Virus genome (UHGV): UHGV-0097031
Origin: a virus
Direction: 5' to 3' (one strand)
Length of the DNA: 10,543 bases
The notes under the pieces: generated by a model
What the model saw: the letters and a program-made list of their open reading frames with translations, nothing else
The model's database searches: none
What the model was told of the DNA's origin: nothing
Position numbers and translations under genes: made by a program
Shown here: positions 1 through 10,543 of the stretch, one piece after another
How positions within the stretch are numbered: the stretch's first letter is position 1
Layout of the letters: every line of letters begins with the position of its first letter

Positions 1-163
1 GTCGTCGCCGGGCGTGGCTGACCTGGCAGGTGGAGGCACCACCGCCACAACTCCTTTCAATTCATCATATAGCCGCTCAGGCTGTAACCCTTAATTAATA
101 CGAAGTTTCGACATCTCTATCGGTTTAACCGAGAGATGGTCGCGCGTGTAAAAAGGAGACGTT

Positions 164-739
164 ATGTTAATGGCGAACGATAACGCATATGCAGAAGAAG
201 ATCTCATTTTGAGTGACTTCATAGGGAAGCGGGAACGCTGGACCCAAAAGCGAGAGGAACTTTACGCCTCATTAGTTCGCAAAGGCGTCAATATCGAAAC
301 CGCACAGAGCGGCGATATGACAGTGGTAAGCGTTGGATTGCACGGTGTAAGCGTGTCAGCAATCAATCATGAGCCATACGTTGCGTTATCCGAGTCAATG
401 GTAAGGTTAGTTAAGTTCCTGAAGTACACAGAAGCGAATAATGTAATCATTGGCAAAAAGAATATCCCTTTTTCCTCGGCTTTTTACTGGATGATGAAAG
501 GGCTTGATGCCCGGCGGACATCATGGCCTAAAGGGAGCTATATATCGATGTTCCGTGGCAGCATTGGCAGCAAAGAAAAGCTCTTCGAATTCTTGCCGGA
601 AGAGGCATTCGATATTGTGGAAGGGTGCGATGTGATGGTTATGCCTCGGCTGGTAATGATGAATGGAGACTTACAGGCACAGACAGACTGGTTCGCCACT
701 GGCGTGGATATTATCGCGACTGACTGGGAGGCATTCTGA
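164..739 (+). CDS. Hypothetical protein with C-terminal DUF2829-like region
   Basis: 191-aa ORF; AGGAG (154-158) 5 nt upstream of ATG 164. C-terminal part (FSSAFYWMMKGLDARRTSWPKG ... TDWFATGVDIIATDWEAF) shares the F-S-x-A-x-x-W...G...RR..W..G start and W...D-[LI]-[LI]-A-x-DW end pattern with the clearer DUF2829 domain of the ORF at 8365-9042. By-eye comparison only. Confidence 0.55.
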   Translation: MLMANDNAYAEEDLILSDFIGKRERWTQKREELYASLVRKGVNIETAQSGDMTVVSVGLHGVSVSAINHEPYVALSESMVRLVKFLKYTEANNVIIGKKNIPFSSAFYWMMKGLDARRTSWPKGSYISMFRGSIGSKEKLFEFLPEEAFDIVEGCDVMVMPRLVMMNGDLQAQTDWFATGVDIIATDWEAF

Positions 740-1131
740 TGTACGAGACCACAAAATTAAGCATTCACGAAGTATCCAATGTGGAGTGGAATATCGTCAC
801 CTGTAAGATTGTATCGTGCAATGCTGCGCGTACTGATGCAGGCCATAAGAGTACGATAACAGGCTACATGGTAATGGCTTATAGGGGATTGAGAGTTCAC
901 TTTATCTGGAAAGCTCGGCAATTGACACCATTCAGAGAGCCGTCAATGCCATTAGAGGTAGAACAGGATTATTTAAGCCTGCCGGAAATAGACGGTGCAA
1001 CGCTGGTGGATTCTGATGGTCGTAAGGCTGATTTTGAAGTCAGCTTAAAGGTGGCGCAGGCCGTAATTAATAACTCACGTGGTAAGTGGATCGCTAAGGT
1101 AAAACACGTCGTTCGCTTATCTCGCTGGTAG
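739..1131 (+). CDS. Hypothetical protein
   Basis: 130-aa ORF; its ATG overlaps the upstream stop (TGATG at 737-741), suggesting translational coupling with the 164-739 gene. No recognisable motifs. Confidence 0.5.
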   Translation: MYETTKLSIHEVSNVEWNIVTCKIVSCNAARTDAGHKSTITGYMVMAYRGLRVHFIWKARQLTPFREPSMPLEVEQDYLSLPEIDGATLVDSDGRKADFEVSLKVAQAVINNSRGKWIAKVKHVVRLSRW

Positions 1132-1150
1132 TGTTAGATGAATGGAATTA

Positions 1151-1164
1151 ATTTTCTAATATAA
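1151..1164 (+). promoter_or_regulatory. Candidate repressor operator (ATTTTCTAATATAA) upstream of the packaging operon; a weaker inverted half-site lies at 1132-1142
   Basis: Member of a recurring TTTCTAA[C/T]A motif family also seen at 5563-5580, 5644-5658 (minus) and 6972-6987, all in intergenic positions before operons. From memory, the CTAATA core resembles the P1 C1 operator consensus ATTGCTCTAATAAATTT. Confidence 0.3.
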
Positions 1165-1239
1165 CCAACTTTTTGCCAGTCTATACAGAAATAACATTCT
1201 CATTATCATCCCCTCGGTCATTTCCTGCCTGGGGGATTA

Positions 1240-1632
1240 ATGGAGCATATCAGCAGCGCAGAAATTGCGGATATCATGATTAGGGCTGACTGCTATCTGA
1301 CAGTCACCGAAATCACCACTCTAGCTAAAGAAAAATATCCTCACCTTCATGTTTCACGAGTAAGTGTAACCAACATCATTCGGCATTTTGTGCGGTCAAG
1401 CCGAGCTATTTGTGAGCTTGATGATCGTGTTTACCCACGGAAATACTGGTTGCATGGCCTGAACGGATATCAGTTCAAGGTGCGCGGGCGCACGCCTGAA
1501 TACGGTAGCTTACTGGTTAAAAACTGTAGCAGGAAATCAGTCGAACAGGCGCGAAAAGAGCAACGAGAGCTGGTGGACATGGCGAATAAGCTGTGGAATG
1601 CCGCCGTTAAAAAGCGTGGTGTTGCTTTATGA
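1240..1632 (+). CDS. Hypothetical protein; positional candidate for a late-gene regulator (Lpa-like position upstream of pacA)
   Basis: 130-aa ORF; GGGGGA (1231-1236) just upstream of ATG 1240; its stop overlaps the downstream start (ATGA at 1629-1632). In P1 the gene before pacA is lpa (from memory); no sequence-level confirmation. Confidence 0.5.
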   Translation: MEHISSAEIADIMIRADCYLTVTEITTLAKEKYPHLHVSRVSVTNIIRHFVRSSRAICELDDRVYPRKYWLHGLNGYQFKVRGRTPEYGSLLVKNCSRKSVEQARKEQRELVDMANKLWNAAVKKRGVAL

Positions 1633-2993
1633 GTCTGGTTAATTGGGAGGAGCACCGCGCCCGCTTTATAGCGTTGCGTGAAGAAAAAGGGATCACTGTA
1701 AAGGAATACTGTGAGGAGCATGGCCTTAGCTTCAATACAGCCAGAAAGCATCTCAATATGAAAAAAAATGAGGTGCGGTCGCAGGTAAAGACAACAAAAA
1801 AAAGCACCAAATCACCTGAAAAAAAACGGGCGGGAAGAGCAACAAAAAAGCTGGAAGAGGGTGCAGAAAAAACAAAATTTACAGAAATTGACAATTCGCA
1901 GGGTGCAGGTTCTTTCCGAAGTATGCCAAGAAAGAAAACTTCGGATCATGAAAGTAATGCCAATAATAACAATGAGATAAAAGAATCTGTCAGGAGATCA
2001 TTGCGCGAAAAAATGGCGAAAATGATCCCCGAAGAAGATAAAAGCGCCCCAAAAATTGAGGGATCTTCAGCAATGATCCCTGGCGGTGCTGTGCAGCGTG
2101 CCACATTGCCCACTACGAATGTGGCTCGCGATATGATGAAGAACGGCGCAGAAGAACACCTGCGGTTAGCAATTCAAATGGCGCAAGAGCGCGCACTTCA
2201 GTATCAAAGCATTGTTGATCAGGAGGCCGAACGTCTACAGGCGGAAATAGACGCCTTGGGCGATAAAGAGCCAGAAGGAATGCACCCTGGGCAGCGCCTT
2301 CTCGGTCTAATCAGTGACGCGGCCTACTACATGAATGATTTTATCAGTAGGTTGGCAGCTATATATCAGTCCGAACAAAAGCTGCGACAGGGGGATGAAA
2401 AGCTTCGTCAGAGCGCTCGCCAGCAAGCATTCAAAGAGGCTGAGGCCAGAGAAAAACTCGAATTAGCACGCCTACAGGCCGAACAGCGTGGCAAAGAGAT
2501 TGAATATCGCATTGGCGCTGACGCACGCGCAGCCAGAGTTATCGCCGCCGCTATACGTATGCGTGAGCGCGAGGAACTGGATGATATCGGTGTTGCTGAA
2601 TACATCGAGCGCCAGGGGGTCAGCGTCCCGGCTATCCTCGCGGCGCGCGCGGCGAAAGCTATCACTCTTCTCGAACCACCTGTTTCTGACGTCAATGATG
2701 TTGATGATGAACAGCTGGACAAAGAGGCAAGGGAGTTTGCAACGCTTCAGGCTAACCATCCGCAATGGCTGGCAGAGCGCCGGGCGGATGTGGCAACCAT
2801 TGTTGAAGAATTGGGGTGCGGAGATTACGACCGCAATGGCGAGCGTAAAGCTGGAGAATTCGAGGCCAACGACGAAGAGCTGGATATTGACCCTTCGGCA
2901 ACGGCTGAAATTTACGGTGATTATGATGCATCTGATGCAGGGTATGACGCCGGAGATGATGATATCGCGATAGAACCGCCGGAGGATGATTAA
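1629..2993 (+). CDS. pacA: Terminase small subunit, PacA-like
   Basis: 454-aa ORF directly before and overlapping the large terminase gene (TAATG at 2991-2995). N-terminus (WEEHRARFIALREEKGITVKEYCEEHGLSFNTARKHL) looks like the HTH of small terminase subunits; Lys-rich linker, coiled-coil-like middle and strongly acidic C-terminal tail. Confidence 0.65.
   Translation: MSLVNWEEHRARFIALREEKGITVKEYCEEHGLSFNTARKHLNMKKNEVRSQVKTTKKSTKSPEKKRAGRATKKLEEGAEKTKFTEIDNSQGAGSFRSMPRKKTSDHESNANNNNEIKESVRRSLREKMAKMIPEEDKSAPKIEGSSAMIPGGAVQRATLPTTNVARDMMKNGAEEHLRLAIQMAQERALQYQSIVDQEAERLQAEIDALGDKEPEGMHPGQRLLGLISDAAYYMNDFISRLAAIYQSEQKLRQGDEKLRQSARQQAFKEAEAREKLELARLQAEQRGKEIEYRIGADARAARVIAAAIRMREREELDDIGVAEYIERQGVSVPAILAARAAKAITLLEPPVSDVNDVDDEQLDKEAREFATLQANHPQWLAERRADVATIVEELGCGDYDRNGERKAGEFEANDEELDIDPSATAEIYGDYDASDAGYDAGDDDIAIEPPEDD
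1943..2079. other. Candidate pac (packaging initiation) site: cluster of GATC-containing hexamers inside pacA
   Basis: Five GATC hexamers in 137 bp: GGATCA (1943-1948) and AGATCA (1995-2000) on the left, TGATCC (2023-2028), GGATCT (2061-2066) and TGATCC (2074-2079) on the right, arranged roughly as mirror images; AATGATCCC occurs twice (2021-2029, 2072-2080). P1 pac lies inside pacA and is built from Dam-methylatable TGATCA/G hexamers flanking the cut site (from memory). Confidence 0.3.
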
Positions 2994-4480
2994 TGGCTGG
3001 AGGGCGCAAGATTAAATGCGTCACCAGCGATCCACGCTGGCGCGATATGGTAATCAAATACCGCTACAACTTTACCCAGGCTGTTGTCGATATTTTTGGG
3101 ATGTTCCCCTCCCACCAGCAGCAGCAGATCATTCAGTCCGTGCAGGAAACGGGGAGTAGGACGACCGTCACGTCCGGACACGGAACGGGGAAGTCGTCCC
3201 TTACCGCGATGTTGCTGTTGATTTTCATGATCCTGTTCCCCGATGCCCGTGTCATCATTGTTGCTAACAAGATAGGCCAGGTAAAAACAGGCGTATTCAA
3301 ATACGTTAAACAGTATTGGGCGAATGTAGTTAAGCGTCATGGGTGGTTGCAGACCTATTTTGTCCTCTCTGACACCATGTTTTATGAGCGCTCCCGTAAG
3401 GGGATTTGGGAAGTTCTCTGCAAAGGTTATCGACTCGGCAACGAAGAAGCGCTGGCGGGTGAACACGCGGCACATTTGCTTCTAATTCTGGATGAAGCAT
3501 CTGGTATATCTGATAAGGCGATCGGCGTAATGACCGGTGCTCTTACTGAAGAAGATAACCGGATGTTGATGCTATCCCAGCCAACAAGGCCAAGTGGTTA
3601 TTTCTACGATTCGCACCATTCTCAAGCAAAAACCCCAGACAACCCGAAAGGGATCTGGACAGCAATTGTTCTTAACTCGGAAGAATCACCGTTCGTCACA
3701 CCACAATTCATCAAGCAGAAGCTTCTGGAATATGGCGGGCGCGATTCTATTGAGTACATGGTCAAGGTGCTTGGTCAGTTCCCACGAGAAATTAACGGCT
3801 ATTTGCTTGGTCGTGATGAATGCGATCGCGCTGCTCGCCGCAAGGTGTTGTTGGAGAAAAACTGGGGATGGGTGGCAACGGCTGACGTTGGTAATGGGCG
3901 AGATAAGTCGGTCCTCAACATCTGCAAGGTATCTGGTCACAGGGATAAGCGGCGCGTTGTTAACTTTAAGGTAATGGAGATGCCTGGCACTATGGACCCA
4001 TTGGCCTTTGCTGACTTCATATATAACGAATGTACGCCGGAAAAATACCCGAATATAACAATCGCGGTTGATGCTGATGGTTTTGGTTCTGATACGTGTG
4101 CGCAGTTGGTGCGTCGTGGTGCGAACCCGGTACGTATTCGGTGGGGAAAACCCATGTTTGCGAACAAAGACAGGGAGCGATTTGTTAATCAGCGTGCCTA
4201 CGCAAATATTATGGCGCGAGATGCCATAAAGTCAGGGCGTATGCGGATAGACAGTGACCCTAAAACGGCAGAGCAAGCGTCAAAAATCCCCTTTTTACTG
4301 AATGAAGAAGGGAAAATGGCGATGATGCGCAAAGAGCACATGCGGCAAAAGCTAAACATCAAATCGCCTGACCGATGGGATACCTACTGCTTCACTATGC
4401 TGGTGGACTATGTGCCTGCTAATGAAGATATTGGTGCCGAAATGGCAACTTTCCGAGATCAGGTTCTGGTGGATATATAA
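2993..4480 (+). CDS. pacB: Terminase large subunit, PacB-like (ATPase plus nuclease)
   Basis: 495-aa ORF; GGAGGA (2981-2986) 6 nt before ATG. P-loop TSGHGTGKSS, Walker B LLLILDEASGI, Asp-rich C-terminal half (e.g. VDADGFGSD) consistent with the terminase nuclease domain; size and position match P1 PacB (from memory). Confidence 0.85.
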   Translation: MAGGRKIKCVTSDPRWRDMVIKYRYNFTQAVVDIFGMFPSHQQQQIIQSVQETGSRTTVTSGHGTGKSSLTAMLLLIFMILFPDARVIIVANKIGQVKTGVFKYVKQYWANVVKRHGWLQTYFVLSDTMFYERSRKGIWEVLCKGYRLGNEEALAGEHAAHLLLILDEASGISDKAIGVMTGALTEEDNRMLMLSQPTRPSGYFYDSHHSQAKTPDNPKGIWTAIVLNSEESPFVTPQFIKQKLLEYGGRDSIEYMVKVLGQFPREINGYLLGRDECDRAARRKVLLEKNWGWVATADVGNGRDKSVLNICKVSGHRDKRRVVNFKVMEMPGTMDPLAFADFIYNECTPEKYPNITIAVDADGFGSDTCAQLVRRGANPVRIRWGKPMFANKDRERFVNQRAYANIMARDAIKSGRMRIDSDPKTAEQASKIPFLLNEEGKMAMMRKEHMRQKLNIKSPDRWDTYCFTMLVDYVPANEDIGAEMATFRDQVLVDI

Positions 4481-4481
4481 A

Positions 4482-4498
4482 GCCCCGCGATGCGGGGC
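4482..4498. terminator. Bidirectional intrinsic terminator between convergent pacB and the 4508-5545 gene
   Basis: Perfect hairpin GCCCCGC-GAT-GCGGGGC starting 2 nt after the pacB stop (4478-4480) and 9 nt before the minus-strand gene's stop (4508-4510); the minus strand has a T-rich run (TTTATATAT) after the stem, the plus strand only a weak one. Confidence 0.6.
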
Positions 4499-4507
4499 CG
4501 GTTGTGA

Positions 4508-5545
4508 TTACCAGAGCTTCGCGGCGTACTGCGTTTGGGGGAATGTGTATCCGTAACGTTCTTCGATTGCTTTGCCGTATTTTTTACGAGCTTCATTCAG
4601 TTTTATGCCGGTCAGGTCGTCTCCAGAGGCCATCATTACGTCTAACAATTCCAGATCCATTTTATCCAGCCTTGCCATTGCTTCACGTGATGTACGTATC
4701 TTACGCTCAATGATATGGCGAATAGCCGGATCGGCATCCTCCAGCATCTTAGCGGATTTCTGCTTAAGGCTTTCATTGCGAATATCGATGTTCCTTAAGA
4801 TGTACGACTTCGCAACGTAGCTTGGCTGGTGTTTTTCCAGGTCACGAACACGATATAAGTTAAAATCGCCGAGAAGGCTGCAAGGTACCGATTCGACGCC
4901 AGAATAAATTGTAATGCTCCGGCGCTCACCAACATTATTGACAACGGGGATCGTTGTCTTCGGTAGTCTTGCGAAAACCAATGCGCCATGTGCGCCAACT
5001 CTAAAGCGAGAAAGGGCATTGCTGCCTTCGATGTTTGTTGTCAGCACAACATCTGTATATGCCTCTTTACGCGCCCGGTAGATCTCGCCTTCAGGCTCAG
5101 CTTCAAAGAAGCGCTGTTCTTCTTCAAGAGCACCTACGATTTGAGAAAAAACCCTATTTTTCAGGCTTTTCTTTATGATTTTGTCGTATTTTTTGAGCAA
5201 TTGTTCACGTGTAAATGTACGTGTTGTTGTAGCGCTTTGCACAACAACATGCGTGCTTTGATTGGTGTCCTCAATGATGAATGGGATCGGAGAATATACA
5301 GACTCAACAATGTTCGACGCTTTGCCGTCGGCATCGCGGCACATGTCAACGAAGGCTTTCCATTCAGCAAGACATTTTTCAGCTTCTTCTAATATGTTTT
5401 GGTCATGCGTTAATGCAACATGGCGGAATTCCTCGCCAGCATAACTGGTATCATGGAAAACAGAGTTTGCGACCACCAGCTCTTTCCACCGTTCAGCGGT
5501 TTGCAGGAACCGTTTGTACTCTTTCTCGATCGACTTCTTACTCAT
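4508..5545 (-). CDS. Hypothetical 345-aa protein in the immunity-region position (between pacB and lox-cre); candidate immunity repressor or accessory gene
   Basis: Longest ORF in this interval; AGGA 5 nt upstream of its ATG (minus strand); own AT-rich upstream region with paired operator-like inverted repeats; convergent with pacB and divergent from cre, as in the P1 immC region. I could not recognise any conserved domain by eye. Confidence 0.7.
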   Translation of the reverse strand: MSKKSIEKEYKRFLQTAERWKELVVANSVFHDTSYAGEEFRHVALTHDQNILEEAEKCLAEWKAFVDMCRDADGKASNIVESVYSPIPFIIEDTNQSTHVVVQSATTTRTFTREQLLKKYDKIIKKSLKNRVFSQIVGALEEEQRFFEAEPEGEIYRARKEAYTDVVLTTNIEGSNALSRFRVGAHGALVFARLPKTTIPVVNNVGERRSITIYSGVESVPCSLLGDFNLYRVRDLEKHQPSYVAKSYILRNIDIRNESLKQKSAKMLEDADPAIRHIIERKIRTSREAMARLDKMDLELLDVMMASGDDLTGIKLNEARKKYGKAIEERYGYTFPQTQYAAKLW

Positions 5546-5562
5546 TATTCCTACTCGATTTA

Positions 5563-5662
5563 GTTTTCTAACATAAAATTACTATGACAAATTTATGTCG
5601 AATAACAGAGTGAGTAAAGGATCGAACTGTGATTTTTTGTCATCAATTTTAGAAAACCAACT
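5563..5662. repeat. Pair of ~28-30 bp imperfect inverted repeats (candidate operators) in the promoter region of the 4508-5545 gene
   Basis: Left arm (plus, 5563-5591) GTTTTCTAACATAAAATTACTATGACAAA; right arm read on the minus strand (5636-5658) GGTTTTCTAAAATTGATGACAAA. Blocks GTTTTCTAA, AAAATT and ATGACAAA are identical, with two small indels; the arms flank a ~44-bp centre. Confidence 0.45.
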
Positions 5663-5754
5663 GTATAAACCACGCTTCGCAAATTAAAGACCATGAAGGC
5701 AACGTGTTACTGGTCAGAATCAATCTGTGATGGATTAAAAAAAATCGCCATTTT

Positions 5755-5788
5755 ATAACTTTAAATAATTGGCATTATTTAAAGTTAG
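5755..5788. other. lox-like recombination site (13-bp inverted arms, 8-bp spacer)
   Basis: ATAACTTTAAATA - ATTGGCAT - TATTTAAAGTTAG; the arms are inverted repeats of each other at 12 of 13 positions, and the outer ATAACTT is identical to the outer 7 bp of the loxP arms (loxP: ATAACTTCGTATA). Lies 152 bp upstream of the Cre-family gene. Confidence 0.65.
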
Positions 5789-5796
5789 GCTATAAT
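5769..5796 (+). promoter_or_regulatory. Candidate sigma70 promoter reading toward cre, overlapping the lox spacer and right arm
   Basis: -35 TTGGCA (5769-5774), 16-bp spacer, -10 TATAAT (5791-5796); a TGATCA Dam-type hexamer at 5807-5812 lies just downstream. Confidence 0.4.
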
Positions 5797-5939
5797 TATG
5801 GGTAGATGATCAGTATTGACATCACTGAAAATACGTGCCTCGAATCAAAGGCTTGAATCTTGAAAATTAACTTATAGCTACCCTGTCATTTTTATATTTT
5901 TCGCGTAGCGTCATCTGTATATAGAGGTTAAATAGTTTC

Positions 5940-6968
5940 ATGAGTGAATTAATTATCTCTGGCAGCTCCGGTGGTTTTCTGCGCAACATTGGCAAAGAGT
6001 ACCAGGAGGCCGCAGAAAACTTTATGCGGTTCATGAATGACCAGGGGGCTTACGCGCCGAATACTTTGCGCGATCTCCGGTTAGTGTTTCACTCCTGGGC
6101 GAGATGGTGTCACGCTCGCCAGCTCGCCTGGTTCCCGATCTCACCAGAGATGGCCCGCGAGTATTTTCTTCAGCTGCATGATGCTGATCTGGCTTCGACC
6201 ACCATTGATAAGCACTACGCCATGCTTAACATGCTGCTTTCGCATTGTGGCCTTCCGCCACTTTCGGATGATAAAAGTGTTTCTCTGGCTATGCGGCGCA
6301 TCCGGCGTGAAGCGGCAACTGAAAAAGGCGAACGAACAGGCCAGGCTATACCGCTGCGGTGGGACGATCTGAAACTGCTCGACGTCCTGTTGTCCAGGTC
6401 AGAACGGCTGGTGGACCTGCGCAACCGGGCTTTTCTCTTTGTTGCATACAATACGCTGATGCGTATGTCGGAAATCTCGCGTATTCGTGTAGGAGATCTG
6501 GATCAAACAGGTGACACTGTCACGCTACATATTTCACACACGAAGACAATAACGACCGCCGCCGGGCTTGATAAGGTGCTTTCCCGTCGCACTACCGCTG
6601 TGCTGAATGACTGGCTGGATGTTTCCGGGCTTCGCGAACATCCTGACGCAGTGCTGTTCCCGCCGATACACCGTAGCAATAAGGCCAGGATCACGACAAC
6701 GCCCCTTACTGCACCTGCAATGGAGAAAATATTCAGCGACGCCTGGGTGTTGCTGAATAAAAGAGATGCTACGCCAAACAAAGGAAGATACCGGACGTGG
6801 ACCGGGCATAGTGCACGCGTCGGGGCCGCTATTGATATGGCTGAAAAGCAGGTGTCTATGGTGGAGATCATGCAGGAAGGAACCTGGAAGAAACCGGAAA
6901 CACTTATGCGGTATCTTCGCCGTGGCGGCGTGTCTGTGGGGGCTAATAGCCGCCTGATGGATTCGTAA
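5940..6968 (+). CDS. cre: Cre-family tyrosine site-specific recombinase
   Basis: 342-aa ORF that aligns by eye along its whole length with P1 Cre (343 aa): SWARWC / SWAAWC, WFP, LNML, SVSLAMRRIRRE / AVSLVMRRIRKE, AYNTLMRMSEISRIRV / AYNTLLRIAEIARIRV, HTKT / RTKT, WTGHSARVGAAIDMA / WSGHSARVGAARDMA, EIMQEGTW / EIMQAGGW, MRYLR / MNYIR. All catalytic positions (Arg, Lys, His-x-x-Arg, Trp, Tyr) are conserved. Confidence 0.9.
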   Translation: MSELIISGSSGGFLRNIGKEYQEAAENFMRFMNDQGAYAPNTLRDLRLVFHSWARWCHARQLAWFPISPEMAREYFLQLHDADLASTTIDKHYAMLNMLLSHCGLPPLSDDKSVSLAMRRIRREAATEKGERTGQAIPLRWDDLKLLDVLLSRSERLVDLRNRAFLFVAYNTLMRMSEISRIRVGDLDQTGDTVTLHISHTKTITTAAGLDKVLSRRTTAVLNDWLDVSGLREHPDAVLFPPIHRSNKARITTTPLTAPAMEKIFSDAWVLLNKRDATPNKGRYRTWTGHSARVGAAIDMAEKQVSMVEIMQEGTWKKPETLMRYLRRGGVSVGANSRLMDS

Positions 6969-6971
6969 ATT

Positions 6972-6987
6972 AAATTTCTAACACATC
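6972..6987 (+). promoter_or_regulatory. Candidate operator (AAATTTCTAACACATC) between cre and the downstream accessory operon
   Basis: Same TTTCTAACA core as the motifs at 1151-1164 and 5563-5580; followed by a short inverted TTAGA (6991-6995); sits 4 nt after the cre stop and ~55 nt before the TTG start at 7042. Confidence 0.3.
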
Positions 6988-7041
6988 TTTTTAGATTAAC
7001 GCCTTTGCTGTAAAGTACCCTCGCCTATTTAGGAGGGTGCT

Positions 7042-7386
7042 TTGCAGAGTCAAATCACGGAATCAAGACGCTTCAAGGTGGATGGTTACACCGTAACCTT
7101 CGCCGCTGGTGTTAAGAACAGTCATGCTGTCGTTGTGTTCGGCATCATGACCGGGCTTGAGGCCGTCCCTGTGTTTACCCTCGAAAAAAACTGGCGAAAT
7201 CTGGAGGAAGCAGAAAGCTACGTCCGGAAAGTAACCATCATTGCCGCCGAAAAACTCCTGGCCCACTATCAGGAAAATTATCGCACTATGGTCGAGAAGA
7301 TTAATCTCGCTTTCACTCGCCCCACTACCGGCTTTATTGCACCGGATACTAATGCCGGTCGATATCCTGCAAGGGGGCGTCGGTGA
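7042..7386 (+). CDS. Hypothetical protein (TTG start)
   Basis: 114-aa ORF starting at TTG 7042, preceded by a strong AGGAGG (7031-7036) at 5-nt spacing; the first in-frame ATG would remove ~35 residues. No recognisable motifs. Confidence 0.5.
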   Translation: MQSQITESRRFKVDGYTVTFAAGVKNSHAVVVFGIMTGLEAVPVFTLEKNWRNLEEAESYVRKVTIIAAEKLLAHYQENYRTMVEKINLAFTRPTTGFIAPDTNAGRYPARGRR

Positions 7387-7859
7387 AAACTTATTACCCA
7401 TCTCTGAATTGTTACCCGTCTTCCTATCCAGAATTATCCGGGAAGCTGTTAGCTCTATTAGCTAAAGCACCTACGGAATGGTTTAAGCCAGTCGTTATCA
7501 ATCCACACTTCCTGGGTTACGGATCTGTTCGCACTCGTAACGAACTCAAAAACCTACTGGCGCATGGATTCATTCGACACCGTGCCGGGAAAGGCTATCA
7601 GTTAGCGATTGCGCCAGAAGAGGCCGTGCGGCTATTCGCATATCGTGACAGCCAGACAAAAACTCGGGTAATAGCTCAAATACTTCATAACGGCAGCACC
7701 TATGCCCGCCAGTTTGGCGGCGACACGTCGCAGTTCTTGCGGGCGGTGCGATCGCTGGAGGAGCAAGGAGTTATTGAAAGTTCCTGTCTTCCTGTTCCTA
7801 CCGTTCCACATATCAAACGTCGGGTTTACACCTTCACGCAGAGAGCTAAAAAACAATGA
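7383..7859 (+). CDS. Hypothetical protein, possibly winged-helix DNA-binding (GTG start)
   Basis: 158-aa ORF; GTG start overlaps the upstream stop (GTGA, 7383-7386) with AAGGGGG 5 nt upstream. The segment LRAVRSLEEQGVIES...KRRVYTFTQRA resembles the recognition-helix/wing pattern of winged-helix regulators (weak, by eye). Confidence 0.5.
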   Translation: MKTYYPSLNCYPSSYPELSGKLLALLAKAPTEWFKPVVINPHFLGYGSVRTRNELKNLLAHGFIRHRAGKGYQLAIAPEEAVRLFAYRDSQTKTRVIAQILHNGSTYARQFGGDTSQFLRAVRSLEEQGVIESSCLPVPTVPHIKRRVYTFTQRAKKQ

Positions 7860-8350
7860 TTTACGTAAAAGTGAAACGCCTACATCCGGCAGCAAAACTT
7901 CCAGCTTATGCCACCTCCGGATCGGCGGCGATGGATTTTGAGGCTGTTGAAATAAAACCATGCGTCGATAGCAATGGTGCAATTTCCTCAAGCTGGTGGG
8001 TGTATACCGGACTGGCTATGGAGATCCCGCCCGGCTGGTGTCTGAAACTCTATCCGCGATCAGGATTGGGCTGCAAAAAACATACTCGCCTGGCTAACTG
8101 CGTAGGAATTATCGACTCCGATTATCGCGGCGAAATCATGGCAAAACTGATTACTGATCCCGGCGGGGAAGGCGTTTGTCTCAAGCCTGGAATGGCTGTC
8201 ATGCAAGGAATTTTTGAGCGTGTTGAACAAGTCTCACTAGTCGAGGTTGAGGAACTCAACGAAACGGAGCGTGGTGCTGGTGGCTTTGGTAGCACATCGG
8301 AAGGCCACTTTGAAATTAAGCGTTCACCGCTTCAGTACGAAAAGTTATAA
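7856..8350 (+). CDS. dut: dUTP diphosphatase (trimeric dUTPase family)
   Basis: 164-aa ORF with the conserved dUTPase motifs in order: YATSGSAAMDF (motif I, variant of AGxDL), PRSGLG (II), GIIDSDYRGEI (III), AVMQGIF (IV), ERGAGGFGSTS (V). Alignable by eye with E. coli Dut; ~16-aa C-terminal extension. Start overlaps upstream stop (ATGA, 7856-7859). Confidence 0.9.
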   Translation: MIYVKVKRLHPAAKLPAYATSGSAAMDFEAVEIKPCVDSNGAISSSWWVYTGLAMEIPPGWCLKLYPRSGLGCKKHTRLANCVGIIDSDYRGEIMAKLITDPGGEGVCLKPGMAVMQGIFERVEQVSLVEVEELNETERGAGGFGSTSEGHFEIKRSPLQYEKL

Positions 8351-8364
8351 GCAGAGAAAAGACT

Positions 8365-9042
8365 ATGAATAACAAGGCAACGAAAGAGCTTTTTAAGCTC
8401 CTTCCCAAATACAAAGCTCACAAAAACGTTAGTGCATCGAAAATCAAAAATGTTGTTATTTTCGGAGTAACTGATACCCCACTTTGGGGCAGCATCGAAC
8501 TCGTTGAACCTAAAGGGGCAACAGTTTGTGTTGACGCAATGTTTTTACAAAAACACCGACCAAAAACTGGCGGGTATCTGATCGTTTATGAAAACGGTTA
8601 TCTGTTCTATGCCCCGGAGAAACCATTTGAGGAACGCTATGGCCTGGTTAACGACGCCTCCAAAAATGGAACCACGGTCATCATTACGGATGACAACGGC
8701 GCGATGATTAATCTTACCGGGAGCGTAACTATTTCTGCTGGTGGCATCACCACCCAGCAAGAAGAAATCGACCTTGAAGCAGCCGACTTTTCTGACGCGC
8801 TGATGTGGCTGAAGGATGGCAAGAAAGTTGCTCGACGCGGGTGGAACGGCGAAAACCAATTCTGCTGGCTGGTTCCTGAAGGACAGTACCCGGCACGAAT
8901 GGAAGCCATTAAGGGATATTTTCCCGGCGACCTCGTTCCGTATGGTGCTTATTTCGCCTTAAAAAATGCACAAGGTGTAGTTGTTCCGTGGGTGCCTTCA
9001 GTTGGCGACCTGCTGGCCTGTGACTGGTTTGTTGTGGAGTGA
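8365..9042 (+). CDS. Two-part protein: unknown N-terminal region (~140 aa) fused to a C-terminal DUF2829 (Tad2-family) domain
   Basis: 225-aa ORF. C-terminal ~85 aa (DFSDALMWLKDGKKVARRGWNGENQFCWLVPEG...PYGAYFALKNAQGVVVPWVPSVGDLLACDWFVVE) matches the DUF2829 pattern I recall (F-x-x-A-L-x-x-L-K-x-G-K-K-V-x-R-x-G-W-N-G ... P-W-x-x-S-x-x-D-L-L-A-x-D-W). N-terminal part unrecognised. Confidence 0.7.
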   Translation: MNNKATKELFKLLPKYKAHKNVSASKIKNVVIFGVTDTPLWGSIELVEPKGATVCVDAMFLQKHRPKTGGYLIVYENGYLFYAPEKPFEERYGLVNDASKNGTTVIITDDNGAMINLTGSVTISAGGITTQQEEIDLEAADFSDALMWLKDGKKVARRGWNGENQFCWLVPEGQYPARMEAIKGYFPGDLVPYGAYFALKNAQGVVVPWVPSVGDLLACDWFVVE

Positions 9043-9048
9043 TTTGAC

Positions 9049-9816
9049 ATGGAAAGCACTAAAACAATTCAATACCGCTTGCGTAATGGCCTGCTGGTGG
9101 CTGTTAACGCCGACATGTCACTGCCGTTTGACACGATTGAACGCACTATCATGACGTATCTCGGCTTTAATGAAGAGCTGAATGAAGAGCATGGCGTAGC
9201 TATATGGAGTGATGCAGACAGCGGCGTTCGTCGTTACATCACCGCCAGGGGCAAAGACTACTCTCTGGAAGAACTGTTTGCCCTTGCGCAGTCTTTCGAA
9301 TGTGTAGCATTAGACCTGTTTAATGATCCTGCTATAGCGCAACGACTTATACGCGAGCTTGGGCTATCCGTTACACCAATTATCTTTAAAAATGGCAGCC
9401 TGACTGGCACATGGCGCGTAGAACGCATCTCAAACTACCTTCCATATAACCGACAGTTAAATGGAGTAATCTCCGGCGTTAATCAGCCCGTAGCGTGTGA
9501 AAATGTAAACCTAGTTGTCGCTGTTTTGGCAACCGCATGTCGTGTTATCGGTTTGGCTAAACAGGCATTTATTCATTTCCCAAATGGTGCAGAAGGTAGC
9601 GCAGAGATTATCGCGTGTGATTTCGAATTTACCTGGATGCTACGCGAATATCTGGACCAAACAGTATTCCGTGCCGAAGAACTGGATATGTATATCACGT
9701 CAACGATTCCAGACGATGTGCGAGCTGAAGCAATCGCTACAGCCAGGGCGAAATGCCGTGCGGCGATTGCAGAACAGGCCAAAGAAGAAGTTAAGGAAGT
9801 GGCAGATGGCGACTAA
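9049..9816 (+). CDS. Hypothetical protein, translationally coupled to the downstream terminase-like paralog
   Basis: 255-aa ORF; its last 11 nt overlap the start of the next gene (ATG 9806, stop 9814-9816). No recognisable motifs; Ala-rich helical C-terminus. Confidence 0.6.
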   Translation: MESTKTIQYRLRNGLLVAVNADMSLPFDTIERTIMTYLGFNEELNEEHGVAIWSDADSGVRRYITARGKDYSLEELFALAQSFECVALDLFNDPAIAQRLIRELGLSVTPIIFKNGSLTGTWRVERISNYLPYNRQLNGVISGVNQPVACENVNLVVAVLATACRVIGLAKQAFIHFPNGAEGSAEIIACDFEFTWMLREYLDQTVFRAEELDMYITSTIPDDVRAEAIATARAKCRAAIAEQAKEEVKEVADGD

Positions 9817-10543
9817 GAGCAATATTTATAAAGATCCGCGCTGGCTGTCGCTGGTGGAGAAATATAAAGACAATTGGGTACTGGCAGCAAAAGAATTGTT
9901 TGATATTGATTTAAGCCACCAGCAACAACAAATTGTTGAAGCTATACAGCCCAATAATGCAAAAGCTACTGTCACCACTCCGTATGGGATCGGACGACCG
10001 CAAGTGCTTGCTGTTATTAGTACCCTTTATACGATTATGTATCCTGATTCCCGGACAGTAATTGTTTATCCAAAATCAAATGTTTGCAAAAGAGGAATTG
10101 TTGCATATGTGTGGCAATGTTGGGAGGCATTGCTGAAAAAACAACCTTTTATCATTGAGTATTTTAAGGTCGGTGATAGCGGTCTGATGTTCAATGAATT
10201 TTGGGGAATGTGCTTTTGTAACTACCGCCTTAACTATGAAGATAGCATTGCAGGTCACTACGCCGACCATCTTTTATTCATTATTGTGGATTCCGCACAT
10301 ATCAGCGATCGGGCATACAGCATTGTGTGGGCAAGCATGACTAGTGGTGATTCACGCATATTGCTCACTTCAATTCCGTCACCAGAGGAAATAGGCTTTT
10401 TTTATGATTCACATCATGGACGTGCTTTAGCTGAAGATAATCCGAGTGGTGTATATAAAGCCATTAAGCTGAGTGCGGAGGATTCACCATTTATTACCCA
10501 AGAATATCTTGATCATTTTGCCGAAAGGTATGGCGGGCGAAAT
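9806..10543 (+). CDS. Terminase large subunit (PacB) paralog with degenerate Walker A and B motifs; 3' end beyond window
   Basis: Partial ORF (246 codons, runs off the window end). Colinear with PacB 2993-4480: DPRW, SHQQQQI, YPDSRTVIV / FPDARVIIV, HLLFIIVDSAHISD / HLLLILDEASGISD, FYDSHH, DNP, SAEDSPFIT / SEESPFVT, ERYGGR / EYGGR. The P-loop position reads TTPYGIGRPQ instead of TSGHGTGKSS (Lys to Arg, Ser to Pro), and Walker B is VDSA instead of LDEAS (Glu lost). Confidence 0.75.
   Translation, partial: MATKSNIYKDPRWLSLVEKYKDNWVLAAKELFDIDLSHQQQQIVEAIQPNNAKATVTTPYGIGRPQVLAVISTLYTIMYPDSRTVIVYPKSNVCKRGIVAYVWQCWEALLKKQPFIIEYFKVGDSGLMFNEFWGMCFCNYRLNYEDSIAGHYADHLLFIIVDSAHISDRAYSIVWASMTSGDSRILLTSIPSPEEIGFFYDSHHGRALAEDNPSGVYKAIKLSAEDSPFITQEYLDHFAERYGGRN

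Follow-up and report, generated by a model that had tools for sequence, protein, structure and literature searches.

A divergent Tad2-like domain with a non-canonical pocket in a two-domain protein of a D6-like phage-plasmid

Phage proteins that sequester the signals of bacterial immunity come in several families, of which Tad2 is the most versatile known. The DNA analyzed here—a stretch of 10,543 nucleotides from virus genome UHGV-0097031, referred to below as the window—carries, about 8 kb apart, two genes whose products appear to end alike, and a first-pass annotation made from the letters of the sequence proposed that the C-terminus of one of them (ORF164) is a second, more divergent copy of the DUF2829 domain of the other (ORF8365). 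This locus therefore raises two linked questions, namely whether the two C-termini are truly homologous and, if so, whether ORF164 could still be a sequestration protein as that annotation suggested. The genes that define the setting are, in order of their position in the window:

1240-1632, plus strand: lpa (late promoter activator; PF25716, E = 1.4e-56), which marks a conserved genomic slot
1629-2993: pacA
2993-4480: pacB
4508-5545, minus strand: c1-type repressor
5940-6968: tyrosine recombinase gene, annotated dre in AY753669
7856-8350: dUTPase
8365-9042, plus strand: ORF8365 (225 aa), an N-terminal module followed by a canonical Tad2 domain
8773-9039, plus strand: the canonical Tad2 domain of ORF8365 (residues 137-225)

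The two records of Escherichia phage D6 align to the window with 96.6-97.2% identity across the matching stretches (AY753669 at window positions 884-8164 and MF356679 at positions 3-5771). Together with these matches, the gene set—lpa, pacA, pacB, the c1-type repressor, the tyrosine recombinase and the dUTPase—identifies the window, by gene content and nucleotide identity, as part of a D6-like, P1-family phage-plasmid. The first 400 bases are 100% identical to some plasmids of Salmonella and E. coli, and 119 PLSDB plasmids from Escherichia, Salmonella and Shigella contain DNA that matches positions 1-1300. A recent survey reported 'Tad2' in 93% of D6-like phage-plasmids (10.1101/2025.09.12.675607). 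The proposal that both proteins belong to a single element agrees with the gene content of D6 itself, which has both of them as orf6 and orf114; the latter is a shorter form of ORF8365, the DUF2829 protein of P1/D6/SJ46-type phage-plasmids.

The features of the gene in question and of the sequence adjoining it are as follows:

154-158, plus strand: Shine-Dalgarno sequence AGGAG, read from the sequence, 5 nt before the ATG at 164
164-739, plus strand: ORF164 coding sequence (191 aa), a two-domain Tad2-like protein; PHROG 7362 (function unassigned there)
182-439, plus strand: predicted N-terminal domain of ORF164 (residues 7-92; helix, helix, three strands, long helix), with no Pfam family
464-736, plus strand: C-terminal divergent Tad2-like/DUF2829 domain (residues 101-191), with the Pfam match at residues 103-190, nucleotides 470-733
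739-1131, plus strand: ORF739, equivalent to D6 orf5 (130 aa; PHROG 7004), its start overlapping the stop of ORF164

The ORF164 product is 100% identical to D6 orf6 (ASR76378.1), annotated there as 'hypothetical protein', and the best protein cluster for it holds 356 member sequences. The AGGAG Shine-Dalgarno is kept in six related elements, and the TGA of ORF164 shares bases with the ATG of the following gene (TGATG at 737-741). Judged by this strong Shine-Dalgarno and the stop/start overlap, ORF164 is a real, expressed-looking gene, and ORF739 is probably translationally coupled to it. A scan for promoters and terminators 5' of ORF164 gave nothing above expectation, with no promoter found; window positions 1-170 held no operator-like repeated motifs, and a conserved 21-mer at 66-86 had no second copy within the window. 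A candidate 5' stem-loop lies at 108-141. No relative of ORF739 was found in the PDB.

The strings from which the first-pass annotation argued for a shared domain are located where it had placed them: FSSAFYWMMKG, ARRTSWPKG and TDWFATGVDIIATDWEAF at residues 103-113, 116-124 and 174-191 of ORF164, and FSDALMWLKDGKKVARRGWNGEN and VPWVPSVGDLLACDWFVVE at residues 142-164 and 207-225 of ORF8365. The two Trp are spaced 55 residues apart in ORF164, compared with 49 in ORF8365. Pairwise BLASTP between the two proteins was not significant (E = 1.1-1.7), and given that outcome a resemblance judged by eye alone could have been due to chance. When ORF164 was searched against the PDB with phmmer, the matches were to malate dehydrogenase only and were dismissed as chance, and an NCBIfam search returned nothing. 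The corresponding phmmer search with ORF8365 retrieved ModTad2 (9eib, 6e-21), Tad2 (8v3e, 8e-21), AcrIIA7/HgmTad2 (8kbi, 9e-12) and SPO1 Tad2 (8sme, 1e-9), and its N-terminal module showed a weak likeness to the Dec protein of phage L (6e3c, E = 0.011).

Comparisons at the level of profiles answer the first question. Residues 103-190 of ORF164 match positions 3-72 of the 73-position profile PF11195 (Tad2-like, formerly DUF2829) with 39.1 bits (E = 1.1e-9), the curated gathering score being 25 bits, and residues 141-224 of ORF8365 match it with 80 bits (E = 1.9e-22); 15 of the 15 two-domain family members tested likewise matched the profile above its gathering score. We then compared the C-terminal parts of the two family alignments, built from database searches, by means of HHalign, and obtained a relationship between the ORF164 and ORF8365 families with Prob 98.5% and P = 1.7e-15, covering 86 columns—the whole domain—at 19% identity. 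With only the close relatives of ORF164 in its alignment, and hence no possible bridging sequences, the comparison gave Prob 96.6% (P = 6e-10), and the observed score of 81 stood far above those of 20 column-shuffled controls, which ranged from 7 to 21. The profile of the close ORF164 family also matched the solved SptTad2 (8wjd) across the whole domain, over residues 100-189, with E = 0.014. The same method gave Prob 1.6% for N-terminus against N-terminus and at most 1.6% for N-terminus against C-terminus. By these profile comparisons, the C-termini of ORF164 and ORF8365 are homologous Tad2-like/DUF2829 domains carried on unrelated N-terminal modules. Both parts of the original proposal, a divergent DUF2829 domain at the end of the 164-739 product and N-termini that are unrelated, are thus upheld: the relationship is significant between the two families and to DUF2829, and the controls are negative.

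Structure prediction points the same way. From an alignment of seven close relatives, AlphaFold2 modeled residues 7-92 confidently and the C-terminal half with pLDDT below 50; from a 48-sequence alignment (A3) made up of the two-domain family, its single-domain relatives and canonical Tad2 domains, it returned a mean pLDDT of 90.3. In the resulting model, the C-terminal domain consists of a helix at 103-111, an antiparallel sheet and a short helix at 180-184 ahead of the final strand, a topology that agrees with the one described for Tad2 (10.1101/2023.05.01.538930). The eight best Foldseek matches in the PDB are all Tad2 structures (8wje, 8kbk, 8smg, 8kbj, 8v3e, 8wjd, 8smf and 8kbi; E-values from 1.7e-4 to 6.4e-4), with a TM-score normalized to the target of up to 0.83 and a root-mean-square deviation of 2.9 Å for 8v3e. 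Among viral predicted structures (BFVD), the best named matches are labeled 'Thoeris anti-defense 2-like domain-containing' or DUF2829, and many of them have 150-240 residues. The C-terminus of ORF164 is accordingly predicted to take the Tad2 fold, as had been proposed; since A3 held homologues with known Tad2 folds, the model corroborates this assignment and is not an independent proof of it.

The N-terminal domain of ORF164 is of a different kind. Its modeled topology is weakly dsRBD-like, and the domain appears specific to this family, none of whose members gave a Pfam match for it. Membership of the dsRBD family was considered and rejected, as there was no sequence-profile match and the fold matches were weak. 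An exhaustive HMMER search over 1.8 billion representatives retrieved just 29 proteins at E ≤ 1e-3. Both domains are common to P0011-P0014, P0016-P0019, P0021, P0022 and P0032, and the identity of two-domain members to ORF164 ranges from 9 to 46% in the N-terminal domain and from 23 to 63% in the C-terminal domain. The matches beyond them are single-domain or differently fused Tad2-like proteins and, finally, fully canonical ones (GWNGKG...WLASQTDMLA.DW). The N-terminal domain was not found alone in that search, being always fused to the non-canonical Tad2-like subtype, and its invariant residues (G41, G61 and A74) look structural.

The genomic position of the family is likewise conserved. Three distant two-domain members lie on contigs of about 92 kb from Pantoea, about 92 kb from an ENA assembly (both of phage-plasmid size) and 12 kb, and in all three (L002, L004 and L005), which are relatives at approximately 20% identity, the gene occupies the slot upstream of lpa-pacA-pacB, as in D6. 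In one of these loci a homologue of ORF739 (L004:6582-6977; BLASTP E = 1e-8, 24% identity, full length) follows the two-domain gene, with stop and start overlapping once more. The small ORFs located directly 5' of the distant homologues are unrelated to one another. As for existing annotation, PF11195 is listed in the precomputed Pfam column for these clusters, and the NCBI names given to relatives include 'Thoeris anti-defense Tad2 family protein' in one case and 'MW1434 family type I TA system toxin' in others.

This setting, together with the second of these names, bears on whether ORF164 has any counter-defence role. The protein might be a developmental or structural accessory of the phage in which the DUF2829 fold happens to be used, or else a toxin, as the RefSeq name of some copies would have it: the gene is conserved beside lpa and the pac genes and not in a known anti-defence island, and DUF2829 domains elsewhere occur in proteins that also carry tail-fibre repeats or modules with a weak likeness to the Dec decoration protein. 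All DUF2829 proteins characterized to date, however, are signal sponges, and we regard a role outside counter-defence as improbable. The toxin name itself goes back to a bioinformatic-only listing of an 81-aa ORF from an S. aureus prophage (PMC6266405), a list whose type I toxins measure 34-100 aa, whereas ORF164 has 191 aa and two predicted alpha/beta domains. As modeled, ORF164 is not a small hydrophobic peptide, and the MW1434 identity was set aside.

The second question turns on the residues that contact the ligand. In SPO1 Tad2 bound to 1''-3' gcADPR, W25 and W73 make van der Waals contacts and N26 and D79 polar ones, while I63, T65, D67, H71, S76 and T78 provide further contacts or coordinate waters (10.1101/2023.05.01.538930). 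The equivalents in HgmTad2 are W21, N22, G23, M76, A78, T82, V84, W87, L88, S90, T92 and D93, and the mutants W21A/N22A and S90A/T92A/D93A lose gcADPR binding (PMC10680739). We aligned ORF164 and ORF8365 with four solved Tad2 proteins. In ORF8365, G-W-N-G is intact, as are the second Trp and the Ser and Asp contacts. ORF164 retains, of the contacts, W121, W176 and D182 only, which correspond to W25, W73 and D79 of SPO1 Tad2, in addition to the structural F103, A106, G113, R118, A185 and D187-W188; core residues are invariant over 48 diverse sequences. The pair of cleft Trp is kept in every two-domain member, and Asp 182 in most of them. In ORF164, the loop S120-W121-P122-K123 replaces G-W-N-G and is one residue shorter, so that the phosphate-binding Asn-Gly becomes Pro-Lys; in the W...S-x-T-D turn, W176 and D182 are kept and the Ser and Thr have given way to T179 and V181.

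Conservation in the two groups was measured column by column, as the share of sequences that carry the most frequent residue, and the column values were then averaged:

14 diverse canonical domains: mean pairwise identity 41%; pocket positions 0.74; rest of the domain 0.46
14 non-redundant two-domain members: mean pairwise identity 32%; pocket positions 0.45; rest of the domain 0.47

The G, N, S and D of the pocket are invariant in the canonical set, and G, N and S all vary in the two-domain family. In this family, then, conservation at the pocket positions does not exceed that of the remaining domain, which fits equally well with the pocket having been lost and with its having diversified. 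Closer to D6, S120-W121-P122-K123-G124 is invariant in the seven sequences of alignment A1, down to P0008 at 53% identity, and P-K-G is also present in P0011 (approximately 42% identity). This pattern argues that the remodeled S-W-P-K loop is under constraint within the D6 subclade.

A second pocket described in HgmTad2 and SptTad2 accommodates cyclic dinucleotides and involves R31, K46, S47, F70 and N85 (HgmTad2 numbering), which are carried on a long beta2-beta5 insertion of 35-41 residues (PMC10680739). In HgmTad2, bound cGG was identified by LC-MS of the small molecules set free on heat denaturation of the purified protein. The corresponding insertion in ORF164 is of intermediate length, with approximately 31 residues, and includes the L-P motif. 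Aligned to those published positions, the cyclic-dinucleotide residues are not kept in ORF164, which has F130 (with R131 shifted by one), E142, F143, V159 and T174. The alignments thus indicate that ORF164 has kept the fold and the Trp-lined cleft, with the polar contacts of both characterized pockets not conserved. The check that the first-pass annotation had suggested, whether the residues of the Tad2 ligand site are kept, thus has a different outcome for each protein: ORF8365 has all of them, and ORF164 the two Trp and the Asp alone. The idea of two sequestration proteins on one small ligand-binding fold is right for the fold but only partly supported for ORF164 as a sequestration protein, its contacts being replaced and variable.

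Could ORF164 nonetheless be an ordinary anti-Thoeris sponge that still binds 3'cADPR or gcADPR, redundantly with ORF8365? On this account, the Trp pair and the Asp would bear most of the binding and K123 would substitute for the Asn at the phosphate, and both the three retained residues—W121, W176 and D182, whose SPO1 counterparts make van der Waals and hydroxyl contacts (10.1101/2023.05.01.538930)—and the NCBI name 'Thoeris anti-defense Tad2 family protein' on one relative speak for it. The substitutions in ORF164 (Asn to Pro, Ser to Thr and Thr to Val), however, fall at the sites whose combined mutation abolishes gcADPR binding in HgmTad2 (PMC10680739), and the G-W-N and Ser that are invariant in the 14 canonical domains vary in the two-domain family. 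Two redundant sponges within one 90-kb element would, moreover, be less parsimonious than divergence, and we consider continued binding of the canonical ligands quite unlikely.

A further alternative takes the loss of polar contacts at face value, with the Tad2-like domain as a degenerate scaffold that no longer binds a ligand and serves to oligomerize or stabilize the protein. Function would then reside in the N-terminal domain, whose binding partner might be RNA or a protein of the host or the phage, and would not necessarily involve sequestration. The variation of ligand-contact positions in the family, with invariance limited to the structural core, speaks for such an arrangement, as do the constant company of the N-terminal domain with this Tad2 subtype, the confidence with which that domain folds in the models and the downstream partner gene conserved in two lineages. 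The N-terminal domain is, however, the less conserved of the two and its invariant residues appear structural, while neither cleft Trp is lost in any member and most members retain Asp 182. There are also single-domain proteins with a W-P or W-A motif (P0023, P0024, P0027, P0028 and P0030), and the altered domain can therefore function without the N-terminal domain. On balance, a pure scaffold strikes us as unlikely, albeit the most serious of the alternatives discussed here.

Our preferred reading, held tentatively and at somewhat less than an even chance, is that ORF164 is a divergent Tad2-family protein that serves counter-defence with altered specificity, probably forms an oligomer through its Tad2 domain and is not redundant with ORF8365. 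By analogy to other Tad2 domains, that of ORF164 would form an oligomer by means of helix alpha1 and the beta-sheet, with W121, W176 and D182 lining the cleft between subunits. The polar residues with which canonical Tad2 proteins contact diphosphate and ribose in 3'cADPR-type ligands have been replaced by others that vary within the family, and ORF164 is therefore most likely no duplicate of the canonical ORF8365. The altered specificity might consist in a different small-molecule signal or a different mode of binding, and the N-terminal domain might supply an additional interaction or assembly function. Tad2 proteins are known to bind 3'cADPR, His-ADPR, N7-cADPR, cUMP/cCMP and cyclic dinucleotides through at least two pockets (PMC12393519; PMC10680739), and Li et al. 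estimated that a functional gcADPR site is missing in only ~1% of short Tad2 proteins, in a survey that covered short versions of 120-170 aa only (PMC10680739). This versatility, the estimate of Li et al. and the 93% figure for D6-like phage-plasmids all fit the altered-specificity reading. A more specific and rather unlikely version of it would have the ORF164 family as a retargeted Tad2 fold, in which the cleft around the two Trp captures a signal or metabolite bound by no known sponge and the N-terminal domain, possibly with orf5, tethers or regulates it; D6-type elements would in that event carry two non-redundant counter-defence proteins derived from Tad2.

Detection of the Tad2-like domain as such is not new, given that Pfam-derived and NCBI annotations already tag relatives of ORF164. 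On the profile evidence, ORF164 is nevertheless a correct remote-homology assignment for a gene labeled 'hypothetical protein' in the D6 GenBank record. In the literature searched, we found no account of this architecture, in which a Tad2 domain whose pocket is non-canonical follows an N-terminal domain peculiar to the family and the gene keeps its place upstream of lpa, nor of a canonical Tad2 alongside an ORF164-type protein in D6-type elements. Clinical E. coli, Shigella and Salmonella commonly carry phage-plasmids of the D6 type, and D6, with both a canonical Tad2 and a two-domain form with an altered pocket, offers a tractable natural system for the study of non-canonical Tad2 roles. Should ORF164 bind a new ligand, the range of sponge specificities would widen; should it bind nothing, it would be an instance of the fold put to use as a scaffold.

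Among known systems, ORF8365 shares with ORF164 the element, the strand, a homologous C-terminal domain and the possession of an N-terminal module, but its pocket is fully canonical, its identity to functional Tad2 proteins is 46-56%, and it lies in the cre/dUTPase/isaA region and not upstream of lpa. The solved Tad2 proteins (SPO1, 8SME/8WJE; HgmTad2, also termed 'AcrIIA7', 8KBI-8KBM; SptTad2, 8WJD; and those of a Myroides odoratus phage, 8V3E and 9EIB) have in common with ORF164 the PF11195 domain, the fold predicted for it and the invariant core F, A, G, R, W...W...D..A.DW, and the long insertion of SptTad2 aligns with the beta2-beta5 insertion of ORF164, L-P motif included. They are, in contrast, single-domain proteins of approximately 90-105 aa, with just 14-22% identity to ORF164, which has 191 aa and an extra N-terminal domain. 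That domain can be set beside the alpha-beta-beta-beta-alpha domains of the dsRBD and HicB-N-terminal type, from which it differs in having an additional N-terminal helix and no KKxAK-type basic motif, and its scores against them point to an analogous fold and not to membership. Multi-domain Tad2-like proteins—fused to PF21825 (crAss001_48), Dec-like, dUTPase or tail-fibre repeat modules—resemble ORF164 in using the Tad2-like domain as one module among others; the dUTPase, tail-fibre-repeat and crAss001_48 modules occur in relatives of ORF8365. The description of both proteins as modular is thus sound with regard to their unrelated N-terminal parts, with the qualification that these fusions make modularity itself nothing new. 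The Tad2 survey of Hadary et al. (2025) deliberately removed homologs with a PF21825 or PDB 6E3C (Dec) domain (PMC12393519), and those fusion types therefore fell outside its functional screen. Unlike the modules in the known fusions, the partner domain of ORF164 (residues 7-92) belongs to no described family and is tied to the subtype with the non-canonical pocket.

A conserved pairing is suggested for the two-domain Tad2-like gene and the gene that follows it. In the window, the stop codon of ORF164 (164-739, + strand; orf6 of phage D6), whose product carries a divergent C-terminal Tad2-like domain, is overlapped by ORF739 (739-1131, + strand; D6 orf5), a gene without a known family. The proposal stems from the Pantoea-type contig L004, where a full-length ORF739 homologue (6582-6980; 24% identity, E=1e-8) follows a distantly related two-domain Tad2-like gene with the same kind of overlap. 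An ORF739-type partner is missing in two other lineages carrying the two-domain gene.

The DNA upstream of ORF164 contains two further features:

Window 63-104: conserved block, CATCATATAGCCGCTCAGGCTGTAACCCTTAATTAATACGAA
Window 108-141: stem-loop whose core reads CCGG-N5-CCGG (variant: TCGG-N5-CCGA); the ribosome-binding site of ORF164 follows ~15-20 nt downstream

Across six related elements, 83% of the stem-loop cells were paired, compared with 32-51% when the partner was slid, and compensatory changes were found at two pairs—while the folding energy was unexceptional (z = -1.0 and -0.1). This stem-loop could be a regulatory or processing element of the 5'-UTR. The block at 63-104 is mostly kept in a copy with 74% overall identity to the window over that region, with several substitutions located within its 3' half. 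Its 21-base core (66-86) has no second occurrence within the window, and no sigma-70-like promoter was called at the block.

Further upstream, ~300-370 bp before the window's first base, the phage D6 record contains a tRNA that is missing from the feature table returned for that record:

L001 2633-2705 (phage D6): tRNA between tciB and orf6, Rfam, 58.5 bits

For the two tRNAs annotated in D6 (942-1092), the Rfam call lies on the opposite strand to the annotation. A separate annotation concerns the prophage repressor:

Window 4508-5545, - strand: c1-type prophage repressor, 345 aa

Despite being annotated as similar to P1 c1, this protein had no Pfam family match at E<=1.

Downstream of the two-domain gene, the Pantoea-type relatives carry an additional module:

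L002 7107-7869 and L004 7427-8189: two genes (94 and 155 aa) that separate the two-domain Tad2-like gene from lpa, the late promoter activator gene

This pair may represent a toxin-antitoxin module, since its second, 155-aa gene weakly matches the PemK toxin. Unlike these relatives, D6-type elements have no two-gene module between the Tad2-like gene and lpa.

The canonical Tad2 domain of ORF8365 (8365-9042, + strand) is preceded by a module of a different kind:

Window 8365-8769, + strand: N-terminal module of ORF8365, residues 1-135, weak Dec match

Its residues 57-126 show a weak match to Dec, the decoration protein of phage L (PDB 6e3c, E=0.011), and by tblastn the module also hits a protein of Pseudomonas phage Dolphis annotated 'capsid decoration protein'. 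Among database relatives, P0114 (241 aa) joins the ORF8365-type Tad2 domain to a dUTPase and P0060 joins it to a phage tail-fibre repeat; in P0120 and P0129 a crAss001_48 domain (PF21825) comes after it. In the window, the dUTPase gene (from 7856) lies directly upstream of ORF8365. The functional survey of Tad2 by Hadary et al. 2025 (PMC12393519) excluded homologues that carry a 6E3C-like domain or PF21825, and the common ORF8365-type class of phage-plasmid Tad2 proteins thus fell outside that screen. The length of the protein also differs between related elements, with D6 orf114 comprising only 146 aa as compared to 225 aa for ORF8365.

Follow-up and report, generated by a model that had tools for sequence, protein, structure and literature searches.

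The short motif recurring ahead of transcription units in the window, by which we mean the whole analysed stretch of 10,543 nucleotides, is probably the operator of the element's own heteroimmune prophage repressor of the C1 family, as judged from sequence comparisons. The kind of control system is the expected one, and the recognition sequence is new. The window represents the immC region of a D6-like phage-plasmid of the P1 family (about 97% identity to phage D6) and contains lpa-pacA-pacB, c1, rox, dre, and an accessory operon (Table 1), with the order of pacB, c1 (minus strand), rox, and dre being the same as in P1. E. coli and Salmonella frequently carry D6-like phage-plasmids, and the Dre/rox recombination tool derives from D6. 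At least 99 plasmids in PLSDB cover at least 80% of the window, and no Rfam family matches within it. The genes lpa, pacA, and pacB overlap translationally (1240-4480, plus strand) downstream of the first strong site, and the accessory operon consists of tightly packed or overlapping genes, namely orf2, orf3, dut, a Tad2-like/DUF2829 gene, a 255-aa ORF, and a gene for a PacB paralogue.

Table 1. Genes and operator-like sites in the window.
Feature	Position	Strand	Details
Possible weak partner half-site	1132-1142	-	TTCATCTAACA; overlaps the end of orf5; <5 bits
Strong operator-like site upstream of lpa	1145-1166	+	GAATTAATTTTCTAATATAACC; 21.1 bits; contains ATTTTCTAATATAA (1151-1164)
lpa	1240-1632	+	ORF, D6 annotation; Pfam PF25716 (E 1e-56); 31% identical to P1 Lpa
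pacA	1629-2993	+	ORF, D6 annotation; overlaps lpa
pacB	2993-4480	+	ORF, D6 annotation; overlaps pacA
c1	4508-5545	-	345-aa P1 C1 homologue
c1-proximal operator-like site	5557-5578	+	GATTTAGTTTTCTAACATAAAA; 28.1 bits; contains GTTTTCTAACATAA (5563-5576)
c1-distal operator-like site	5642-5663	-	CAGTTGGTTTTCTAAAATTGAT; 7.2 bits only; contains GGTTTTCTAAAATTG (5644-5658, -)
rox	5756-5787		
dre	5940-6968		
Strong operator-like site after dre	6967-6988	+	AAATTAAATTTCTAACACATCT; 28.1 bits; contains AAATTTCTAACACATC (6972-6987)
Accessory operon	7042-10543	+	Downstream of the 6967-6988 site; ORFs, D6 and plasmid annotations, Pfam

Form and Enrichment of the Motif

All six copies of a 9-bp motif listed in a preliminary description are present exactly at the positions given there, and the proposed dispersed family ahead of transcription units is genuine, as indicated by its enrichment and its occurrence in D6 and other relatives. 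The 9-bp core is real, but the conserved unit is larger: the extended motif AAATTAGTTTTCTAACAYAAAT is asymmetric, spans about 22 bp, and includes the core TTTCTAAY, and the word TTTCTAAC/T is a genuine repeat. The window contains three strong sites and a fourth, the c1-distal one, which scores weakly but is kept in all relatives. Exact matches to TTTCTAAYA occur three times, all on the plus strand and all intergenic, compared to 0.17 expected, and none of 200 dinucleotide shuffles of the window reaches this number. With a null model fitted to the intergenic DNA (779 bp, 61% AT), only 0.036 matches are expected vs. the three observed (0 of 5000 shuffles reach three), showing that the motif is far commoner between genes than the AT content predicts. 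The one-mismatch family of TTTCTAAYA is not enriched in the window (6 observed vs. 5.1 expected), and the loose versions therefore carry no independent statistical weight. This lack of enrichment and the AT-rich nature of the intergenic DNA would suit copies arising as chance AT-rich words, but the probability of this explanation is negligible in view of the enrichment against every null tried and the conservation in diverged relatives. When scored with a 22-bp matrix derived from sites in D6, the strong sites reach 21-28 bits, and none of the sequences simulated by a second-order Markov model reached 20 bits. In D6, there are 17 matrix matches of at least 12 bits vs. 0.67 in simulated genomes, the training set accounting for 13 of the hits later scored.

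A consensus promoter scan finds no promoter over the sites, with counts no higher than in shuffles, and the promoter-operator geometry at the sites is a putative one. It is quite improbable that the motif mainly represents a promoter core for host RNA polymerase, made up of a -10-like TAACAT/TAATAT and an upstream T-tract. The sites do lie 9-90 nt upstream of start codons and are mostly gene-oriented, their core includes -10-like hexamers, and TTAGAT-17 bp-TAATAT is readable across 1134-1162. However, besides the empty promoter scan, most copies read TAACAC and lack the final T that is almost invariant in -10 elements, the conservation over about 22 bp reaches far past a hexamer, the c1-proximal copy is directed away from c1, and the flank differs between clades that have their hosts in common, being T in P1, C in D6, and GG in the Citrobacter type. 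Note that promoter and repressor-site readings are compatible with each other, since P1 operators overlap -10 or -35 hexamers.

Individual Sites

The core of the site at 1145-1166 is located 79-87 nt ahead of the lpa ATG, and Olpa of P1 lies 71-87 nt upstream of lpa, making the site the positional equivalent of Olpa. Its block ATTAATTTTCTAA is invariant in D6 and the related elements L010 and L012, with diverging flanks. The preliminary description had assigned this site to a packaging operon under lysogenic repression. The site is indeed there, but the first gene is lpa, coding for the late-promoter activator, which in P1 is controlled by C1 via Olpa. Since lpa and the pac genes downstream of it overlap at their stop and start codons, any control of pacA and pacB is probably exerted via lpa alone. 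The status of the weaker copy at 1132-1142 is ambiguous. The string is present, and its TGTTAGA (1132-1138) lies 23 bp from TCTAATA (1155-1161) of the strong lpa site, in a divergent geometry matching the D6 pairs 64111(-)/64129(+) and 80704(-)/80722(+), but the score is low and the copy is not kept in L012, the most distant relative compared. The copy reported inside coding sequence (TTCTAATATG, 5387-5396) was rejected as an operator, scoring <5 bits and being lost in relatives via synonymous or conservative changes.

Two sites are found upstream of c1. The proximal one ends 12 nt before the c1 start codon in opposite orientation to the gene, and its core TTTTATGTTAGAAAAC is near-invariant over five relatives, with one substitution in L012. 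The distal one carries the core TTTTCTAA at an identical location in the window, D6, L009, L011, and L012, and ATTTTCTAAT in L010; it adjoins a -35-like element (ATGACA/TTGACA) that is followed by a conserved TTTACT. Members of the D6 clade have both sites at a distance of 83-84 bp, compared to 74 bp in L012, and the best candidate for a c1 promoter would require a 19-bp spacer. The site after dre overlaps the dre stop codon and lies 54 nt ahead of the first gene of the accessory operon; its core is kept in D6 and L009-L012, and the distant relatives L013 and L014 carry the variant TTCTAAGGC in this position.

Conservation in D6 and Other Relatives

Intergenic DNA makes up 10.2% of the D6 genome and harbours 13 of its 16 exact cores, and an unbiased count of intergenic 8-mers identifies TTCTAACA and TTTCTAAC as the most over-represented words (z 17-19). 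The D6 sites precede the hrdC-dcm-dmt, ref, pmgS, repL, icd-antirepressor, and pdcB units, and several of them are only 9-11 nt away from the start codon, which would require an unusual promoter arrangement. The motif also occupies equivalent positions in related elements, as seen in relatives with C1 proteins of 90, 80, 68, and 43% identity, where the core recurs ahead of lpa, at two positions ahead of c1, and behind dre, with diverging flanks. In the Enterobacter plasmid pJBIWA008_2, the motif word is again top-enriched, second to Chi, and is found at the orthologous places MCP|orf, rdgC, ref, pdcB, dre, c1 (twice), lpa, and pmgS. The relatives from Leclercia and Citrobacter, whose C1 proteins are 28-29% identical, contain intergenic TTCTAAGG sites at equivalent positions, indicating that the core is constant and the flank changes with the repressor clade. 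This covariation of motif and C1 clade is confounded with whole-genome divergence, and no mosaic element separating the motif type from the C1 clade was found. The two GenBank records of D6 contain no annotated operator, and a full-text literature search for the motif or for D6 operators returned nothing relevant, although an earlier description may exist.

Comparison with the immC Region of P1 and P7

The consensus of the asymmetric 17-bp C1 operators of P1 has been given as ATTGCTCTAATAAATTT (PMC8546580), and the annotated P1 operators (NC_005856) yield the same sequence, so the P1 core quoted in the preliminary description was correct. Its suggestion of a related but distinct specificity likewise agrees with the data: a manual alignment of the P1 and D6-type consensus sequences shows a common TCTAA core and agreement at 10 of 17 positions, and the operator forms are mutually exclusive between the genomes, with TTTCTAAYA having 16 occurrences in D6 and none in P1, and the P1-type TGC[TA]CTAAT having 18 in P1, one in D6, and none in the window. 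The D6 sites match the places of the experimentally defined P1 operators Oc1a-e, Olpa, Odmt, Oref, OpmgRa/b, OpmgT, Oc4, and OrepL (NC_005856), and the target units common to both systems are c1, lpa, the dmt operon, ref, pmgR/S, repL, and icd-ant.

Both systems further share a homologous repressor gene between pacB and the lox/rox-recombinase module, many single asymmetric sites that are dispersed and mostly intergenic on a plasmid-prophage of about 90 kb, and some overlapping inverted site pairs (Oc1ab and Obanab in P1). They differ in the bases around the core, where GC of P1 is replaced by TT in D6 on the upstream side and T by C on the downstream side, and in the conservation of the D6-type sites reaching about 5 bp further upstream (AAATTAG). 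Moreover, the D6-type lpa, pacA, and pacB genes overlap and are devoid of a separate pac late promoter, and paired sites in D6-type elements are most often divergent with their cores 23 bp apart, compared to a convergent arrangement at about 13 bp in P1. By its sequence, the element is assigned to the P1-type C1 family with dispersed operators, outside the P1 immunity type.

The C1 Repressor

The C1 protein encoded in the window is 21% identical to P1 C1 over 240 aa (BLASTP, E 2e-8), and an hhalign comparison of a D6-clade C1 profile with P1 C1 gives a probability of 98.3% (E 1.5e-14, residues 6-240 vs. 7-244), which identifies it by sequence and profile as a true P1 C1 homologue. It contains a helical C-terminal extension of about 100 aa past the region aligned to P1 C1. 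Neither a recognisable helix-turn-helix (HTH) nor a solved relative was found: a sequence search of the PDB with C1 returned no match, no family in a local Pfam copy matched, and the protein falls into PHROG 1678, which has no assigned function. The AlphaFold model, based on a nine-sequence alignment, is of moderate quality (pLDDT 79, pTM 0.46).

C1 is presumed to be the binder of the motif. Another phage-encoded protein, such as an antirepressor-associated or winged-helix regulator whose gene lies elsewhere on the element and which controls the same early genes, is an improbable candidate for this role. D6-type genomes carry other putative regulators, the assignment to C1 is an inferred one, and a motif changing by clade would suit any clade-specific factor. 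Yet the motif agrees with the experimentally defined P1 C1 operator in its TCTAA core and in being asymmetric and dispersed, it is located at orthologous loci, including two copies before c1, and C1 is the only protein here for which homology to the P1 operator-binding protein has been demonstrated.

No coi-sized ORF is present between c1 and rox in the window, the largest one there coding for 33 aa, and the lxc gene was not detected in a D6-like plasmid (PMC6799933). The accessory modulators of C1 known from P1, Coi (with its gene upstream of c1) and Lxc, thus appear to be absent, indicating that the D6-type circuit is no copy of that of P1.

Proposed Regulation

By analogy with P1, we infer that in a lysogen the 345-aa C1 would bind to the sites and block transcription at three places in the window by occluding promoters. 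C1 at the lpa promoter would prevent synthesis of the late-gene activator Lpa and expression of the overlapping pacA and pacB terminase genes. The two c1 sites would flank the likely c1 promoter and leader, allowing autoregulation and possibly formation of a DNA loop. C1 bound immediately behind the stop codon of dre would silence the accessory operon, with orf2, orf3, dut, the Tad2-like gene, and the gene for the PacB paralogue, and would also block read-through from dre. The dispersed sites would then form a single regulon which opens upon C1 inactivation.

For the C1 family of P1-like phage-plasmids as a whole, we tentatively consider a common TCTAA core with an immunity specificity set mainly by the adjacent bases, a binder fold that has no solved or recognisable DNA-binding relative, and, for the D6 circuit, a layout lacking Coi and Lxc that puts the genes for the terminase and for Tad2-like anti-defence under direct control of the prophage repressor. 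P1 may have the flank form GC..T-AAA, the D6 clade TT..C-AYA, and the Citrobacter/Leclercia clade ..GG. If a common core with flank-set specificity is true, heteroimmunity groups would be readable directly from genome sequences. Knowledge of the operator would allow D6-like elements to be sorted into immunity groups by sequence, and would also define the lysogeny regulon, i.e., the genes that are silent in the prophage and first to be switched on at induction; besides lpa and dut, these would include the genes for the terminase and for Tad2-like anti-defence. P1 and D6 would represent a natural pair of repressor/operator systems for studying how an unusual and structurally uncharacterised repressor reads asymmetric DNA sites, and the D6-type system may serve as an orthogonal repressor/operator part in synthetic biology. 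These implications would not overturn current understanding, and the proposed control system represents no new kind of biology.

Late Promoters and Lambdoid Operators

The Lpa-dependent late promoters of P1 resemble the D6-type motif in being short dispersed sequences before operons in the same phage family, but they differ in their unrelated sequence and gene set, the D6-type motif targeting early and regulatory genes. It is highly improbable that the motif is itself a late-promoter element recognised by Lpa. Some copies are indeed close to morphogenetic genes (pmgS, the g23|orf52 gap), but the motif precedes lpa, c1, ref, hrdC-dmt, and repL and not the main late operons, and the P1 late-promoter -22 box AAGTGACT, located about 4-5 bp before the -10 hexamer, is unrelated to it and does not occur in the window. 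Only three P1-type late-promoter sites are present in D6, none of them at the start of a late operon. Instead, a different candidate late box, AAATCACA, is found upstream of the D6 late operons, at 43-63 nt from the start codons of prt, ddrB, R, pmgB, g23, and g7, about 100 nt from that of darB, and 150 nt from that of mat. The existence of this separate box argues against the TTTCTAAC motif being the late promoter. No exact D6-type box lies ahead of pacA. One AAATCACA box, located on the minus strand at 5628-5635 between the two c1 sites, was rejected as a late promoter into c1, not being conserved in L009-L011.

Lambdoid CI/Cro operators are comparable to the D6-type sites as repressor sites over promoters that include autoregulation of the repressor gene. 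They have dyad symmetry, form clusters at two loci next to the repressor gene, and serve as binding sites of HTH dimers. The D6-type sites show neither the dyad symmetry, nor the clustering, nor the HTH repressor of this type, D6-type C1 having no recognisable HTH and the sites being asymmetric and distributed genome-wide.

Distribution of the Motif in the Window and in D6

According to a megablast comparison, the window belongs to the immC region of a D6-like element of the P1 family, with 97% identity to the D6 immC record AY753669, 96.6% to the D6 genome MF356679 and 97.8% to the best-matching plasmid, CP043746; 80% or more of it is covered by at least 99 PLSDB plasmids. The gene map in the table combines the ORFs of the window with the annotations of D6. 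All strings quoted in the preliminary description were located in the window at the positions it assigned to them. Against an expectation of 0.17, the window has three exact copies of the core TTTCTAAYA (1153, 5565, and 6975), always on the + strand and in intergenic DNA; three copies were reached in none of 200 shuffles. The operator reading also survived an AT-matched null, in which shuffles restricted to the 779 bp of intergenic DNA (61% AT) gave an expectation of 0.036 against the 3 copies seen, and 0 of 5000 reached three. The family with one mismatch is not enriched in the window (6 vs. 5.1 expected), so the weaker copies must be assessed on other grounds.

The D6 genome (91,159 bp, 10.2% intergenic) contains 16 exact cores, 13 of them intergenic, and the intergenic copies, when aligned, define an asymmetric motif of about 22 bp with the consensus AAATTAGTTTTCTAACAYAAAT. 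A matrix trained on these 13 sites finds 17 matches of at least 12 bits in D6, compared with 0.67 in genomes simulated by a second-order Markov model; among the matches outside the training set are 64129(+), paired with 64111(-), 80704(-), paired with 80722(+), and 22462(-), which lies upstream of repL. Because a matrix trained on its own sites carries the risk of circularity, all intergenic 8-mers of D6 were also ranked without any prior, and TTCTAACA, TTTCTAAC, and TCTAACAC came out on top (z 15-19). In the window, the matrix assigns 21.1 bits to the site at 1145-1166 and 28.1 bits each to those at 5557-5578 and 6967-6988, 7.2 bits to the distal c1 site at 5642-5663(-), and less than 5 bits each to the copy inside coding sequence and the one at 1132-1142.

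Coordinates of window features, counterparts of P1 operators and AAATCACA copies (D6 positions refer to MF356679)
Feature	Coordinates	Strand	Remark
orf6	164-739
orf5	739-1131
lpa	1240-1632
pacA	1629-2993
pacB	2993-4480
c1	4508-5545	minus
rox site	5756-5787
dre	5940-6968
orf2	7042-7386
orf3	7383-7859
dut	7856-8350
DUF2829/Tad2-like gene	8365-9042
255-aa ORF	9049-9816
ORF running off the window end	9806-10543	+	PacB paralogue
Counterpart of P1 Olpa	window 1145-1166
Counterpart of P1 Oc1a-e			two window sites before c1
Counterpart of P1 Odmt	D6 64111/64129		before hrdC-dcm-dmt
Counterpart of P1 Oref	D6 76630
Counterpart of P1 OpmgRa/b, OpmgT	D6 10315, 9066, 8910
Counterpart of P1 OrepL	D6 22462
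Counterpart of P1 Oc4	D6 21260		before icd-antirepressor
AAATCACA copies	D6 19215, 25234, 27740, 38128, 45504, 54137, 67406, 72113

Conservation in Related Plasmids

A tblastn search with the window C1 recovered 149 plasmids with identities from 100% down to about 25%, from which loci with C1 identities of 90% (L009), 80% (L010), 68% (L011), and 43% (L012, from Enterobacter) were taken, together with two at 28-29% (L013 from Leclercia and L014 from Citrobacter). The TTTCTAA core stands upstream of lpa in L009, L010, and L012, the fetched L011 locus being devoid of lpa because insertion sequences break up its pac region; all of L009-L012 have the core immediately behind dre and at two places upstream of c1. 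The sequence around the kept cores has diverged in these loci, in L012 almost completely, and the distal c1 copy is retained in every relative despite its poor matrix score. The lpa, dre, and c1 sites are thus kept at equivalent positions in related elements, as the operator reading had led one to expect. The copy inside coding sequence (5387-5396) was rejected as an operator: the relatives carry CTAGAAG, CTTGAAAG, or CTGGACG there, and as judged from these sequences it is mere coding sequence.

An independent test is provided by the 88-kb Enterobacter plasmid, where TTTTCTAA and TTTCTAAC are the most enriched words after Chi. Its copies orthologous to D6 sites are found at the MCP-orf and mat-simB junctions, at rdgC/hrdC and pdcB, on both sides of ref, around pmgS, behind dre, ahead of lpa, and at two places ahead of c1. 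A third form, WTTCTAAGG, takes the equivalent positions in L013 and L014, following the recombinase gene, preceding c1, and in further intergenic gaps, with about eight intergenic copies in the 15-kb L014 locus. With these sites included, a TCTAA core is common to three clades, which differ in the base that follows: T for P1, C or T for D6, and G for the Citrobacter type. Such a pattern fits a family of repressors in which specificity changes along with the protein, but is no proof of C1 as the reader, because the rest of the genomes diverges in parallel.

Comparison with P1

From the P1 RefSeq record, which annotates late promoters and experimentally defined C1 operators, the consensus sequences ATTGCTCTAATAAATTT (operators) and AAGTGACT-N5-TANNAT (late promoters) were extracted. 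The same operator consensus has been reported for P1, together with 22 dispersed operators and control of RepL and Lpa by C1 (PMC8546580). The D6-type and P1-type operators have TCTAA in common and match at 10 of 17 positions in our own alignment of the two consensus sequences, yet their cores are mutually exclusive between the genomes: the D6-type core is absent from P1, while the window lacks the P1-type core, of which P1 has 18 copies and D6 one. The related but distinct operator specificity proposed in the preliminary description is therefore borne out. The window C1 shows only 21% identity to P1 C1 (E 2e-8), but should be regarded as a true member of the P1 C1 family, because a profile of the D6-clade C1 proteins aligns to P1 C1 with 98.3% probability across about 235 residues. 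Unlike P1 C1, it continues past the aligned part for about 100 residues, which are helical. Unlike in P1, there is no ORF of the size of coi between c1 and rox in the window, and lxc has been reported missing from a D6-like plasmid (PMC6799933).

Reading the motif as a late-promoter element instead fails, since the P1 late box is absent from the window and a different word, AAATCACA, precedes the D6 late operons. In the orientation of the respective gene, this word lies 43-63 nt before the start codons of prt, ddrB, R, pmgB, g23, and g7; for darB and mat the distances are about 100 and 150 nt. The word is a candidate for the D6-type Lpa late-promoter box in place of the P1 AAGTGACT. As to the motif itself, enrichment, conservation, and the match to P1 loci support the proposed family of operators at operon starts for the dispersed sites, though not for the copy inside coding sequence, and we predict with good confidence that these sites are C1 operators. 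A prophage of the P1 family would be expected to have such a control system, here with another recognition sequence. The prediction is a precise one and easily testable. No operator features are annotated in the D6 GenBank records, nor are these sites mentioned in the papers searched, although they may have been described before.

Proposed Mode of Action

The promoter-operator scheme is drawn as a whole by analogy with P1, whose operators overlap the -35 or -10 elements; for example, the -35 of Plpa is overlapped by Olpa, the -10 of PkilA by OrepL, and Pc1 by Oc1ab. Ahead of lpa, a TTAGAT-17 bp-TAATAT arrangement is readable across 1134-1162, for which a consensus scanner made no call; the operator core would sit on the -10 of this promoter reading. 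The lpa stop overlaps the pacA start (ATGA, 1629-1632), as does the pacA stop the pacB start, and no late-promoter box was found ahead of pacA in the window, so the terminase genes are probably co-expressed with lpa, unlike in P1, where pacA has its own late promoter, LPpac. The weak copy at 1132-1142 may be a real partner site, because its pair has the divergent geometry of the D6 pairs, the cores being 23 bp apart in all three (window 1132/1155, D6 64116/64139, and D6 80704/80722); it is not conserved in L012.

Between the two c1 sites lies an invariant TTTAC (TTTACT in the D6 clade, TTTACG in L012), preceded 19 bp upstream by an ATGACA or TTGACA element. The distal site adjoins this -35-like element, and the proximal one occupies the leader immediately ahead of the ribosome-binding site. 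Their spacing is 83-84 bp in the D6 clade and shorter by one helical turn (74 bp) in L012; this would be compatible with cooperative binding or looping, as described for P1 c1 autoregulation, but as evidence two spacing classes are weak. The 6967-6988 site overlaps the dre stop codon, and repressor bound there would silence the accessory operon and also halt read-through from dre.

Additional Features

A sigma-70 promoter close to the consensus, with 11 of 12 positions matched (TTGGCA-16 bp-TATAAT), at 5769-5796 (+) spans the spacer and right arm of rox and is directed towards dre. At the left arm, (T)TTCTAAC is fused as (T)TTCTAACTTTAAATA in relatives (L009 ~6803, L010 ~6806, and L011 ~6791), the word being TTTCTAAC in L009 and L010 and CTTCTAAC in L011; the window (compare 5751-5767) and D6 have TTTTATAACTTTAAATA there. 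The fused word is possibly an operator overlapping the recombination site. Downstream of the operator sites, the leaders of lpa (~1209-1238) and orf2 (~7011-7045) can fold into hairpins pairing the Shine-Dalgarno G-run (CCCCTCGG...CTGGGGG and CCCTC...GGAGGG), which are kept in relatives, with a few compensatory changes in the orf2 hairpin.

The ORF running off the window end is the last gene visible in the operon that follows the 6967-6988 site. Its product is paralogous to the large terminase PacB (37% identity to the window pacB product, E 2e-54) and is probably not an ATPase, because PYGIGRP replaces the Walker A motif GHGTGKS. Tad2-like domains (Thoeris anti-defence 2, PF11195) are found in the products of orf6 (E 1e-9) and of the DUF2829/Tad2-like gene (E 2e-22), the second being encoded in the accessory operon, which is putatively C1-controlled.

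Chi (GCTGGTGG) occurs 12 times in the window vs. 0.32 expected, at positions including 1002, 1569, 4399, 6407, 7992, 8276, 8737, 9093, and 9850, with nine of the 12 copies on the + strand, and 69 times in the Enterobacter relative vs. 7 expected; P1 is known to be Chi-rich. Clusters of GTGATCAC and other GATC-containing repeats occupy the c1-recombinase gap and the region upstream of pacA in L013 and L014, with six copies of AGTGATCAC in L013; they adjoin TTCTAAGG-type sites and may be connected with Dam-related control. In D6, direct repeats TTGAGGGCAA(A/T)T on either side of a repA-like gene (45711-45787 and 46651-46918) probably represent replication iterons.

Follow-up and report, generated by a model that had tools for sequence, protein, structure and literature searches.

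The sequence between positions 1942 and 2080 of the window (the whole 10,543-nucleotide stretch analysed here, which belongs to a D6-like, P1-related phage-plasmid) very probably contains the core of the pac site of this phage-plasmid, a diverged counterpart of P1 pac; this reading draws on sequence conservation and on analogy with P1. Five GATC elements inside the pacA gene stay unchanged while their surroundings drift, and the group is thus very probably the packaging start site. An earlier note on this DNA had wavered between a diverged P1-type pac and a coincidence of coding sequence. The former is supported by the invariance of the GATC blocks and by the presence of GATC clusters at an equivalent place in pacA throughout the family.

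The cluster does lie within pacA, as that note had supposed. The open reading frame (1629–2993, plus strand) matches PHROG 1711 ‘terminase’ with E = 2e-183, and its counterpart, 97% identical in DNA, is annotated as pacA in phage D6 records. Its product, the terminase small subunit, shares about 21–25% identity with P1 PacA (21% over the full length, E = 2e-9). In a single-sequence AF2 model of this protein an N-terminal helical (HTH-like) domain, residues 1–58, is predicted confidently, while the linker segments 60–110 and 133–170 are of low confidence. Upstream, lpa (1240–1632, plus strand; Pfam BPP1_LPA, E = 1e-56; annotated lpa in D6) encodes the late promoter activator and overlaps the start of pacA, which places pacA in late expression. 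Downstream lies pacB (2993–4480, plus strand), coding for the large terminase subunit (nuclease/ATPase); it matches PHROG 2 ‘terminase large subunit’ (E = 6e-40) and, weakly, Terminase_6N, is annotated pacB in D6, and its product is presumably the cutting partner of PacA. Both genes are intact in the window. An exact match to the rox pattern, the site of the Dre recombinase, follows at 5756–5787 (plus strand; AY753669 carries a rox annotation), 3.75 kb beyond the cluster; the distance from pac to lox in P1 is 3.98 kb, and the order pacA, pacB, rox is syntenic with P1. D6 also encodes a dmt-like adenine methylase gene. The hosts, E. coli and Salmonella, are Dam+.

Five GATC hexamers had been described within 137 bp, and each is found at its position and with its letters: GGATCA (1943–1948), AGATCA (1995–2000), TGATCC (2023–2028), GGATCT (2061–2066) and TGATCC (2074–2079). 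The tetramers themselves begin at 1944, 1996, 2024, 2062 and 2075 (gene nt 316, 368, 396, 434 and 447), and the cluster occupies pacA codons 106–150. Element 1, CGGATCA (1942–1948, minus strand; reverse complement TGATCCG), holds GATC at 1944–1947 in phase 0 (Asp-His); it is an invariant block in seven deep D6-clade lineages, is written GAT CAT or GAT CAC in 33 of 33 unique genes, and is missing from the Enterobacter lineage L044/L008. The largest gap within the cluster, 48 bp, separates it from element 2, GGAGATCATT (1993–2002, minus strand; GGGATCATTT in other subclades), where GATC at 1996–1999 is read in phase 1 (Arg/Gly-Ser). Here GATCATT is invariant and the codons are AGA TCA or GGA TCA in 32 of 33 genes, with a natural loss in L019. 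Element 3, AAATGATCCC (2020–2029, plus strand; GATC 2024–2027, phase 2, Met-Ile-Pro), is the inverted partner of element 2 (inverted repeat 1993–2002/2021–2030), the two hexamers being 22 bp apart as previously reported; it forms an invariant block of 10 nt, has ATG ATC in 32 of 33 genes, with a natural loss in L042, and is retained by the Enterobacter lineage. Element 4, GGATCT (2061–2066; GATC 2062–2065, phase 1, Gly/Arg-Ser), has no assigned strand in the window and appears as GGGATCATT or AGATCAT, in minus orientation, in other subclades. Its flanks vary on both sides around an invariant GATC, and its codons are GGA TCT, GGA TCA or AGA TCA in 33 of 33 genes. Element 5, AATGATCCC (2072–2080, plus strand; GATC 2075–2078, phase 2, Met-Ile-Pro), is an invariant block of 9 nt with ATG ATC in 33 of 33 genes and is likewise retained by the Enterobacter lineage.

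Element 5 repeats the core of element 3 directly and exactly, so that AATGATCCC, the duplicated 9-mer of the earlier note, occurs at 2021–2029 and at 2072–2080; no other copy exists on either strand of the 91-kb D6 genome. The mirrored layout proposed for the hexamers stands in part. TGATCC is indeed the reverse complement of GGATCA, but GGATCT is not that of AGATCA, and the elements do not fall into a left pair facing a right triple. Rather, the asymmetric motifs are oriented − − + (0/−) +, in short − − + − +, with elements 2/3 and 4/5 forming inverted pairs. Across the clade the motif has the consensus TGATCC, found in both orientations and extending to AATGATCCC; the pentamer TGATC is common to P1.

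Elsewhere GATC is sparse, as a hand count had indicated: 40 copies lie in the window outside the cluster (about 1 per 260 bp), compared with five in about 135 bp within it. The cluster is the tightest group of five in the window (scan-statistic p = 0.07 under uniform placement, 0.04 under a first-order Markov model) and in the whole D6 genome, where it spans 131 bp and the next-densest cluster outside pacA 327 bp; the probability of a cluster so tight anywhere in 91 kb is about 0.3. These scan values are marginal, and density alone is therefore not compelling evidence. It is conservation, as seen in the aligned sequences, that decisively carries the case.

The suggested check of the hexamers against synonymous drift in pacA homologues was carried out on 33 unique pacA genes of the D6 clade, whose subclades are 59–64% identical over gene nt 300–460. 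None of the five GATC blocks varies between the subclades, apart from two singleton losses, and the permutation probability that five random linker 4-mers would all be invariant is 1.5e-5; this is the opposite of the outcome that the earlier note had named as refuting its proposal. Between gene nt 147 and 482, ten stretches of 4 nt or more are invariant, and five of these are the GATC elements. Among codons overlapping GATC, 6 of 10 are invariant in nucleotide sequence, as against 7 of 103 other linker codons (Fisher p = 1e-4). The variants seen (CAT/CAC, AGA/GGA, TCT/TCA) leave GATC whole except in the two singletons, and elements 1 and 2 are retained in 11 further metagenome copies. The DNA word is kept and not a peptide, and the GATC elements are under purifying selection at the DNA level.

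A comparable pattern runs through the family. GATC is enriched 4–8-fold at gene nt 140–480 in 12 of 12 PacA lineages examined, P1 included. Within the linker, Asp before a codon starting with C is encoded by GAT in 46 of 50 cases, versus 22 of 51 in the remaining pacA (p = 1.3e-7), and Ile after a codon ending in G by ATC in 23 of 28, versus 20 of 49 elsewhere (p = 7e-4); these family-wide p-values are optimistic because the lineages tested are related. Clusters are found at the same gene position as in D6 in the Enterobacter p60214CZ_1/L044 type, in the IMG/VR lineages g34, g32 and g36, and in Pantoea. The Enterobacter and g34 lineages have the ‘dialect’ GGGATCA/TGATCCC in common with D6, and the former carries positional homologues of D6 elements 2, 3 and 5. 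We found no experimental characterisation of the Enterobacter, g34, g32, g36 or Pantoea sites in the literature; a scan of genome contigs returned only P1-like loci, and a search of solved structures yielded nothing useful.

The P1 pac site contains seven TGATCA/G repeats, is gated by Dam and includes an IHF site (PMC10028697). It measures 161–162 bp and lies inside pacA, its IHF site and cleavage points being annotated in NC_005856. Its elements fall at PacA codons about 65–118, in the corresponding unconserved linker that joins the HTH domain to the helical core. The D6 cluster resembles it in several respects: a location in the 5′ third of the small-terminase gene, several short GATC repeats held by synonymous codon choice, adjacent pacA and pacB genes, a phage adenine methylase, and a lox (P1) or rox (D6) site about 4 kb downstream. 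The work on P1 pac is reportedly that of Sternberg and Coulby and of Skorupski et al. When P1 pac was recoded, the titre reportedly fell 9-fold (PMC10028697). The two sites also differ. In P1, palindromic TGATCA/G hexamers are arranged 4 + 3 around a centre of about 90–92 bp that holds the IHF site and the cut, whereas D6 has five oriented TGATCC-type elements in 137 bp, with two inverted pairs and a largest spacer of 48 bp. No TGATCA/G hexamer occurs in the D6 cluster, in keeping with the difference pointed out in the earlier note, and no upstream GATC group comparable to P1 195–229 was found in D6. In the headful phages P22 (gene 3), SPP1 (pacL/pacC/pacR) and Sf6, pac likewise lies within the gene for its own recognition protein. 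These systems resemble D6 in embedding the signal in the small-terminase gene and in packaging by headful, but their sites are not GATC repeats and their terminase families are unrelated; to our knowledge, no methylation gating has been described for them.

Five elements, the lack of TGATCA/G, a short spacer and the missing upstream arm mean that the functional site may be larger than the cluster. The cluster would then form one arm or portion of D6 pac, with the site extending upstream and the cut lying outside 1943–2079, an alternative we consider rather unlikely. All other PacA lineages possess two GATC groups, 80–200 bp apart, and the upstream arm (gene nt about 150–270) present in each of them is missing from the D6 clade. 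In the Enterobacter, g34, g32, g36 and Pantoea lineages this separate group comprises 3–6 GATC, often with a 12-bp period, and the closest outgroup, Enterobacter L044/L008, possesses, at gene nt 157–181, a left arm of P1 type that is lacking in D6. Candidates for an upstream portion are GGGATCAC at 1689–1696, the block AATTTACA-N5-TGACAA at 1876–1894, or elements without GATC, and invariant blocks of the last kind do exist upstream. The first, a heptamer in the D6 dialect on the minus strand, lies 250 bp upstream, where pacA encodes the HTH, and belongs to an 8-nt block that is invariant across the D6 clade, two synonymous positions included. It is absent from the other PacA lineages examined, and it is weak evidence for an outlying sixth element because the protein is also conserved there. 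The second (plus strand) is invariant in the D6 clade, again including synonymous positions, and is recognisable in the Enterobacter lineage; it is a candidate for either a further recognition element or a peptide motif, F-T-x-x-D. Against an extended site, the upstream blocks lie in or beside protein-conserved positions, no repeated motif besides the GATC elements was found, and the gain of elements 1 and 4, which is specific to the D6 clade, fits a site rebuilt to be self-contained.

We tentatively suggest, as a possibility short of an even chance, that the D6 clade exchanged an ancestral bipartite, P1-style pac for a compact, self-contained site composed of oriented AATGATCCC elements in inverted pairs, with a PacA whose specificity has changed to read it. 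Were this so, D6, the Enterobacter lineage and g34 (TGATCC) would constitute a packaging-specificity group orthogonal to P1 (TGATCA), Dam-gated pac cleavage would not need the 4 + 3 split architecture, and evolution of the site would proceed through single GATC elements being gained or lost, which dictates the linker peptide of PacA.

By analogy with P1, the D6 core site may operate as follows. During late lytic growth, PacA would bind the five GATC elements through its N-terminal helix-turn-helix, its target consensus probably being an oriented (A)ATGATCC(C) in the order − − + − +. Methylation of GATC at N6 of adenine, by host Dam or the phage Dmt-like enzyme, would gate the passage from binding to cutting. 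PacB would cut nearby, most likely in or beside the A-rich spacer of 48 bp that separates elements 1 and 2, or else between elements 2 and 3, and headful packaging would proceed towards pacB-c1-rox, the direction taken in P1. The rox site would fall within the terminally redundant part of the first headful, and Dre could therefore circularise the DNA. For D6 itself, we infer PacA binding, methylation gating, cut position and packaging direction from the P1 system. The two contigs of one isolate abut at 1949–1958, the sole such end among 29 D6-clade IMG/VR contigs, and no end at this point was seen in 11 metagenome contigs; as a physical end, this assembly break is a weak hint.

The A-rich core of the spacer, ATAACAATGAGATA (1966–1979, plus strand), is possibly a bend or cleavage region. 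In alignment A2 its columns A.AACA...AG.TA do not vary, and it is a weak IHF-like match: TAACAATGAGATA (1967–1979) is identical at 10 of 13 positions to the annotated P1 IHF site, AAACAAAGAGTTA, and the core has two mismatches to WATCAANNNNTTR, a level of match that recurs roughly every 108 bp of the window, which is background frequency. No match to the strict IHF consensus with at most one mismatch occurs inside the cluster. A pattern drawn from the IHF-like sites of P1 and D6 is unique in the window, but it was constructed after the data had been seen and is kept as a lead only. The IHF-like match has no statistical weight and serves as a lead only. An internal promoter or terminator was also considered and rejected, the region offering no promoter-like site and only weak terminator-like matches on the minus strand.

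Selection on the DNA does not by itself fix the purpose of the elements. They could instead serve a Dam- or SeqA-responsive regulator unconnected with packaging, timing pacA/pacB expression, for example, or sequestering new DNA. Clustered GATCs whose methylation is read by a protein are generally known from oriC, the P1 oriR repeats, the IS10/Tn5 promoters and pap. Those are origins or promoters, however, whereas the D6 cluster has conserved flanks and no promoter-like site in or near it, and the homologous GATC clusters of P1 are experimentally defined as pac. Moreover, the elements share the extended, oriented flanks of AATGATCCC whereas SeqA or Dam need only GATC, which points to a protein that binds a specific sequence and not to either of these. 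We regard a regulatory role of this kind as improbable.

More improbable still is that conservation reflects a function of the protein or the RNA, in the form of linker peptides (D-H, G-S, M-I-P) or of mRNA hairpins (1993–2002/2021–2030 and 2061–2080). It is true that 8 of the 10 GATC-overlapping codons are also invariant in amino acid, that inverted repeats are present, and that the RNA folds better than its shuffles (z = −2.7, for a single sequence). Nevertheless, the tetramer is kept in three phases (D-H, R/G-S and M-I) and survives whole through non-conservative replacements between R and G; one and the same 8-mer, ATGATCCC, encodes M-I-P in D6 and N-D-P in lineage g34, in different frames; and the synonymous bias towards GATC is family-wide. 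RNAalifold, applied to 11 diverse sequences, detected no covariation (term +0.12), all predicted pairs joining invariant motif to invariant motif, and changes in the flanks shorten the stems in the window’s own subclade. Rfam gave no match in the region. That the cluster is a functionless chance product of a Lys/Asp/Ile-rich coding region is scarcely credible: the marginal scan values would allow it, but the conservation p-value, the recurrence of the pattern at the same place throughout the family and the fall of the genome’s top-ranked cluster in the very gene segment where P1 has pac speak against it. Recent recombination of this exact segment among all the subclades, which would revive the chance reading, is made unlikely by the 36–40% divergence between the elements.

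In the D6 GenBank records examined, pac is not annotated, although rox is. Full-text literature searches returned no description of D6 pac; an earlier mention is possible in Gilcrease & Casjens 2018 (Virology 515:203) or Sauer & McDermott 2004 (NAR 32:6086). A defined D6 pac would allow phagemids or transduction vectors to be derived from D6 that are orthogonal to the phagemids now carrying P1 pac for CRISPR delivery (PMC10028697). It would also make pseudo-pac sites, and hence transduction hot spots, predictable, and would supply a second natural specificity with which to study the reading of methylated DNA by PacA. Comparison across the family, for its part, offers a clean case in which a DNA signal acting in cis shapes an overlapping coding sequence. 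Phage-plasmids of the D6 type are common in E. coli, Salmonella and Shigella; this pacA is found in 121 plasmid records of PLSDB.

The five GATC hexamers and the duplicated 9-mer that the earlier note had picked out within pacA, the small-terminase gene, proved correct as described there. The GATCs lie at 1944, 1996, 2024, 2062, and 2075 (elements 1 to 5), in the hexamers GGATCA, AGATCA, TGATCC, GGATCT, and TGATCC, respectively, and are read in three phases (GAT-C, xGA-TCx, and xxG-ATC). The 9-mer, AATGATCCC, occupies 2021-2029 and 2072-2080, its only two copies on either strand of the D6 genome. The window holds 45 GATCs against 41.9 expected from shuffles, and this is its tightest group of five (scan statistic p = 0.07 under uniform placement, 0.04 under a first-order Markov model). 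It is again the tightest, at 131 bp, in the complete D6 genome, where the next outside pacA spans 327 bp. The chance of so tight a cluster anywhere in 91 kb is p ~0.3, and GATC density by itself therefore proves nothing.

The window shares 97% identity with Escherichia phage D6 (AY753669, MF356679), a P1-related plasmid-prophage. Its gene order of lpa (1240-1632), pacA (1629-2993), pacB (2993-4480), c1 (4508-5545, minus strand), rox (5756-5787), and dre (5940-6968) matches the lpa-pacA-pacB-c1-lox-cre of P1; dut lies at 7856-8350. The cluster is 3.75 kb from rox, compared with 3.98 kb between pac and lox in P1. The D6 records, which do annotate rox, carry no pac feature. D6 also encodes a dmt-like adenine methylase, D6_63. 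In the window lpa and pacA overlap by ATGA (1629-1632) with no late promoter between them, whereas in P1 they stand 85 bp apart and the gap carries the late promoter LPpac; pacA transcription may thus be organized differently in D6-like elements.

PLSDB plasmids, IMG/VR, and metagenomes yielded 33 unique D6-clade pacA genes, forming four deep subclades with only 59-64% identity to the window across gene nucleotides (nt) 300-460. The comparison proposed in the earlier note, of hexamer conservation with synonymous drift among pacA homologues, favours a DNA-level signal: all five GATCs are positionally kept in 31 of the 33 genes, with p = 1.5e-5 for five 4-mers placed at random all being invariant. 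Two IMG/VR genes have each lost one GATC to GACC by a T-to-C change, element 2 in L019 (gene nt 368) and element 3 in L042 (gene nt 396), which could be polymorphisms that the phage tolerates or signs of defective prophages. Across gene nt 130-480, seven deep representatives agree in 43% of columns, and GATC elements make up five of the ten invariant stretches of 4 nt or more that fall in the variable linker, which lies between the N-terminal HTH domain and the helical core (AATTTACA, TGACAA, ATGCC, CGGATCA, AACA, GATCATT, AAATGATCCC, GATC, AATGATCCC, and TTGCC). The only codon variants overlapping GATC are CAT/CAC, AGA/GGA, and TCT/TCA, each of which keeps it; the interchange of R and G is non-conservative for the protein and neutral for the DNA word. 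Nucleotide-invariant codons number 6/10 where GATC is overlapped versus 7/103 in the remaining linker (p = 1e-4). Elements 1 and 2 were also kept in 11/11 further metagenome copies, which were chosen on elements 3-5 and therefore independently test only the first two.

Across IMG/VR PacA homologues, which span 100% down to ~22% identity, GATC is enriched 4-8-fold at gene nt 140-480 over the remainder of the locus in all 12 lineages. In P1 pacA the GATCs fall at gene nt 195, 202, 214, and 229, then 325, 337, and 348 (376), two groups lying on either side of the annotated IHF site and the mapped cleavage points; they are the seven TGATCA/G repeats of P1 pac, which is experimentally defined and Dam-regulated (PMC10028697). 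The corresponding positions are 199-255 and 338-375 in lineage g36, 184-268 and 369 in g34, 157, 169, 181 and 380-471 in the Enterobacter type (L008, L044), and 316, 368, 396, 434, and 447 only in the D6 clade. Lineage g32 (L050-L062) has the most regular pac-like array of the family, six TGATCA at an exact 12-bp period (gene nt 154-214) coding (x-x-D-H/Q) repeats, with two more ~150 bp downstream (363, 379). Synonymous codon choice in the linker favours GATC, in a direction uniform across the family: Asp before a C-starting codon is GAT in 46/50 linker cases versus 22/51 in the rest of pacA (p = 1.3e-7), and Ile after a G-ending codon is ATC in 23/28 versus 20/49 elsewhere (p = 7e-4), p-values that are optimistic because the lineages are related.

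The elements come in two dialects, a palindromic TGATCA (P1, g32, g36, and Pantoea) and an asymmetric GGGATCA/TGATCCC (g34, D6, and the Enterobacter type). The D6-clade elements, whose extended consensus is AATGATCCC, are oriented - - + - +. Subclades b-d have GGGATCATTT as element 2, exactly reverse-complementary to element 3, AAATGATCCC, and a near-palindrome, GGGATCATTGCAAATGATCCC, is made by elements 4 and 5 of subclade b; within the subclade to which the window belongs, partial erosion has left the minus-strand copies as GGAGATCATT and GGGATCTT. Between elements 1 and 2, the 48-bp spacer contains a conserved core, A.AACA...AG.TA, in which TAACAATGAGATA resembles the P1 IHF site AAACAAAGAGTTA, a resemblance that as an IHF match occurs at background frequency. 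The Enterobacter type, the clade's nearest outgroup (55-57% protein identity), has an upstream three-GATC arm; the D6 clade is without this arm but has gained elements 1 and 4, which makes the site a derived, compacted one that evolves by single-element turnover.

The cluster is probably a diverged pac, one of the two readings offered in the earlier note; comparative support for this is strong, drawing on D6-clade conservation, the family-wide GATC pattern, and codon bias. The encoded protein leaves room for such a signal. A single-sequence AlphaFold model has a confident helical N-terminal domain (residues 1-58) overlapping a weak HTH_23 match, low confidence at 60-110 and 133-170, a helix of moderate confidence at 110-132, and long helices from 162 onwards; family conservation is restricted to residues 1-48 and ~160 onwards. 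The GATC elements therefore fall in a linker under little constraint, able to carry a signal at the DNA level.

Among the alternatives, there is a real, though lesser, chance that the cluster is just part of pac and that two outlying blocks contribute. One, GGGATCAC (1689-1696), is a minus-orientation D6-dialect heptamer 250 bp upstream that never varies within the D6 clade and is missing from other PacA lineages. The other, AATTTACA-N5-TGACAA (1876-1894), is invariant amid variable linker, has CTTACAAAAACTGACAAA as its Enterobacter counterpart, and could be a further pac part or a peptide motif, F-T-x-x-D. Another Dam/SeqA function is conceivable, but the P1 precedent and the conserved flanks make pac the more economical account. 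RNA hairpins would accord with a fold z-score of -2.7, but the consensus fold lacks covariation, its sole pairs join invariant motifs with each other, and Rfam gave no match; no internal promoter was found at the cluster. The shifts in phase, the kinds of replacement seen, and the synonymous-codon bias all contradict a peptide motif; the 8-mer ATGATCCC encodes M-I-P in D6 and N-D-P in g34.

If the cluster is pac, then by analogy with P1 (PMC10028697) PacA would bind the oriented elements, and full adenine methylation, by host Dam or D6_63, would license a nearby cut by the large terminase PacB. Headful packaging would then run toward pacB-c1-rox, and with rox 3.75 kb away Dre could, on this proposal, circularize first-headful DNA. 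Work by Sternberg & Coulby (1987/1990) and Skorupski et al. (1992/1994) reportedly provides further P1 precedent. The title of Sauer & McDermott 2004 names the 'pac-c1 regions' of P1-related phages. A full-text literature search turned up no account of a D6 pac, with earlier mention possible in that paper or in Gilcrease & Casjens 2018, both outside its coverage.

Directly right of element 1, at 1949-1958, two contigs from one isolate assembly abut (the end of L047, IMGVR_UViG_2537562191_000026, and the start of L036, _000021), overlapping by the 10 nt ATGAAAATAA. The break may mark a physical DNA end or heterogeneity at pac, a weak hint; only 1/29 D6-clade IMG/VR contigs ends here, making it a lead and not evidence. 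Upstream, the 32-nt AGAAAGCATCTCAATATGAAAAAAAATGAGGT (1743-1774), with an A8 run, does not differ among deep D6 subclades at any position, synonymous ones included; a signal in the DNA or RNA, a slippery run, or a recombination tract might account for it. A palindromic TGATCA (2216-2221) stands next to a perfect IHF consensus, TATCAAAGCATTG (2202-2214), ~125 bp past element 5 on the downstream side, neither being kept in subclades D6b-d. Closer to the cluster, shortly downstream of it, the 12-nt arms of an inverted repeat, GCGTGCCACATT (2096-2107) and AATGTGGCTCGC (2118-2129), are 92% complementary around a 10-nt loop. Further afield, two ORFs (164-739 and 8365-9042) contain a Tad2-like domain (PF11195, Thoeris anti-defence 2-like/DUF2829; E = 1e-9 and 2e-22, respectively) and may be anti-defence genes on either side of the immC region.

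Follow-up and report, generated by a model that had tools for sequence, protein, structure and literature searches.

Phage P1 C1 binds 22 dispersed, asymmetric 17-bp operators with the consensus ATTGCTCTAATAAATTT and controls RepL and Lpa, in a circuit in which Coi is the antirepressor and Lxc the corepressor (PMC8546580). The sites known in P1 include five at c1 as well as operators at lpa and ref and one, Omat, at the ref 3′ end; bivalent inverted pairs are found among them. P1 as annotated has c1, coi, imcB and imcA in the interval from pacB to lox, on the strand opposite to pacB, in agreement with the layout of immC that the first-pass annotation of the sequence studied here had given. Lambda CI and LexA-type repressors have the same role as C1, that is, the maintenance of lysogeny and immunity. 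A D6-like Salmonella plasmid has been described that has a C1 homologue and two c4/icd/antirepressor regions and no Lxc (PMC6799933). For the D6-type C1 itself we found no experiment in the literature searched, two key D6 papers being outside its coverage.

The stretch of DNA that we analyzed (the window) comprises 10,543 nucleotides of the virus genome UHGV-0097031 and has 97.5% DNA identity to Escherichia phage D6 across the region by megablast. At 4508–5545 on the minus strand it has an ORF with an ATG start that encodes 345 aa and is convergent with pacB on the plus strand, as had been described. The gene had been listed as unrecognised, a description that does not stand, as all 345 residues of the product are identical to those of D6 c1 (AAV84948.1 in AY753669; ASR76322.1, locus D6_1, in MF356679). 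The label of the D6 gene in AY753669 (Sauer and McDermott, 2004) is c1 phage repressor protein, and in MF356679, the complete D6 genome, it is prophage repressor, similar to P1 gene C1. Judged by sequence identity, the flagged gene is thus already known as the annotated c1 repressor of a common E. coli/Salmonella phage-plasmid family, and as a finding it is ordinary and adds no new gene. In a plasmid collection, 149 records encode a relative, 74 of them with a protein at least 99% identical, and many of these 74 label the gene "phage repressor protein." Most of the plasmids are non-mobilizable, come from E. coli or Salmonella and are roughly 90 kb in length. Together with the evidence presented below, we consider it very probable that the gene, c1, encodes the master repressor of lysogeny (immunity) in a D6-like phage-plasmid of the P1 family.

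The window and D6 have lpa, pacA, pacB, c1, rox, dre and dut in common as neighbors. Between them c1 differs at four nucleotides, each a synonymous change at a third codon position, which is suggestive of purifying selection on the gene. The first 117 nt upstream of c1 show no change from D6, and about 19 substitutions fall in the distal part of the c1–dre spacer. The matched region also differs in length by 21 nt, consistent with pacB being a shorter ORF in the window. The silent changes in c1, the spacer substitutions and the 21-nt difference lead us to regard the window as part of a D6-like plasmid prophage and not as the D6 isolate.

Homology to P1 C1 (283 aa) was found by BLASTP over residues 7–240, at 21% identity (E=2e-8). 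PHROG 1678, which carries the label "unknown function," was matched end to end, at 2.8e-170 by the window protein and at 2.6e-140 by P1 C1, the latter covering positions 1–280 of the 347-position profile. The best NCBIfam match was phage_rep_C1 (NF041318; 25.4 bits, E=8.9e-6), at a score far below the equivalog cut-off of 500 bits for that model, and on its sequence the window protein is therefore a relative within the P1 C1 family and not a P1 C1 equivalog by the NCBI criterion. An exhaustive search of 1.84 billion representative proteins with the D6-type profile returned only 83 clusters, which have two architectures: a long form (~345–364 aa) that matches the whole profile and a short form (~250–285 aa) that matches positions ~5–245. 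One short-form member (P0082) is 53% identical to P1 C1 and was found by the D6-type profile at 4.6e-6. A word-indexed protein search reached close D6-type relatives only, and the P1 type needed the exhaustive profile search. No other locus in the D6 genome matched P1 C1 as a query. PF27008.1 is precomputed on all close relatives of the window protein; our local copy of Pfam, in which this model is not included, gave no match for the protein itself, and Rfam gave none for the gene or the region. These sequence comparisons point to a diverged member of the P1 C1 family. A "C1-type repressor" described elsewhere (PMC10090143) was set aside, being an unrelated helix-turn-helix protein.

Full-length homology to P1 C1, which the first-pass annotation had taken as the mark of an ordinary repressor, holds for residues ~7–240 and fails for the C-terminal ~110 residues, which are confined to the D6-type clade. 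The family core corresponds to codons 1–232 (4850–5545, minus strand), as delimited by the conserved columns and by the short members, which match only profile positions ~5–245, and it has a predicted Tus-like alpha/beta fold (see below), with conserved basic residues on its beta-strands (R41, R157, R159, and R182). P1 C1 and the D6 type thus have a homologous core of ~240 residues in common, to which the D6 type adds a helical C-terminal region of ~110 residues (codons 233–345; 4511–4849, minus strand) that is conserved in the D6-type clade and absent from the members of ~250–285 aa. In an AlphaFold model this extension forms a long helical hairpin (233–270 and 276–307) followed by three short helices, and it has no match in Pfam. 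That the extension might be a fused Lxc was ruled out, as it has no similarity to P1 Lxc and no Pfam domain.

The surroundings of the gene bear on a quite different explanation, namely that it is cargo unrelated to immunity (a defence or superinfection-exclusion gene) inserted at a variable position between terminase and recombinase. On one side, c1 is convergent with pacB (large terminase, 2993–4480, plus strand), with a G+C-rich, terminator-like hairpin between the two genes (4481–4499; 8-bp stem with seven G-C pairs). On the other side, a 394-bp spacer separates c1 from a gene for a Cre-like tyrosine recombinase (5940–6968, plus strand). This recombinase is Dre, and the perfect 14-4-14 inverted repeat at 5756–5787 is the annotated rox site (AY753669), the target of Dre. 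The rox site marks the edge of the c1 regulatory interval and shares part of its sequence with a strong promoter-like match, TTGGCA-16-TATAAT (5769–5796), in the direction of dre. Further neighbors are lpa (PF25716, E=1.4e-56), pacA, a dUTPase gene and genes for two proteins with Tad2-like domains. The position and orientation of c1, convergent with pacB and between pacB and the recombination module with its lox or rox site, are the same in the window, P1, D6 and five further elements. The order pacB, c1, cre-like recombinase, which the first-pass annotation had proposed to look for in related elements, is kept in those whose C1 is 70, 42, 30, and 29% identical, and in an element with a 68% identical C1 the same gene order is visible with the pacB side broken by IS26. 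All related elements that we examined, including those with a C1 of just 29% identity, thus have the gene at this place, and the slot is not a variable one.

The lack of a match in the local Pfam, the "unknown function" label of PHROG 1678 and the identity of only 21% to P1 C1 would fit a cargo gene. However, PADLOC-DB yielded no family at E≤1, three separate comparisons gave significant homology to P1 C1, the position is constant, and operator-like sites lie directly upstream of the gene and at positions equivalent to those in P1. We therefore regard the cargo explanation as extremely unlikely. The first-pass annotation, which had offered a diverged C1-type repressor in a simplified immunity region and a cargo gene as alternatives, is partly supported: the first alternative was right, as borne out by BLASTP, PHROG 1678, the profile search, synteny, a dispersed motif like that of P1 and the simplicity of the region, and the second found no support.

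The simplicity of the region is apparent from a comparison with P1, where immC comprises c1 together with coi, imcA and imcB, whereas c1 is the only gene of the D6-type immC, and Coi, ImcA, ImcB, and Lxc are not detectable. When these four P1 proteins were used as tblastn queries against the whole D6 genome and the window, nothing below E=0.5 was obtained. The only small ORF upstream of c1 has 33 aa (5593–5694, minus strand), and it was rejected as a Coi-like gene as it is not conserved in the relatives. Nor is there a LexA box near c1. Induction probably proceeds via antirepressor modules located outside the window.

The first-pass annotation had also noticed paired operator-like repeats upstream of the gene. 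The arms of this inverted repeat (5560–5574 and 5646–5660) are 87% complementary and belong to an asymmetric motif, TTRRTTTTCTAACAYA; chance does not account for the repeats, as further copies of this motif are spread over the genome of D6. Their core, TTRGTTTTCTAA, recurs 81–92 nt upstream of lpa (1148–1159) and, with one mismatch, at the very end of dre. The promoter-proximal operator candidate (ATTTAGTTTTCTAACATAAAAT, 5558–5579, plus strand) has an exact match to the core and scores 28.8 bits; it lies 13–34 nt upstream of the c1 ATG, antisense to c1, and is kept in the 70, 68, and 42% C1 types. Its inverted partner, the distal operator candidate (TTGGTTTTCTAAAAT, 5641–5662, minus strand), is weak at 11.9 bits, and its core (TTTTCTAA) is kept at the same place in three other elements (L007–L009). 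Between the two lies a candidate c1 promoter on the minus strand (5590–5618), with the hexamers TTTACT (5613–5618) and TAAATT (5590–5595) separated by 17 nt. Both hexamers and their spacing are kept in the window, L007 and L008, and a promoter consensus scan did not call them. From this conservation we take TTTACT-17-TAAATT as a putative c1 promoter, bracketed by the two operator candidates. That two inverted sites bracket the likely c1 promoter is suggestive of autoregulation. An inner inverted repeat (ATGACAAA at 5636–5643 and TTTGTCAT at 5584–5591) is not conserved in L007–L009 and was set aside as due to chance or as specific to this type.

Two further operator candidates were identified in the window. 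The first (AATTAATTTTCTAATATAACCA, 1146–1167, plus strand; 21.5 bits) lies 73–94 nt before the lpa ATG, which is comparable to P1 Olpa, located 71–87 nt before the start of P1 lpa in the same orientation. The second (AATTAAATTTCTAACACATCTT, 6968–6989, plus strand; 26.2 bits) is at the end of dre, upstream of the gene block at 7042–8350, and equivalent sites are present in D6 (89942–89963), L007 and L008.

The motif is not randomly distributed in the D6 genome (91 kb). Its 10-mer core, TTTTCTAACA, occurs more often there than any other 10-mer, with 10 copies, nine of them within the non-coding 10.5%, and TTTCTAACACA is the most frequent 11-mer, with seven copies. The consensus of the D6 operator candidates reads naTTAnTTTTCTAACAcA. 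A weight matrix identified 18 sites of at least 12 bits in D6, vs. about three in locally shuffled genomes, and the 13 D6 sites above 20 bits are all inside or abutting intergenic DNA; the matrix was built from the sites that it then scored and its counts are thus partly circular, whereas the k-mer count alone is unbiased. Each of c1, lpa, and ref is preceded by the motif, which recurs at the ref 3′ end; P1 has Oc1, Olpa, Oref, and Omat at these positions. Other sites fall in the interval that separates repL from the first icd-antirepressor module, ahead of hrdC-dmt, pdcB, and pmgS, and after dre, and at the hrdC and pdcB loci the motif occurs as inverted pairs that recall the bivalent operators of P1. 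Some sites precede morphogenetic genes (e.g., pmgS), which is not obviously to be expected for a repressor of early genes.

Based on their sequence and placement, we interpret these sites as candidate operators of the D6-type C1. The P1 operator (ATTGCTCTAAT...) and the D6 motif have in common the TCTAA core, the asymmetry and the intergenic upstream positions, but their flanks differ (TTRRTTTTCTAACAYA in the D6 type vs. ATTGCTCTAATAAATTT in P1). A search of the window for the P1 operator gave no match at up to three mismatches, indicating that elements of the D6 type have operators other than those of P1. The more distant elements retain the core, with flanks that vary according to the type of C1: the 42% C1 type has ATTTTCTAACGAAT (flank ...TCTAACGAAT) and the 29% C1 type has TTTCTAAGG (flank ...TCTAAGG), in both cases at c1 and lpa and elsewhere in intergenic DNA. 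The core does not differ between C1 types with just 68–70% identity. If the candidate operators and their regulon are correctly assigned, with flanks that depend on the C1 type, the immunity groups of these widespread plasmid prophages may become predictable.

It is also feasible that the protein is a C1 homologue and that the TTTTCTAAC motif is the site of another factor or a promoter element, the true D6 operator being different. The assignment of the motif to C1 is drawn from sequence, the motif is also found ahead of some morphogenetic genes, and its core is unchanged across C1 types with only 68–70% identity, each of which would fit a site read by some other protein. However, the TCTAA core, the asymmetry and the length of the motif are like those of the experimentally defined P1 operator, the positions at c1, lpa, and ref are those of P1 operators, the window has no copy of the P1 operator, and the flanks do change in the more distant C1 types. 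The motif also differs from the −22 box of P1 late promoters (AAGTGACTT), to which it is unrelated, and a role as a late promoter was ruled out. For these reasons we judge it unlikely that the motif belongs to another factor.

With the sites taken as C1 operators, a mechanism can be proposed by homology with P1 C1. The D6-type C1 would bind asymmetric operators of ~16–20 bp, probably as a monomer; we infer the binding to the motif sites, its monomeric nature and the resulting repression. The candidate operators would front lytic and accessory operons, comprising lpa (the late-gene activator), the repL region, the two icd-antirepressor modules, ref, hrdC-dmt, pdcB, pmgS, and the block after dre. 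Binding of C1 would silence this regulon as long as the element is a plasmid prophage, and the host would be immune when superinfected by a phage that has the same immunity type. C1 would also regulate its own synthesis, possibly by looping as in P1. As a speculation, the ~110-residue C-terminal extension may serve in self-association or as a docking surface for an antirepressor.

How such a repressor might recognize its operators is suggested by structure prediction, which is the only part of this study that might surprise a specialist and which rests on predicted structures. No solved structure was detectable by sequence for D6 C1 or P1 C1, and a Pfam search identified no helix-turn-helix or S24 domain in the window protein. 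We examined AlphaFold2 models. That of the D6-type C1 is confident (pLDDT 94.7, pTM 0.79; 63-sequence alignment): a helix at the N terminus leads into a central, beta-rich body, in which two pairs of helices are inserted, and a long helical hairpin (233–307) and three short helices follow. With helices at 3–26 and 233–342 and strands at 28–46, 89–112, and 155–204, the model bears out the earlier description of the protein as helical at both ends and beta-rich in the center. The model of the P1-type member P0082 (pLDDT 90.8) ends in a low-confidence tail where the D6 type has its C-terminal extension. The predicted fold is unrelated to that of Lambda CI and LexA-type repressors (helix-turn-helix plus S24 peptidase), although their role is the same.

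For both models the only significant solved structural neighbor was E. coli Tus (PF05472; PDB 1ecr, 4xr0–4xr2). With the P0082 model Tus was matched at E=1.3e-8 to 9e-8, and the next match was at 9e-3. The C1 models have the Tus fold as judged by these matches, at TM-scores of only 0.38–0.46, and Tus is without the D6-type C-terminal extension. By sequence the window protein does not belong to Tus, having no Pfam match. Among the C1-family members the sequence signal is weak but agrees with the structural match: two of 63 weakly matched PF05472 (best per-protein E 0.012, in a search of 24,736 Pfam families), and PF05472 heads the Pfam families when these are ranked by number of matching members, with two other families also at two. 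A local Tus profile gave weak matches to several members in a single register, Tus 149–248 against C1 ~81–180, and hhalign aligned C1 86–196 with Tus 146–268, overlapping and collinear with that stretch, at a non-significant probability of ~8%. From the models, a Tus-like fold for the C1 family appears likely, and common ancestry of the C1 family and Tus is plausible; that the P1/D6 C1 family both has the Tus fold and is a remote homologue of Tus stands, in our estimation, at about an even chance.

A literature search found no paper that names Tus together with a C1 repressor. The Tus-like fold provides a structural hypothesis for P1 C1, a protein that has long been studied and is structurally uncharacterized. 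If correct, a repressor without a helix-turn-helix would read a long asymmetric operator as a monomer, via a beta-sheet in the major groove, as in the Tus-Ter complex. It would also suggest a common origin for the Tus-Ter fork trap of enterobacteria and the immunity system of phage-plasmids that is based on C1 and its operators, and thereby a possible answer to the open question of where Tus came from. Such a link is compatible with a published proposal, according to which Tus was domesticated from a plasmid system.

Tus acts as a monomer on an asymmetric site and autoregulates via a Ter site in its own promoter (PMC10331603). This site, TerB, ends 11 nt before the tus ATG and on the coding strand reads TATGTT-G-TAACTAAA. 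The c1-proximal operator candidate reads TATGTTAGAAAACTAAA and ends ~13 nt before the c1 ATG. The similarity of the two has P=0.067 when compared with shuffled TerB and P=0.005 when compared with random 22-mers from D6, and the resemblance of the c1-proximal sequence to the TerB site next to tus is only suggestive. One could go further and suppose that the main role of C1 is like that of Tus, with the protein bound to DNA as a polar barrier and thereby controlling how the plasmid prophage replicates, and with transcriptional repression as a secondary function. Tus being the only significant structural neighbor, the resemblance of the proximal operator to TerB, at the same place and in the same orientation relative to its own gene, and the autoregulation of Tus through its promoter Ter site would all be in keeping with a fork barrier. 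We nevertheless consider this very unlikely, as the operator-Ter similarity is marginal (P=0.005 to 0.07) and, whereas Tus arrests replication forks, C1 represses transcription. The homologue P1 C1 is an established transcriptional repressor (PMC8546580), and the D6 sites, instead of flanking a terminus, are situated in the promoter regions of many operons.

The TCTAA core of the candidate operators appears to be kept throughout the C1 family, with flanks that vary according to the type of repressor. To compare these flanks we considered D6, three related elements whose C1 proteins are 42% (L009), 30% (L011) and 29% (L012) identical to that encoded in the window, and P1. The flank reads ACAYA in D6, ACGAAT in L009, AGG in L012 and T(A/G/T)(A/T/G)AT in the P1 operators. 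The variation around TCTAA may represent a readable code for immunity specificity. Overlapping inverted pairs of operator-like sites were also present in the D6 genome (L005/L006), upstream of hrdC-dmt and pdcB (64110-64151 and 80703-80744), an arrangement that recalls the bivalent operators of P1.

The candidate operator proximal to c1 (window 5558-5579) resembles Escherichia coli TerB, located upstream of tus (L013:2227-2249), with 14 of 15 positions alike when two 1-nt gaps are allowed. The two sites have the same orientation, and each precedes its own gene's start codon by ~11-13 nt; the significance of the likeness is marginal (P = 0.005 to 0.07).

The top sigma-70-like match in this region (TTGGCA-16-TATAAT, 5769-5796, 11 of 12 consensus positions) reads toward dre and begins within the spacer of rox, the target of the Dre recombinase. 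Recombination at rox would detach this promoter-like match from its upstream DNA, or attach it to different upstream DNA.

Two genes in the window encode proteins with a C-terminal Tad2-like domain (Thoeris anti-defence 2, PF11195/DUF2829), one at 164-739 (E = 1.1e-9) and the other at 8365-9042 (E = 1.9e-22), and it is possible that they are anti-defence genes placed either side of the immC region. In related plasmids the RefSeq name of the protein encoded at 164-739 is "MW1434 family type I TA system toxin."

The pacB gene of the window (2993-4480) has 495 codons, whereas that of D6 has 502 (1509 nt), which agrees with the 21 nt by which the window stretch and the D6 sequence that it matches differ in length. 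The Salmonella Typhi plasmid pK91 (L008) retains the recombinase and a C1-like gene (68% identical), but its pacB is truncated by IS26, after which come qnrS1 and Tn3-family elements. This element has the appearance of a D6-like prophage in decay, with resistance genes on board and the repressor still encoded.

The 10.5-kb window contains 12 copies of the Chi sequence GCTGGTGG (0.32 expected), nine of which are on the plus strand; the sites include 1002, 1569, 4399, 5473 (minus strand), 6407 and 7992. Words containing Chi are the commonest 9-mers in the D6 genome and related plasmids.

Follow-up and report, generated by a model that had tools for sequence, protein, structure and literature searches.

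The window analysed here is a stretch of 10,543 nucleotides of the virus genome UHGV-0097031. Its DNA is approximately 97% identical to Escherichia phage D6 and its gene order agrees with the D6 records, placing it among the D6-like phage-plasmids of the P1 family. D6 itself is a P1-related phage-plasmid and the origin of the Dre/rox recombination system and tool. The genes and the recombination site of the locus are as follows:

164-739, plus strand: gene for a 191-aa protein with a Tad2-like (anti-Thoeris) domain (E=1e-9)
1240-1632: lpa
1629-2993: pacA
2993-4480: pacB
4508-5545, minus strand: c1, for a 345-aa D6-type C1 repressor (by homology), with the Shine-Dalgarno sequence AGGA at 5549-5552 (minus strand)
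5756-5787: rox, the target site of Dre
5940-6968: dre

The Tad2-like gene also adjoins lpa in distant relatives, so that this neighbourhood is conserved. The spacer between c1 and rox comprises 210 bp (5546-5755) and carries the inverted repeat studied here. The original prediction had located the repeat between the start of the 345-aa gene and a lox site; the interval holds, but the recombination site is rox and not loxP. No coi-like ORF was found in the 210-bp spacer, where the sole ORFs, of 20-33 aa, coincide in part with the promoter and lack conservation.

The 345-aa protein and D6 C1 have the same sequence (100% identity). Pairwise BLASTP against P1 C1 gives 21% identity across 240 aa (E=2e-8). 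P1 was not reached by tblastn at 1e-5, implying that the homology to P1 C1 is remote, though real. The C1 homologues bear the precomputed Pfam family PF27008 (Phage_P7_repressor_C1); the window C1 itself yielded no match when compared with a local Pfam copy. Judged from these comparisons, the protein is a D6-type C1 repressor and a homologue of the P1/P7 C1 proteins.

The inverted repeat upstream of c1 is composed of the following elements:

5563-5571 (plus strand) and 5649-5657 (minus strand): outer block GTTTTCTAA
5584-5591 (plus strand) and 5636-5643 (minus strand): inner block ATGACAAA, which reads TTTGTCAT on the plus strand at 5636-5643
5575-5580: AAAATT of the left arm; the right-arm copy overlaps the outer block
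5592-5635: repeat centre, 44 bp

The three shared blocks and the 44-bp centre described by the original prediction are thus confirmed in the sequence. The blocks are not collinear, the gap between outer and inner block being 12 nt in the left arm and 5 nt in the right. The repeat was compared with 500 dinucleotide shuffles of 5546-5755. Its longest perfect arm is 9 nt, and an arm of at least 9 nt arises in 16% of the shuffles (P=0.16); three or more perfect arms of at least 8 nt arise in 2.4%. The repeat as such is barely beyond chance and not significant alone, and its meaning comes from the comparative data. A direct repeat is also visible in the spacer, with AGGATCGAACTGTGAT at 5618-5633 and AGAATCAATCTGTGAT at 5716-5731 (81%, 98 bp apart); it is not conserved in the lower-identity tiers and is probably due to chance.

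For the comparative analysis, representatives of each identity tier, from 99% down to 72%, were drawn from the 196 PLSDB plasmids matching the c1 upstream region and aligned. Relatives with C1 proteins 44-69% identical and 32 viral contigs were added, giving 46 loci with 34 distinct upstream sequences and a C1 identity of 44-100%. One plasmid, L006 (pSa1423-90k, NZ_MK356557.1), shows many single-base homopolymer indels against all relatives and has c1 and dre annotated as fragments; therefore, sequencing errors are likely in this record.

In an alignment of 10 lineages, exactly four islands are invariant, namely the distal TTTTCTAA, CTTTACT, TAAATT and the proximal TTTATGTTAGAAAA. Across the broader set, the proximal TTAGAAAA is in place in all 34 distinct sequences, as is TTTAC(T/G) followed after 17 nt by a -10-like hexamer. 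Both convergent cores are found in 33 of 34, at a centre-to-centre distance of 84-86 bp in 32 and of 98 bp in one (L016). The remaining sequence, L017, has no exact distal core; a copy with one mismatch lies about 90 bp away. The 84-86 bp spacing is hence retained in 32/34 while the intervening sequence diverges, and the distal core is invariant while its flanks diverge. As to the annotation of L017, its c1 homologue (572-1714) is listed as 380 aa; the C1 alignment and the location of promoter and operator point to a GTG about 105 nt further downstream as the real start.

The inner blocks behave differently from the outer ones. Of the 34 distinct sequences, 10 carry both ATGACAAA and TTTGTCAT, and these 10 all belong to the D6/window tier. 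The left inner block gives way to GTGACAAA, GAACTCAAA, GATAGTAAA and others in the 82% and 72% tiers, with no covariation or compensatory change, and the right-arm AAAATT is not conserved either. The inner blocks are lineage-specific and probably not recognition elements, as judged from this alignment. The earlier view of the arms as long composite recognition elements is not borne out, since the outer 8-mer alone is conserved in both arms.

In P1, C1 recognises an asymmetric 17-bp operator, ATTGCTCTAATAAATTT, at 22 dispersed sites, and its own promoters are among those it represses (PMC8546580). Because the P1 operators are dispersed, we searched for recurrence of the repeat blocks elsewhere. 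In the window, GTTTTCTAA recurs with one mismatch immediately ahead of lpa. The complete D6 genome contains 18 copies of TTTTCTAA, 11 of them intergenic, where the intergenic share of the genome is about 10.5%. In an unbiased ranking of all 8-mers of the 91-kb D6 genome by intergenic enrichment, TTCTAACA is first (11/12 intergenic, P ~1e-10) and TTTCTAAC second (11/13). The underlying operator is asymmetric and spans approximately 17-20 bp, reading TTA(A/G)TTTTCTAACA(C/T)A, with TTTTCTAA as its core.

A position weight matrix (PWM) was built from the D6 sites with the two c1 arms excluded (consensus TTAGTTTTCTAACACATTTT), and its significance was judged from the rank distribution in the real genome (182,280 D6 positions). 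On the PWM, 16 D6 sites reach 17.7 bits or more and are set off from all others by a clear gap in score; 15 of these sites are intergenic. The intergenic sites precede lpa, the icd/repL region, ref, the hrdC operon, pdcB, several early operons, the gene after dre, and c1. The same operator word is found at the lpa and post-recombinase promoters of relatives with 44-51% C1 identity. In P1, C1 controls Lpa, RepL, ref, dmt and kilA (PMC8546580, PMC4713147), and Olpa is annotated in the curated P1 record.

The D6 majority consensus equals the P1 consensus at 11 of 17 positions (in the P1 register), and a TCTAA core is common to both. The curated P1 operators score between -19.5 and 7.6 bits on the D6 PWM, in contrast to at least 17.7 bits for the D6 sites. 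Taken together, the consensus match and the low P1 scores imply a homologous operator family with different specificity. A full-text literature search with the motif returned unrelated papers only; an earlier listing in the D6 papers (PMC534624, PMC5800970) or in PMC523184 is possible.

Several individual sites deserve mention in their own right. At 6970-6989 (plus strand), TTAAATTTCTAACACATCTT (26.1 bits) is a full-strength C1-type operator 2 nt past the dre stop and upstream of the ORF at 7042-7386; therefore, the operon after dre (orf117-like, orf116-like, dUTPase) is probably C1-repressed. This post-dre operator is also present in the distant relative L015, at 8414-8433. TTAATTTTCTAATATAACCA (18.3 bits) at 1148-1167 (plus strand) is a C1-type operator upstream of lpa (start 1240) and parallels P1 Olpa. 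In D6 (L005), hrdC and pdcB are preceded by 'bivalent' operators (64110-64151 and 80703-80744), in each of which two divergent 20-mers are offset by 22 bp; the two operators of P1 Oc1ab, in contrast, are overlapping and convergent.

Applied to the c1 upstream region, the operator word resolves the repeat into two unequal sites:

5560-5579, plus strand: proximal c1 operator (left arm), TTAGTTTTCTAACATAAAAT, full D6-type consensus, antisense to c1
5641-5660, minus strand: distal half-operator (right arm), TTGGTTTTCTAAAATTGATG, with the core TTTTCTAA at 5649-5656

The proximal operator lies 15-34 nt upstream of the c1 ATG. With the PWM trained without the arms, it scores 27.5 bits and ranks 4 of 182,280 D6 positions. 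The distal site scores 11.8 bits and ranks 17 in D6, the first below the gap under the 16 strong sites; it retains the 5' half TTGGTTTTCTAA and is devoid of the CACA half. It converges on the proximal site, 85 bp away from centre to centre. In several lineages the distal site contributes about 0 bits outside the 8-mer, which makes C1 binding to it uncertain. Fuller distal sites occur in distant relatives (19.1 bits in L016, 10.9 in L015 and 12.3 in L020). In L016 the strengths are reversed, with 19.1 bits at the distal and 2.5 bits at the proximal site, suggesting that they are partners that can stand in for each other. A leader mini-ORF, ATG TTA GAA AAC TAA at 5562-5576 (minus strand), falls entirely within the proximal operator; no Shine-Dalgarno sequence is recognisable for it, and it probably arises as a side effect of the operator sequence (ACAT in reverse).

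The motif, its distribution in the genome, its conservation and the homology of the repressor make it very probable, on sequence grounds, that the arms are operators for the 345-aa protein, as had been proposed. The accompanying idea of a long palindromic site for a dimer, or of a second protein, is unneeded, because the left arm is one standard asymmetric operator of a kind that occurs mostly singly in D6.

The candidate c1 promoter lies between the two sites:

5613-5618, minus strand: candidate -35, TTTACT, 4/6 to TTGACA, with CTTTACT invariant in the aligned lineages
5590-5595, minus strand: candidate -10, TAAATT, 17 nt from the -35 and 4/6 as a hexamer

The promoter drawn earlier as TTACTC, 16 nt and TAAATT is this same element, and it is conserved and promoter-like. 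TAAATT occupies the -10 position in most lineages; the 90% tier has TAGATT instead, L016 TATAGA and L017 TAAAAT. From these hexamers, c1 transcription is predicted to start near 5583. The proximal operator would then occupy approximately +5 to +24, so that the left arm lies within the transcript leader, in agreement with the earlier proposal, and the distal 20-mer would occupy approximately -58 to -77.

A promoter consensus scan did not flag the c1 promoter (8/12 matches). The scanner's hits were a plus-strand promoter within rox and, at 5822-5795, a weak one on the minus strand. At 5769-5796 (plus strand) there is a near-consensus sigma-70 promoter, TTGGCA-16-TATAAT (11/12), with its -35 within rox and directed to dre; no C1-type operator was found near it. 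By sequence inspection, no acceptable -35/-10 pair was found for a plus-strand promoter under right-arm control, and no LexA box was recognisable in the spacer. TATAAA at 5664-5669 was discarded as a -10 because it reads TAGAAA in D6 and is not conserved. The Dam site GATC at 5621-5624, beside the -35, was likewise set aside, being not conserved in the 82% tier and in most of the 72% tier.

A copy of the box AAATCACA is present within the repeat centre, at 5628-5635 (minus strand), but it has the wrong spacing for a late promoter and is missing from the 88%, 82% and 72% tiers. Elsewhere in D6, many late operons, including prt, ddrB, R, pmgB, gene 23, gene 7, mat and orf16, are preceded by AAATCACA with a -10-like hexamer 7 nt behind it (in L004/L005, e.g. 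at 25234, 27740, 38128, 45504, 54137, 67406 and 72113). It is the third most intergenic-enriched 8-mer of D6, and is probably the Lpa-dependent late-promoter box.

We consider it likely that the arms are two C1 sites, convergent and on either side of the c1 promoter, that mediate negative autoregulation. The motif, its genome-wide distribution, its conservation, the geometry of the sites and the homology of the repressor are established here, and from them we infer that C1 binds, where transcription starts, which way c1 is regulated and that a loop may form. The autoregulatory role put forward in the original prediction is thus the best reading, the sites flanking a conserved promoter-like element, and it is one that we infer from sequence. 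C1 bound to the strong proximal site (approximately +5 to +24) would occlude RNA polymerase or block its escape, and the result would be negative autoregulation of c1. The weak distal half-site would most likely be an auxiliary operator, occupied in cooperation with the proximal site. Such an arrangement would be in keeping with P1 c1, for which control by several operators has been reported (PMC8546580). The fixed distance of 85 bp corresponds to approximately 8 helical turns, and the promoter could possibly be enclosed in a small repression loop.

Two features to be looked for in such a loop are present, namely a strong and a weak operator (27.5 and 11.8 bits) bracketing the promoter, and a constrained spacing (84-86 bp in 32/34). 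Looping or cooperation between the sites, as was suggested for the repeat at the outset, is therefore a reasonable reading of the fixed 85-bp spacing. It is equally conceivable that the spacing is set by the promoter and not by the other operator. P1 C1 has been described as recognising an asymmetric operator, and looping requires a multivalent repressor. C1-mediated looping in P1 c1 autoregulation was reportedly described by Heinzel et al. in 1994 (J Biol Chem).

A bolder version of the autoregulation model would have the 85-bp micro-loop obligate and evolutionarily fixed throughout the D6-type C1 repressors, a group widespread among phage-plasmids of Escherichia and Salmonella, joining a full asymmetric operator and an 8-bp half-site, perhaps via the family-specific C-terminal helical extension of the repressor, as a compact design that replaces the multi-operator coi/imc circuit of P1. 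We regard this as possible but doubtful. If it were true, one part of the repressor would read the TTTTCTAA half and another the CACA half.

The ambiguity of the spacing leads to a different account of the distal site. The proximal site alone could be the C1 operator, the distal TTTTCTAA being kept for a role that depends on its distance from the promoter: as an upstream activating or UP-like element, as a site from which C1 or a host factor touches the alpha subunit of RNA polymerase (positive control), or as a roadblock to rox-side transcription. The distal site scores between about 0 and 12 bits in most lineages, with 8 bp alone conserved, and the coordinates put the centre of its core at approximately -69.5, near the class I activator position. 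Its spacing from the -35 varies no more than that from the proximal site, and the stretch separating it from the -35 contains a conserved A-tract. However, the distal 8-mer is the invariant core of the dispersed operator in exact inverted orientation, and in L016 a full distal operator (19.1 bits) stands opposite a weak proximal one (2.5 bits). Moreover, an activator role for the weaker distal site is implausible if the stronger site represses first. We therefore hold a separate role of the distal site to be unlikely.

The placement of the promoter admits another arrangement. If the real promoter were ATGACA (5643-5638, the minus-strand reading of the right inner block)-19-TTTACT, with TTTACT as the -10, the distal site would abut the -35 and the proximal one would be a roadblock at approximately +27 to +46, again giving negative autoregulation but with no need for looping. 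ATGACA matches TTGACA at 5/6 positions, a perfect TTGACA stands at the same place in L011, L013 and L018, and P1 Pc1 has an operator over its -35. The 19-nt spacer is unfavourable, however, an ATGACA-type -35 is missing from L007, L009, L010 and L020, and the invariant TAAATT island would be left unexplained. These points render this promoter improbable, in favour of the TTTACT-17-TAAATT element between the two C1 sites.

The inner blocks could in principle be the target of a second factor, with C1 on the outer block, and both the window and D6 do carry ATGACAAA/TTTGTCAT as an 8-nt inverted pair without mismatch. Against this, the pair is confined to the 10 sequences of the D6/window tier, ATGACAAA is found nowhere else in the window, and an 8-nt inverted repeat is not unusual in this AT-rich spacer, so that a two-protein site appears very improbable. 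Least credible is the pairing of the arms as a DNA cruciform or an RNA hairpin serving as a functional unit such as a terminator, attenuator or processing site: a three-block stem can be drawn from the window sequence (minimum free energy -18.1 kcal/mol), but its folding does not surpass that of shuffled sequences (z = -0.37; 69/200 fold equally well), the outer helix is uninformative on pairing because 8 of its 9 pairs never vary, the middle and inner helices (the latter being helix 3) show 48% and 65% pairing and no consistent compensation, no Rfam match was found, and the distal arm lies upstream of the predicted start.

Autoregulation of c1 through two convergent C1 sites would follow the standard concept of repressor autoregulation. 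D6-like phage-plasmids are common in E. coli and Salmonella. The operator word, the regulon of about 16 sites and the layout of c1 control together constitute a usable map of the genes that would be silenced by the prophage repressor. They also offer a compact repressor/operator pair, with a specificity distinct from that of P1, for synthetic control, as well as a simple testable model for holding lysogeny without the coi/imc module of P1.

Among known systems, the immC region of P1 is the closest counterpart. The repressors are homologous, and the synteny of pacA-pacB, c1, recombination site and recombinase is common to both. Both have an asymmetric operator of about 17 bp dispersed before lytic and early genes. 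Both place operators at the repressor's own promoter, in P1 the curated Oc1a-e (= Op99a-e) at Pc1 and P1coi, and in the D6 type, by position, the sites at 5560-5579 and 5641-5660. The differences lie in architecture and specificity. P1 has the bivalent, overlapping Oc1ab over the Pc1 -35, and Oc1c, Oc1d and Oc1e distributed across about 550 bp together with coi, imcB and imcA. In the D6 type, in contrast, a 210-bp spacer devoid of coi and imcA/imcB separates c1 from the recombination site; a single strong operator follows the predicted start, and a half-site lies 85 bp further upstream. D6-type C1 is about 60 aa longer than P1 C1, with a C-terminal helical region that is unaligned to it, and its operators do not share the ATTGCTCTAATAAATTT specificity, the P1 operators reaching at most 7.6 bits on the D6 PWM. 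On these sequence comparisons, repressor homology and the style of the operators place the D6 type in the C1/operator family, and it shares neither the P1 specificity nor the coi/imc module.

Compared with the palindromic operators of the lambda type, which are bound by dimeric HTH repressors, the sites are alike in lying beside the repressor's own promoter. They differ in being asymmetric and mostly single per locus, and the two c1 sites, 61 bp apart, do not form one dyad. The geometry is also reminiscent, by analogy only, of lac O1/O3 and gal OE/OI, in which a strong operator just past the start and a weak one approximately 85-115 bp upstream enclose the promoter at a conserved spacing. The lac and gal repressors are proven to be multivalent and bind palindromic sites. 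The D6-type sites are, in contrast, asymmetric and inverted, and looping by a multivalent D6-type C1 is a conjecture drawn from this analogy.

Follow-up and report, generated by a model that had tools for sequence, protein, structure and literature searches.

The analyzed DNA, a stretch of 10,543 nucleotides from the UHGV virus genome UHGV-0097031 (henceforth called the window), carries a short, almost symmetrical site between the phage repressor gene c1 and the gene of a Cre-like tyrosine recombinase, dre. The features are listed in Table 1. Their order, i.e., lpa-pacA-pacB-c1-rox-dre-orf-orf-dut, is that of Escherichia phage D6, which the window matched at 96.6–97.2% DNA identity over the shared parts in a comparison with phage records. 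As this identity is about 97% and not 100%, the window represents another D6-like plasmid prophage and not D6 itself. No identical record was present in the phage, plasmid, or E. coli collections, where the best match reached 97.8%. At least 80% of the window is covered by 99 PLSDB plasmids, mostly of Escherichia with some of Salmonella and Shigella, which are D6-like plasmid prophages of about 90 kb, and likewise by 91 of 5,426 complete E. coli genomes; 246 of the 256 matching places lie on plasmids. Judged by these matches, a D6-like plasmid prophage from E. coli/Salmonella is the source of the window. The c1 gene differs from that of D6 at four nucleotides and at no amino acid.

Table 1. 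Position, strand, and basis of assignment of the features in the window
Feature	Position	Strand	Basis
lpa	1240..1632		Pfam BPP1_LPA, E = 1e-56
pacA, packaging enzyme gene	1629..2993	+	match to D6 annotation
pacB, packaging enzyme gene	2993..4480	+	match to D6 annotation
c1, phage repressor gene, left neighbor of rox as in D6	4508..5545	-	corresponds to AY753669 c1
Site in the loxP-type 34-bp frame (13-8-13)	5755..5788	.	frame of the preliminary description
rox site, 32 bp, published orientation TAACTTTAAATAATGCCAATTATTTAAAGTTA	5756..5787	-	exact match to published rox and AY753669
Left 14-bp inverted repeat of rox, TAACTTTAAATAAT, one Dre-binding half-site	5756..5769	.	100% complementary to 5774-5787
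Asymmetric 4-bp core, TGGC read towards dre; sets site direction	5770..5773	.	
Right 14-bp inverted repeat of rox, ATTATTTAAAGTTA	5774..5787	.	complementary to left repeat
Putative sigma-70 promoter-like site	5769..5796	+	11/12 consensus positions (promoter scan)
dre, Cre-like tyrosine recombinase Dre, 342 aa	5940..6968	+	342/342 identical to D6 Dre

Further differences from D6 and P1 were seen in the flanking genes. The pacB product has 495 aa in the window vs. 502 aa in D6 (1509 nt in AY753669), and a P1-type pac hexamer cluster was not recognized in pacA, where a single TGATCA/TGATCG hexamer was found at 2216. On the plus strand, positions 8365–9042 encode a 225-aa protein with a C-terminal Tad2-like domain (Thoeris anti-defence 2, DUF2829; Pfam E = 2e-22). 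Its D6 counterpart, orf114, is shorter with 146 aa, and its annotation notes a similarity to the C-terminal half of an SJ46 protein. The Tad2-like gene is thus fuller in the window than in D6.

The letters at 5755–5788 read ATAACTTTAAATA-ATTGGCAT-TATTTAAAGTTAG. In this 13-8-13 frame, 12 of the 13 arm positions are symmetrical, the sole mismatch being the outermost pair (A at 5755 vs. G at 5788). Removal of this pair leaves a perfect 14-4-14 palindrome over the inner 32 bases (5756–5787), whose arms are 100% complementary and whose core, TGGC, differs from its own reverse complement. A perfect 14-nt inverted repeat around an asymmetric 4-nt core is therefore the best description of the symmetry. 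No other perfect inverted repeat of this size exists in the whole window; based on base composition, about 4e-5 such repeats would be expected by chance per window, and 200 first-order Markov simulations produced none. A second copy of rox was not found in the window, where the only other match had three mismatches (i.e., chance level), and further half-site copies likewise reached only chance-level matches. The preliminary description had reported a canonical 13-8-13 layout with an arm symmetry of 12 of 13, outer ATAACTT bases as in loxP, and a spacer unlike that of loxP, all of which hold when the letters are read, with ATTGGCAT as the spacer. Its contrast of the inner arm (TAAATA against CGTATA) was correct for arm positions 8–10, where CGT is replaced by TAA, but went too far for the last three bases, ATA, which are the same as in loxP (see also PMC4957104).

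The published wild-type rox sequence, 5'-TAACTTTAAATAATGCCAATTATTTAAAGTTA-3' (PMC4777119), occurs once in the window as an exact reverse complement at 5756. Positions 5756–5787 are furthermore identical to positions 4909–4940 of AY753669 (phage D6), where they are annotated as "region of crossover (rox) site for Dre recombinase." The usual description of rox is that of 14-bp inverted repeats with a 4-bp spacer (PMC12331466; PMC4777119), and the site has exactly this architecture, with two perfect 14-bp repeats on either side of a 4-bp asymmetric core; the literature also continues to use the 13-8-13 frame (PMC4957104). In position, too, the site agrees with rox, as it lies between c1 (4508–5545, minus strand) and dre (5940–6968, plus strand) in the layout of AY753669. 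Every sequence-level test of rox was passed by the site and every test of Dre by the protein, and nothing found in the analysis spoke against this identity. As a matter of sequence, the identity of 5756–5787 as rox is settled.

The start of dre lies 152 bp downstream of rox. Its product is identical to D6 Dre at all 342 positions, contains the Pfam domain Phage_integrase (PF00589; E = 5e-17, above the curated cut-off), and has the complete catalytic set of a tyrosine recombinase (R175, K202, H290, R293, W316, and Y325), of which all but K202 are the five positions listed in PMC4777119. In a sequence search of solved structures, the closest entries were those of Cre (E = 5e-69); the search returned only Cre and engineered variants, and no solved structure of Dre. 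Identity between Dre and Cre was about 39%. Compared with dre of D6 (locus L001, 5093–6121), 38 nucleotides differ, 34 at third and four at first codon positions, and all 38 differences are synonymous. Together, the dre and c1 comparisons indicate strong purifying selection on both the Dre and the c1 protein, as read from the nucleotide differences. A side observation concerns the plasmid that best matches the rox-dre segment (99.4%; L101, CP042620.1, 37256–48676), in which dre is split into three frame-shifted pieces and no gene is annotated; these frameshifts probably reflect an error of sequencing or assembly rather than a genuine pseudogene.

Conservation of the site was determined at several distances from D6. 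The c1-dre intergenic region (394 bp) differs from that of D6 at 17 positions, none of them within 5749–5796. Selection is visible in this comparison, with dre changes that are all synonymous and a stretch at 5749–5796 that is unchanged despite the 17 differences elsewhere in the intergenic region. Viral contigs were scanned for both rox arms with any 4-bp core, which matched 23 contigs, 20 of them including dre. In all of the 20 dre-carrying contigs, rox lies 152–153 bp upstream of dre, and in 18 the core is TGGC in the same orientation; the natural variants were TAGC and GGGG. Rox occupies the same distance upstream of dre in plasmids with a Dre of 90–94% identity. In an alignment of 21 distinct upstream regions (Dre 70–100% identical), positions 5756–5763 and 5775–5787 were invariant, and invariant runs of at least six bases comprised both rox arms, the hexamer TATAAT at 5791–5796, and blocks near the start of dre. 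Sequence upstream of rox showed no conservation in the more distant members. The invariant blocks in front of dre were CCTGTCA (5882–5888), TTTTTC (5897–5902), CGTAGC (5904–5909), and TATAGA (5920–5925), and the lineage whose Dre is 70% identical has kept them as well; they may function as a second promoter, an operator, or a leader element.

The window, D6, and L090 have A at base 5755, the unpaired outer position of the 34-bp frame; five more distant aligned relatives (L083, L087, and L103–L105) have C there, and their arms are symmetrical over 13 of 13 positions. Several relatives carry natural spacer or arm variants. In L083 (3706–3737), identical arms enclose the spacer ATTAGCAT, and the neighboring recombinase is only 70% identical to Dre; in L090 (12405–12436), the spacer is ATGGGGAT with a Dre of 99.4% identity. 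The E. coli plasmid NZ_CP026578.2 (L105), an IncFIB conjugative plasmid and not a D6-like prophage, has the spacer ATTGGAGT and a Dre of 89.8% identity, and the plasmid L104 has a single arm change (TAGATA); in both, the site is located 152 bp upstream of the recombinase gene. Such variants could be natural heterospecific rox sites; for the GGGG core, an error in the assembly is another possibility.

A scan with one genome per species yielded 74 further loci (L004–L077) with Dre relatives of 41–47% identity from Pantoea, Rahnella, Mixta, Erwinia, Chimaeribacter, and others. A lox-like 13-8-13 site was present upstream of the recombinase gene in 49 of the 74, 47 times at a distance of about 150–370 bp and twice at approximately 950 bp. 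Arm positions 8–10 differ among the lineages (e.g., TTA, TCA, TCG, TTT). At five loci (L066, L012, L028, L040, and L052), the inner nine arm bases, CTTCGTATA, match loxP in combination with other spacers, and at L066 nearly all 13 arm bases do. Many also have a GATCC-N-GATCC pattern and a -10-like GGTATCAT about 20 nt past the site, an arrangement reminiscent of the Dam-site-rich region annotated upstream of P1 cre. The preliminary description would have been refuted by a lack of site conservation beside the cre homologs of related elements; the opposite was seen in the viral contigs (20/20), the plasmids with Dre of 90–94% identity, and the more distant relatives (49/74).

The site overlaps a near-consensus sigma-70 promoter-like sequence on the plus strand. 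The putative promoter reads towards dre and consists of a -35 element TTGGCA (5769–5774), which covers the rox core, a 16-bp gap, and a -10 element TATAAT (5791–5796), which begins 3 bp past the right arm. In the 21 distinct relatives, this TATAAT is invariant and the flanking bases vary. The scan of a 700-bp region returned two sites vs. a mean of 1.6 in shuffled sequences, for which reason the consensus match taken alone says little. A minus-strand candidate (ATGTCA/CATAAT, 5822–5795, 9/12 matches) was rejected as unconserved, its -10 element being changed in D6 and other relatives. A search of the literature on promoter activity or autoregulation at lox or rox sites, which did not extend to the original 2004 description, found nothing relevant.

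It is conceivable, though we would give it less than even weight, that rox also serves as the operator of dre's own promoter and that a real promoter at this place is repressed by Dre. In such an arrangement, Dre bound to rox would block RNA polymerase at the overlapping promoter, so that the recombinase would set its own level, tied to the occupancy of rox. A stronger version, in which the palindrome is mainly a promoter and operator of dre and recombination is secondary or additional, appears rather doubtful. It draws on the 11/12 match that overlaps the site and points at dre, on the invariance of the TATAAT hexamer next to the right arm, and on the annotated cre promoters of P1, which are clear of loxP, so that the overlap would be specific to the D6 type. 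Set against this, the -35 element is not kept in the natural spacer variants (TTAGCA, TTGGAG, and TGGGGA), the promoter scan barely exceeded its shuffled background, and the 32-bp site alone is recombined by Dre in heterologous hosts (PMC4777119; PMC12331466). Because of this last observation, recombination is certainly a function of the site. An additional promoter role is compatible with the reading of the locus as rox and Dre and does not compete with it.

The identity of the site and protein with Dre/rox also bears on the novelty of the pair. Dre was first isolated from phage D6 (PMC12331466; PMC4777119), and the original description of Dre/rox is attributed by PMC4777119 to Sauer & McDermott 2004. 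Starting from a search for a 13-8-13 site beside a Cre-like gene, Karimova et al. re-found Dre/rox in two E. coli strains (PMC4957104), a logic that is the same as that of the preliminary description. The latter had proposed a functional lox-type site that forms, with a divergent Cre homolog, a distinct cognate pair. This proposal is supported by the sequences, as the site is rox base for base and its neighbor encodes exactly Dre; the novelty that it implied is not, since the pair is already catalogued as Dre/rox of phage D6. The comparison with catalogued lox variants and Cre homologs that had been suggested as a check gave exact matches to the known rox and Dre, and the observation is therefore a rediscovery of something already known. 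A new lox variant belonging to a previously undescribed recombinase/site pair would be suggested by the three differences from loxP in each arm, the different spacer, and a recombinase only about 39% identical to Cre, but is refuted by the exact matches to a protein and a site that are annotated in GenBank, described in several papers, and already recovered, with the same approach, from E. coli strains (PMC4957104), leaving it a negligible probability. An AT-rich palindrome that arose by chance, or a hairpin that terminates transcription between c1 and dre, is just as improbable: the RNA folds as a 14-bp hairpin (-13.5 kcal/mol, z = -2.8), as that of any palindrome would, but chance is ruled out by the expectation given above, the exact match to a characterized site, and the conservation across diverged relatives, and a terminator by the missing T-run after the hairpin, which the terminator scan does not flag.

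The site is thus almost certainly rox, the target of Dre, and the window contains the rox-dre module of a D6-like plasmid prophage. Recombination of rox by Dre (PMC4777119; PMC4957104; PMC12331466) has been reported for the identical 32-bp site and the identical protein, and Dre and Cre do not cross-react on each other's sites (PMC12331466; PMC4777119). Mutation of the bases beside the 4-bp core (positions 2 and 7 in the 8-bp frame) abolishes compatibility with wild-type rox, and mutagenesis suggests a functional crossover region about as long as that of loxP (PMC4777119), which makes 13-8-13 a defensible functional frame; according to the same paper, the cleavage sites of Dre on rox have not been directly mapped. 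By the established mechanism of Cre/loxP, reported in the literature for Dre on this very 32-bp sequence, each inverted repeat is bound by one Dre monomer, and two occupied rox sites synapse to form a tetramer. Cleavage by Tyr325 and strand exchange then take place on one pair of strands and subsequently on the other, via a Holliday intermediate in the central region. The asymmetric core sets the direction of rox, and excision, inversion, or integration accordingly depends on the arrangement of the two sites.

In phage P1, Cre/lox circularizes incoming, terminally redundant DNA and resolves plasmid dimers. By analogy, the rox-dre module would circularize the incoming DNA of the phage and resolve dimers of its prophage, which would provide for stable segregation of the low-copy prophage.

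As a discovery, this result carries little weight, the pair having long been known: the phrase "distinct cognate recombinase/site pair" is right, but describes a system known since 2004. In mouse genetics and microbial engineering, Dre/rox is routinely used alongside Cre/loxP, and a real recombination site of this kind was recognizable from the raw sequence alone in the preliminary description. In natural D6-like prophages, Dre and rox stay the same while drift is seen at the surrounding silent sites. The natural spacer and arm variants and the possible promoter could be of interest to engineers of Dre/rox and to users of rox in bacteria, in which rox with its native flank may carry promoter activity and drive unwanted transcription.

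Among known systems, phage D6 (AY753669, MF356679) is the closest. It has the identical 32-bp site, including the seven bases before and the nine bases after it (5749–5796), the same Dre protein, the same placement of rox between c1 and dre, the same 152-bp spacing, and the same order of flanking genes. It differs in the surrounding DNA, which is about 97% identical and includes the 38 synonymous changes in dre and the 17 intergenic ones described above.

The loxP/Cre system of P1 is of the same kind. Over the 34-bp alignment, 21–22 of 34 bases are common to both sites, among them ATAACTT at the outer and ATA at the inner end of each arm; Cre is homologous to Dre (about 39% identity) with the same catalytic residues, and loxP, too, belongs to a plasmid prophage, in which the c1 immunity region lies to one side of it and the recombinase gene to the other. 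The site in the window is not loxP itself, for which the arms ATAACTTCGTATA and the spacer ATGTATGC are required; it has three mismatches in each arm and another spacer. Arm positions 8–10 are CGT in loxP and TAA in rox, and the asymmetric core comprises 8 bp in loxP but only 4 bp in rox. In P1, furthermore, cre follows loxP at a distance of about 420 bp, the gene cra lying in between, and none of the annotated cre promoters (104–129, 283–312, and 400–424) overlaps loxP, the nearest starting 87 bp beyond the lox arm.

The third system is that of Panto and pox from Pantoea sp. aB. Panto is 52% identical to Dre, and pox differs from rox at one base of the inverted repeat and has four of the eight spacer bases in common with it (PMC4957104). 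Dre and Panto each recombine both rox and pox, but rox does not recombine with pox, as the spacers are incompatible (PMC4957104). Pox-like sites, e.g., CTAACTTTATATA-ATGGGACT-TATATAAAGTTAG, were found in the genome scan upstream of many of the recombinases with 41–47% identity to Dre, in Pantoea, Rahnella, Mixta, and Erwinia. They are followed by the -10-like GGTATCAT at about 20 nt, often together with paired GATC motifs, whereas TATAAT of the window stands 3 nt past the rox arm.

Follow-up and report, generated by a model that had tools for sequence, protein, structure and literature searches.

The open reading frame at positions 5940–6968 of virus genome UHGV-0097031 is dre, the gene of the Cre-like tyrosine recombinase Dre of phage D6, and the palindrome located 152 bp upstream of its ATG is rox, the target site of this enzyme. 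Both belong to the immC/pac–c1 region of a plasmid-prophage of Enterobacteriaceae that resembles D6. We assign a probability of about 97% to this reading, and there is no evidence against the Dre identification. The Dre/rox pair is already known (2004) and is an established genome-engineering tool; hence, the finding holds no novelty, and its discovery value in itself is none. In the following, the window denotes the whole stretch of DNA that was analyzed (10,543 nucleotides).

Identification of the recombinase gene

5940–6968, plus strand: dre, Cre-like tyrosine site-specific recombinase Dre; ATG-to-stop open reading frame of 342 amino acids plus stop codon

The translated reading frame is identical to D6 Dre (AAV84949) in 342 of 342 residues without a single gap (BLASTP), and 100% matches of the protein to AY753669, MF356679, and NC_050154 were obtained by tblastn. 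The database search for the nearest characterized relative, which the preliminary description had proposed, thus leads to Dre of phage D6. On the DNA level, megablast of positions 5600–7000 against annotated phage genomes returned Escherichia phage D6 with 96% identity, the matched features being annotated as "dre: tyrosine recombinase" and "region of crossover (rox) site for Dre recombinase." Residues 157–327 match Pfam family PF00589 (Phage_integrase) with 62.6 bits at a cut-off of 27.1, and the N-terminal SAM-like core-binding family PF02899 is hit with 21.6 bits, just below its cut-off of 22.3. A PDB search with the whole protein gave no Dre structure; all 17 matches (~236 bits) are Cre or the Cre-derived Tre. 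Herein, residues 22–341 of Dre align to the Cre chains with E = 5e-69 (HMMER), which confirms the Cre homology that had been proposed for this frame at the outset.

The chromosome-dimer resolvases among the tyrosine recombinases were tried and rejected, namely XerC, with an NCBIfam equivalog score of 27.8 bits against a cut-off of 335, and XerD, with 21.1 bits against 330.

The rox site

5756–5787, no strand assigned: rox, the 32-bp Dre target, with 14-bp inverted arms and an asymmetric core
5756–5769 and 5774–5787: arms of rox
5770–5773: 4-bp core of rox, TGGC

An inverted-repeat search returned the site as a pair of perfectly inverted 14-nt repeats 4 nt apart, and it reads TAACTTTAAATAAT-TGGC-ATTATTTAAAGTTA. 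The known rox sequence, TAACTTTAAATAATGCCAATTATTTAAAGTTA in its minus-strand writing, is matched exactly by a single copy in the window, with 0 copies expected by chance. Column for column, the site equals the misc_recomb feature "rox" of AY753669 (32/32), and the native flanking bases, (A)...(G), agree with those given in PMC3082901. Hence, the recombinase does possess a lox-type site of its own with altered arms, as had been suggested, and this site is the rox of D6. The 152-bp leader that connects rox and dre carries about 10 substitutions relative to D6. The cleavage positions within rox still await experimental mapping (PMC4777119).

A Dre-family variant with shifted target specificity, i.e., a further and new orthogonal pair, might be suspected because the identity to D6 on the DNA level is no more than about 96% and because natural Dre-like proteins of 89–94% identity exist, some of them with a TAGT core in their rox. 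This reading is refuted by the count of zero amino acid differences from D6 Dre together with the complete identity of rox, and we regard it as exceedingly improbable.

Published activity of the identical protein

The Dre/rox system was described by Sauer and McDermott in 2004, as cited in PMC4957104, PMC3082901, and PMC4777119. Recombination of rox by Dre is efficient in E. coli as well as in mammalian cells and depends on no accessory protein (PMC4957104, PMC3082901, PMC3553980); Dre performs both integration and excision (PMC3553980). Dre/rox and Cre/loxP showed no cross-reactivity in E. coli assays on the identical protein and site, and neither VloxP nor SloxM1 cross-reacts with Dre (PMC3082901). 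The same holds for vox (PMC4957104, PMC3082901, PMC3553980), whereas pox does cross-react (PMC4957104). The two outcomes that would have spoken against the preliminary description, an inactive protein or one equally efficient on loxP and on its own site, are thus answered in the negative for the identical protein (PMC3082901, PMC4957104). The suggestion of a naturally occurring orthogonal pair of the Cre/lox type, hence, holds by way of the identity to D6 Dre/rox, which is non-cross-reacting (PMC3082901). As to the practical interest that had been attached to it, the pair is indeed a useful tool but not a new one, having been described in 2004 and being widely used. Work in mice, zebrafish, cell lines, and bacteria routinely employs Dre/rox beside Cre/loxP.

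Genomic neighborhood and divergence from D6

1629–2993, plus strand: pacA, terminase subunit, collinear with pacA of AY753669
2993–4480, plus strand: pacB, terminase subunit, collinear with pacB of AY753669
4508–5545, minus strand: c1, prophage repressor, divergent and 210 bp away from rox; same location and size as in AY753669

Positions 884–8164 of the window are collinear with 17–7316 of the D6 immC record (AY753669), the identity being 97.2%. Window and D6 have the order lpa–pacA–pacB–c1–rox–dre–orf2–orf3–dut in common, with c1 on the reverse strand. The divergence from D6 varies by gene, amounting to 0.4% in c1 and pacA, 3.7% in dre, and 6.4% in lpa; c1 differs from its counterpart in AY753669 by 4 nucleotides and by no amino acid. 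Such mosaic divergence implies recombination among D6-like phage-plasmids. Because its DNA differs from D6, does so mosaically, and departs from D6 beyond dut, the window is, as judged from its sequence, a separate D6-like phage-plasmid isolate and not D6 itself.

Of the 1029 positions of dre, 38 differ from the D6 counterpart (AY753669 5093–6121), each of them by a synonymous substitution. Based on 247 synonymous and 779 non-synonymous sites, this corresponds to pS = 0.15 and pN = 0, with P about 3e-24 under neutrality. Therefore, the Dre protein is in use and under strong purifying selection. This bears on the notion that the frame is what remains of a Cre-like gene, decaying or already inactive; a related record, plasmid pSa1423-90k, could be cited in favor of it, since the frame there is broken by many frameshifts. 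However, these breaks are scattered through the gene and look like sequencing error, and the frame in the window is intact and of full length, with intact catalytic residues and with 38/38 differences from D6 being silent. Moreover, the identical protein is active in experiments (PMC4957104, PMC3082901), so that a relic is hardly credible. A minor gain of the analysis is that the protein is seen to be perfectly conserved across D6-like phage-plasmids with about 4% DNA divergence.

The collinearity with D6 immC stops inside dut (8164), and the remaining DNA (8164–10543) resembles SJ46/P1-like phages; this switch from D6-like to SJ46-like DNA after dut is a mosaic junction. The dut frame itself comprises 164 amino acids in the window versus 148 annotated in D6. 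The next gene, of 225 amino acids (8365–9042), exhibits ~83% DNA identity to phages SJ46, Ro157c2YLVW, and RCS47 in a region that is annotated there as a DUF2829-domain/isaA-associated protein. Inside pacA, five GATC sites (GGATCA, AGATCA, TGATCC, GGATCT, and TGATCC) are found within 132 bp (1944–2078), the window average being one per ~234 bp. By analogy to the Dam-methylated hexamer repeats of P1 pac, this cluster is a candidate pac site.

Occurrence and natural relatives

The closest records are the E. coli plasmids CP042620 and NZ_CP074704, with 99.4% identity and sizes of about 93–95 kb. In PLSDB, 144 plasmids of Escherichia, Salmonella, Shigella, and Enterobacter carry Dre-like DNA; their size is mostly ~90 kb, and many are typed as non-mobilizable. 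Such DNA also occurs in 124 of the 5426 complete E. coli genomes (~2%), where 123 of 126 places are on plasmids and 3 on chromosomes. D6-like plasmid prophages are a recognized group (e.g., PMC6799933), and Dre/rox has earlier been noted in the E. coli strains H252 and DEC12A (Karimova et al., PMC4957104).

This distribution also bears on a conventional phage integrase that would insert the element at a chromosomal att site, a reading suggested by the Pfam family name "Phage integrase," by the database label "tyrosine-type recombinase/integrase," and by the three chromosomal places. The overwhelming share of plasmid-borne places and the P1/D6 plasmid-prophage architecture of the element speak against it, as does the target, which is a simple 32-bp palindromic site by the gene as opposed to a complex attP with arm sites. 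In addition, Dre excises and integrates on minimal sites without accessory factors (PMC3082901, PMC3553980). An att-site integrase is, therefore, very improbable, and the plasmid-prophage recombinase Dre remains the preferred reading.

Dre homologues with 89.5–94% identity are encoded on five plasmids, from S. dysenteriae, E. coli, E. hormaechei, S. Typhi (pK91), and C. portucalensis. The seven catalytic residues as well as R44, P259, and K263 are kept in each of these homologues, and in all five loci rox is spaced from the ATG by 152 bp, as in the window and D6. The arms of rox are unchanged in four of the five loci, with one change per arm in S. dysenteriae. The core comes in two alleles, TGGC (window, D6, and two relatives) and TAGT (three relatives):

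L003 (CP026818), 1317–1348: TAGT-core rox, arms 1 nt off each; Dre homologue of about 90% amino acid identity
L007 (CP029874), 404–435: TAGT-core rox, arms identical; Dre homologue of about 90% amino acid identity
L008 (CP054131), 426–457: TAGT-core rox, arms identical; Dre homologue of about 90% amino acid identity

Because changes of the central 4 bp only mildly lower compatibility with wild-type rox (PMC4777119), the TGGC and TAGT alleles may not be fully heterospecific.

In one further record, L004 (NZ_MK356557.1, pSa1423-90k), many frameshifts interrupt dre at scattered points, and rox is changed in its left arm. A dre pseudogene was considered for this record and rejected: as the frameshifts spread along the whole gene, an error-rich assembly is most likely.

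Proposed mechanism and biological role

As judged from homology with Cre and from published work on the identical protein, each rox would be occupied by two Dre monomers at its two 14-bp arms, and the synapse of two such sites would be a tetramer. Tyr325, helped by R175, E178, K202, H290, R293, and W316, would then cut one pair of strands under formation of 3′-phosphotyrosyl links. Strand exchange would lead to a Holliday junction, after which the second pair of strands would be exchanged; neither an accessory protein nor an energy cofactor would be required for the reaction. The asymmetric core would set the direction of the site, and the choice of rox over loxP would arise from altered DNA-facing residues, notably R44, P259, and K263. 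The tetrameric synapse, the phosphotyrosyl intermediate, and the Holliday junction are herein inferred for Dre from the related enzyme.

In P1, Cre/lox cyclizes injected terminally redundant DNA and resolves plasmid-prophage dimers. Dre/rox would, by the same analogy, serve D6 in two ways: first, by circularizing the terminally redundant phage DNA after injection and, second, by resolving dimers of the plasmid-prophage, which would ensure faithful segregation of a low-copy plasmid. The position of rox ~3–4 kb downstream of pacA and pacB, as in P1, fits both presumed roles.

Possible regulation of dre

5769–5796, plus strand: candidate sigma-70 promoter that overlaps rox and is directed toward dre; 11/12 match to the consensus

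The candidate promoter is composed of a −35 hexamer TTGGCA (5769–5774), a 16-nt spacer, and a −10 hexamer TATAAT (5791–5796). The −35 hexamer reaches across the core of rox into the beginning of its right arm; the perfect TATAAT is located 3 bp past the site. A match of at least 11/12 arose in 11 of 300 shuffles of positions 5400–7100 and in 37 of 1000 shuffles of the intergenic region. The −10 hexamer keeps its offset in D6; of the five diverged Dre-like loci, three likewise have it there, and two show a 5/6 match. From these sequence features, rox might double as a part of the dre promoter, so that rox-bound Dre would repress its own transcription; we consider this conceivable but rather unlikely. 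If true, the supply of recombinase would be tied to site occupancy, which would be a regulatory difference from Cre/lox, since the P1 annotation has no promoter inside lox.

The P1 C1 operator consensus ATTGCTCTAATAAATTT was not found in the window with up to 3 mismatches; thus, there is no sign that dre is controlled through an operator of the P1 type. Two copies of the 9-mer TTTCTAACA are present in the window, at 5565–5573 and 6975–6983, where 0.07 occurrences are expected. One copy precedes the c1 start by ~20 bp, and the other directly follows the dre stop codon, both in an A/T-rich context. The 9-mer may serve as an operator or have some other regulatory function.

Comparison with known systems

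Dre/rox of D6 (AY753669, MF356679) agrees with the system in the window in the protein, in rox including its flanking bases, in the 152-bp spacing, and in the gene order. The differences are the 38 synonymous substitutions in dre, the mosaic divergence, and the other DNA beyond dut.

Panto/pox from Pantoea sp. aB (Karimova et al. 2016, PMC4957104) is likewise Cre-like, and Panto is reportedly 52% identical to Dre. Panto recombines rox, pox is recombined by Dre, and both enzymes carry the specificity residues R/P/K (PMC4957104). Nevertheless, Panto is another protein with relaxed specificity and from another host genus. Plasmids of Pantoea are among the distant matches obtained in the present analysis.

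AF234172 supplied the sequences of cre and of the right lox half for the comparison with Cre/loxP of P1. Dre and Cre share 137 of 328 aligned columns (41.8%, MAFFT), and tblastn of Dre residues 23–341 against P1 cre gives 41.3%. By homology, fold and chemistry would be common to both. The seven catalytic residues of Cre, R173/E176/K201/H289/R292/W315/Y324, correspond to R175/E178/K202/H290/R293/W316/Y325 of Dre in both the HMMER and the MAFFT alignment, so that, as previously claimed, every catalytic residue is kept (7/7); the numbering agrees with PMC4777119 for five of the seven.

The DNA-contacting regions are changed, as had also been predicted. Thirty-six positions of Cre, known from Cre–loxP structures and directed-evolution work, were taken by us as DNA contacts, and 8/36 of them are identical in Dre versus 42% identity overall. 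Among the 36 are K43/R259/G263 of Cre, whose control over the choice between loxP and rox has been demonstrated by experiment and which are replaced by R44/P259/K263 in Dre. Cre with the exchanges K43R, R259P, and G263K loses its activity on loxP and gains activity on rox (PMC4957104).

The preliminary description further held that the N-terminal 40 residues are unrelated to Cre, which is overstated. Only about 21 residues are unalignable, as the BLAST and HMMER alignments start at residues 22–23, and from residue 22 onward Dre aligns to the N-terminal domain of Cre without gaps (residues 22–40, 5/19 identical, MAFFT). Several of the matched PDB Cre chains align from their own residue 2 or 3, and the unalignable N terminus of Dre corresponds to a tail that is missing or disordered in the Cre crystal constructs. 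Similarly, the impression that identical blocks alternate with fully diverged stretches does not exceed chance. When the identity positions were shuffled, the longest identical run of nine residues (GHSARVGAA) had P = 0.06 and the longest non-identical run of eight residues P = 0.86. In windows of 15 residues, the identity ranges from 13% to 73%, with peaks of 60–73% around the catalytic motifs and the lowest values (13–20%) in the interdomain linker and around residues 233–250.

No loxP match with up to 3 mismatches is present anywhere in the window; therefore, the recombinase gene does not lie beside a lox site. P1 Cre proper was rejected as an identification for the frame in view of the 42% identity, the replaced specificity residues, and the lack of loxP in the window. 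Both target sites have palindromic arms, which are arranged as 14-4-14 in rox and as 13-8-13 in loxP. Written as 13-8-13 (window 5755–5788), rox is identical to loxP at 10/13 and 9/13 bases of the arms and at 3/8 bases of the spacer, and the three changed bases per arm form the CGT/ACG triplet that Karimova et al. (PMC4957104) describe. In P1, the cra gene lies between lox and cre, which are about 420 bp apart, whereas the window has no cra and a distance of 152 bp; in both elements, the recombinase gene adjoins c1 and the pac genes.

Follow-up and report, generated by a model that had tools for sequence, protein, structure and literature searches.

The region from position 7042 to position 10543 of the window (the whole stretch of DNA analyzed, 10,543 nucleotides) is best explained as the operon 3′ of dre in a phage-plasmid of the phage D6 group, which is related to P1. 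In the reading that we favor with moderate confidence, a conserved frame of a c8-like gene, orf116, and isaA encloses a variable slot, occupied here by genes for a dUTPase and an OB-fold-fused Tad2 sponge; at the 3′ end some elements, including this one, add a gene for a dead PacB paralog, and the whole would be a C1-controlled early unit. The placement in the D6 group was made because the window matches the E. coli plasmid pTB423 at 100% identity and phage D6 at ∼98%, and because the block genes match the D6 annotation (orf117 to orf113). PGAP annotation of the identical plasmid record gave the same six CDS as the ORF listing. The block after dre is already annotated in D6-type phage-plasmids and is for the most part unremarkable, apart from a few details of interest.

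Layout and conservation of the genes after dre

A sequence-only reading had described the block as tightly coupled and had listed its junctions, all of which agreed with the ORF listing and the sequence: a GTGA overlap at 7383, an ATGA overlap at 7856, a 14-nt gap before 8365, a 6-nt gap before 9049, and an 11-nt overlap at 9806, from which the last ORF continues past the window end. The gene content was also as described (two unknowns, a dUTPase, a DUF2829 fusion, a 255-aa protein, and a PacB-like gene). The spacing is real but no tighter than the norm of the D6 genome, in which 57 of the 94 same-strand junctions (61%) are shorter than 15 nt; gaps there have a median of 7 nt, and stretches of 4–7 tight junctions in a row occur repeatedly. 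This rule of tight junctions would suit genes that are mere neighbors through compaction, with unrelated roles, possibly separate promoters, and no function at the level of the operon, as would the independent movement of modules (Tad2-isaA, with or without the paralog, follows ssb in P1-like phages) and the absence of dut or Tad2 from some elements. We consider this explanation quite improbable, since the six genes lie on one strand with 4-nt and 11-nt overlaps and with SD-like sequences located within upstream genes, a sequence scan found no promoter-like or terminator-like sites within the block, and the gene order is stable across elements with only 55–70% Dre identity. All six genes appear to be under purifying selection (dN/dS 0.06–0.44, from one pair of elements with mosaic sequences).

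The first gene (7042–7386, + strand, 114 aa; D6 orf117) starts with TTG, has AGGAGG 5 nt upstream, and keeps its TTG start unchanged in 8 diverged elements. Its product matched phrog_1968 (E = 4e-48), the same PHROG that P1 C8 matches at 6e-53, although pairwise BLAST alone against P1 C8 was not significant (E = 0.06). The gene directly follows the recombinase gene, which is the position of c8 in P1. Judged by profile and position, it belongs to the family of P1 C8, which the P1 record annotates as “establishment of lysogeny, putative.” It was present in 36 of 36 loci, with a dN/dS of 0.20. The second gene, orf116 (7383–7859, + strand, 158 aa; phrog_6669), encodes two tandem helix-turn-helix/wing-like repeats, judged by eye. 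A winged-helix fold had been proposed for it and is weakly suggested by its best profile matches, to the HTH domain at the C terminus of EutK (E = 0.25) and, for one member, to PadR (E = 0.13), neither of which is significant. Relatives of orf116 fall into 9 protein clusters only, all from elements of roughly 90 kb; the most diverged Dre elements carry a distant homolog, and the dN/dS was 0.06. The isaA homolog (9049–9816, + strand, 255 aa; D6 orf113), listed as an unknown in the sequence-only reading, belongs to phrog_2326 and is similar over its full length to P1 IsaA (48% identity, E = 3e-89).

Each of the 36 Dre-carrying IMG/VR loci kept the order dre, c8-like, orf116, slot, isaA, as did 3 further elements from Raoultella and Enterobacter, and none of the Dre-type elements examined, even at 55% Dre identity, was without c8-like, orf116, and isaA. 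Variation in this synteny comparison was limited to the 3′ end and the slot between orf116 and isaA, for which five states were seen among related elements: dut with Tad2; dut only; an N6/N4 methylase with Tad2 and a 169-aa ORF; Tad2 with a 228-aa ORF; and empty. The dut gene was present in 33 of the 36 loci, and a DNA methylase gene takes its place in the Enterobacter elements.

These data bear on the proposal that the whole of 7042–10543 is a swapped-in counter-defense or host-takeover cassette, which replaced c8-ref-mat-res/mod of P1 and which all six genes serve. The region does lack ref, mat, and res/mod and so differs in content from the post-cre region of P1, where c8, ref, mat, res, and mod follow cre (cra, placed there in the sequence-only reading, lies upstream of cre). 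The presence of Tad2, the orphan-type DNA methylase added in the slot of the Enterobacter relatives, and the differing presence of the PacB paralog between close relatives also speak for it. Against it, the first gene is a c8 homolog at the P1 position, isaA is also a P1 gene, and the frame genes are common to all Dre-type elements examined. D6, moreover, carries ref and mat elsewhere in its genome, and the difference from P1 is therefore largely rearrangement. Among the block genes, Pfam, PHROG, PADLOC, and NCBIfam profiles gave no defense or anti-defense match beyond Tad2, and PADLOC by itself matched nothing in the block. A swapped cassette of this kind is very unlikely in our judgment, and the claim of replaced cargo applies to the slot and the 3′ end rather than to the block as a whole. 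Universal conservation of the gene set with known structural or replication roles had been named as an outcome that would speak against the cassette; half of this outcome was obtained, the set being conserved across related elements. The counter-defense reading is partly supported, by the Tad2-family sponge domain and the variable middle and 3′ end, with one recognized anti-defense gene among the six; host takeover received no specific support.

A putative C1 operator and the expression of the block

Two nt after the dre stop codon lies TTAAATTTCTAACA (14 bp; 6970–6983, + strand), a candidate D6-type C1 repressor operator found by motif enrichment. The motif TTNNNTTTCTAA(C/N)A had 10 matches in 27.5 kb compared with 2.2 expected, and none of 100 shuffles reached 10. 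Across the complete D6 genome, 16 of 17 matches were intergenic, adjoining c1, lpa, and repL and both sides of ref, and the D6 motif positions correspond to P1 C1 operator sites. Of the 33 IMG/VR loci with a c1 at least 70% identical, 31 had the motif at the post-dre spot, as did pTB423 and D6; L012 and L023 had no exact match there, nor did L006, in which this stretch reads N. It was absent from this spot in elements with a diverged c1 and in P1-like loci. The enrichment of the motif, its location between genes, its correspondence to P1 operator positions, and the way in which it co-varies with c1 suggest that 6970–6983 is a putative C1 operator, and because the motif is enriched at the positions of P1 C1 operators, the block is predicted to be C1-repressed and expressed early.

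The operator motif is followed by a promoter-like stretch (6988–7016, + strand) composed of TTTTTA (6988–6993), a 17-nt spacer, and TAAAGT (7011–7016) preceded by TG. A consensus promoter scan did not detect this stretch, which is too weak, its −35 hexamer matching at 3 of 6 positions. The sequence TGTAAAGT/TGTAAATT is conserved in the spacer between dre and the c8-like gene of 8 diverged elements, with TGT and one A invariant, and both the conserved −10-like element and the SD/TTG come after the operator motif.

A second source of transcription would be a strong, near-consensus promoter before dre (TTGGCA-16-TATAAT, 11/12), which overlaps rox and is directed through dre; the scan found no terminator-like hairpin between dre and 7042 that would stop its transcripts. 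Read-through from this promoter into the block may occur in lysogens. The block could then be transcribed together with dre while the element is a plasmid-prophage, to the benefit of the lysogen or of plasmid maintenance. Superinfection by P1/D6-type phages might, for example, be prevented by IsaA and the dead PacB paralog, with Tad2 shielding the resident element from host signaling immunity. Dre activity is needed in lysogens for dimer resolution, as established for P1 Cre, which counts in favor of such expression. So do the 3′ neighbors, the maintenance genes phd-doc, and the suggestion that anti-defense genes stabilize phage-plasmids in their hosts (10.1101/2025.09.12.675607). This reading nevertheless seems unlikely to us, although it is the likeliest of the alternatives. 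The operator-like site is conserved exactly between dre and the c8-like gene, an arrangement suited to uncoupling the downstream genes from dre expression; the Tad2-isaA-(paralog) module of P1-like phages follows ssb, a gene that the P1 annotation puts under the C1 operator Ossb; and the Tad2 proteins studied so far serve the infecting phage.

For the favored reading, a C1-controlled early unit, we infer the following course from the gene identities, synteny, allele variation, and motif enrichment and placement. In the plasmid-prophage state, C1 bound at the operator abutting the dre stop would keep the weak promoter of the block off or block read-through from dre. Upon infection or induction, C1 control would be lifted and the six packed genes would be co-transcribed as an early unit. 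Presumably assembled as a tetramer, the Tad2 domain would then sequester immune signals made by TIR proteins or cyclases, likely His-ADPR, cADPR isomers, and cUMP/cCMP judging by the closest studied relative of the domain, so that Thoeris or Pycsar effectors would stay inactive. The dUTPase would hold dUTP low during phage DNA replication, and the products of the c8-like gene and of orf116 probably regulate the choice between lysis and lysogeny.

The Tad2 fusion, the dUTPase, and the PacB paralog

The gene at 8365–9042 (+ strand) encodes a 225-aa Tad2-family fusion composed of an OB-fold N-domain (about residues 10–95), a beta-rich linker, and a Tad2/DUF2829 domain (residues 137–225; nt 8773–9039). 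The last matched PF11195 at 80 bits over residues 141–224 (curated cut-off, 25), as well as the solved ModTad2 structures (PDB 9EIB, E = 5e-20; 8V3E, 7e-20), HgmTad2/AcrIIA7, and SPO1 Gp34.65. By these matches the fusion carries a genuine Tad2-family signal-sponge domain, for which ligand sequestering is predicted. The domain is 45% identical to ModTad2 over ∼88 residues with one gap, and the alignment spans the whole domain, including the extended stretch after strand beta2. ModTad2 is a solved sponge for His-ADPR and also binds cUMP/cCMP (10.1101/2024.01.03.573942; 10.1101/2025.08.24.671296). The arrangement differs from that of the Tad2 sponges ModTad2/MoTad2, SPO1 Tad2, and HgmTad2/AcrIIA7: known Tad2 proteins are standalone and of ∼90 aa, whereas in the fusion it makes up the C-terminal third, behind an N-terminal extension of ∼135 residues formed by the OB-fold and linker. 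The N-domain is a candidate Dec-like OB-fold (compare Dec of phage L), and in phage D6 an in-frame deletion of residues 21–99 leaves a fusion of 146 aa.

Tad2 alleles are mosaic, and within the block dN/dS was highest for Tad2, as computed from a single pair of mosaic sequences. The alleles diverge mainly in the stretch after strand beta2, with three different beta2-beta3 stretches among sister alleles; this stretch forms the second ligand pocket of ModTad2 and HgmTad2. The Tad2 domain of the window is 100% identical to the copy in the P1-like phage SJ46 despite differing N-domains, indicating at the sequence level that the domain has been exchanged between lineages. The presence of Tad2 in D6-group elements is already published, with a reported frequency of 93% of D6-group phage-plasmids (10.1101/2025.09.12.675607), and is not new.

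The preceding gene, dut (7856–8350, + strand), encodes a 164-aa product with the profile scores of a trimeric-type dUTPase (PF00692, 54 bits; NF001862, 121.5 bits with a cut-off of 103; TIGR00576, 119 bits with a cut-off of 102.6). Its translation contains the motifs PRSG, GIIDSDYRGE, and RGAGGFGST, and by profile and motifs it is a Dut protein. No defense role need be assumed for a phage dUTPase.

The last gene (9806–10543, + strand) is cut by the window end and represents the 5′ two-thirds (246 of 364 codons) of a gene for a paralog of PacB, the large terminase. Residues 7–259 of the paralog are 37% identical over 258 residues to residues 10–264 of the PacB encoded in the window itself, and the match to phrog_2 (E = 9e-9) agrees with homology to the ATPase domain of large terminases. 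The paralog retains the N-terminal ATPase framework of PacB/TerL, with FYDSHH, NPxG, ESP, and LGxFP invariant, but departs from the Walker consensus (GxxxxGK[ST], hhhhDE): three alleles have lost the lysine of Walker A (PYGIGRP, PTGIGHK, and PHGIGET versus GHGTGKS in PacB) and the acidic pair of Walker B (IVDSA, VMDAA, and VINSA versus LDEAS). The allele in the window has PYGIGRP and IVDSA; the other two are 64% and 51–52% identical. The nuclease domain is absent from the paralog, which ends at residue 364, and where that domain was stands a conserved stretch of ∼100 residues that is private to the family and does not align with PacB. Having lost the Walker residues and the nuclease domain, the paralog is, by its sequence, catalytically dead. 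Its pseudo-ATPase domain evolves fast and its private C-terminal domain is nearly invariant. The paralog gene was present in 17 of the 36 loci and also in some P1-like phages, always directly 3′ of isaA where it is kept, in both the D6 and P1 lineages. It is conceivable, although distinctly speculative, that IsaA and the dead PacB are a functional two-gene module in which the paralog acts as a decoy or antagonist, blunting terminase-fold sensors (e.g., Avs-type NLR) or poisoning the packaging of competing P1/D6-type phages. If so, the 3′ half of the operon with its mosaic OB-Tad2 sponge would be a small locus of arms-race evolution, one of whose components is of a new kind.

Comparison with known systems

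The block has the same order after the Dre gene as orf117-orf113 of phage D6 (NC_050154/MF356679; in part AY753669, as orf2, orf3, and dut), with ∼98% nucleotide identity over 7042–9789, but in D6 the PacB paralog is missing and isaA is followed by pdcA-doc-phd. It shares with phage P1 (NC_005856) a C8-family gene after the recombinase gene and, in P1, early genes lie under C1 operators; P1 differs in having ref, mat, and res/mod after c8 and an operator sequence unlike the D6-type motif. The P1-like SJ46 and MH422554 have the order Tad2 fusion, isaA, and optional PacB paralog, but in the P1 lineage the Tad2-isaA module stands after ssb rather than cre. P1 itself lacks Tad2, and the N terminus annotated for its IsaA matches the leader of the Tad2 gene from SJ46.

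The block also resembles the anti-defense clusters in the early regions of phages and mobile elements, having a fixed locus, conserved flanks, and changing content (the five slot states), with a sponge that is joined in relatives by an orphan-type DNA methylase; the predicted early expression would be a further likeness. It differs from such clusters in that the slot is small (one to three genes), Tad2 is the one recognized anti-defense gene in the window where at least two adjacent ones would mark a cluster, and the flanks are conserved backbone.

Identity and spacing of the six genes

The stretch 7042–10543 is 100% identical to the Escherichia coli plasmid pTB423 (NZ_CP034790), and 7042–9789 is ∼98% identical to phage D6, a P1 relative whose prophage lives as a plasmid. 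The D6 annotation names the first five genes orf117, orf116, dUTPase orf115, DUF2829 protein orf114 and IsaA-like orf113. The block is thus the known D6 orf117–orf113 region, which became public with the D6 pac-c1 fragment (AY753669) and genome. Related sequence was found in 216 of the 5,426 complete E. coli genomes, nearly all of it plasmid-borne. In the annotated records, a Tad2-like gene (164–739, + strand) and an lpa-like activator (1240–1632) are followed by pacA and pacB, by c1 on the opposite strand (4508–5545), and by the gene for the Cre-like recombinase Dre (5940–6968), after which the six genes begin. The Dre site rox lies at 5756–5787 (TAACTTTAAATAAT-TGGC-ATTATTTAAAGTTA). A near-consensus sigma-70 promoter directed toward dre overlaps this site (5769–5796, TTGGCA-16 nt-TATAAT, 11/12), so Dre binding at rox could affect dre transcription.

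All junction coordinates of the sequence-only reading were correct when checked against the sequence and the ORFs, and PGAP gene calls match the six ORFs. On the + strand, the c8-like gene starts with TTG at 7042, with AGGAGG five bases upstream; it overlaps orf116 by GTGA at 7383, and orf116 overlaps the dUTPase gene by ATGA at 7856. A 14-nt gap precedes the Tad2 fusion gene at 8365, a 6-nt gap precedes isaA at 9049, and isaA overlaps the PacB paralog gene by 11 nt at 9806. The TTG start and Shine-Dalgarno sequence of the c8-like gene are invariant in eight elements, in which the spacer is otherwise only ∼65% identical. Compared with one diverged relative, the genes gave dN/dS values of 0.20, 0.06, 0.10, 0.44, 0.10 and 0.34 in order, and this range (0.06–0.44) indicates that all six are real genes. 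The tight spacing itself was ruled out as a special feature by the baseline of the D6 genome, where 57 of 94 same-strand junctions are below 15 nt, with a median gap of 7 nt and several runs of 4 to 7 tight junctions.

Conserved frame and variable places

The sequence-only reading took the region to be replaced, variable cargo after cre that forms a counter-defence or host-takeover cassette. We mapped the window proteins onto 36 IMG/VR loci with a Dre relative (55–100% identity) and onto three contigs from Raoultella and Enterobacter. The order dre, c8-like gene, orf116 ... isaA was found in all 36 loci and the three extra contigs. Two places vary, namely a slot between orf116 and isaA and the 3' end. 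Most elements have dut and the Tad2 fusion gene in the slot. L032, L033 and the Raoultella element have only dut there, the Enterobacter elements an N6/N4 DNA methylase gene with Tad2 and a 169-aa ORF, and L036 Tad2 with a 228-aa ORF; the slot is empty in L038 and L039. The genes ref and mat are present at other places in the D6 genome. Because the frame is kept in all Dre elements sampled and ref and mat lie elsewhere in D6, the region differs from P1 mainly by rearrangement around this frame, together with a small variable slot, and the cargo description fits only that slot and the 3' end. The cassette reading finds partial support: of it, one real counter-defence gene (Tad2) in the slot stands; the rest is conserved and is probably a regulatory early operon. 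PADLOC, which holds defence models only, gave no match on eight window proteins. Directly 3' of isaA, the Raoultella ornithinolytica contig carries an arsenic-resistance cluster (L044 6997–12744; ArsR-like, ArsD, ArsA, ArsC, ArsB and others), indicating that the 3' end of the operon also takes host-benefit cargo.

The product of the first frame gene (7042–7386) matches phrog_1968 (4e-48), the family that P1 C8 also matches (6e-53). P1 C8 is encoded by the gene after cre, and the P1 record gives it a "putative" lysogeny-establishment function. Pairwise BLAST between the two proteins was not significant (E = 0.06) and alone would miss this link, which comes from the common PHROG profile; a search among solved structures gave no relative of the c8-like protein. 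Judged by the shared profile, the first gene of the block is a C8 homolog. The second gene, orf116 (7383–7859), is confined to this element type: nine clusters were found, and the most diverged Dre elements have a distant member. By eye its product shows two repeats of helix, helix and beta-hairpin. Sequence and profile searches against PDB and Pfam found nothing significant for it; the top matches, both below significance, were the EutK C-terminal HTH domain (E = 0.25) and PadR (E = 0.13).

The IsaA homolog (9049–9816) is 48% identical to P1 IsaA. Its family is very small, and 1.84 billion proteins contain just 32 representatives; a first homolog search had found 14 relatives, and Pfam matched none of these 14 members. 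Fold comparison with an AlphaFold model of moderate quality (pLDDT 73) gave no convincing match, and BFVD returned the P1 homolog only. A nuclease assignment for IsaA was dropped as unsupported. In the slot, the dUTPase (7856–8350) scores above curated thresholds, carries the classical motifs and is standard.

Candidate C1 operator at the dre stop

A 14-bp sequence, TTAAATTTCTAACA, starts two bases after the dre stop (6970–6983). It follows the pattern TTRRWTTTCTAACA with the core TTTCTAACA, and near-identical copies lie just upstream of c1 (5560–5573 and 5646–5660). In 27.5 kb of pTB423 the motif was found 10 times against 2.2 expected, a count reached in 0 of 100 shuffles. The D6 genome (L042 and L043) contains 17 sites, 16 of them intergenic in a genome that is at least 85% coding. 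These sites lie at c1, lpa, repL, ref (on both sides), pmgS, pdcB, hrdC/gene 5, simB and orf52; P1 annotation places C1 operators before ref (Oref), overlapping the ref end (Omat) and at ssb. At the dre/c8-like junction, pTB423 and D6 carry the motif, as do 31 of 33 IMG/VR loci with a c1 of at least 70% identity; elements whose c1 is only 35–42% identical and P1-like loci lack it. Given this pattern of sites, the motif very probably serves the D6-type C1 repressor as its operator.

In the spacer 3' of the motif, a conserved -10-like TGTAAAGT is followed by the Shine-Dalgarno sequence and TTG; the -35 hexamer of this candidate operon promoter is poor. Alternatively, the operon could be expressed by read-through from the dre promoter, which is strong and has no terminator behind the gene. 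Under C1 control from the motif at the dre stop, the operon is predicted to be repressed in the prophage and expressed early.

Tad2 fusion, PacB paralog and the P1 lineage

The fusion gene (8365–9042) encodes a protein whose C-terminal 89 residues are a Tad2 domain (PF11195, 80 bits), 45% identical to ModTad2 (E = 5e-20). These matches place the gene in a known sponge family; its N-terminal fusion is unusual. ModTad2 sequesters His-ADPR, the type II Thoeris signal, as well as cUMP and cCMP from Pycsar, and in ModTad2 and HgmTad2 the stretch after strand beta2 builds a second ligand pocket (10.1101/2024.01.03.573942; 10.1101/2025.08.24.671296). Clustered at 90% identity, the homologs returned for the fusion make up well over a hundred groups, most of them from ∼90 kb contigs of E. 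coli, Salmonella and Shigella. Across loci we found at least three N-domain types, two linker types and three versions of the post-beta2 stretch (PEGQYPARMEAIKGYFPGDLV in the window, LAGSVNLHDIQV and PDKHGASRLTPIKHAINGELEINFDSPLA), in mixed combinations. The D6 fusion gene (L002:2594–3034) has an in-frame N-domain deletion that removes residues 21–99, one locus has a frameshift, and a deletion at the dut-Tad2 junction has produced a dUTPase-Tad2 fusion (P0070, 241 aa, PF00692 and PF11195) on ∼88 kb E. coli plasmids. The fusion proteins of the window and of the P1-like phage SJ46 share a Tad2 domain with the same amino acid sequence, whereas their N-domains are only ∼55% identical, which indicates exchange between the P1 and D6 lineages. 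At 0.44 (against one diverged relative), the dN/dS of the fusion also exceeds that of the other five genes. In its sequence variation, the Tad2 gene resembles genes caught in an arms race.

Tad2 is present in 32 of the 36 Dre-carrying IMG/VR loci, in agreement with a 2025 preprint reporting it in 93% of D6-group and 56% of P1-group phage-plasmids (10.1101/2025.09.12.675607). A second Tad2-like protein of 191 aa is encoded at 164–739 (+), two genes upstream of the lpa-like activator (1240–1632); it has PF11195 at residues 103–190 (E = 1e-9), belongs to phrog_7362, corresponds to D6 orf6 and varies from 43% to 100% identity across Dre loci. Each element thus carries two different Tad2-domain fusion genes.

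The PacB paralog (9806 onward), whose full protein has 364 aa in pTB423, keeps the ATPase-domain framework but lacks a nuclease domain as well as the lysine of Walker A and the acidic pair of Walker B, and ends in a private conserved stretch of ∼100 residues. It is present in 17 of the 36 IMG/VR loci and absent from 19; 13 of the 17 have the 11-nt overlap, and in the other four the allele is 64% identical and set off by a gap of 25–55 nt. A literature search for inactive terminase paralogs returned nothing relevant. Of the whole block, only the pseudo-terminase might prove to be something new. Three alleles were seen, at 100%, 64% and 51–52% identity (L001:14765–15859, L020:5374–6474 and L041:5995–7089). 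The pseudo-ATPase part is fast (dN 0.41) and the private C-terminal ∼100 residues are almost invariant (dN 0.012), which suggests within-gene recombination and a conserved binding partner. Convergent pdcA/doc/phd/humD genes lie 3' of the variable end. The phd-doc pair is absent from pTB423 and five paralog-bearing IMG/VR loci (L010, L011, L024, L031 and L034); it is present in the other eleven paralog loci, so the two are not strictly exclusive, and in 16 of the 19 loci that lack the paralog (L036, L038 and L039 gave no doc/phd match).

The region is already known, with its genes, their order and the presence of Tad2 on record, and its content leaves current concepts unchanged. Four incremental points may be undescribed: the architecture of frame and slot, the mosaic series of alleles, the putative operator next to the dre stop, and the dead PacB paralog always after isaA. 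If this interpretation of the locus holds, D6-type phage-plasmids, common in E. coli, Shigella and Salmonella, would switch on a sponge and a nucleotide-sanitising enzyme within an early operon under repressor control, and the P1 and D6 lineages would trade and reshape the sponge gene; this would help explain establishment of the element in Thoeris or Pycsar hosts. With three pocket-stretch versions and several N-domains, the locus is a natural allele series for Tad2 ligand specificity.

In the P1 lineage the trio of Tad2, isaA and PacB paralog lies 3' of ssb, whereas in D6-type elements it follows dre. The P1-like SJ46 has the order ssb, Tad2 fusion, isaA, and the P1-like MH422554 has ssb, isaA, PacB paralog (52% identical), with an 8-nt overlap. 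P1 IsaB was ruled out as a PacB-paralog remnant, since tblastn against P1 finds no match other than pacB, and IsaB belongs to a different PHROG. The first ∼59 residues of P1 IsaA as annotated (L003 21569–21745) match the leader of the SJ46 Tad2 gene (L040 4854–5020), the start codons of both being doubtful. A deletion joining this leader to isaA thus appears to have cost P1 its Tad2 gene.

Follow-up and report, generated by a model that had tools for sequence, protein, structure and literature searches.

A Tad2-type domain behind a Dec-like OB fold: a candidate signal sponge of a D6-like phage-plasmid

Signal sponges are a main route by which phages disarm the Thoeris, CBASS and Pycsar defenses, and pathogenic E. 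coli, Shigella and Salmonella commonly carry phage-plasmids of the P1/D6 type. Here we consider a protein encoded in a 10,543-nucleotide stretch of the virus genome UHGV-0097031 (in its whole length referred to as the window), for which an initial annotation, made from the sequence, had proposed a DUF2829 (Tad2-family) domain in the C-terminal third, placed behind an N-terminal region described as unknown. This arrangement raises the question of whether the C-terminal part is a genuine Tad2 domain that could act as a sponge, and of what the N-terminal part contributes.

The gene, its element and its neighbors

The gene is complete in the list of open reading frames, encoding 225 amino acids followed by a stop codon, and the previously quoted N-terminus, MNNKATKELFKLLPKYKAHKNVSASKIKNVVIFGVTD, was confirmed. 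The family phrog_872 is matched over the full length of the protein (E = 1.9e-57). Positions 7000–10543 of the window are 100% identical to the E. coli plasmid pTB423, where the RefSeq counterpart is WP_121841009.1, a 'DUF2829 domain-containing protein', and the element that hosts the gene is a D6-like phage-plasmid of the P1 family. The 90%-identity cluster of the protein holds 389 member sequences, and the matches listed for the protein are mostly full-length forms. In a published survey, 'Tad2 AcrIIA7 (anti-Thoeris)' was detected in 93% of the D6-like elements and in 56% of the P1-like ones (bioRxiv 10.1101/2025.09.12.675607). These figures, which probably include the gene family considered here, should be read with the fact that D6-like elements carry two Tad2-like genes, either of which may have been scored, and they concern presence only, the N-terminal domain, the alleles and function not being covered. 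The second Tad2-like gene of the window lies at 164–739.

Table 1 Features of the Tad2 gene and its surroundings, in window coordinates.
Feature	Position	Strand	Basis or remarks
Best sigma-70-like promoter upstream of the gene string	5769..5796	+	TTGGCA-16-TATAAT, 11/12; consensus match only
dUTPase gene (dut)	7856..8350	+	PF00692 E 1.7e-14; phrog_135 E 5e-62; co-oriented, upstream
Tad2 gene	8365..9042	+	Dec-type OB fold, beta stalk, Tad2 domain; ORF list, phrog_872, RefSeq
OB-fold domain, residues 13-95	8401..8649	+	Homologous to capsid-binding domain of phage L decoration protein Dec
D6 in-frame deletion, 237 bp, codons 21-99 (whole OB fold)	8425..8661	+	DNA alignment of window and D6
Beta-rich spacer ('stalk'), residues 99-135, NGTTVIITDDNGAMINLTGSVTISAGGITT	8659..8769	+	phmmer alignment to Dec 54-122
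Tad2/DUF2829 domain, residues 141-224	8785..9036	+	PF11195 E 1.9e-22; phmmer; Foldseek; closest ModTad2 (PDB 9EIB)
ADPR/gcADPR pocket loop beta1-beta2, W160-N161-G162	8842..8850	+	Aligns with SPO1 Tad2 W25-N26 and HgmTad2 W21-N22-G23
Insertion between core strands, residues 170-195	8872..8949	+	Alignment A1, columns 201-250
Pocket second half, W209-V-P-S212-V-G214-D215	8989..9009	+	Aligns with SPO1 W73/S76/T78/D79 and HgmTad2 W87/S90/T92/D93
IsaA-like gene, 255 aa	9049..9816	+	48% identity to P1 IsaA, E 3e-89; downstream, 6-nt gap

Only 14 nt separate the dut stop codon from the start of the Tad2 gene, and the surroundings are accessory in nature: dut, two unknown ORFs, the isaA-like gene and a degenerate PacB paralogue. 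PADLOC and NCBIfam gave zero matches for the Tad2 gene or its neighbors. The placement in an accessory island next to a dUTPase, as had been proposed, thus stands for the accessory neighborhood, but the link to dut is lineage-specific, as in the P1-like phages SJ46 and RCS47 the homologue comes after ssb. By synteny, the IsaA-like gene accompanies the Tad2 gene in both D6-like and P1-like (SJ46) elements. P1 itself is without the Tad2 gene, and the P1 virion literature is therefore uninformative on it. We also considered P1 IsaA and IsaB as IS1-split remnants of the Tad2 gene and rejected this, since IsaA matches the downstream 255-aa gene and IsaB matches neither.

The gene is part of a tightly packed string in which the ORFs overlap or closely abut, in the order cre-like gene, two ORFs, dut, Tad2 gene, isaA-like gene and PacB paralogue. 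The promoter listed in Table 1 is, by its consensus match, the putative start of an operon, and no terminator-like site was found on the plus strand between 5500 and 10543. A search of the window for the P1 C1 operator gave 0 matches, and one for an Lpa-type late promoter gave 1 match, with 1.2 expected by chance. Both counts are uninformative, as the D6-type repressor (4508–5545, minus strand) is only a distant relative of P1 C1 and the late pattern was taken from a single P1 example. In SJ46, the homologue is part of the ssb operon, ahead of which lies an exact P1 C1 operator, meaning that it is expressed early.

The Tad2 domain

Residues 141–224 are a genuine Tad2/DUF2829 domain. The Pfam model PF11195 ('Tad2-like') is matched over positions 2–73 of its 73, with 80 bits where the cut-off is 25, and Tad2 proteins of solved structure are matched at E values of about 5e-20, the best being 9eib (phmmer E = 6.6e-21). 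Membership of the family is thus far beyond chance, and the earlier reading of the C-terminal third as DUF2829 was borne out by the Pfam search, with the pocket residues intact. Foldseek comparison with 9eib, 8v3e, 8sme and 8kbj gave E values from 7e-9 to 5e-5 and target-normalized TM-scores of 0.75–0.87, in line with the Tad2 fold of an N-terminal helix and an antiparallel sheet that carries an insertion. The AlphaFold pLDDT is 84–92 across most of residues 141–225, and 50–70 in the insertion at 170–190.

The closest relative of solved structure is ModTad2 (also MoTad2), from a Myroides odoratus prophage (PDB 9EIB, 8V3E), which shares 46% identity with the window domain across all 88 aa (77 bits), together with the fold, the length and type of the insertion, and the W-N-G and W-x-P-S-x-x-D motifs. 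It differs in being a stand-alone protein of 89 aa, whereas the window protein has 135 extra N-terminal residues, and in its adenine-contacting Ser, the place of which is taken by Gly214. SPO1 Tad2 (gp34.65; PDB 8SME-G) and HgmTad2/AcrIIA7 (PDB 8KBI-M), both single-domain, belong to the same family (E = 1e-9 to 1e-11) at 32–36% identity, differ in the insertion region and score 41–48 bits, below ModTad2.

All of the pocket residues W160, N161, G162, W209, S212 and D215 are present, corresponding to W25/N26/W73/S76/D79 of SPO1 Tad2 and to W21/N22/G23/W87/S90/D93 of HgmTad2, and among the 34 relatives of alignment A1, W160, W209, P211, S212 and D215 are invariant. In the published SPO1 and HgmTad2 structures, the residues aligning with W160-N161-G162 and W209/S212/D215 touch the ligand. 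The sole change is Thr to Gly214. In SPO1 Tad2 (T78) and HgmTad2 (T92) this Thr hydrogen-bonds adenine, and since the adenine-reading residue is replaced, ligand specificity cannot be read from the window domain. The insertion at residues 170–195 occurs as at least four alternative cassettes among P1/D6-type relatives in alignment A1. The corresponding region of HgmTad2 and MoTad2 makes up a second pocket, in which cyclic di- or mononucleotides are bound; that of HgmTad2, which binds cGG, is twice as long as the insertion in the window protein. Compared with the SJ46 homologue, the Tad2 part shows no non-synonymous change across 90 codons (dN 0, dS 0.16).

The reading that we favor, with a probability of roughly 0.6, is that of a ModTad2-type sponge with an accessory adaptor domain, i.e. 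a counter-defense protein of two modules on a D6-like phage-plasmid. Its last 85 residues would form a ModTad2-type Tad2 domain and, by analogy with the solved Tad2 proteins, would assemble into a tetramer, the inter-subunit pockets of which would bind and sequester ADP-ribose-derived TIR signals. His-ADPR (type II Thoeris) and cUMP/cCMP (Pycsar) are sequestered by ModTad2 and are the ligands of its clade, to which TmoTad2 and CcaTad2 also belong. As ModTad2 is the closest solved relative, the most likely ligand would be the His-ADPR of type II Thoeris, while the second pocket in the variable insertion may also bind cyclic mononucleotides or dinucleotides. The host Thoeris or Pycsar effector would then stay inactive. 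We infer the sequestration step from the homology, from the conservation of the pocket residues and from the strictness of purifying selection, and it should be considered that about one quarter of the tested sponge homologues inhibited none of the assayed systems (Hadary et al.), which counts against this reading.

In this context, the Tad2-like domain may alternatively serve another role, for example as an anti-CRISPR or in binding a housekeeping nucleotide such as c-di-GMP for the plasmid's own purposes. AcrIIA7/HgmTad2, a DUF2829 protein, was initially described as an anti-CRISPR, and its affinity for c-di-GMP is picomolar; the apparent co-transcription with cre could point to expression while the element persists as a plasmid (lysogeny). 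We consider such a role very unlikely, as the anti-Cas9 activity of Tad2 proteins proved irreproducible (Li et al.), the residues that are conserved belong to the ADPR pocket, and the dinucleotide-pocket insertion is short and of the ModTad2 type.

The N-terminal OB fold and its family

Calling the N-terminal region unknown was fair from the sequence alone, since its ~135 aa have no match in Pfam, NCBIfam or PADLOC. For residues 1–135, no sponge model among Pfam, annotated PHROG and PADLOC was matched, and a BFVD fold search returned only uncharacterized phage proteins. Relatives nonetheless exist: homology to the decoration protein Dec of phage L (PDB 6E3C) is detectable, and the region comprises a Dec-type OB fold and a short stalk. 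It is folded rather than disordered in the AlphaFold model (pLDDT ~90), in agreement with the initial annotation, which had described it as a region fused to the DUF2829 domain. Lockin and Acb5 (Tal et al.) were tried as identities of this domain and rejected, as the accessible part of that source holds nothing in their support.

The OB fold is homologous to Dec along Dec residues 13–91, and is followed by the same helix and by a stalk-like I.LTG.VT.SA motif. Identity is ~30%, and most of the family signature described below (CHK, YEDGY, SYSP) is missing in Dec. The stalk resembles the start of the Dec trimeric beta-helix, TITLTGAVTGSAS, with one Dec-like I.LTG.VT.SA unit in ~27 beta-rich residues, after which the Tad2 domain follows, whereas Dec ends in a trimeric beta-helix of ~45 aa. 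In the monomer model the stalk has low confidence (pLDDT ~55) and four short strands, and in the relatives of alignment A1 the spacer is hypervariable, being replaced by a helical linker or missing. The late, structural setting of Dec is also not shared, as the window gene lies in the cre-dut accessory string and that of SJ46 in a C1-controlled operon.

A word-indexed search with the N-terminal 135 aa retrieved close relatives only, and an exhaustive profile search was required; this search yielded a family of at least 4,499 protein clusters, with the signature lP.Y.CHK.V.A.KI...kH.P..GGY.V.Y.DGY.SYSPa.AFE.GY. The family HMM was built of 143 sequences, the top representatives, and matches the window protein with 82.8 bits, in the order OB then Tad2. 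Among these 143 representatives, to which the partner census refers, the recurrent Pfam partners are sponges only, namely Sequestin (13), Tad2 (12), Acb4 (4) and the Acb2/Tad1 hairpin (2), and the sponge is C-terminal in every OB fusion. Short stand-alone phage proteins (130 aa or less) account for 62 of the 146 top matches, and the polar and aromatic signature is common to fused and stand-alone members; GP4 AXG67700 and Bas106_0070 are examples of consensus stand-alone members. Three giant top-scoring matches (P0128, P0130 and P0136; 2,182–4,559 aa) contain cadherin/VCBS-like repeats and cover half of the profile only, and were rejected as repeat artefacts. At the same early locus of Lastavirus, SopranoGao carries OB-Tad2, while ZX1 and LASTA carry OB-Sequestin. 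Tad2 and Sequestin also occur together in the close relatives P0062, P0071 and P0097, the last of which additionally has the OB domain.

A fifth sponge family behind an OB domain is provided by RyR Tad (Pectobacterium phage CB1 gp68; bioRxiv 10.64898/2026.06.04.730250), the N-domain of which scores 29 bits against the family HMM and carries the motifs L.QYQSHK.V.A and P..EGYLVVY...SWSP..F.AG. As in the window protein, an N-terminal OB-family domain precedes a C-terminal sponge for ADPR signals; RyR Tad differs in its RyR-Repeat12-like sponge, in an N-domain without the central beta2-beta3 meander and in forming a domain-swapped dimer. According to the same source, the N-domain is inactive alone against Thoeris and takes part in dimerization.

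Fusions of Tad2 to another small phage module are also known in which both partners are sponges, such as Acb4-Tad2 (Pasteurella phage Pm86) and Tad2-Sequestin, alongside Acb4-Sequestin (Tal et al. 2025; Ab09 gp59). The view that typical DUF2829 proteins are single-domain is thus only partly true, as Tad2 is found in the literature fused to Acb4, Sequestin and a 6E3C/Dec-like domain. In those sponge-sponge fusions both partners are proven sponges, whereas the OB partner in the window matches, by its sequence, no proven sponge family.

Possible roles of the OB fold

In the favored reading, the N-terminal ~135 residues would be an accessory adaptor and not the active part, with the most probable job of giving the sponge its oligomeric state or valency, or an anchor. 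In other phages, the same OB module stands ahead of sponges of the Sequestin, Acb4, Acb2/Tad1-hairpin and RyR-Tad families. In the reference phage D6, orf114 retains the stalk and the Tad2 domain without the OB fold, as the result of an in-frame deletion flanked by AAAAA microhomology. Given this deletion and the published inactivity of the RyR-Tad N-domain alone, the OB domain is dispensable, and the putative sponge function would not depend on it; the domain also evolves fast (omega ~0.5). Some points speak against the adaptor role. A trimeric stalk of the Dec type and a Tad2 tetramer would be mismatched in symmetry. In addition, the conserved C-H-K, K-H-P, Y-DGY, SYSP and FE-GY motifs suggest a specific binding or catalytic site of the OB family's own, since a mere scaffold would not need such polar and aromatic conservation. 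The inactivity of the RyR-Tad N-domain, moreover, may not carry over, as that domain is a shortened version without the central meander.

The N-terminal part may also be a functionless left-over of module shuffling, with the Tad2 domain alone being of importance. The D6 truncation would agree with this, as would the mosaic divergence from SJ46, where dS is 0.53–0.72 in the N-terminal parts compared with the low value of the Tad2 part. Odd natural forms occur as well, namely a dut-Tad2 fusion (P0056) and a tail-fiber-repeat fusion (P0002), and the window copy has lost 5 of the ~20 signature residues (C18A, D77N, S81F, S83A and G91R). We nevertheless regard a left-over as highly improbable, as the frame is intact, the fold is confidently predicted, the full-length allele is common (judging from the size of its cluster), and the OB fold and stalk show an omega of ~0.5 relative to the SJ46 homologue and not of ~1.

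The same losses bear on the proposal that the N-terminal extension adds a second activity or ligand specificity. Here, the OB domain would itself act as a sponge for a signal, or as a small enzyme degrading one, and would represent an undescribed anti-defense family, so that two signals would be neutralized, with a parallel in the Acb4-Tad2 and Tad2-Sequestin fusions. Guilt by fusion, a logic that earlier uncovered Sequestin (Tal et al. 2025), points in this direction, as the OB domain is joined to five independent sponge families and to no other recurrent partner. The family is, moreover, huge and consists mostly of short stand-alone phage proteins, and fused members retain the same signature as the stand-alone ones. 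A Dec match in HHpred-type searches would also have led to the family being filtered from published discovery pipelines; 6E3C-containing Tad2 proteins were deliberately removed from an 84-protein screen (Hadary et al.). The proposal is, however, weakened by the D6 deletion, by the lack of anti-type-I-Thoeris activity of the RyR-Tad N-domain alone, by the signature losses and the omega of the window copy, and by the presence of some family members in structural modules, and we find a second activity unlikely for this protein.

The kinship with Dec raises a further alternative, in which the protein would be a capsid-tethered sponge or decoration protein, with the OB fold on the outer head at quasi-threefold sites, the stalk pointing outward and the Tad2 domain displayed. 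As a component of the virion or of an assembly intermediate, it might place the sponge where capsid-triggered signaling starts, or its Tad2 oligomerization might cement the shell. The OB fold of Dec is its experimentally mapped capsid-binding part and the Dec C-terminus points outward, in line with the order of N-terminal OB fold and C-terminal cargo in all fusions. In Pantoea phage PdC23 and in Ralstonia phage GP4, a stand-alone member is encoded next to the major capsid protein, and others lie in the late regions of Bas106 and AttikonH5. The P1 capsid, built of an I-domain coat protein, is without cement proteins and its sites would thus be free, and type I Thoeris is reportedly triggered by capsid proteins. 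The fused forms, however, are early or accessory, being found in the SJ46 ssb operon, in the early-right operon of Lastavirus and before the DNA polymerase in Jess A. The Dec capsid contacts K30 and Y49 align to V31 and C55 of the window protein, a mismatch of limited weight as the coat protein would differ. D6 is a viable phage without the OB fold, P1 has no such gene at all, the stalk is absent or a helical linker in relatives, and proteins on the outer surface of a tailed-phage head are not carried into the next host. A capsid tether is, in our view, quite unlikely.

A broader reading concerns the family as a whole, and we put it forward tentatively, as a possibility rather than an expectation: the Dec-type OB fold, in its at least 4,499 clusters, would be a dedicated, widespread anti-defense module put N-terminal to at least five unrelated sponge families. 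In one version, the OB fold would tether sponges at the capsid or assembly site, where many signaling systems are triggered, much like the Dar proteins of P1, which are anchored to the capsid. In the other, the OB fold would itself be a new signal-binding or signal-cleaving family, as the invariant C-H-K, K-H-P, Y-DGY and SYSP signature hints. If either is true, the phage L protein Dec would have diverged from a counter-defense family as a capsid-specialized offshoot.

That P1/D6 plasmids carry Tad2, and that some Tad2 proteins contain a Dec-like domain, had been noted in the literature, the latter being the class excluded from the published functional screen. The pattern found here is that of one OB-fold family ahead of Tad2, Sequestin, Acb4, Acb2/Tad1-hairpin and RyR-Tad sponges, with thousands of stand-alone relatives. 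For its function, the D6 allele offers a natural control, being the same gene minus the OB fold only. The OB family may be a new counter-defense family, or a general device that oligomerizes or localizes sponges, and it may show a second life of the 'decoration protein' fold in immune evasion.

Domain architecture and Tad2 pocket

The open reading frame, its N-terminal sequence and its 14-nt distance 3' of dut were all as the initial annotation described, and a C-terminal DUF2829 domain, as proposed there, was found by profile search: residues 141-224 of the 225-aa window protein match PF11195 'Tad2-like' end to end (E 1.9e-22; 80 bits, cut-off 25). Among solved proteins, ModTad2 comes closest (9EIB, 8V3E; E ~5e-20, 46% identity), followed by HgmTad2/AcrIIA7, SPO1 Tad2 and SptTad2. 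Most of the Tad2 domain was confident in an AlphaFold model (34 homologues in the alignment), with which Foldseek retrieved all solved Tad2 structures (E 7e-9 to 5e-5). The window protein is a Tad2 family member by every test run, as known here from sequence and predicted fold.

According to the published structures, gcADPR is held by W25, N26, W73, S76, T78 and D79 in SPO1 Tad2, with W21, N22, G23, W87, S90, T92 and D93 as the HgmTad2 equivalents. The aligned residues of the window protein are W160, N161, G162, W209, S212, G214 and D215, the sole pocket change being Gly214 in place of the adenine-contacting Thr, a position taken by Ser in ModTad2. W160, W209, P211, S212 and D215 are invariant in the 34 full-length relatives of our alignment, and comparison with the phage SJ46 homologue revealed no non-synonymous change in the 90 codons of the domain (dS = 0.16). 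The domain thus looks functional; that it serves some purpose other than as a sponge is very doubtful, and that the N-terminal part is a functionless remnant is hardly credible.

[quoted passage not shown] The window protein has a ModTad2-like insertion at residues ~170-195. In P1/D6-type relatives, at least four alternative insertion cassettes lie between near-identical flanks (alignment columns ~201-250), a pattern to be expected if a second specificity pocket were diversifying. Some of these relatives have the pocket loop W-K for W-N (ARREWKGEKQFC) together with a different, shorter cassette, which suggests an allelic series differing in ligand specificity.

The N-terminal region had been described as unknown. 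It is true that residues 1-135 have no match in Pfam, NCBIfam or PADLOC, but they show profile homology to the OB fold of Dec, the phage L decoration protein (PDB 6E3C). As phrog_11049 covers residues 11-98 while phrog_872 covers the full length (PHROGs), this region is a separable unit. The similarity to Dec is weak by phmmer (E 0.006-0.011), significant with a full-length profile (E 5.3e-6) and reaches E 1.5e-6 against Dec 13-91 with a profile of the N-domain only, a range that takes in the entire OB fold and the helix after it. Residues 99-135 (NGTTVIITDDNGAMINLTGSVTISAGGITT), predicted with low confidence in the monomer model, align to TITLTGAVTGSAS, where the trimeric beta-helix stalk of Dec begins. 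These matches give an architecture of Dec-type OB fold, short putative stalk and Tad2 domain. The experimentally mapped capsid-contact residues of Dec, K30 and Y49, are not kept (V31 and C55 in the window protein). As neither these residues nor the gene context fit, we regard the N-domain as a Dec homologue without classing the protein among the decoration proteins.

The OB family and its sponge partners

An exhaustive HMM search of 1.84 billion representative proteins with the N-domain profile yielded 4,499 proteins at E ≤ 1e-3, of which 1,823 reached E ≤ 1e-10. Three proteins of 2,182-4,559 aa at the top of this search (P0128, P0130 and P0136) were discarded as cadherin/VCBS-like repeat artefacts, their repeats (…GGTIIIAADGSYSYTPAANF…) mimicking the beta4-beta5 hairpin motif of the OB domain; such giant false positives should be remembered in any census of the family. 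Among the best 143 of the 4,499 matches, the median length is ~150 aa and 62 proteins are stand-alone (130 aa or shorter). A Pfam scan of these 143 found only four recurrent partner families, all immune-signal sponges: Sequestin (PF21825, 13 members), Tad2 (PF11195, 12), Acb4 (PF13876, 4) and the Acb2/Tad1 hairpin (PF24729, 2), where PF21825 and PF13876 are named following Tal et al. 2025.

All fusions have the OB domain at the N-terminus, with one or more sponges placed C-terminally. A shared early locus of Klebsiella Lastavirus, beside a repressor/cro-like switch, encodes OB and Tad2 in SopranoGao (gp55), OB and Sequestin in ZX1, and OB, a further ~130-residue stretch and Sequestin in LASTA (gp52); here, sponge domains have been exchanged in nature as cassettes behind an N-terminal module that stays constant. 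OB is joined to an Acb2/Tad1 hairpin in Caulobacter phage Jess A and to Sequestin in Burkholderia phage BCSR129, and one relative (P0097) has four modules, namely OB, an extra domain, Tad2 and Sequestin. Other relatives have a tail-fibre-repeat (PF03406) N-terminus spliced to the OB domain (P0002) or are missing the end of the OB fold (P0029). The conserved EIDLEAADFSDALMWLK boundary resembles a site of recombination. Relative to SJ46, dS is far lower in the Tad2 part than in the N-terminal parts (0.53-0.72), and the gene is therefore a mosaic, with its junction at the conserved EEIDLEAADF boundary.

RyR-Tad (Pectobacterium phage CB1 gp68; L017:4143-4694) provides a fifth partner. Its N-domain carries OB-family motifs and scores 29 bits, in two pieces, against the family HMM, the same as Dec, compared with 83 bits for the window protein. 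Judged by these motifs and scores, this N-domain, published as a fold 'of unknown function', belongs to the Dec-related OB family in a shortened form, without the central beta2-beta3 meander; the text consulted of the RyR-Tad paper (bioRxiv 10.64898/2026.06.04.730250) makes no mention of this link. According to that paper, the N-domain alone has no anti-type-I-Thoeris activity, the C-terminal domain is sufficient for activity, and the N-domain is a domain-swapped dimer in the crystal and contributes to dimerisation.

Automated annotation has been reported to place Tad2 in 93% of D6-like phage-plasmids and in 56% of the P1-like ones (bioRxiv 10.1101/2025.09.12.675607), and Hadary et al. note in their Methods that some Tad2 proteins contain 6E3C; the Dec-like plus Tad2 fusion class is already recorded and known to specialists. 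In the literature we found no report joining the RyR-Tad N-domain, the Dec fold and the N-domains of the Tad2, Sequestin, Acb4 and Acb2-hairpin fusions as one family, which on sequence grounds they appear to be, nor of the very large size of this family or of a natural OB-deletion allele in D6.

Gene neighbourhood

Features of the window in gene order
Feature	Position	Strand	Remark
Second Tad2-like protein, 191 aa	164-739	+	followed by one ORF
lpa, pacA, pacB			in this order
Distant C1-type repressor, 345-aa ORF	4508-5545	-	between pacB and cre-like gene
Sigma-70-like promoter	5769-5796		5' of cre-like gene
Cre-like recombinase	5940-6968		upstream of two ORFs and dut
ORF phrog_1968	7042-7386	+	between cre-like gene and dut
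ORF phrog_6669	7383-7859	+	between cre-like gene and dut
dut	7856-8350		just upstream of the Tad2 fusion gene
OB-Tad2 fusion gene	8365-9042	+	starts 14 nt after dut
IsaA-like gene	9049-9816		before PacB paralogue
PacB paralogue	9806-10543	+	extends beyond window end

The window belongs to a D6-like phage-plasmid of the P1 family. Over the stretch searched (7000-10543), identity is 98% with Escherichia phage D6 and 100% with E. coli plasmid pTB423 (91.8 kb, non-mobilisable). As the cre-like gene and all genes 3' of it overlap or abut, the sole good promoter precedes them and no terminator-like sites were found on the + strand of 5500-10543, a single operon from the cre-like gene onward is plausible. 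The two ORFs before dut, whose stop and start codons overlap, are both conserved and have no match in Pfam (above threshold), NCBIfam or PADLOC. The 345-aa ORF has only a weak match to the NCBIfam model of the P1 C1 repressor (E 8.9e-6; 25 bits, cut-off 500) and the whole window contains no P1-type C1 operator; D6-type immunity thus seems to use a diverged repressor and operator.

The second Tad2-like protein (phrog_7362) matches PF11195 at residues 103-190 (E 1.1e-9) and has its own N-terminal region of ~100 aa. Its pocket motifs are divergent (W-P-K for W-N-G, W..T..D for W..S..D), so that the element carries two different Tad2-type genes. The PacB paralogue, whose start overlaps the stop of the isaA-like gene, continues to 364 aa in a retrieved locus (L005:11807-12901). 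Over the ATPase domain (258 aa) it is 37% identical to PacB, the large terminase subunit (E 7e-63), with a destroyed Walker A (GHGTGKSS to PYGIGRPQ), a degenerate Walker B (LLILDEAS to LFIIVDSA) and no nuclease half, and could be a decoy or regulator. Phage D6 has pdcA-doc-phd at this position instead.

The adjacency to dut, previously taken to fit a counter-defence island, is real but confined to D6-type elements; in P1-type elements the Tad2 gene and isaA follow ssb as a pair, next to the hxr-ddrB region (opposite strand). One relative (P0056; 241 aa, 15 members) is an in-frame dUTPase-Tad2 fusion that apparently arose by deletion. In phage P1 (NC_005856, 19000-25000), isaA lies directly 3' of ssb and there is no Tad2 fusion gene; P1 IsaA (320 aa) has ~59 more N-terminal residues than the window's IsaA-like protein, and P1 IsaB is related to neither the Tad2 nor the IsaA-like gene. 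The string of ORFs, dut, Tad2 gene, isaA-like gene and Walker-ruined PacB paralogue, with the second Tad2-like gene near lpa, is consistent with an accessory or counter-defence region.

Role of the OB domain

Homology to Dec raises the possibility of a sponge tethered to the capsid, for which the N-to-C order would give the geometry of Dec, the OB fold facing the capsid and the cargo pointing outward; moreover, in Pantoea phage PdC23 and Ralstonia phage GP4 stand-alone members are direct neighbours of the gene for the major capsid protein, and others lie in late regions of Bas106 and AttikonH5. The fused forms, however, are located in early or accessory regions, the SJ46 homologue lies 3' of ssb behind an exact P1 C1 operator, and P1 lacks both the gene and capsid cement proteins. 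Phage D6 has this gene in a form from which a clean, in-frame deletion of 237 bp (window 8425-8661) has taken out exactly the OB fold; residues 1-20, stalk and Tad2 domain are retained. We thus consider a capsid role quite unlikely. It is also unlikely, if slightly less so, that the OB domain has a second ligand-binding or enzymatic activity. Although sponge-fused, stand-alone and other members all conserve the signature lP.Y.CHK.V.A.KI...kH.P..GGY.V.Y.DGY.SYSPa.AFE.GY to the same degree, five of its residues are replaced in this copy (A18, N77, F81, A83, R91), and omega relative to SJ46 is ~0.5 over OB fold and stalk, whereas the Tad2 domain has no amino-acid change.

We favor, with a probability of roughly 0.6, a Tad2 signal sponge with an accessory Dec-type adaptor. 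The Tad2 domain would tetramerise like other Tad2 proteins and sequester an ADPR-derived TIR signal, our best guess being His-ADPR; the second pocket may in addition take up a cyclic nucleotide. The Dec-type module would tune oligomeric state, valency, stability or location and, considering the D6 allele and the RyR-Tad precedent, would not be needed for core activity. Such sequestration would protect lytic growth of the phage-plasmid, and perhaps its establishment, in Thoeris or Pycsar hosts, and in D6 nature has itself supplied the OB-deletion allele.
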